Assembly: GCA_024137785.1 (NCBI GenBank)
Contig: JAHRHZ010000002.1
Location: 9,914,694-9,957,357 of the forward strand
DNA: 42,664 nucleotides
Source of the DNA: Ginglymostoma cirratum
Lineage: Eukaryota
Reading direction: 5' to 3'
The first letter of the stretch is position 1. The number at the start of each line of letters is the position of its first letter. A program made the translations under genes and the position numbers. This document shows, in pieces, positions 1-42,664 of the stretch. Under the pieces are notes generated by a model that worked only from the letters and a program-made list of their open reading frames with translations, was not told the origin of the DNA and made no database searches.

Positions 1-12770: not shown

Positions 12771-13354
12771 CACTACCATTTATTTGCCATCCCTAATCAT
12801 CATGAAGAAGCTGACGAGAAGCCACCTCTTTGAACTTAGACCTGTTGCTGTCCATGTGGTGTAGGTAGACTCACATTGCTCTTCACCAGGGAGATCCAGA
12901 GTTTTGACCCAATGACAGTGAAGGGACAACGACACAGTTCAAAATAAGGTTGGCGAATGACTTGGAGGGGATCGTTCAGGAAGTGGTTTGAGCATGCATC
13001 GTTCTTGCACCTGAAGGTGCAGGTCTTGCTATATATGGACACAGCGTACTTCAGTACATGTGAAGACACAGAAAGTGCTGAACATTGTACAAGCATCAGC
13101 AGAACTGATGACCATATGATGGAGTGAAGTTCATTGGTGTAACCGCAGAAGTTCACTAAATGCAAATTGATCGCAAAACTTTCAGCTTCCTTCTCAAGTT
13201 GGTTTGATTTGAATATCTGATGTTTATGAAGAGCATTTTCCTTTCATAATGACTTGATGATGATTCAAATCTTTGATTTACTCTCAGCTGAATAAGAGAA
13301 CATCTTGCTGGGGTTGGGGTAATGTCCATCAATAGTGGAGCTACAGTAGTCAGA

Positions 13355-13703
13355 GGAAGGTGGTGGCCCTAGTGATATTATCTTTAGCCGATTGATCCGA
13401 AGACTCAGGTGATATTGTGTGGATTGGGGTTTGAATCCTATAGGCAGATGAAGAAATTTGAATTCGATGTATCTATACTTCAATGTCTGAAAATAAGCAA
13501 AGAGCAGTGACCATGAACCATTGTCAGGGAAAATCCCACCTGATTCTCTATTACCCTTAAAGGAAGGAAATCTCTGTCCTTATCTGATCTGACTGAGATA
13601 TGTCTCCAAAGCCATAACAGTGCAATTGACTCTGAAACAGGGATGGGCATCAAATGCTGGCCTAGCAAGTGACATCCACATCTTATGAATGAATAAAAAA
13701 AAA
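13355..13703 (+). mobile_element. tRNA-derived shark SINE (second family)
   Basis: Homologous to 10115-10465; ends GAATGAATAAAAAAAA. Confidence 0.8.
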
Positions 13704-14774
13704 TTTCATGTCAATTGCTGATGGGATTCAGTATCAACACGATTAGTCTCTCACCACCATTATATCGACAAGCAGCTAGCACACAATGATCCAGGCAGCT
13801 ACAATCGAAAGTGCGCACTCGGGAACCCAGTCTCAGCACCAAGTTCCTGATTCTTCCAGGTTTCTTGTAAGACAATGGTCCTTCCATCAGTACTTGATTA
13901 GATTTTGCGGCAGTTCAGGAGATCTTCCCATGGGCCTGGTTCCAGACTATACTAGGAGGGTGGATCAACTGGTCCCAGGCAACTGCCTTAACAATACTGC
14001 ACTCACTCCTGACCTATGGCTGCTGTTACATCAGGAAAAGAATCTGAAGATTTGGCATGTCCAAATATGTTTATAAGATCATTCTTGCTCGCCATCTGCC
14101 TCTCTCCCTCTCAGATCTTTGGATAACACTCATGAGATCTGTTTGTGAATATACCAAAACTTTTACTGGGAAACCGTTTGATGCTGACGAGGACCGTGTG
14201 AACATCAGTGTTCTCTGGGAGTATTCTGTCCCCTGGCCAAAGTGTTAGGGAATTCTTCCCCAGGTCTTACTGCATTTCCCATGGGCCATTTGCCACCTGC
14301 CTACCTGACGAGAACTGCCCCTGCCTCCAAACACTTGTTAATATACTTCAGTGCAAAGGACTGGCCAATTTACAATCTGTCAGGCACTTTGTTCAGCATT
14401 TCTACCCAATTTGGTCAGGTAAGCAAGATTTCAGGATTATCACTCAGTCTCTGTCTATTAATATGCTTCAAGATTGTTTCTTAGTTTACTTGTTGAGGAT
14501 TGAAGATCATCTGCCGGTCCTTACTAGATTGATAAGAGGCGTACACAGGTTGTCAAAAGTCTCTCTGTGATCAGTTCAGGAATGTCTATAGAATCTAGCA
14601 ACCTCAATGCAGGGAATGCAATGCTTGTCTTCAACCTTGTCGTAGTCCCTGAATACTTGGAATTGTTTATGTTTTTCCACACAGAGAGACGCAGAGATTC
14701 AATGCTGTGCCCACTGATTCCTCAAGAGTTCTATGCTATTCAAGAAAGTACTACTCAATTAAAGCACTGTAATT

Positions 14775-15690
14775 CATAGAGACGCAGAAGTGCTGTGGTG
14801 CAGAAAGAGGCCATTTGGCCCATCATGTCTCTCTAAATGAGCATTATGATTTAGTGCTATTCTCCTGTAGTTTCCACATGCCCTTGCATGTTGTTTCTAT
14901 TGAAATAATCATGTACTTCCATCTCGAATGCCTCAATTGATCTTGCCTCCTTCATACCTCCAGGCAATGCGTTCCAGATCTGAACCATTCATTGCACCTT
15001 GCATTTGCTTCTTTTGCAATTCAGTTTGTATCTCTACCCCACTCATTCTTGGTCCTGTTTTGAGTGGAAAGGGTTTCTCCCTATTGACTCCATCCAGCCC
15101 CTCATTATTTTGAAAACTTTTCCTCTTAATGTTCTTCTATCTAAAAACAGACCCATCCTCTTCAATTTAGTATCATAACTGAAGTTTCTCATCCATGGGA
15201 CCATTGTTGTAAATGTCTTTTGCATTCTGTCTGTTGAATTTATATTCTTCCCATAGTGTGGTGCCCAGCCCTGGATACAATGCTTGAGCTGAGGTGTGAT
15301 GTCTGTCTTCACCAAGTTCAGCATCACTTCCTTGCTCATGTACTCTGTGCCCTGTAAATGAAACCAAAAATACACCTTATTTTGTTAATTGCTCACTCCA
15401 CTTGTCCTTCAGTAATGTGCACATATACACCCAAGTCCCTCTGCTCCTTTACCTCCTCTAGAACTGTACCATCTACTTTATATTGTCCATCCTTGTTCTT
15501 CATAAAACCCATTACCTTCGTACTTCTCCGCACCGAACTTCTCTGTCACCTGTCCTCTCACGTCACTAACTTGTCTATGTCCTTTGGAAGTTCTGAACTA
15601 TCCTCCTCACAATTTAACGTTCTCCCAAGTCTCTTGTGTCATCCAAAAACTTTAACATTCCCCTTTGCACACAAAAATCACAATCATTAG
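14775..15690 (-). mobile_element. CR1-type LINE 3' fragment
   Basis: EYMSKEVMLNL..PQLKHCIQGWAPHY..RMQKTFT motifs. Confidence 0.8.
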
Positions 15691-16039
15691 TCATGTCTTT
15701 CCCGTTGCTCAAGTAACTTGGTGTCCACATCACTACAGTCCTTGTTAACTTTATCACTTTTCTTCGTGAAGGAAATTTTCTCTAAACCAGTTTTTAGCTA
15801 ACTTAGTTATTCCTGAAGCACGAATTTCCCTAATTTCTCATCTTGGATCAAACACATACCAAAGGTCCCAGAATTATCTGACCATTATTGACTTTCTTCA
15901 GCACTCTCTCTCACTACAGATCACCTCATTCAACAATATTCTTTATTCTTTGGATGGACTGCTGTTAATTTCTCAACTATCAGTTTACAAGTACATTTAA
16001 TTAAAGCAAGATTATTCAGGAACTTCACCTGTATCCATC

Positions 16040-16975
16040 TTGTTATTCACTCCACAATAACACTCAACACTGGAGCCCCCAAGGATGTGTCCTCAGGCCC
16101 CTATTGTACTCCCTGCATACCTACGATAGTGTTGCCAAATTCTGAATGAACGCCATCTACAAGTTCGCTGATGAACCACAGTAATGGGACAGATATCTAA
16201 CAATGACAAGTCAAAATACAGAAGAGAGATAGAGGGCTTGGTGACATGGTGCAATGAAAACAATCTATTTCTCAACGTCAGCAAAACTAAAGAACTGAAA
16301 CTCGACTTCAGAAGGAAAGGAGGAGAACACACCCCCATCCCATCAACGGACCTGAGGTTGAGAGAGTGAAGAGCATCAAGTTCATCAGAGTGACGATAAG
16401 CGATCACCTATCCTGGACTTCCTAAGTAAATGCAACGGTCGAGAATGCACAACAATGTCACTTCTTTTTCAGCAGCTCAGGAAATTTGGAATGTCCTTGA
16501 GGTCCCTCACCAATTTCTACAGATACACCATTGAAAGCATACTGTCTGGGTGCAGAACAGTCTGGTACAGCAATTGCTCTACCCAGGGCTATAAGAAACT
16601 ACAGAAGGTGGTGTGCACAGCCCAGACCCTCACAGAAGCCAACCTTCCATCCATGGACCTGTTTACATGGCTCACTGCTGCTGAAAGGTGACCAACATCA
16701 TCAAAGATTCGTCGCACCCTGGTGATGACCTCCTACGACCTCTTCCATCAGGCAGAAAATACAGCATCCTGAACACACACACCAGGAGGTTCAGGAACAG
16801 CTCCTTTCTGGCTGTTATCAGACTGTTGAATGGACTCTAGCCTCAAATAATGCAACCTGTATGCTTCTGAGTCTTTTTCATCTGTACATCCTTTGCGTGC
16901 TGTGACCTGCCTGTACTGCTTGTAAACAAAGCTTTTCACTGTATTTCAGGACACGTGACAATAAATCAACCAACT
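16040..16975 (+). mobile_element. Rex1/Babar-type LINE 3' fragment
   Basis: TLNTGAP.GCVL.P, YKFADE, YRREIEGLVTWCNENNLFLNVSKTKEL.LDFRR and FYRYTIESILSGC motifs; AATAAA tail. Confidence 0.85.
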
Positions 16976-18879
16976 TGTATTATGCATTATTTTCCCCTTT
17001 ATCTGTGCTGATGCAAGTCCGTTTGACTTTATTTTACTCCCTCTCACCATTACTACGTTCGTTGTCTTCATGTCAGTTCCTCTGCTCAGTACTTGACTCA
17101 GTGTTTTCCTGTTGTGCAGGTCACAATCTATAAAGTTACATAATATCCCACTATCAGACCACACTTTCTTTACTTTCAAATAATCTTATGAAAAGATCAA
17201 AGTGGTTCACTGTCTGATTTTCATTTATCCTCTCCTGCATGGTTGTGATGTCTCAAAGGGTGACAAAATTGTCCCTTTCAGTTCTCTTAGAAAGTTCATG
17301 GTCATGGATATAAATATGTCAATCCAATGCATTCACAAGAATGTATATCAATACAATATATTATCTCTTATTGAATTAAGTTCAGTTGAGATATTCAAGT
17401 TTGCATGGGGTGCTGCATCCTTTCTCAATAACTTTACCCCTTACCCTCAACCACTTCCTCATATTGAGACCATTCCTTGACATCAAGTTGCTGAAAACTG
17501 GCATCTGCTCGTGAGGGAGCACAGCACAAGCTCATCCACTCAGCACGTCTGACTGATGATGGATGCAAATGAGAACATAAGAAGAAGGAGCAGCAGTGAG
17601 CAATTCAGCCCCTTGAGCCTAACACTCAGTGTGGTCTCAACTCATGTTCCTGCCAGTTTCCCATACCCCATCAATCTGCTACTGATTAAAAACCTGTCTG
17701 TATCCTCCTTAACTTCACTCAATGTCCCAGCATCTACTTCACTCTGGGGTAGTGAATTCCACACATTCATGATCAAATCCTCTTTTTTCTGAACTGTTTT
17801 ACTCCAGTTTCATTCAGGATGAGGCAGTGTGTACAGCCACCTTTTCGTGTTGATTACCATTCACAACTGGATATGGAAGGATTGTAAACACACTCAGATC
17901 TCTCTGCTACTGCCCCCCAACCTGATGTGACATGTCCACATTTGCCTGATCAGAGTTGGTCCAAGTTACCAGAAAGATTCACTCCTCCACGAAATTTCTG
18001 AGCAATCAAAATCAGGATCAACTGACTGGGGACATGGAGCAGACAGGGTCTTGAAGATTACTTTTTGCCAGTCCTCTGCATTCCAGCTCCAAATTCACAA
18101 TGAGGGGCTGGAATGGTCCAAGGGCCTTGTGTTCCAGTTAAAGCTCTTTTGTATGAAAACCAATGTCAGTTTCTCATTTTAACTTCTCTAGTAATCACTT
18201 ACGTGGTCATTGTTAAATGTATTTCTAAAGTCCAAGCATTCTACATCCACTACATTCCCCTATCATGTGTCTATCCCCTCCTCAAATAATGATGGCTGTT
18301 TTGACAAGTTGTTTCTATCTCTTTGCACATTCTGCACTATGTTTAGTTTTTAATTATTAATTCCTTACAGTTTTATCCTTAAGAGACTCAGTATTGTTGT
18401 TCTCCACATTAGGAGGACATGTCTTCAGAAAAGGACAAAGGACAGAGACAGGAATTGGAAGGATAAATTCTTTTATTTTTGCAGATTCAGCAGAGACAAC
18501 ATTGCTATAATGGATTCTACATTGAAAGGATAAATCAAATATCCTGAATAGATAAACCTAAATGGTCAGAAGTGCAAACTTTGGCAGGACTTGGGGCTGA
18601 CTGTGAAAGGAGACAGCCTGCAGTGTGAGAACAAAACGATAAACACAAAAAAAAGGTAACAACTTTAAGAAATCTAGATGGAAGACATGAGTAGGCCTTT
18701 AAATTCCATTAACACAACTCCATTTAAAAAAATCACTTGCTTTTGCTTTATTAATAAAAGATTCAAAAATGAGTCAACATACAAATCTTATATTACTGAA
18801 ATGTAATAACTCTAAGAATTCACGACATAAATCAAGAATGCCTGCAATCTCAGGAGTAGCTGCAAGATCCATTTGAGTG

Positions 18880-19160
18880 CAAGATGTCAAGACTGGGGGC
18901 CATATTTTTAGGGTGAGAGGAGAAATATTTTAAAAAGACACGAGGGCAACTTTTTTACACAGCGAGTGGTCCATGTGTGGAATGAAATTCCAAAGGAAGT
19001 GGTGGATATGGGTACAGTTACAACATTTATATTTGGATAAGTACATGAATTAGAAATATTTGGAGGGATATGGACCAAGTGCAGGCAGGTAGGACTAGTT
19101 TAGTTTGGGATTATGTTCGGCATGGATTGAAGGGTCTGTTTCTGTTCTGTATGACTCTAT
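18880..19160 (+). mobile_element. CR1 3' end fragment
   Basis: FFTQRVVHVWNE motif and TATGACTCTATG tail. Confidence 0.8.
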
Positions 19161-19671
19161 GCTCCGTAAACAGCTTAACACAATTTCTGAGTCAGAGAGA
19201 GAGGAACAGAAAAAATCGTGGAGCCTTGAACCCAAGACAGGAGAGCCGCAGACCATGATTACCCTGCTTTAATGAGGCTTTGCACCAGGAAGTTTATAAA
19301 TTGACATAAGTGTGAAAATAGGAAATAGCTCAAGTCAGAGAGTCTGAGACTGCAGCATGCCATGGGCAGGAGATCAATTCATGATGTCTATTGCCATCTG
19401 ACAGTGTATACCTTAATAAAGTAATAATTGGCTTCAATCAGTCTCTGTAACAAGAGCGTAGAAAAGGTTTCACTCAATATTTAAGGTGCAGGAAAATTCA
19501 AATGAAGTCTGGGATGATCTCACTGATGAGTGACTGACAAAGGGATCACGTGTATGTGCTGAATTGACTGACAGAATAGTGCATGTAGCATGACCATTGG
19601 GTAGTGTTCTGTGGAGATGAAATTTCTGAGGAAAAATAGTCAAGGTTTAAAAGTTGTTTCCTGAAATGCAG

Positions 19672-19995
19672 CCATCACCGGCAATGCCAGCATTTATTGT
19701 CCACAGGGCAGTTAAGAGTTAACCAGCTCTGCAGTGACATGTAGACCAGACCAGACCAGACCAGATAAGGATGACAGATTTCTCTCCCTAAAGGGCATGA
19801 GTGAACCAGATTACTTTTTATGACAATCAGTGATGGTTACGTGGTCACCATTAGACCAGCTCTTAATTCTAAATTTGACTGAATTTGCATTTCGCCATCT
19901 GCCACTGAATTTTCTGAACCTATGCCCCTGCAAAATATTAAGCTGGCCTTCTGGATGCTTAGGATAGTGACATTACCACTGTGCCACCATCTGCT
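19672..19995 (-). mobile_element. tRNA-derived shark SINE (second family)
   Basis: Homologous to 10115-10465; internal (GACCA)n expansion. Confidence 0.75.
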
Positions 19996-21249
19996 CCGAA
20001 TGTGAAACTCTCCATATCATGTCAGATATTGTCTCAATAATCTATAATTAGCAAAACGCTATTATTTCTCAAATCCAGATCATCTATTCAAATTACTCCA
20101 GAAATTGCAGTAGAATTAATTAGAAGATCAATCACAGCAACGGAAATGGAGTTTCTGAAGGACATCAGAGGCCACTGGGGAAGAGAAAAAGCATGGTTAC
20201 AGACTGCAGAAAACCTAGCAGACCCTGAAACATCTCCCCCAAACACCAGGAGCAAAACACAAAAACCCATTCCCTAAACATCAGTAAAACCCCTCAGACC
20301 CACACCCTAAACACCAGCAAAACCCACAGGGGCACAGGAAGATAGTGAGGCCATTTAGCCCCTCAATCCTGTTCCACTGTTCAATGAGATCATGGGTAGT
20401 CTGGCACCTCAATCTATTTATCCATCTTCCAGCAGTTCCTTAATTTTGAGTTTTATTGATTTTTAATTCACCAAAGTCAATTTTGCATGAATTTTCTTTT
20501 GAGGAGGGTTCTAACCATTTCCTCCCCTATGTGTGTGGAAGTGTTTCCCACTTTCACTCTCAATAGGTGTGATTCCAATTACACTGACATTCCAGTCCGA
20601 GACGCCCCAACCAGGGGAAACAGTTCCCCTCTATCTACCATGTCCACTTCTCTTAATATTTGAAAACCTCCATCAAATCAGCCCTTAACTTTCTACATTT
20701 TAGGGAACACAGCCCCGTTTGTTTAATCTGTGTAATTTAACCCTTGAAGACCAGCTTTCATTCAGGTCCGTCGACACTGCATTCCCTCCAAGATCATAAA
20801 TCTCCTCAGAGTCTGGTTTCCTGAACTGATCTAAGTTCTCTATCATGTCCAGACCCCACCCACCTCTCTGCATTCCACAAACACCCAGAAATGCAGAATT
20901 CCAGGACAGCAATGCTAAACTCAAGGAACAAACTACAGTGAGAACTCTCATAATATTGACTCCCTTTAGGAAGGCCGCATCCAGGATGAAAAGTCTCTGG
21001 ATATTTCTAGAGCCCAAACCCCACCTCTCGGAGATATATTGAGGCTTAGACCCATACAGGGTCAGCCCTCTACAGGAGATCAGTCTGAAAGCTCCACGTT
21101 GAACTGTTTAAGCTGGTCTTTAATGATCATACAGAGCGAGAGAGAGAGACTGAGCTCAGAGTACACCCTCCAGATTGTACAATTAACACCAGTTCCAATT
21201 CCCCTGTTACAATGACCTGTTCCCATCAATGAACAACAATGTTCATACC

Positions 21250-21293
21250 TCAGGAAACGGCAGGACTGTCTGAGAATTCCGTTTCATCAGAAG
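21250..21293 (-). CDS. Gene A exon 7 coding part: cytoplasmic (TSDETEFSDSPAVS*)
   Basis: Strong acceptor cttctctttcccttaacag and an SD motif typical of class I exon 7. TGA at 21252-21250, then G|gtatga donor. Confidence 0.85.
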
Positions 21294-24200
21294 CTGTTAA
21301 GGGAAAGAGAAGATTAAAAACCATTCATTATCAGAGCAAGAGAAAGAATGAGACAGACAGTGCGTAACAGACAGAGAGTGCGTAAGACAGGCAGCGAGAA
21401 ACAAGAGAGTGAGACAATGATGGAGAGCAAGAAACGAGACAGACAGCATGCGAGAAACAGAACAAAATGAGACAGCAAAAGAGCATGAGAGAGAAACAAA
21501 AGAGAGAAAGCACAAGAGGAAAAATGAGAGACAGAACAAATGAGTGAGAGAAGTGAGAGCCAGAGACATGAAGAGTGTGAGAGGGAGAAATGAACGAAAG
21601 AGAGAGTGCAAGAGAGGGCTAAATGAGAGACAGAGAGTGCACGAGACCAAGAGAAGAATGAAAGACAGACAGACAGACCAGACAGAGAACAATAACAGAA
21701 ACTGCTTGAGAAACCCATTATGTCTGGCAGCATCTGAGGAGACAGAGAGCAGAGTTAACGCTTTGGATTCAGTGACCCCTCAACAGAACTCCCAGAACGA
21801 AATGTCACTGGACTCAAAACGTTTACTGTTTTCTCTCCACCAATGCTACCAAACCTACTTAGTTGCTTCAGCAATTTCTGTTTTCTGTTTCAGATCTCCA
21901 GCATTTGCAGTTTTTTGTTTGAAACAGAAAGAACAGCTCATCGTACAATAACACAGATGCCGAGATGTCTGAATTATCAGCTTACTGTCTGTGGGACTGT
22001 AGTTGCTCTTCACTTGTCCTGTAAAACAAGGAATGTTCGGTGAGTGTCAAGAGACTGTCAGAAAATCAGAGGAAATGCTGGAGACCCTCACTCGCATCTA
22101 GACTCAGCCCCTCATGCCCATATTGCCCTGATCTGCTGACACCCAACACTAAACTGAGAGCCAAACACAATCTGAAATCTCTGACTTTACACTCACAACC
22201 TGAGACTCTGAACCCTGAGACCTTCCACCTTACCCTAAGAAACAGCTTACCATCACAGATCCTCCTTCACAAACTGAGGCCCTCTCCCCACAGCCTGAGC
22301 CATCGCTAACAAGGAGACTGAGTCATAAACAGAGATTCCTTGCCCACCCTCCGAACCCACGCAAACAGCCGGAGACCATGAGATACTGCAACAGAATTAG
22401 GCCATTCAGCCCATCAGGTATGCTCCAACATTCAATCGTGACTGATATGTTTCTCAACCCCATTCCCCTGCCTTCCCCTATAATCCTTGATCCGCTTACC
22501 AATTAAATACCTAACTATCTCTGTCTTGAGGACACTCAGTGTCTTGGCCTCCACACCCTCCTGCAACAATGGGTTTCCACAGAATCACCGCTGTCTGGCT
22601 GAGAAAATTCCTCCTCAGTTCTAAAGGGTTGTCCCTTCTCACACTATACTAGTCCCTTGGGTCCTAGTCTCTCCTGCTAGTGGAAGCATCTTCTCCACAT
22701 CCACTCTATCCAGGCCTCTCAGTAATCTGTAAATTTCAATGAGATTCGCCATCAACCTTCAAAACTCCACGGAACACAGACGCAGAGTTCTCAACCACTC
22801 CTCATATGACAAACCCTTCAACCCAGGGATCATTCTTGTAAACCTCCTCTGGATTCCCAAGGGCAGCACATCCTTTCTTAGACATGGGACCCAAAACTGC
22901 TCACAATGTTCCTTCACTTTATTCTGGCCATCTCGCTTTTGGCTCTCCAACTCCCTGAGCCCCCCAGAGAGAAGCTGCAATTTTCTCACAAACTCTTACC
23001 TTTCTTCTTGTAAATGATGACAGCCCCAACAGCGACAGCGATAGCGATGATCCCGATGACTCCAAATACAATCCCAAGAGTAACAGGAACCTGAGAGTGA
23101 GACTTTGGGTCTGTCAGAGAGAGAGAGAGAGAAAATCAGAGCGAGTAAGAGAAAAAAAAAGTGGGAGAGAGGCAGACACAAAGAGAGAGGGGAGACAGGG
23201 AGACAGAGACAGAGAGCAAGAAAGTTAAGAAAAACTTGCGTTTTGCAGGATATACTGCATACATTCAGGTCATTTGGTCCAATCAGTATATCGTCACTTT
23301 TATCCACTGAAGCTCCTTCCTGATCTAAATCTGTCATCGACAATTGCTATTCCTTTCTAATTTCCACTTAAATACATTTCAACAAGTCAGGCTCCCTGCA
23401 GCAGCAAGCTTCACATTCTCCCCATTCTTCGGCTGGAGAAGTTTCTTTTGAATTTCTTTTGGAATTTTTGGTGACTGTCTGGTGTTGGTAGTCTTGAGTT
23501 TCTTCCCCAAACACGCTCTGCACCCACTCTATCAAAATGTTTTATTCATTTAAAGATCTCTATAGATTCACCCTTGGGGATTTATTATTCCAGAGAGACC
23601 CAGCCTGCCAATCCTTTCCTTGATAATGTTCACTCACATATTTCTGACATCGTCATTGTAAATCTTCTCTCCACCCTCTCCAGTACCTGAATATCCTTTC
23701 AACCACATGGTGACCTTAACTGTCTACAGTACTCTGCATGGTGGTCTCTTAATTTTTCAGGAGAGATTTAACAGAATAACAAAACCTTCAATTATATTAG
23801 AAAAGGTAAGAAGTTTTATTGCTTGACTTGCAGCACAGAGGCTCAGTGGTTAGCACTGCAGTCACGCAGAGTCAGGGACCCAGGTTCAATTCCACCCTCG
23901 GGTGACTGTTTGTGTGGAGTCTGTACATTCTCCGCGAGTCTGCATGGGTTTCGTCTGGGTCCTCCAGTTTACTCCCAAAGTCCAAAGATGTGCAGGCTAG
24001 GTGGGTTGTCCAGGGATGTGCATGCCAGGTGAAGTAACCACAGGAAAGGCAGGGTTACAAGGACAGGATGAGAGCAGGGGGTGGTGAGTCTGAGTGAATG
24101 CTCTTCGGAGTGTCGCCGTGGACTCAATGGGCCAAATGGCCTGCATGCACACTTCACTGATTCAATGCTACAGTCGTCCTGTTCATTGCCTCCCCCTAAT

Positions 24201-27200
24201 TTGCAACTACCTGCCAATTTATGAACTGTTCTTGTTCACCAGAATCACTGACTGATCAGATATAGCAGACTCGACCAGATTGTCTGCTGCAAAATTCCTC
24301 TCCTTGGGGTTTTGGATTGCCTGTCTCCTATCACAAAGGCTTGTCTAAAGCTCATCTCTGCCTTTTCATAGAATATCTGGAAATTTCTCTCATTCCTGGG
24401 ACTGTCTGGGATTCCTGTCTCTTCTTGAGAATGTCTGGTGCTGCCATCCATAATAAAAATGGGAATTTAATTCTAAAACTCTGTTTAAATAAAACAATAT
24501 TCATGGTCATGGGAGAAGAGACAGTTTGGTGCTGAGTGAAGCTGTAGGGTCCAGAAAAGCTCCAATCCTGGTTGTGACAGCACATTTGTTTCCCCCGTCA
24601 CCACCAGCTGTTTTAGTCTCACCAGGACGGGATTCTTCTGTGCCCACAGTCTGATATTGTCAGCAGGGACTGGAAGGGTGTCCAGAAAGTTTACAACCAG
24701 AATGGACTCTTCCAGGGGAGGCACCACCACTGGGGTATCTATCAGTGGGAGGCAGCTCAACGCTTCTGCACCACATTAAACCGATATTCCTGGTCCTGGG
24801 GTGAGAGTGGAATGGCAGCAGGAATGCCAATGCCGGCCACATGCCTCCTCAGAGCGAGAGACACAGTTTACTTAAGGCACGTACTGTTTTCTCTCATTGC
24901 CACTGAAATAACTGCAGGTATCTGTTCACCGAGTCACCCTTTATTTACCTGTGCACAGTATATGGGCTCTGACTAGCCAACTCAAAGCCTGTCCTTTGAC
25001 TGAGGAGACCTTCTGAATCCCCTGTTACAATTCTGTTTCTTTTTTCTGACCACCCTCATCAGCTGTTTTTGTTTAAATTTATGTAATTACAGTGAAGGGG
25101 TAGCAGGAACTGCAGATGCTGGAGAATCTGAGATAACAAGGTGTAGAGCTGGATGAACACAGCAGGCCATGCAGCATCAGAGGAGCAGGAAGGCTGAAGT
25201 TTTGGGCCTCGACCCTTCTTCAGAAGGTTTCTGAAGATGGTCTAGGCTTGAAACGTCAGCCTTCCTGCTCCTCTGATGCTGCTTGGCCTGCTGTGTTCAT
25301 CCAGCTCTACACCTTGTTATCTCTAATTACAGTAAAGCTGTTCACAACGATTAGGAGTTGAAGTCTCAATTCTTGTTTGTCTTTGATTCCAACCAGACTC
25401 CACAGGATTAAGGAGATTTTGTAACCGGCTCTTAAAGATTGATGGGTATAATAATACATCAAAGGGTGAAGGCAACAGCTGAATCTCCGGTTTACATCTG
25501 TCAGCCAGGGCTCCCTCATTAGCCCAGGTTACCCAAATCAGCAAATTCATATTCTATGAGGAACAAAAACAGAAGTTTCTGGAAAAGCTCAGCAGGTCTG
25601 GTAGCATCTGTGAAGAATAAATCAGAGTTAATGTTTCGGGTCCAGTGACCCCTATTCAGAACGTCCTCACTGGACCCCAAACCTTAACTCTGATTTATTC
25701 TTCACAGATGCTGCCAGACTTGCTGAGCTTTTCCAGCAACTTCAGTTTTTGATCCTGATCAGCATCCGCAATTCATTCGGTTTTTACTTCATATTCTATG
25801 AGATCCACCTGGCCCTGATTCCAATCACTATAGAATTGAAAGGATACGGCATGTTCTGTCACACTAATGTCAGATGATATACCATATACCTTAATCCTGC
25901 AGTGTTCTTGGATCTTTAAGATGCTGGAGTAGCAATGTACTCCAGGACACACTGGAAGATGTCCCACCATAGCACCCCTGGATTCACTGTCTTTATGACT
26001 GTTCTCCAGCAATGGTGTGAGCACTGTGACACACTGATAGTCAATATTTTCCCTCTCTCTATCCTGGGATGTCCTGGTGAAGCAGCTTAGCACTGACCCT
26101 CCCTCCTCTGATCCTGGTCTGAGTCTGGTTCCTGTCTAACAGTAAGAAACAGCCTTACCATATATCACCTTCTCCTCCAGACCACTGTGCTCCACGTAAC
26201 AGGAATACTCGGCCTGATCCTCCGGATCAAATTCTATCCATTTCCGGATCTGATAGGTCCTGTCGTGATTGGGTAAGATCCCGGTGGACAGGGTCTCATC
26301 AATCACCACTCCATCCCGCCACAGAGTCACCTCGATGGCTTGGGGGTAAAACCCAGTGACGAGACAGGACAGCTGGTTAGTATCACCCAGATGGGTAAAG
26401 GACACAGTGGGGGCAACTGAGGGAGAGAGGAACAGGAGTCAGTGCACGAACATCGAGACAAAAAGGAACCTTGAGGTACAGAGTCCCAGGCACCACATCC
26501 TTCACTGACTCTCAAACCACCCATACTCACTGCCTCTCACTTCCCCGCATCCCATCTTATTCTTCCCCAACTCATACTCCGATTCTCACTGAGTCTCATT
26601 CCCCCTCACTCAACAACTCTCACTCAAACACTCCGCCCCCAACCCCCTCAACTCACCGACTCTCAGTTCCCTCTGTCCGTAATCCAGGTATTTCCTCAGC
26701 CACTGGACACATTCGTCCTCCAGGAAATACTTCCATTCCTGCTTCCGCGTATACTGGTCCCACCTGTTTTTGATGCTTTCCGCCCAGGGCACCGGTGTCA
26801 CCCACACCATGTGATCCTTATCGAAGCTGATTAAATCTTGTCCGTCCCATCCAAATTGATTGAACCCCTCCACAGCCCCATCATTCCTCAGGTCACAGCC
26901 AACCACCATCTGGTATGTGTGGATCCCTGTCGATCACAAACACAAGCTTCCACTTAGAAACAGTCATCCCTGTCAATCAGTCTCAGTCTCAGGGTGAGAA
27001 CCCGACCATCAGACTCACCCACAGCCAGCCTCTGGATTCCAGATCCAGATCTGCACCTGGCTCCTCCCCATTCCCACCCAGACTCCCTGAAAGCAGAGGA
27101 AGGTGTCATGCTGAAGTAAAGTGAGCACTCACCCAATGTCTGGTTGGTCCGTGACATAAGTATTGGAACATAGTCCTTAAAATGGTCCTCCATCTCCTGA

Positions 27201-30200
27201 GCGAGGGATAGTTTCCGCTTCCAGAACTGAGCCCCCTCAGTGTCCACCATCCACTGTTCCCGGGGGATCAACACCTTCCGATCGCTGTCGTACATGACAA
27301 ACTGGACCCCGTCCACATAACCAACAATCACAAACTCTGGGAGACCAGGAACTGATGACATACCAGTGTGGAAATACCGGACAGAGTGAGTGGCTGAAAC
27401 ACACAGAAAAGTCAGGACATGAATCCCTAAGCACCAATCACAAAATTCCAACTGAATGCTATCGCTTTACACGCTACGCCTGTGATTACAATGCTCAGGA
27501 TCCCATCCTTCTTCTTCACCACTTTCAGGCTTGGATGCACATACCCACTCATTTTGCCATTCATTGGTAATACCAACCCACCCCTACATCCTGGGTGTTA
27601 CCACTGACCAGAAACTGAACTGGATTAGCCAAATAAAAGCTCTGTGCTCCTGTTGGCTGTTTGCATCAGGAGACCTTTTGGTTATTTAATCTCCCCTCCC
27701 TTCACCCTACCACAGATCTTCTCCTTTGATCTTCACGTCTCCTCCTCCCTCCATCGTCTTAAATGCCCTTACACCTCAGTTTCCCTTCAGCATTGATGAA
27801 ATATTTCTCCCCACGATGCTGCCTGATCTGCTCAACATATCCAGCTATTTTGTTGTGGTCTCTTTTCCCACGTTATCCAATCTTGTCTGCTGCTAGACCC
27901 GAACTGAATTCAGAAAATAAACTCAAAACAAACAATCTCATTCAGCTCCACCATCTTCATAGCAATGTCACACATAACTGAACAGCCAAAAAGTGTTTAT
28001 ATTTTTTATTCACGGGATGTGGGCATCATTGTATACGGTGGCATTTTCTCCCATCCTCAACTGTCTGAGAATGTGGTGGTGAGACACCATTTTGAACCAC
28101 TTCGGTCTGTGTGGTGTAGTTACAAACACAGTGCTGGTCCCAGCTAAAAATGTCAATTAATTGCCTTTAATTCCAAAGCTTTTCTTAATTCTGGGAAACC
28201 ACTCGAATAATGTAAATCTTTTACTGGAATGTTTGCAAACATTTTATTCCAGTTTTGACGGTAATCAGACCCACCCACTGGTTTATGCTCTTTCTACTTC
28301 TCAAGTCACCATGGTGCAAAATTTTCAGCGTAGGTACCTAAAATGAGTCGGTTAGATTCTCGACTGGCTGAAATTTTGAAGTGCTCACTGCCTGTACACT
28401 ATGTAGTGCAAATGTTACCTGCTGCATACGCACCCCAGCCTGAAAGTGGTGAAAGAGGTGGATGGGATCCTGGGCTTTCTAAACACAGGTGTTTCCAAAT
28501 AGGTTTGAACTGAATTTCCATCAGAGTTATAATCTCCGTTTTCTCAGAAGAAAATTTTCAACCCTCGATTAAAGCCTCCGCAGAAGCATATGAAGCCTCA
28601 ACGTCAATAAGACACAAATCCTGTACCAAGCTGTTTGAGATGAACTTCTAATCTATGCCTCCATTAAGATCAATGGATGAATCCTCCCAAATGTGGAACA
28701 TTTCCCCACCTGGGAAGCTACATTTCATCTAAGAATGATATTAGTGCCGCGATTTAACATCACATCCAATCTGTGAGCGCCGCCTTCTGATTCCTGAGGT
28801 TGGAAGACTTCAATGACCATGATATCTGTGCTGAAGCCAAGATCCTTTTATAAAAAGCAATCATCCATCCAACTCTCTCCCATCACTCCGAAACTTGGAC
28901 TATATACAGATTCCATCTCAAGACCCTTGAGAAGCTCTATCAACATAGGATGGATAGAAAGGGGGCAAGAGAGAAGGGGGAGTGGCATTTTGATTAGGAA
29001 TAATAATATGGTCATACTTAGGGAGGATATTCCTGATATTCCAGGCCATTGTGTTAAGGGCTTAGATGGAGAGAAATTTATTGAATGTGTACAAGAAAAT
29101 TTTCTGATTCAGTATGTGGACGTACCTACTACAGAAGGAGCAAAAACTTGACCTACTCTTGGGAAATAAGGCACGGCAGAGGACTAAGATGTCAGTGGGG
29201 GAGCACTTTGGGACCAGTGATCAGAATTCTGTTGGCCTTAAAATAGTGATGGAACAGGACAGAACGAATTTAAAAGTTAAATTTCTAAATTGCAGGAAGG
29301 CTGATTTTGATGGTATTAGGCAAGAGTTTACAAAAGTTGATTTCGGGTGGATGTTTGCAGGTAAAGGGATGGCTGGAAAATGGGAAGCCGTCAAAATGAG
29401 ACAATGAGAGTCCAGAAACAGTTTGTTTTTGTTAGGGCAAAGTGCAAGGTTGGTAGGTGTAGGGAATGCTGGATGAATAGAGAAATTGTGTTCTTGGTCA
29501 GGAAAAAGAAAGGAGCATAAGTCAGGTATAGACAGCAGGGATCGAGTGAATCCCTACAGGAGTATAAAGGCAATAGGAGGATACTTAAGAAATCAGGAGG
29601 GCAAAACGAGAACATGAGACGGCTTTGGCAAATACGGTGAAGCAGAATCCAAAGAGATTCTACAAGTACAGTAAGGACTACAGGGTAACTAGGGAGAAAA
29701 TACGGCCCCTTAAGTATCAGCAAGGCCACCTACATGTGGAGCTGCAGGAGATGGGGGAGCTACTAAACAAGTATTTTGCATCGGTATTTACTGTGGAGAA
29801 GGATATGGAAGATATAGAACATGGAACATAAATAGCGACATCTTGAAAAATGTCCATATTACAGGGGAGGTGGTGCTGTGTGTCATAAAATGCATAAAGT
29901 TGGATTTATCCCCCGGACCTGATCAGGCATAGCCTAGAACTTTGTGAGAAGCGAGGGAAGTGATTACTGGGCCTGTTGCTGAGATATGTGTATCATGGAT
30001 AGCAATAGGTAAAGTGCCAGAAGATTGGAGGTTGGCTAACGTGGTGTCACTACTTAAGAAAGGTGGTAAGGAAAAGCCAGGAAACTATAGACTGGTGAGC
30101 CTGACGTCGGTGGTGGGAAAGTTGTTTGGAAGGAAGCCTGAGGGACAGGATTTATATGTATTTGGAAAGGCAAGGAATTTATAGGGATAGTCAACATGGC

Positions 30201-33200
30201 TTTGTGTGTGGGAAATCATGTCTGACTAACCGGAGTTTTTTGAAGAAGTAATTAAGAGGATTGATGAGGGCAGAGCGGTGGACATGATTTATATGGACTT
30301 CAGTAAGGCGTTTGACAAGGTTTGTCATGGTAAACTGGTTAGCAAGGTTAGATCACATGGAATACATGGACAACTAGCCATTTGGATACAGAACTGGCTT
30401 GAAAGTAGTGGTGGAGGGTTGCTTTTCAGATTAGAGGCCGGTAACCAGTGGTGTGCTACAAGGATCAGTGCTGGGTCCACTGTTTTTTTGTCATTTATAT
30501 AAACGATTCAATGTGAACGTAGGAGGTATGAATAGTAAGCTTGCAGATGACACCAAAATTGGAGATGTAGTGGACAGCGAAGAACGTTACCTCAGACTAC
30601 AATGGGACCTTGATCAGATGGGCCGATGGGCCAAGGAGTGGCAAATGGAGTTTGATCTAGATAAGTGTGAGATGCTACAGTCTGGTCAGACAAATCAGGG
30701 CAGGACTTATACAATTAATGGTAAGGTTGAGGGGAGTGTTGCTGTATGAGATCTTGGAGTGCAAGTTTGTAGTAACTTGAAATTGGAGTCGCAGGCAGAT
30801 AGGATAGTGAAGAAGACATTTTGTACGCTTGCCTTTATTGGTCAGTGCATTGAGTATAGGAGTTGGGAGGTCGTGTTGCATCTGTACAGGATATAGATTA
30901 GGCAACAGTTGGAATACTGTGTGTAATTCTGGTCTCCCCACTTTAGAAAGGATGTTGTGAAACTTGAAAGGGTTCAGAAAAGATTGACAAGGATGTTGCC
31001 AGAGTTGGAGGGTTTGAGCTATATGGGGAGGCCGAGTATACCGGAGCTATTTTCCTTGGACCGTCAGAGGATGAGGTGCGACTTTATAGAGGTTTATAAA
31101 ATCATGAGGTGCATGGATAGGTTAAATAGACAAGGTCTAATCCCTGGGGTGGGCGAGTCCAAAACTAGAGGGCGAAGGTTAAAGATGAGTTCCAACTGCC
31201 AACGCAAATCACCATCACGCAACTCAAGGATGGCACTCAAAATGAGAGGAGGACAAAGTATGCGTTTCAAAGATTCCCTCAGGGCTTCATTCAAGAAATG
31301 CATCATGAATACCAGTCCACGTGAGACCTTCATTCAGAAGAATATGATTTTGGAGGAAATTCCTGTTTGAAGGCTTACAATTCTTTGAGAACACCTGCTG
31401 GCAAGTGGAAGTATGGAAAAGGAACCAGGAAAGAAATACCAACAATTTCAAGGCCAAAGGACCAATTCCACCTCCCAAAAACACCCGCCAAATGGTTTTT
31501 CGGAGGTGGAACTTGAGGATTGGGATCATCAGCCACATAAGGACCCACAGAACCCATGACCGGTGCCATGGAGTGTCCTAGATGGACAATCATACTCATT
31601 ACTGAGGGGACACCAACGACATCCGGATTGCTTTTACAAGCTTCATACCAGAGAACCCAATTTCTGACAGATATAACTTAAATTCCTAAACATATTCCAA
31701 AAACAATGAATGATGAACCAGATTTTCCCCAAGATACAAAAGGAACAAGTTCAAGGGGATAAATACTGTCTTCCAATTCCTATGGCCTTTCTCTCATTCA
31801 TTCAAGGGATGAGGGTTAGGTCAGCCCTTATTGTCCATCTTTAATTGTGCAGAGGGCAGTTGCCATTCCAGTGAGTCTGGAGTCACAGGTAGGTATGACC
31901 AGGAATAGACAGCAGACTTCCTTCCCTAAAAGAACATTACTGAACTAGACAGATATTTATGACATTTTTCTTCTACATTCTTCACTCCTAACTTCCTGTC
32001 CCCACTCTCCAATTAAATATCATTGTCTTTCTATTCCACCACATTCCCCTGATCTCAGTCTGACACTCCTCCATTAATCACCATTACACACTTACTGCAG
32101 GTTACAGTCCAGCACATCTCTGACTCTCAACTGCAGACACTCAACCAGTAATATAGTTCAGTCATCATTCTAGATTGCTCCAAAAAGCAACAAGACAACA
32201 GTTTGTCAGAATTCATTTCCAATAACGCATTCTTTCTCTCTCAGCGAGTTGTGACCCTTACTGACACTGTCCCCGTAGGTCTGTGAGCTGTATCCCATAC
32301 TGACACTGACACTGTCCCCGTCAGTCTGTGAGCTGTATCCCATACTGGCACTGACACTGTCCCCGTCAGTCTGTGAGCTGTGTCCCGTACTGACACTGTC
32401 CCCNNNNNNNNNNCTGTCCCCGTCAGTCTGTGAGCTGTGTCCCGTACTGACACTGTCCCCTTCGGTCTGTGAGCTGTGTCCCGTACTGACGCTGTCCCCG
32501 TCAGTCTGTGAGCTGTGTCCCGTACGGACACTGTCCCCGTCAGTCTGTGAGCTGTGTCCCGTATGGACGCTGTCCCCGTCAGTCTGTGAGCTGTGTCCCG
32601 TACGGACGCTGTCCCCGTCAGTCTGTGAGCTGTGTCCCGTACGGACACTGTCCCCGTCAGTCTGTGAGCTGTGTCCTGTCCTGACAATGACCCTTCAGTT
32701 TATTTTTTAGAACTGTGGCATGAACACTTTCGTAAACAACTTCCTCCTCATGTGTTGTAAAGCTATCAGCCTTTCTCTAGAGAGAGCTTCCACTGCTGTC
32801 TGTAGCTTTCCTGCAAACATCTTACCTCAGAGGTGAATCTCAGAAGGCAGAGTTAGAATCTCTGTCACCAGACAGGTATTATTGTTGACTCTTTCGCATC
32901 TAATGGTTTATGGTCCATCTGTCTGAGCACTTAGGCCCAAGATATTAATTCGATAATGAGGTAACTTAATTGATGAGTTTATCCGCTCATAGATTCAGAG
33001 CTGTTCCCTCCAGCCAATCCCTTCTAATGTCAGCATGTTGGGTGAATATTAATACTGCCCTCAGCGATAATCATTGCAGAATTGAACATCTTCTGTAACA
33101 CAAGGGAGAAGACGAATGAAATGCTCTCCACTTGTCTGGATAAGCATAGTTCCAACACACTGAAGAAGCACAACACCATCTAGCACACAGCAACCCACCA

Positions 33201-35452
33201 AGGGGACTATTCATTGCCTTCATCACTGATGCAGAGTGACAGTAAAGAGTGTATCCCTGAGAAGATGCACTGCAGGATCCCGCCCAGCATCATTTGACAG
33301 TACATTCCCAACTCATAAAACCTCCTTCCTCCAAGGCCAAAGGGAGCAGACAGATGGGAACACCACCATCTACAAGTTCACCTCCATGTCTCATCCTGAC
33401 TTGGAACTAGCTCACCGTTCCCTCACTGTCACTGAAATACAATTTGAGAGTTTGCTCCCTAACAGCACTCTGGCTCTTTCTGCAAATGGTGGAGGCAATG
33501 ATTCAACATTCTTGCTCACCGCCACCTCTGAGAGCAAATAGCAACGAACAATAAATTCCAGCTTTACCTGTAACACGCAGATGTCATTGACTAATATTAA
33601 AAAAAGTCCAAGCGGATTACAATGGAAAAAGAGCAAAACATTCAGCTTCTTGAAACTGTCAGACTGGAACATGAGGAGGCCATTCAGCCCTTCAAGATTG
33701 CTATGCAGGAATAGGAAGAGGTCATTTGGCCCCTTCAGTTTTTGACACAGTGACAGGAACAAGTTCCTCAGATCCGTGATGCTGGATATTCCCATGTCAC
33801 TTTTAGTTTCCACCTGTGTTCCATTTCCAATGTTGGGGTTTTGTGGACCTCGGGAGCGGATGGTTGGTTTGTGGCATGTGCAGCTGCAGGGAAGGAACGG
33901 TTACTCCATTTGTGTGTATGCACTGCGGTTGCAATGGTATAGAGTCATAGAGTCATACAGCAAGGATACAGACCCTCCGGACTGTTTAGTTAATCAATGA
34001 GTATACCACAGTTAGGCTGAATGGAGAGAATAAAATATCAGTTACTGAAATAAAATGAAGATTTGAGAAGCCATTTTGTTAACTTATTATCCAACGCTGG
34101 GGAAAGGAGAGAATTTCACAATTCACTTCGGCCTCATCCGTTGAAAAATCAGACTTTGTTCAGTTCTCGAGTTAATACATTTTTCACTTTTTGCTTTACT
34201 TGAAAATGTATTTTCTAACTTGTAACTTTTTCACTTTTCTATTCTTTAATGTTCAATAAATCATTTGAAACAAAAGTTTTTGCTGTCGCATTATAGTTAA
34301 TTCTCATACGAACCGGAATAATTTTAAATCTTGGATTCACTGAAGTTAAAAACATGAAATCAAATAAATTGTACCAAATAAACCACTCTGACAGTCATAT
34401 ATTCCAGGGTTAAAATCGCAGTCAGCACCCTTCTTCAGAAATGGGGGAGCGGGAAGGAAGCTCTGAAATAGATAGAGAGGGGACAGGTGGGACTGGGAAA
34501 GGTAGCTGGGACGGTGATAGGGGAGTGCAGGTAGGCAGTAGTGGGGATTGGTCAGTGAGGGGAGAGTAGCAGATAGGTGGTAGAGAAGATGGACAGGTTG
34601 TGTCAGGTCAAGTAGTTGGGATATGAGGGAGGGTTGGTCATGGGATGAGGGCAGAGGTGGGGAGATTTTGAAGCTAGTAAAGTCCACATTGAGACCATTG
34701 GATTGTAGGGTTCCCAGGTGGAGTATGAGGTGCTGATCCTCCAGTTTCTGGGTGGCATCGTTGTGGCACTGGAGCAGGCCCCAGGATGGTCTTGTCGTCC
34801 AGGGAGTGGGATGGGGAGTTGAAGTTGTTCGCGACCGGAAGGTTGTTGTTTGTCACGAACCGAGCGTAGGTGCTCCACAAAGTGGCCTCCGAGCCTCCGT
34901 GTGGTCTCCTCGATGTAGAGGAGACCACACCGGGAACTTCGGATACAGTATACCACATCAGCGGATGTGCAGGTGAATATCTGTTTGATGTGGAAGGTCT
35001 TCTTAGGGCCTGGGATGGGGGTGAGGAGGGAGGTGTAGGGGCAGGTGTAGCACTTCCTGTGGTTGCAGGGAAAGATGTCGGGGCTGTTGGAGAGTGTGGA
35101 GTGGACGAAGGAGTTGCAGAGAGAGTGGTCCCTCCGGAAGGCAGATAAGGGTGGGGAGGGAAATATATCCTTGGTAGTGGGGTCAGATTGCAGGTGGCTG
35201 AAGTGGCAGAGGATGATGCGTTGAATCCGGAGGTTGATGGGGTGATAGGTGAGGACAAGGGGAATTCTGTCTTTGTTTAGATTGCGGGGAGGGGGTTTGA
35301 GGGCTGAGGTGCGGGAAACGCTAGAGGGGCAGTCGAGGACGTTTNNNNNNNNNNCCCAGTAGCCAGCCTGGCACTGTTCGCTCCCCCCCAACCCATTACC
35401 CCCCTGCAGAGAGCTCTCCACACAGAAGCCCCAGCACTAACAGTCCGATCAT
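21250..35452 (-). CDS. MHC class I heavy chain gene A (nonclassical-like), 7 coding exons, 341 aa if spliced canonically; leader donor is non-canonical
   Basis: Exons of 49+261+270+258+111+33+44 nt = 1026 nt join in phase 1 with no internal stop. The order leader/alpha1/alpha2/alpha3/TM/cyt/cyt is the canonical class I structure. Linkage of the leader crosses two N gaps. Confidence 0.9.
21332..21690. repeat. Degenerate AG-rich low-complexity tract in intron 6
   Basis: Purine-rich plus strand, which is pyrimidine-rich on the coding strand upstream of the exon 7 acceptor. Confidence 0.85.
21686..21921. mobile_element. Old palindromic Penelope-derived element, family B
   Basis: Degenerate homologue of 25561-25787, with inverted arms around GTCACTGGAC. 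Confidence 0.7.
21986..22018 (-). CDS. Gene A exon 6: cytoplasmic (GQVKSNYSPTD)
   Basis: ttgttttacag acceptor, gtaagc donor, 33 nt, phase 1-1. Contains the Tyr typical of the first class I cytoplasmic exon. Confidence 0.88.
22377..22910 (-). mobile_element. CR1-type LINE 3' fragment
   Basis: EHCEQFWVPCLRKDV..IQRRFTRMIPGLKGLSYEE motif. Confidence 0.85.
23000..23110 (-). CDS. Gene A exon 5: connecting peptide and TM (DPKSHSQVPVTLGIVFGVIGIIAIAVAVGAVIIYKKK)
   Basis: (TC)n polypyrimidine tract then gacag acceptor, donor gtaaga, 111 nt, phase 1-1. Hydrophobic helix followed by a KKK stop-transfer. Confidence 0.93.
23829..24170 (+). mobile_element. HE1-type V-SINE
   Basis: A box GGCTCAGTGG, B box GGTTCAATTCC, and V domain. 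Confidence 0.85.
25098..25323. mobile_element. Palindromic Penelope-derived element, family A, with hammerhead motifs on both strands
   Basis: Arms of about 95 bp, inverted, centred near 25226. Plus strand CTGAAGA (25231-25237)...GAAACGTC (25250-25257). Direct repeat TAATTACAGT(G/A)AAG at 25084-25097 and 25324-25337. Confidence 0.9.
25561..25787. mobile_element. Palindromic Penelope-derived element, family B, with 15-bp TSD
   Basis: TTCATATTCTATGAG at 25546-25560 and 25788-25802. Arms of about 90 bp, inverted. Minus strand CTGAATAG-GGGTC ACTG GACCC-GAAAC. Confidence 0.9.
26159..26416 (-). CDS. Gene A exon 4: alpha3 C1-set Ig domain (LSCLVTGFYP...LPNHDRTYQ...YSCYVEHSGL)
   Basis: Acceptor ctctctccctcag, donor gtaagg, 258 nt. 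Has the CxxxGFYP and YxCxVxH motifs. Confidence 0.97.
26657..26926 (-). CDS. Gene A exon 3: alpha2 domain (GIHTYQMVVGCDL...WDGQDLISFD...NRWD...LEDECVQWLRKYL)
   Basis: Acceptor acag, donor gtgagt, 270 nt. Has the C101-C164 pair, D119-G120, W147, W167 and Y171. Confidence 0.97.
27133..27393 (-). CDS. Gene A exon 2: alpha1 domain (ATHSVRYFHTG...GYVDGVQF...REQWM...FWKRK...SRTNQTL)
   Basis: Acceptor tttcag, donor gtgagt, 261 nt. Contains class I motifs HSxRYF and GYVD and the N86 sequon NQT. Confidence 0.97.
28945..31185 (+). mobile_element. CR1/HER1-type LINE ORF2 (endonuclease to RT), frameshifted
   Basis: VPEDWRLANVV..KKGGKEKPGNYR.VSLTSVVGK, YMDFSKAFDKV, QGSVLGP and ADDTK motifs. Confidence 0.93.
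31190..31620 (+). mobile_element. RTE/BovB-type LINE 3' fragment
   Basis: RGGQSMRFKDSLRASFKKC and RIGIISHIRTH zinc-finger remnant. Confidence 0.75.
32255..32682. repeat. 39-bp minisatellite (GACACTGTCCCCGTCAGTCTGTGAGCTGTGTCCCGTAC[T/G]) in intron 1 of gene A, spanning an N gap
   Basis: About 10-11 near-identical visible copies. Two copies carry a 6-bp (CTGACA-type) insertion. Confidence 0.95.
34420..35344 (-). mobile_element. Penelope-like element 3' part (GIY-YIG), the probable autonomous relative of family A inserts
   Basis: RIPLVLTYHP, PCNHRKCYTC and FTCTSADVVYCIR.SRCGLLYIEET.RRLG.HFVEH motifs. Ends in TTTCTGAAGAAGGGT. Confidence 0.92.
35404..35452 (-). CDS. Gene A exon 1: signal peptide MIGLLVLGLLCGELSA
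   Basis: ATG at 35452 starts a hydrophobic 16-codon leader nearly identical to 1855-1807. It is followed by GGGGGTAATGG where the paralogue has GTAAGTAATGG. Confidence 0.85.
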
Positions 35453-35745
35453 TGTGCCTTCAGCTAACAGCCTGGGAGGAGAAATGAGTGAGAAATTATT
35501 TTCTAGCGGAATGTCTCAGTCTGCGAGCTGCGCCCTGGTCTGATCGCGAACCCTGTTCCGGTTCACACAGGCACCTTCACGCTGATTGGATGAATGCGAT
35601 GCTGGGGCCAATCAGATAAAAGATATTCCGTGAGAACTCAGTCTCCAGCAGAATAGACACCAGATAAGTTTGAAGAACTCCTCTCAGTATCGGAATGACC
35701 CAGCCAGACCGACACTTCCACTTCCAAGTTCAGTTGCCGGGACAT
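35453..35745 (-). promoter_or_regulatory. 5' UTR and promoter of gene A (CCAAT box 35582-35589, Y box 35608-35615, X1-like box 35728-35741)
   Basis: Alignable with 1856-2130. CCAATCAG and CTGATTGG are on the minus strand. The proximal X2 and distal Y boxes are degenerate relative to the paralogue. Confidence 0.7.
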
Positions 35746-36099
35746 GGCAATTATTCAGTTGAGAAATATTTCTGGAAAGGACGAGGCCATTCAACCCTTC
35801 GGAGCTGCTCGATCGTCCAATGATCTGAACTCCAGTGTTATCTCCTTCAAAAGCCAAAGCACTAGACCCCAACTTAGACCCAAACTCTCCAGCCATCCCA
35901 TCAGGATGTCAGCAGACATTTTCAAATGTCTCAGAGAAGGGAAAAATGATGGTAAAATGAAAATGAAAAATTAGAGATGGACAATAAATGCTGCCTGGCC
36001 AATCATGTCCACATTCCACGAGTTCCGGACACTCCCCCAACTCCTGACAAATGCGATAGCAACATTATCATCAGATGTCCCTCGCAGGTGAGGTTGACT

Positions 36100-37045
36100 C
36101 TCTTCCACTCTCAGGATGAGTCGGTAGGTGGCCGTACATGAGGAGCAGGTGATGGTCACAGGAATATGTGGATAGCGCATTAGTGTGGCAGCAGGCACCT
36201 TTTGCTGTTTTCACCTGGCTTCCATTTTATTCCTGATGGCAAGTCTCCAGGTGCCCCACACTTTCCCTGCTGCTCCTCTTCCACTTTGGATGGCCGCAGG
36301 CCAGTGATTCCCAGGTGCCTGTAGGAATGCCGCACTTCCCCAGTGAGGCCTTGAGGGTGTCACTGGAGCGCCTCCCTCTGTCCACCTGGGACTTCCCTGA
36401 CGTTTCGGAGCTGGGAGGAGAGCACCTGCTCGGGGACCCCCATGTCGGTCACGTGGACGATGGGCCCAGCCCATTGCAGCCAAGCAAGGGCAGTCAGTGC
36501 CTCGATGCTGGGGATGTTGGCCTGGTCGAGGGCCCTGGTGTCAGTGCGTCTTTCTTCCCAGCGGATTGGCAGGATCTAGCACAGGCAGCTTTGGTGATAC
36601 TGCTCCAGTGCCTTGAGGTATCTGCTGCAGATAGTCCGTGTCTCAGAGCCTTATAGGAGGGTGGGAACCCACTACAGCTCTGTAATCCATGTCCTTGGAA
36701 TTGGGTCTGATGTTGTTGTCCTCAAATGCCCTTTTTCTCAGGCAGCCAAAGGCTATGCTGGCACACTGTGGTGGGGCTGGATCTCTTCATCAATAACTGC
36801 TTTGGCTGACAGGACACTTCCGAGGTTTTGGAAGTGGTCAACATTGTCTAAGGCCTCCCTGCGGACCTTGATGATCAGGAGGTTGCTCCACCCTGCCAGG
36901 TCAGGTTGATGAAGGACTTTCGTTTTGAGGATGTTCAGGGTGAGACCCATGCTCTCATATGCCTCTGTAAAGTTGCTGACAATGGTCTGCAATACAATTG
37001 AAGCCACAGGATACACAGCAAATGCAATAGGCCCCGAGAACATCC
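36100..37045 (-). mobile_element. RTE/BovB-type LINE RT fragment
   Basis: FTEAYESMGLTLNILKTKVLHQP and VDHFQNLGSVLS..IDEEIQ motifs. Confidence 0.85.
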
Positions 37046-37092
37046 TGGAAGTAACGTGTCCCGAGTCAGACTGTTCGAATACAGTGATCGCA

Positions 37093-39330
37093 TAGAGTTA
37101 TAGAGTCATACAGCATGGAAACAGACCCTTCAGTCCAACTAGTTCCCGCCAACCATAGTTCCAACTAAACAAATCCCAGCTGCCTGCATTTTGCCCATAT
37201 CTCTCCAAACATTTCTTATTCATGCACCTACCCAAATGTCTTTTAAATGCTATCACCACCACTTCCTGTGTAAGTTCATTTCACACATGAATCACACTCT
37301 ATGTAAAAAAATTGTCCTCGCTGTCTTTTTCAAATTTTTAAAAAGGTGTCCCCTAGTCTTGAAATCACCCACGGCAGGGAAAAGACACCTGTATTCAACT
37401 TATCTATAAGTCTCATGATTTTATAAGTCTCCATAAAGTCACCCCTCAACCTCCTATGCTCTAGTGAAAAATGTCCCAGGCTATCCAGCCTTTCCTTATA
37501 ACACAAGTCCTCCATTCCTGGCCACATCCTGGTAAATCACTTCGGAACTCTCTCCAGCTTAATAATATCCTTCCTATAACTTGGCAATCAGAAGTGAATA
37601 CAATACTCCAGAAGAGGCTTCACCAACACCCTGTACGACCTCAACATGATGCCCCAACTCTTAAACACCTTCTTAACCATCCTGTCTACATGTGATGCAA
37701 AATTCAAAGAATTATGTTCCTGAACCCGAAGGTCTCTCTGTTCTACAATACTTTCCAAGGCCTTAATTGTAATTAATTTTAATTGGATAAGCCTGCCCTT
37801 GTTTGTTTTACCACAATGCAATACCTTGCATTTATAGAAATTAAATTCATCTACCATTCCTCAGCCCATTGACCCAATTGATCAATATCTGTTTGTCATC
37901 TTAGATAAGCTTCCTCATTGTCCACTACGCCACCAATTTTATTGTCATCCGCAAACCTACTAACCAGGCTTTTTCGTGATCTAACTTTACTAATTAGTCT
38001 GTTGTGTGGAATCTTGTCAAAGGCTTTACTGAAGTAAACAAGGTCTACCACTCTGCCCTCATCAATCTTCTTGGTTACTTCGTCAAAAAATTCAATCAAT
38101 TTTGTGAGATGCAATTTTCCTCGCACAAAAACATGCTGACTATCTCTCATCGTTCCCTACTTCTCCAAATGCGTCTCAATTCTATCTTTCAGAATCACAT
38201 CTAAAAATTTATCCGCCACTGAAGTCAGATTCACAGGTCTATAGTTCCCAAGCTCCTCCTTACATCCATTCTTAAACAAAGGCACAAATTTAGCTACTCT
38301 CCAGTCATCTGGCACCTCACCCGTATTATAGAAGACACAAATATTTCTGCAAATATTTCCTCAATTTCCTCCCTACTTTCTCACCATGTCCTGGGTTACA
38401 TGAGATCAGTTCCCAGAGATTTATCCACCTGTGTATTTTCTAAGAATTCCAGCACTTCCTCTTCTGTGATATGAACCGATTTCAAGACATGCATCTTTAC
38501 TTCCCGGAGTTCTTTAGCCTCCATTTCTTTCACCCTCCAAGCCTTTAAGACTATGTTATTCGCAGTCAATGTTTGGAAAATTAAAATTACCTGCTACTAC
38601 AAGCTTATTATTCTTACATATACCTGAGATCTCTCTACATATTTGATCCTCAATTTTTCTCTTACTATTGGATGGTCTGTAGTATAATCCTATGAAGGTG
38701 GTCAAGTCTTTCTTATTTCTAACTTCAACCCATATGTTTACACTGGATGAATTTTCTGAAATATCTTCTCTGGTCACAGCAATAATGTTTTCCTTAATCA
38801 GAAACGCCACAGTCCCCCATCTTTGGCCTCCCTTTCTCTCCTTCCTATAGCATCTGAAAGCCGGTACATTGAACAGCAAATCCTGTCCATCCTTCAGCCA
38901 AGATTTAGTAATAGCAAGGTGTCCCAGTCCCATGTTCCTAAACATGCCCGGAGTTCATCAGCCTTATCTGTAAGACCGCTTTCATTAAAATGCAGTTTAA
39001 TTCTTCAGAGTTACTTTGTTGTCTGTCTTCCTGTTGTCTATCTTTCAAATCAATTTGTTCTTTTCAGATTCAAAAACATCCTCATCTATCTTTCAATTTA
39101 CTCTTCTACTTAAGGTCCCTCCACACCCCTCTCAATGGGTTGCAGTGTCCCCTAATAGAAGTAGCAAATTTTCCCACTGGGACGTTGGCCCCTTTGCAGT
39201 ACAGAGGTGAAACCCATCCTTTTTGAACAGATCGTTTCTGGCCCAGAAGACATCTCAATGATCCAAGACACTGAATCCCTTAATGTTACACCACGTCTTC
39301 AGTGATTAATTTATCTCAGAGATCCTTTTA
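37093..39330 (-). mobile_element. CR1-type LINE, internally deleted (endonuclease, RT, 3' tail)
   Basis: GLYYRPSNS..GNFNFPNID, FSKAFDKIPHNRL, FADDNK and CYKERLDSLG motifs; CTATGACTCTAT-like tail. Confidence 0.9.
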
Positions 39331-39649
39331 CTCTTTCCCTCACTTGAGCTGGGAACCAAAGATTACTGTCTTTGAAATGATAGGCTATATAGATGGCAGG
39401 AGTAACCTGGTCCACAACTGTCTGAGCACACAACTACCTGCCTGGCCTGTCTCCCCTACCTCCCCTCCCTCACTGTTCTTTACCTTCTCAGACCTCACTC
39501 AACCTCTCCTGCTCACACAGGTCCAGGGACCAAGACCCGAGCACCATTCCTCCCATCCTCTGGCTGCCTCTGAACTGGGCCTTCCGGCACTCGGAATGGG
39601 GCCGAGCAGAAACCCCTACAAGCTGCCTGCCTGCCAGCTGGGGCACCCG

Positions 39650-41460
39650 CACTCCAGCCCAGTGTTTATAGAATGCAATTTCATAACTAATTTTATGACA
39701 ACACCCCCAGCCCAGTGTTCAGATAACACACGTACAATATTGTTAGCCAATATGTTTATATAACACACACAGCCCCCAGTAATTTTATAAAAAACAACCC
39801 AGCCCAGTGTTTATATCACATTCCCCCCCCCCCCAGTAATTTGATTACAACCCCCGGCCAGCTCAATGTTTATATAACACCCCAGGAACTTTATAACAAA
39901 CCAATAGACCGGTGTGTTTATATAGCACCGTTCCCACCAATATTAGAAACCCCCTGCAGCTCAGTGTTTATATAACACGCAGTCCCCAGTAATTTTATAA
40001 CAACCCCCCCAAGACCAGTGTTTATATATCACCTCCCTTGGTAACTTTATTGCAACCCGCCCCAACCCAGTGTTTATGGAAAACTCACTCCCCAGTAATT
40101 TTATGAAACTACCCCAGCCCAGTGTTTCAGTAAATTTTATAACAATCCCCCAGCCAGGTGTTTAAATAAAACTCACCCCGCACCCCCAGTAAATTTATAA
40201 CAACACCCCCAACGTTTATATAACACCCCACCAGTAGTTTGATATGAATATCACTAGCCGAGTGTTTGTATAACACAGCCCCCAGTAATTTTATAACTAC
40301 ATGCAGCCCAGTGTTTATATAACACACACCCTCCGAGTAATTTTATAACATATCCCAGCCCAGTAATTTTATAACAAGCCCCCACCCCTGTGTTTGTATA
40401 ACACACACCTTCTGAATAATTTTATAACAAACCCCGCAGCCCAGTGTTTATATCACACACATCCCCAGTAATTTTATAAGAGTAACCCCCCCCCAGGTCC
40501 AGTGTTTATATAACCCCCCTGAGTAATATTATTACAATCCCCCCCAGCCCAGAGTCTATATAACATCCCACAGTACATTTGTAATAACCTCCCCCCACAG
40601 CCCAATGTTAATTTAAAACACATTCCCCAGTAATTTTATAAAAATAACACCCCGCAAGGTCCAGTGTTTATATAACCCCCTGAGAAATATTATTACAACC
40701 CCCCCCCAGCCCAGAGTCTATATAACACCCCACAATACATTTGTAATAACCTCCCCCACCAGCCCAATGTTAATTTAAAACACATTCCCCAGTAATTTTA
40801 TAACAATCCTCCAGCCTTGTGTTTACATAGCACCCCACCCATTAATATTATAAATCTCCTGAAGCTCAGGGTTTTGATTACACTCCCCCCCAACAGTAAT
40901 TTTATAAGAACCCCCTCCCCAACCAAACCAGCTTTTATGTTTTTTTTCCTTTATTCATTCATGGGATGAGGGTGTCGCTGGCTGGGCAGTATTTATAGCC
41001 CACCCCCAAGTTTAGAGTCAATCTGTGGCAGGATTTGAACCAGGGTCCCCAGAATTTTATCTGGGTTTCTGAATTATCAATCTAGCAAAAATACCACTAG
41101 GACATAGCCTCCTCCTTATCGTTACCCCCCAGTGATTTTACAACGTCCCCCTGCCCAGTGTTTATATAACACACACCCCAATATTTTTATAACAAACCCC
41201 CCCAGCCCACTGTTTATATAACACACACCCCAATATTTTTATAACAAACCCCCCCAGCCCAGTGTTTATATAACACACTCACCAATATTTTTATATCAAC
41301 TCCCCCGGCCCAGTGTTTCTCTAACACACCCCCCAATATTTTTATATCAACCCCCCCAGCCCAGTGTTTATGTAACACACCCTCAGTAATGTTCTAACAA
41401 CACCCCCTTTGCACTGTATTTATGTTGCCCACCTACCCAGTAATTTTATAACAACTTCCC
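39650..41460. repeat. Degenerate satellite, unit about 54 bp (CCCAGCCCAGTGTTTATATAACAC + CCCCAGTAATTTTATAACAA), interrupted by a SINE at about 40937-41115
   Basis: Two related half-units alternate over about 1.8 kb, with a strong C-versus-G strand skew. Confidence 0.9.
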
Positions 41461-41774
41461 CTGTCTGTGCTTTTAAAACTGAACCCTGTCCTCTTAATAG
41501 GTTTTTCCAAGACGGTTTACACTTATAGTGATTGTGGTTTTTAACCTGGACTAATCATGGAGCCCGATGACGGATATAAACACGAGATTCAAAGATTTCC
41601 TTCATTCAGGTACTGGCTCTGAATCGGTTAATCAGCACTGACGCGCTGTGCAAATTTAAATAAAGGGGACTTGGTGATTGGATCCCTGCCCCCCTCGGAG
41701 TTATTTCCGTGGTGACCAGAGTACAACAGTCTGCTCCTGAAGAAATTCACGTGCAAAAGTCATCTTTGAGTTCT

Positions 41775-42027
41775 GAATCACAGAGTGGAAATAGGCCCTT
41801 CAAACCAACAACTCCCTGAAGAGCATCCCACCCAGAATCACCCTCCTGCCCTCTCCCTGCATTTCCCATGGCCAAACCACCTAAACTGCACATTTTGGAC
41901 TGCAGGAGGAAAGCAGAGCACCCACTGGGAGAATGTGCGAAACCCCACACAGACAGTTGCCTGAGGCTAGAATTGAACCTAGGTCCCTGGTGCTGTGAGG
42001 TGGCAGTGCTAACTACTGAGCCACCAT
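41775..42027 (-). mobile_element. HE1-type V-SINE
   Basis: GGTGGCTCAGTAGTTAGCACTG head, GGTTCAATTC B box, and V domain. Confidence 0.85.
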
Positions 42028-42526
42028 ATCAGGGAAGCATTTCTGGCAAAATGTCTTTATTCAGGAGCAACTGAATAAAGCCAACATTTGGGAGCAACTG
42101 ACAATAGAGGTTAGCTAGCACTGAGATGCAAGTTGCAAACTCATTGTTTAAACTTTAATATCAGTAGACTTTTTCCTCAAAGTCAAGAATTCAATAATTA
42201 ATTTTCTCCATACTTTTCCAGCTTCCTCCCCATTGCAAATTCCACCTGAGGGAGTGTAAAATTCTTTATTTCTTGATTAGTTTTGGAAAAATTTTAAAAG
42301 TTTGAATTGAAGGCAAGGAGGGGAATCTGTTAATGTCTGGGGATGCACTGACATCACGGTAATATCACTGAATTGGTAATCCTGAACCTGAGGGTCATAA
42401 TCTGGGACATGGTCTTGTATCCCACATGGCAGATCCTGAAATTTGAGCTCGGAAAAAAATGTAATTAAAAGCTAGTTTAGTGGTTAGATGTAAACCATTG
42501 TCAATTGCCATCAAAGACGATCTTGT

Positions 42527-42664
42527 GATAACAAGGTGTGGGGCTGGATGAACACAGCAGGCCAAGCAGCATCATAGGAGCAGGAAAGCTTGACGTTTCG
42601 GGCCTAGACCCTTCATCCTAGGCCCGAAGCATCAAGCTTTCCTGCTCCTATGATGCTGCTTGGC
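42527..42664. mobile_element. Palindromic Penelope-derived element, family A, cut by the window edge and inserted into a SINE
   Basis: Same arm as 3356-3517. The minus strand has GATGA-AGGGTCTAGGCCC-GAAACGTC. Confidence 0.88.

Follow-up and report, generated by a model that had tools for sequence, protein, structure and literature searches.

What kind of MHC class I molecule does this nurse shark locus encode, and what might its groove hold? In the window, the whole 42,664-nucleotide stretch of DNA analyzed here, we found on the minus strand an open frame across seven exons for a 341-aa heavy chain. Exon 1 (35404..35452), located by blastn with the paralog leader where tblastn gave no match, encodes the leader peptide, 16 residues and one further base. 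Exon 2 (27133..27393), with AG/GT boundaries and RNA-read coverage, encodes the alpha1 domain, and exon 3 (26657..26926), placed by sequence comparison and RNA-read joints, encodes alpha2, so that 26657-27393 runs exactly from the 3′ boundary of alpha2 to the 5′ boundary of alpha1. Exon 4 (26159..26416) encodes the alpha3 domain, of Ig C1 type and retaining both of its cysteines, and exon 5 (23000..23110), found by tblastn and by RNA reads from alpha3, encodes the connecting peptide and transmembrane segment. Exons 6 (21986..22018; first part of the cytoplasmic tail, tyrosine included) and 7 (21250..21293; second part of the tail and the stop codon) were assigned by tblastn and sequence comparison. 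A second tandem class I paralog has its leader exon alone inside the window (1807..1855, minus strand; canonical GT donor), the remainder lying beyond the window edge; this leader differs from that of the window gene at 3 bases, and with its upstream flank it is 75% identical over 200 bases (blastn). No further gene was recognized in the window among ORFs of at least 130 aa.

The window gene almost certainly belongs to UBA, the elasmobranch nonclassical class I lineage. Its protein is identical at 330 of 342 positions (96.5%) to the nurse shark reference cDNA AAC60347 (UniProt O19479), which carries the label UBA in the supplement of PMC10751288. Residue numbering here follows the AAC60347/HLA-A2 alignment published in that supplement. 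Nine of the 12 differences fall in alpha1-alpha2 (76, 81, 137, 148-152 with a one-residue deletion included, and 162) and three in alpha3; the leader and all sequence after alpha3 are identical. Alpha1 is 98% identical to AAC60347 and 48% to nurse shark UAA, and alpha3 is 97% identical to AAC60347. In a careful tree of 33 rows, the window gene and AAC60347 grouped at 100/99 inside a 13-row UBA clade (100/99), whereas nurse shark UAA fell in a different, orectolobiform clade (100/99), and a quick tree of 72 rows agreed. A zebra shark orthologue shares the groove pattern, with 79/82/90% identity per domain. No protein identical in full was returned by the protein searches, and the window gene is either allelic to AAC60347 or a very recent duplicate of it. 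The UBA lineage was already named decades ago, and the window adds this one member to it. According to PMC12562908, UBA arose from UAA, and UBA rows nest among classical-type sequences in our trees. PMC10751288 describes the UBA cluster as multicopy and places it within the MHC, between c4 and rxrb; the second tandem leader fits such a cluster, and the trait was also seen here as paralog-type variants among alpha3 reads.

The alpha1 exon carries Y7, H9, L45, F59, R62, K63, L66, R84, and the N86 sequon, and the alpha2 exon carries V99, C101, I143, R146, W147, W156, F159, E163, C164, W167, and Y171. A sequence-only reading had described an intact, nonclassical, beta2-microglobulin (beta2m)-associated molecule with a remodelled groove, and its residue calls were all found in the protein: the eight peptide-terminus anchors read Y7/F59/R84/I143/R146/W147/F159/Y171, so that 4/8 are kept; the K61-R62-K63 run, L123, and W156 are present, as are H3, F8, T10, Y27, D29, the N86 sequon, H93, Q96, C101/C164, Q115, D119, G120, and D122. 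The nonclassical assignment is borne out by these anchors and by the position of the gene inside the UBA clade and outside classical UAA. We rejected a classical allele, the gene keeping four of eight anchors and not clustering with UAA. Both groove domains match shark UAA (6LUP; alpha1 E=1.3e-23, alpha2 E=8.8e-27), and so does the predicted structure (E=5.5e-32; mean pLDDT 78), which is that of AAC60347 rather than of the window protein. The class I fold, disulfides, and beta2m-contact residues were found in the sequence and the AAC60347 model. A class I heavy chain and beta2m form a textbook pair, and the kept contact residues support the proposed association; the UBA product likely pairs with beta2m.

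We compared 42 UBA rows, drawn from 14 species of shark and ray (related cluster representatives rather than independent events, two of them identical over alpha1-3), with 30 classical Triakis (houndshark) alleles and 25 other chondrichthyan rows. In alpha1, the UBA rows have K63 in 39/42, R62 in 37/42, L45 in 40/42, L66 in 37/42, and Y59 in 0/42; in alpha2, they have an acidic 163 in 39/42, W167 in 42/42, Y99 in 1/42, T143 in 2/42, and K146 in 4/42. K63 occurs together with E/D163 in 37/42. W147, Y159, Y171 (34/42), and R84 are kept by the majority, and Y7 by 31 of the 36 rows covered there. The 25 other chondrichthyan rows, in contrast, have K63 in 1, T143 in 25, and K146 in 24, and all eight anchors are retained in 30/30 Triakis alleles and in nurse shark UAA. 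K63, I143, and F159 are each found in 0/30 of these classical alleles, 18 of which have Q/N63, and the classical alleles are polymorphic at 45, 63, 66, and 67, the positions fixed in UBA. Two Chiloscyllium sequences that carry a class IA label likewise have F59. At the sequence level, UBA fixes the A/B end (L45, R62, K63, L66, acidic 163, W167) while the F end varies, a conservation pattern that is the reverse of that in classical class I. The central groove residues differ widely among UBA paralogs, and entropy in UBA is higher in the groove than in the rest (1.63 versus 0.99), which an occupied groove would predict; the 25 non-UBA rows show this excess too (1.69 versus 0.91), which weakens that argument. 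The A-pocket set has a net charge of +1 in 35/41 UBA rows, where the 25 others average −0.12. Mean B-pocket hydropathy is 1.26 in 36 UBA rows, 1.58 in the window protein itself, and −0.15 in 24 others, and groove hydropathy is 0.20 in UBA and −0.43 in the 24 other rows.

These comparisons change how the remodelled groove is to be read. Every substitution listed for it is already in AAC60347 and recurs across UBA rows, so these are lineage traits. L123 and W156 lose their special standing, being present in 3/30 and 9/30 classical Triakis alleles. The two lost A-pocket hydroxyls are real here (F59, F159) but are a sub-branch trait, with F159 in 8/42 UBA rows and position 59 mostly A/S. The proposed charge reversal survives as a real basic shift; since position 63 in classical shark alleles is E/Q/N (12/30 have E), the change is from acidic-or-neutral to K, and the co-conserved acidic 163, which may pair with K63, had been overlooked. 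Also overlooked was the loss of one residue from the alpha2 helix near 150: the 147-159 stretch has 13 residues in the window gene and 14 in 38/42 UBA rows and 25/25 other chondrichthyan rows.

What would such a groove hold? Its composition suggests that UBA likely binds a narrower, more hydrophobic peptide set than classical MHC does. The whole mechanism that we favor, in which restricted hydrophobic peptides bind outside the classical free-amine site, is tentative, and we give it a little under an even chance. K63, along with R62, would reach across from the alpha1 helix to pair with E163, which lies beside W167 on the alpha2 helix, and K63 would fill or close the site that normally takes the peptide amino group, which would make Y59 dispensable. 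The B pocket, hydrophobic and fixed (L45, L66, A67, small 99), would anchor the ligand through a ligand side chain or through a short group that blocks the N-terminus, the loss of T143/K146 would loosen C-terminal capture, and the variable central and F-end residues would give each paralog its own specificity. By analogy, innate-like T cells or NK-type receptors could be the readers. An R62-E163 bridge spans the peptide N-terminus in HLA-B27 (PMC3293911), and Mamu-B*098 has an A pocket closed by a bulky 63 together with a bridge to E163 (PMC4735555). However, classical molecules that bind ordinary peptides can have R62-E163 bridges as well, which counts against a closed site; Y7 and Y171 are kept in UBA, which leaves room for ordinary amine binding; and the A-pocket set is net +1 even counting E163, so an anionic ligand would fit equally well.

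Such an anionic or aldehyde-bearing non-peptide ligand (a metabolite, phospho-group, or lipid head group), caught ionically or covalently by K63 in an MR1-like convergence, is unlikely in our judgment. The prevalence of K63, the net positive A pocket, the alteration of both termini-binding sites, and a groove hydropathy above that of the 24 other rows are consistent with it, and MR1 structures occupy most fold-search ranks below 6LUP. However, the best MR1 match (E=2.5e-27) scores much like the carp and chicken classical molecules (7.7e-26 and 1.9e-25), with TM-scores alike, and we rejected the ranking as non-discriminating. HLA position 45, presumably the equivalent of MR1 K43, is L in 40/42 UBA rows, the paralogs' central groove is varied, unlike that of a single-ligand molecule, and many charged groove residues are retained, unlike in CD1.

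We also hold it improbable, though worth weighing, that the groove is empty or its content irrelevant, with UBA serving some other receptor as its surface ligand or chaperone. R62/K63/L66/E163/W167 could then be seen as a conserved receptor-contact patch. The conserved residues gather at one helix end, positions 62, 66, and 163 are able to point toward receptors, TCR contacts of R62 are described (PMC3293911), the C-terminal anchors decay freely, RNA reads show that exon-skipped transcripts without alpha2 or without alpha3 are also made, and mouse M10.5, with its groove open and empty, is a precedent (PMC1174912). Yet the buried B-pocket positions 45, 67, and 99 are also lineage-fixed, W147, Y159, Y171, and R84 are kept by most rows, and groove positions diversify among paralogs.

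Fairly poor prospects attach to a third view, that the ligands of UBA are ordinary peptides with free ends and a narrow motif (e.g., acidic P1/P2) and that the substitutions merely lower affinity. Y7, R84, W147, and Y171 are retained, K146R is conservative, classical sharks tolerate Q/N63, F59 occurs in the two class IA-labelled sequences, and UBA is nested among classical-type sequences; against this stand the absence of K63, I143, and F159 from all 30 classical alleles and the joint change, in the window gene, of three P1 hydrogen-bonding residues listed in PMC8236899. Very doubtful is the broader proposal that UBA molecules are elasmobranch-wide, independently evolved MR1-like sensors in which the near-invariant K63, set in a hydrophobic, tyrosine-depleted A/B pocket, would capture a defined non-peptide or N-modified ligand, possibly covalently, and the paralogs would vary the remaining groove; in sevengill shark mosaics the K63 alpha1 module is kept in genes that otherwise match the classical locus.

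It is scarcely credible that the gene is a pseudogene in decay whose leader no longer splices, as its exon 1 donor (GG in the assembly, not GT, with the next GT out of frame) might suggest, given that this donor adjoins an assembly gap (N gap 35345-35354, ~50 bases away), that the seven-exon frame is open, that the zebra shark orthologue has the same groove pattern, and that an in-frame leader-alpha1 junction is present in 124 RNA reads and in contigs from two further runs, which contradicts the reading for the individuals sequenced. The gene is transcribed and spliced in frame, leader included, so that the claim of intactness stands but for the GG donor of the assembly. PolyA reads placed on it numbered 968, 898 of them at at least 99% identity, with depth confined to exons. 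The alpha1-alpha2 joint was crossed by 55 reads and the alpha2-alpha3 joint by 121, with no indel relative to the window, and 90 reads continued from alpha3 into exon 5; the read-based splice check covered exons 1 to 5. Class Ib genes in general show little or no polymorphism and a restricted tissue expression. At a 5% threshold and among reads at least 90% alike, no alpha1/alpha2 variant was found in 3/3 informative runs from three studies, one run possibly being the source of the window itself. Despite these variant-free runs, AAC60347 and the window gene differ at 9 groove-domain positions. Linked paralog-type variants were present in ~10% of alpha3 reads. As a proxy for dN/dS, the unphased alpha3 read variants comprise 9 synonymous and 7 non-synonymous codons.

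The useful part of these results is the pattern: around K63 and E163, UBA fixes A/B-pocket positions that classical alleles vary, and it relaxes the C-terminal anchors across 14 shark and ray species. PMC10751288 describes the function of shark class Ib lineages as unknown, so the UBA pattern offers a specific, cheap test of presentation, one that would address the ligands of a class Ib family that is both old and expanded. We found no paper on UBA groove chemistry or ligands, a weak negative in a field published mostly in subscription journals.

Among known systems, the UBA reference AAC60347 is closest, sharing the eight anchors, K63, L123, W156, the leader, the transmembrane segment, and the tail. 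Classical UAA (Gici-UAA*01, PDB 6LUP), the best structural match, has the same fold and exon plan; nurse shark UAA is 48/56/57% identical per domain, and classical UAA keeps eight anchors and has E/Q/N63, whereas the window gene keeps four and has K63. UCA, UDA, UEA, UFA, and UGA are described as nonclassical, MHC-linked shark lineages (PMC10751288). By eye against the supplement's references, UCA, UDA, UFA, and UGA are far more distant than UBA, and UDA membership was rejected on this comparison, nurse shark UDA keeping Y59, E63, T143, and K146, unlike the window gene. Mamu-B*098 is similar in its hydrophobic B pocket, small 99, bulky 63, and an E163 able to close the A pocket, and with K63, R62, and E163 the window protein could form a sealed A pocket of that type; the Mamu-B*098 bridge, however, is R66-E163, and UBA has L66. 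Myristoyl-lipopeptide binding calls for small residues at 9, 70, 97, and 99 (PMC4735555, PMC9243169). Mamu-B*098 needs S, A, and T at 9, 70, and 97, whereas the window protein has H9, M70, and M97 (with V99), and S or G at position 9 is found in 0 UBA rows. We rejected a myristoyl-type pocket, and the suggested acylated-peptide ligand, in its long-acyl form, finds no support. H2-M3 and MR1, which present N-formyl peptides and vitamin B metabolites, respectively, resemble UBA as nonclassical class I molecules with a modified A pocket. H9 is a feature shared with H2-M3, whose Q34, L167, and F171 are replaced in the window protein by V34, W167, and Y171. MR1 likewise has a conserved groove lysine, though its Schiff-base K43 presumably lies on the B-pocket floor at HLA 45, where the window protein has L45, while the lysine of UBA sits at 63.

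The interval 26657..27393, read from the sequence alone as an intact class I molecule with a remodelled, nonclassical groove, was found to coincide at its two ends with the outer limits of two exons, alpha1 and alpha2, of a minus-strand gene for a class I heavy chain. The gene is complete within the window, with an open frame of 341 residues spread over a leader exon (35452-35404), the alpha1 (27393-27133), alpha2 (26926-26657), alpha3 (26416-26159), and transmembrane (23110-23000) exons, and two tail exons (22018-21986 and 21293-21250). All exon boundaries are AG/GT, with the sole exception of the leader donor, which is GG. A search with alpha1 matched the nurse shark protein O19479/AAC60347 at 97%, and the full protein was identical to AAC60347 in 330 of 342 columns, including the entire leader, transmembrane segment, and tail. 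Nine of the 12 differences lie within alpha1-alpha2, where a one-residue deletion with clustered changes occupies residues 148-152 of the alpha2 helix (window ~26745-26760). This deletion is unique among 67 chondrichthyan rows (aligned protein sequences; one row lacks the region) and is confirmed by reads.

The neighbouring paralog in the tandem array has its leader exon and promoter at 1807-2100, and an inverted CCAAT box precedes both genes, whose promoters are 75% identical over 200 bases. The introns and flanks hold a decayed element that by eye looks like a GIY-YIG/Penelope-type retroelement (34600-35330), remnants of a decayed LINE reverse transcriptase (29200-31200), a tandem repeat of a 39-base unit with a gap (32246-32693), and, upstream of the gene, a minisatellite of 50-52-base units (39750-41460).

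AAC60347 is labelled UBA in the PMC10751288 supplement; that paper places UBA in the elasmobranch MHC as a class Ib cluster of multiple copies and describes what the shark class Ib lineages do, UBA among them, as unknown. The review PMC12562908 treats UBA as an expanded, UAA-derived family, citing a 1997 paper. In a careful tree built from 33 selected rows, the window gene paired with AAC60347 (100/99) and then with a zebra shark sequence (98/97); a 13-row clade holding the window gene and AAC60347 had support of 100/99. The nurse shark UAA and the UAA-like nonclassical AAL59854 of the same species formed a separate clade, and the window gene grouped outside the classical UAA clade. A quick tree of 72 rows (the window gene and 71 of 89 collected proteins, with 18 fused, partial, or cluster-mate rows excluded) gave a 42-row UBA clade with an SH-aLRT of 95. 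The lineage is already known, as is the molecule to within 12 residues, including every substitution first noted.

Numbered by the published AAC60347/HLA-A2 alignment (PMC10751288 supplement), each residue listed in the sequence-only reading held, and four of the eight anchors Y7/Y59/R84/T143/K146/W147/Y159/Y171 are kept. Among the 42 UBA rows (14 species by source names, sawfish and sawshark among them), which are mutually related so that counts are not independent observations, we found L45 in 40, R62 in 37, K63 in 39, L66 in 37, an acidic 163 in 39, and W167 in all 42; W156, Y159, and Y171 occur in 32, 29, and 34. Position 59 is never Y (A 22, S 10, F 7), position 143 is I in 35 and T in 2, and K146 and Y99 occur in 4 and 1. 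The 25 other chondrichthyan rows have K63 once, T143 in 25, and K146 in 24. All eight anchors are retained in 30 classical Triakis alleles, which differ among themselves at 45, 63 (E 12, N 12, Q 6), 66, and 67. By these UBA and Triakis counts, the A/B end, variable among classical alleles, is fixed in UBA, and the F end, fixed among classical alleles, is relaxed in it; the groove changes are a UBA lineage trait. L123 and W156, also listed in the sequence-only reading, are present but not unusual (3 and 9 of the 30 Triakis alleles). The UBA/classical line is blurred by F59 in two Chiloscyllium sequences labelled class IA and by three UBA rows without K63. An orectolobiform UBA sub-branch (P0044, P0049, and P0167) carries S63, T143, and W146, having lost K63 again and differing at the F end. 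Four Heptranchias perlo class I genes (P0057, P0159, P0161, and P0163) are mosaics; alpha1 of P0057 groups with UBA (SH-aLRT 95; K63, L45, L66) and its alpha3 is 100% identical to that of the classical-type P0058 from this species, suggesting exon exchange or homogenisation.

The GG donor (35400-35403, minus strand) lies ~50 bases from a 10-N gap, and splicing at the GT that follows would put the reading frame out of register. Four sequencing runs were aligned to 26100-27450; X22 contributed no reads, X21 is a polyA run, and X1 and X5 were compared as contigs, their RNA nature being guessed. In X21, 968 of 12.9 million reads aligned (898 at a match of at least 99%), with depth only in exons; 55 cross the alpha1-alpha2 joint, 121 cross alpha2-alpha3, and 90 enter the transmembrane exon. 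At the in-frame position, 124 reads join alpha1 to leader letters, the letters being those of the window gene's leader, not the paralog's, and the X1 and X5 contigs show the same junctions. Since RNA reads splice the leader in frame, the GG donor is probably an assembly error, though possibly the assembled animal carries a null allele; this junction and the open frame bear out an intact, transcribed gene. No alpha1/alpha2 variant or indel was found at 5% in X1, X5, or X21. The window form, deletion included, is thus a genuine and common one, and AAC60347 represents either a different allele or a closely related duplicate. In about one-tenth of the reads over alpha3 there are 19 differences that appear linked (synonymous in 9 of the 16 codons affected), together with different neighbouring exons; these reads represent another expressed paralog. 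In X21 only, 22 reads join alpha1 to alpha3, skipping alpha2, and 16 pass from alpha2 directly into the transmembrane exon, both in frame, a pattern like that of HLA-G isoforms with skipped exons.

In classical molecules P1 is bound through Y7, Y59, D/E/Q63, Y159, and Y171 (PMC8236899), three of which are altered here, and K63 and an acidic 163 occur together in 37 of 42 UBA rows. Published work describes a cross-groove R62-E163 bridge in HLA-B27 (PMC3293911) and H-2Dd (PMC1174912), and an R66-E163 bridge that, with a bulky Q63, seals the Mamu-B*098 A pocket (PMC4735555). The mean B-pocket hydropathy is 1.26 in 36 UBA rows versus -0.15 in 24 others. K63/R62 and E163, beside W167, may fill or close the amine site, Y59 would have become dispensable, and the ligand would be anchored in the fixed hydrophobic B pocket, most likely as hydrophobic peptides with a blocked N-terminus or beginning one position further along, and with central and F-end preferences that may differ by paralog. 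We regard this closed site and predicted ligand as plausible but tentative. An anionic or metabolite ligand, though unlikely, keeps some standing because the A-pocket set is still net +1 in 35 of 41 UBA rows; a ligand-independent receptor role is similarly unlikely, and binding of ordinary peptides of narrow motif is rather improbable. An AlphaFold model made for AAC60347, rather than the window's own protein (48-row alignment, mean pLDDT 78), has a class I fold, with the nurse shark UAA structure 6LUP as its top structural match and MR1 entries next. The E-values of classical molecules from carp and chicken lie within ~two orders of magnitude of those of MR1, with the same TM-scores, so this ranking is uninformative on the ligand. 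We consider an independently evolved, MR1-like lysine capture, the boldest of the readings, very improbable. A myristoyl pocket is not supported, as it requires small residues at 9, 70, and 97 (PMC4735555 and PMC9243169), where the window gene has H, M, and M.

Our literature search found no paper on the UBA groove, which the main lineage papers may describe. The K63/E163 pattern across the lineage is a lead that can be put to the test, not a discovery. No reference labelled UEA turned up, and the UCA, UDA, UFA, and UGA references, compared by eye only, are distant from the window gene.
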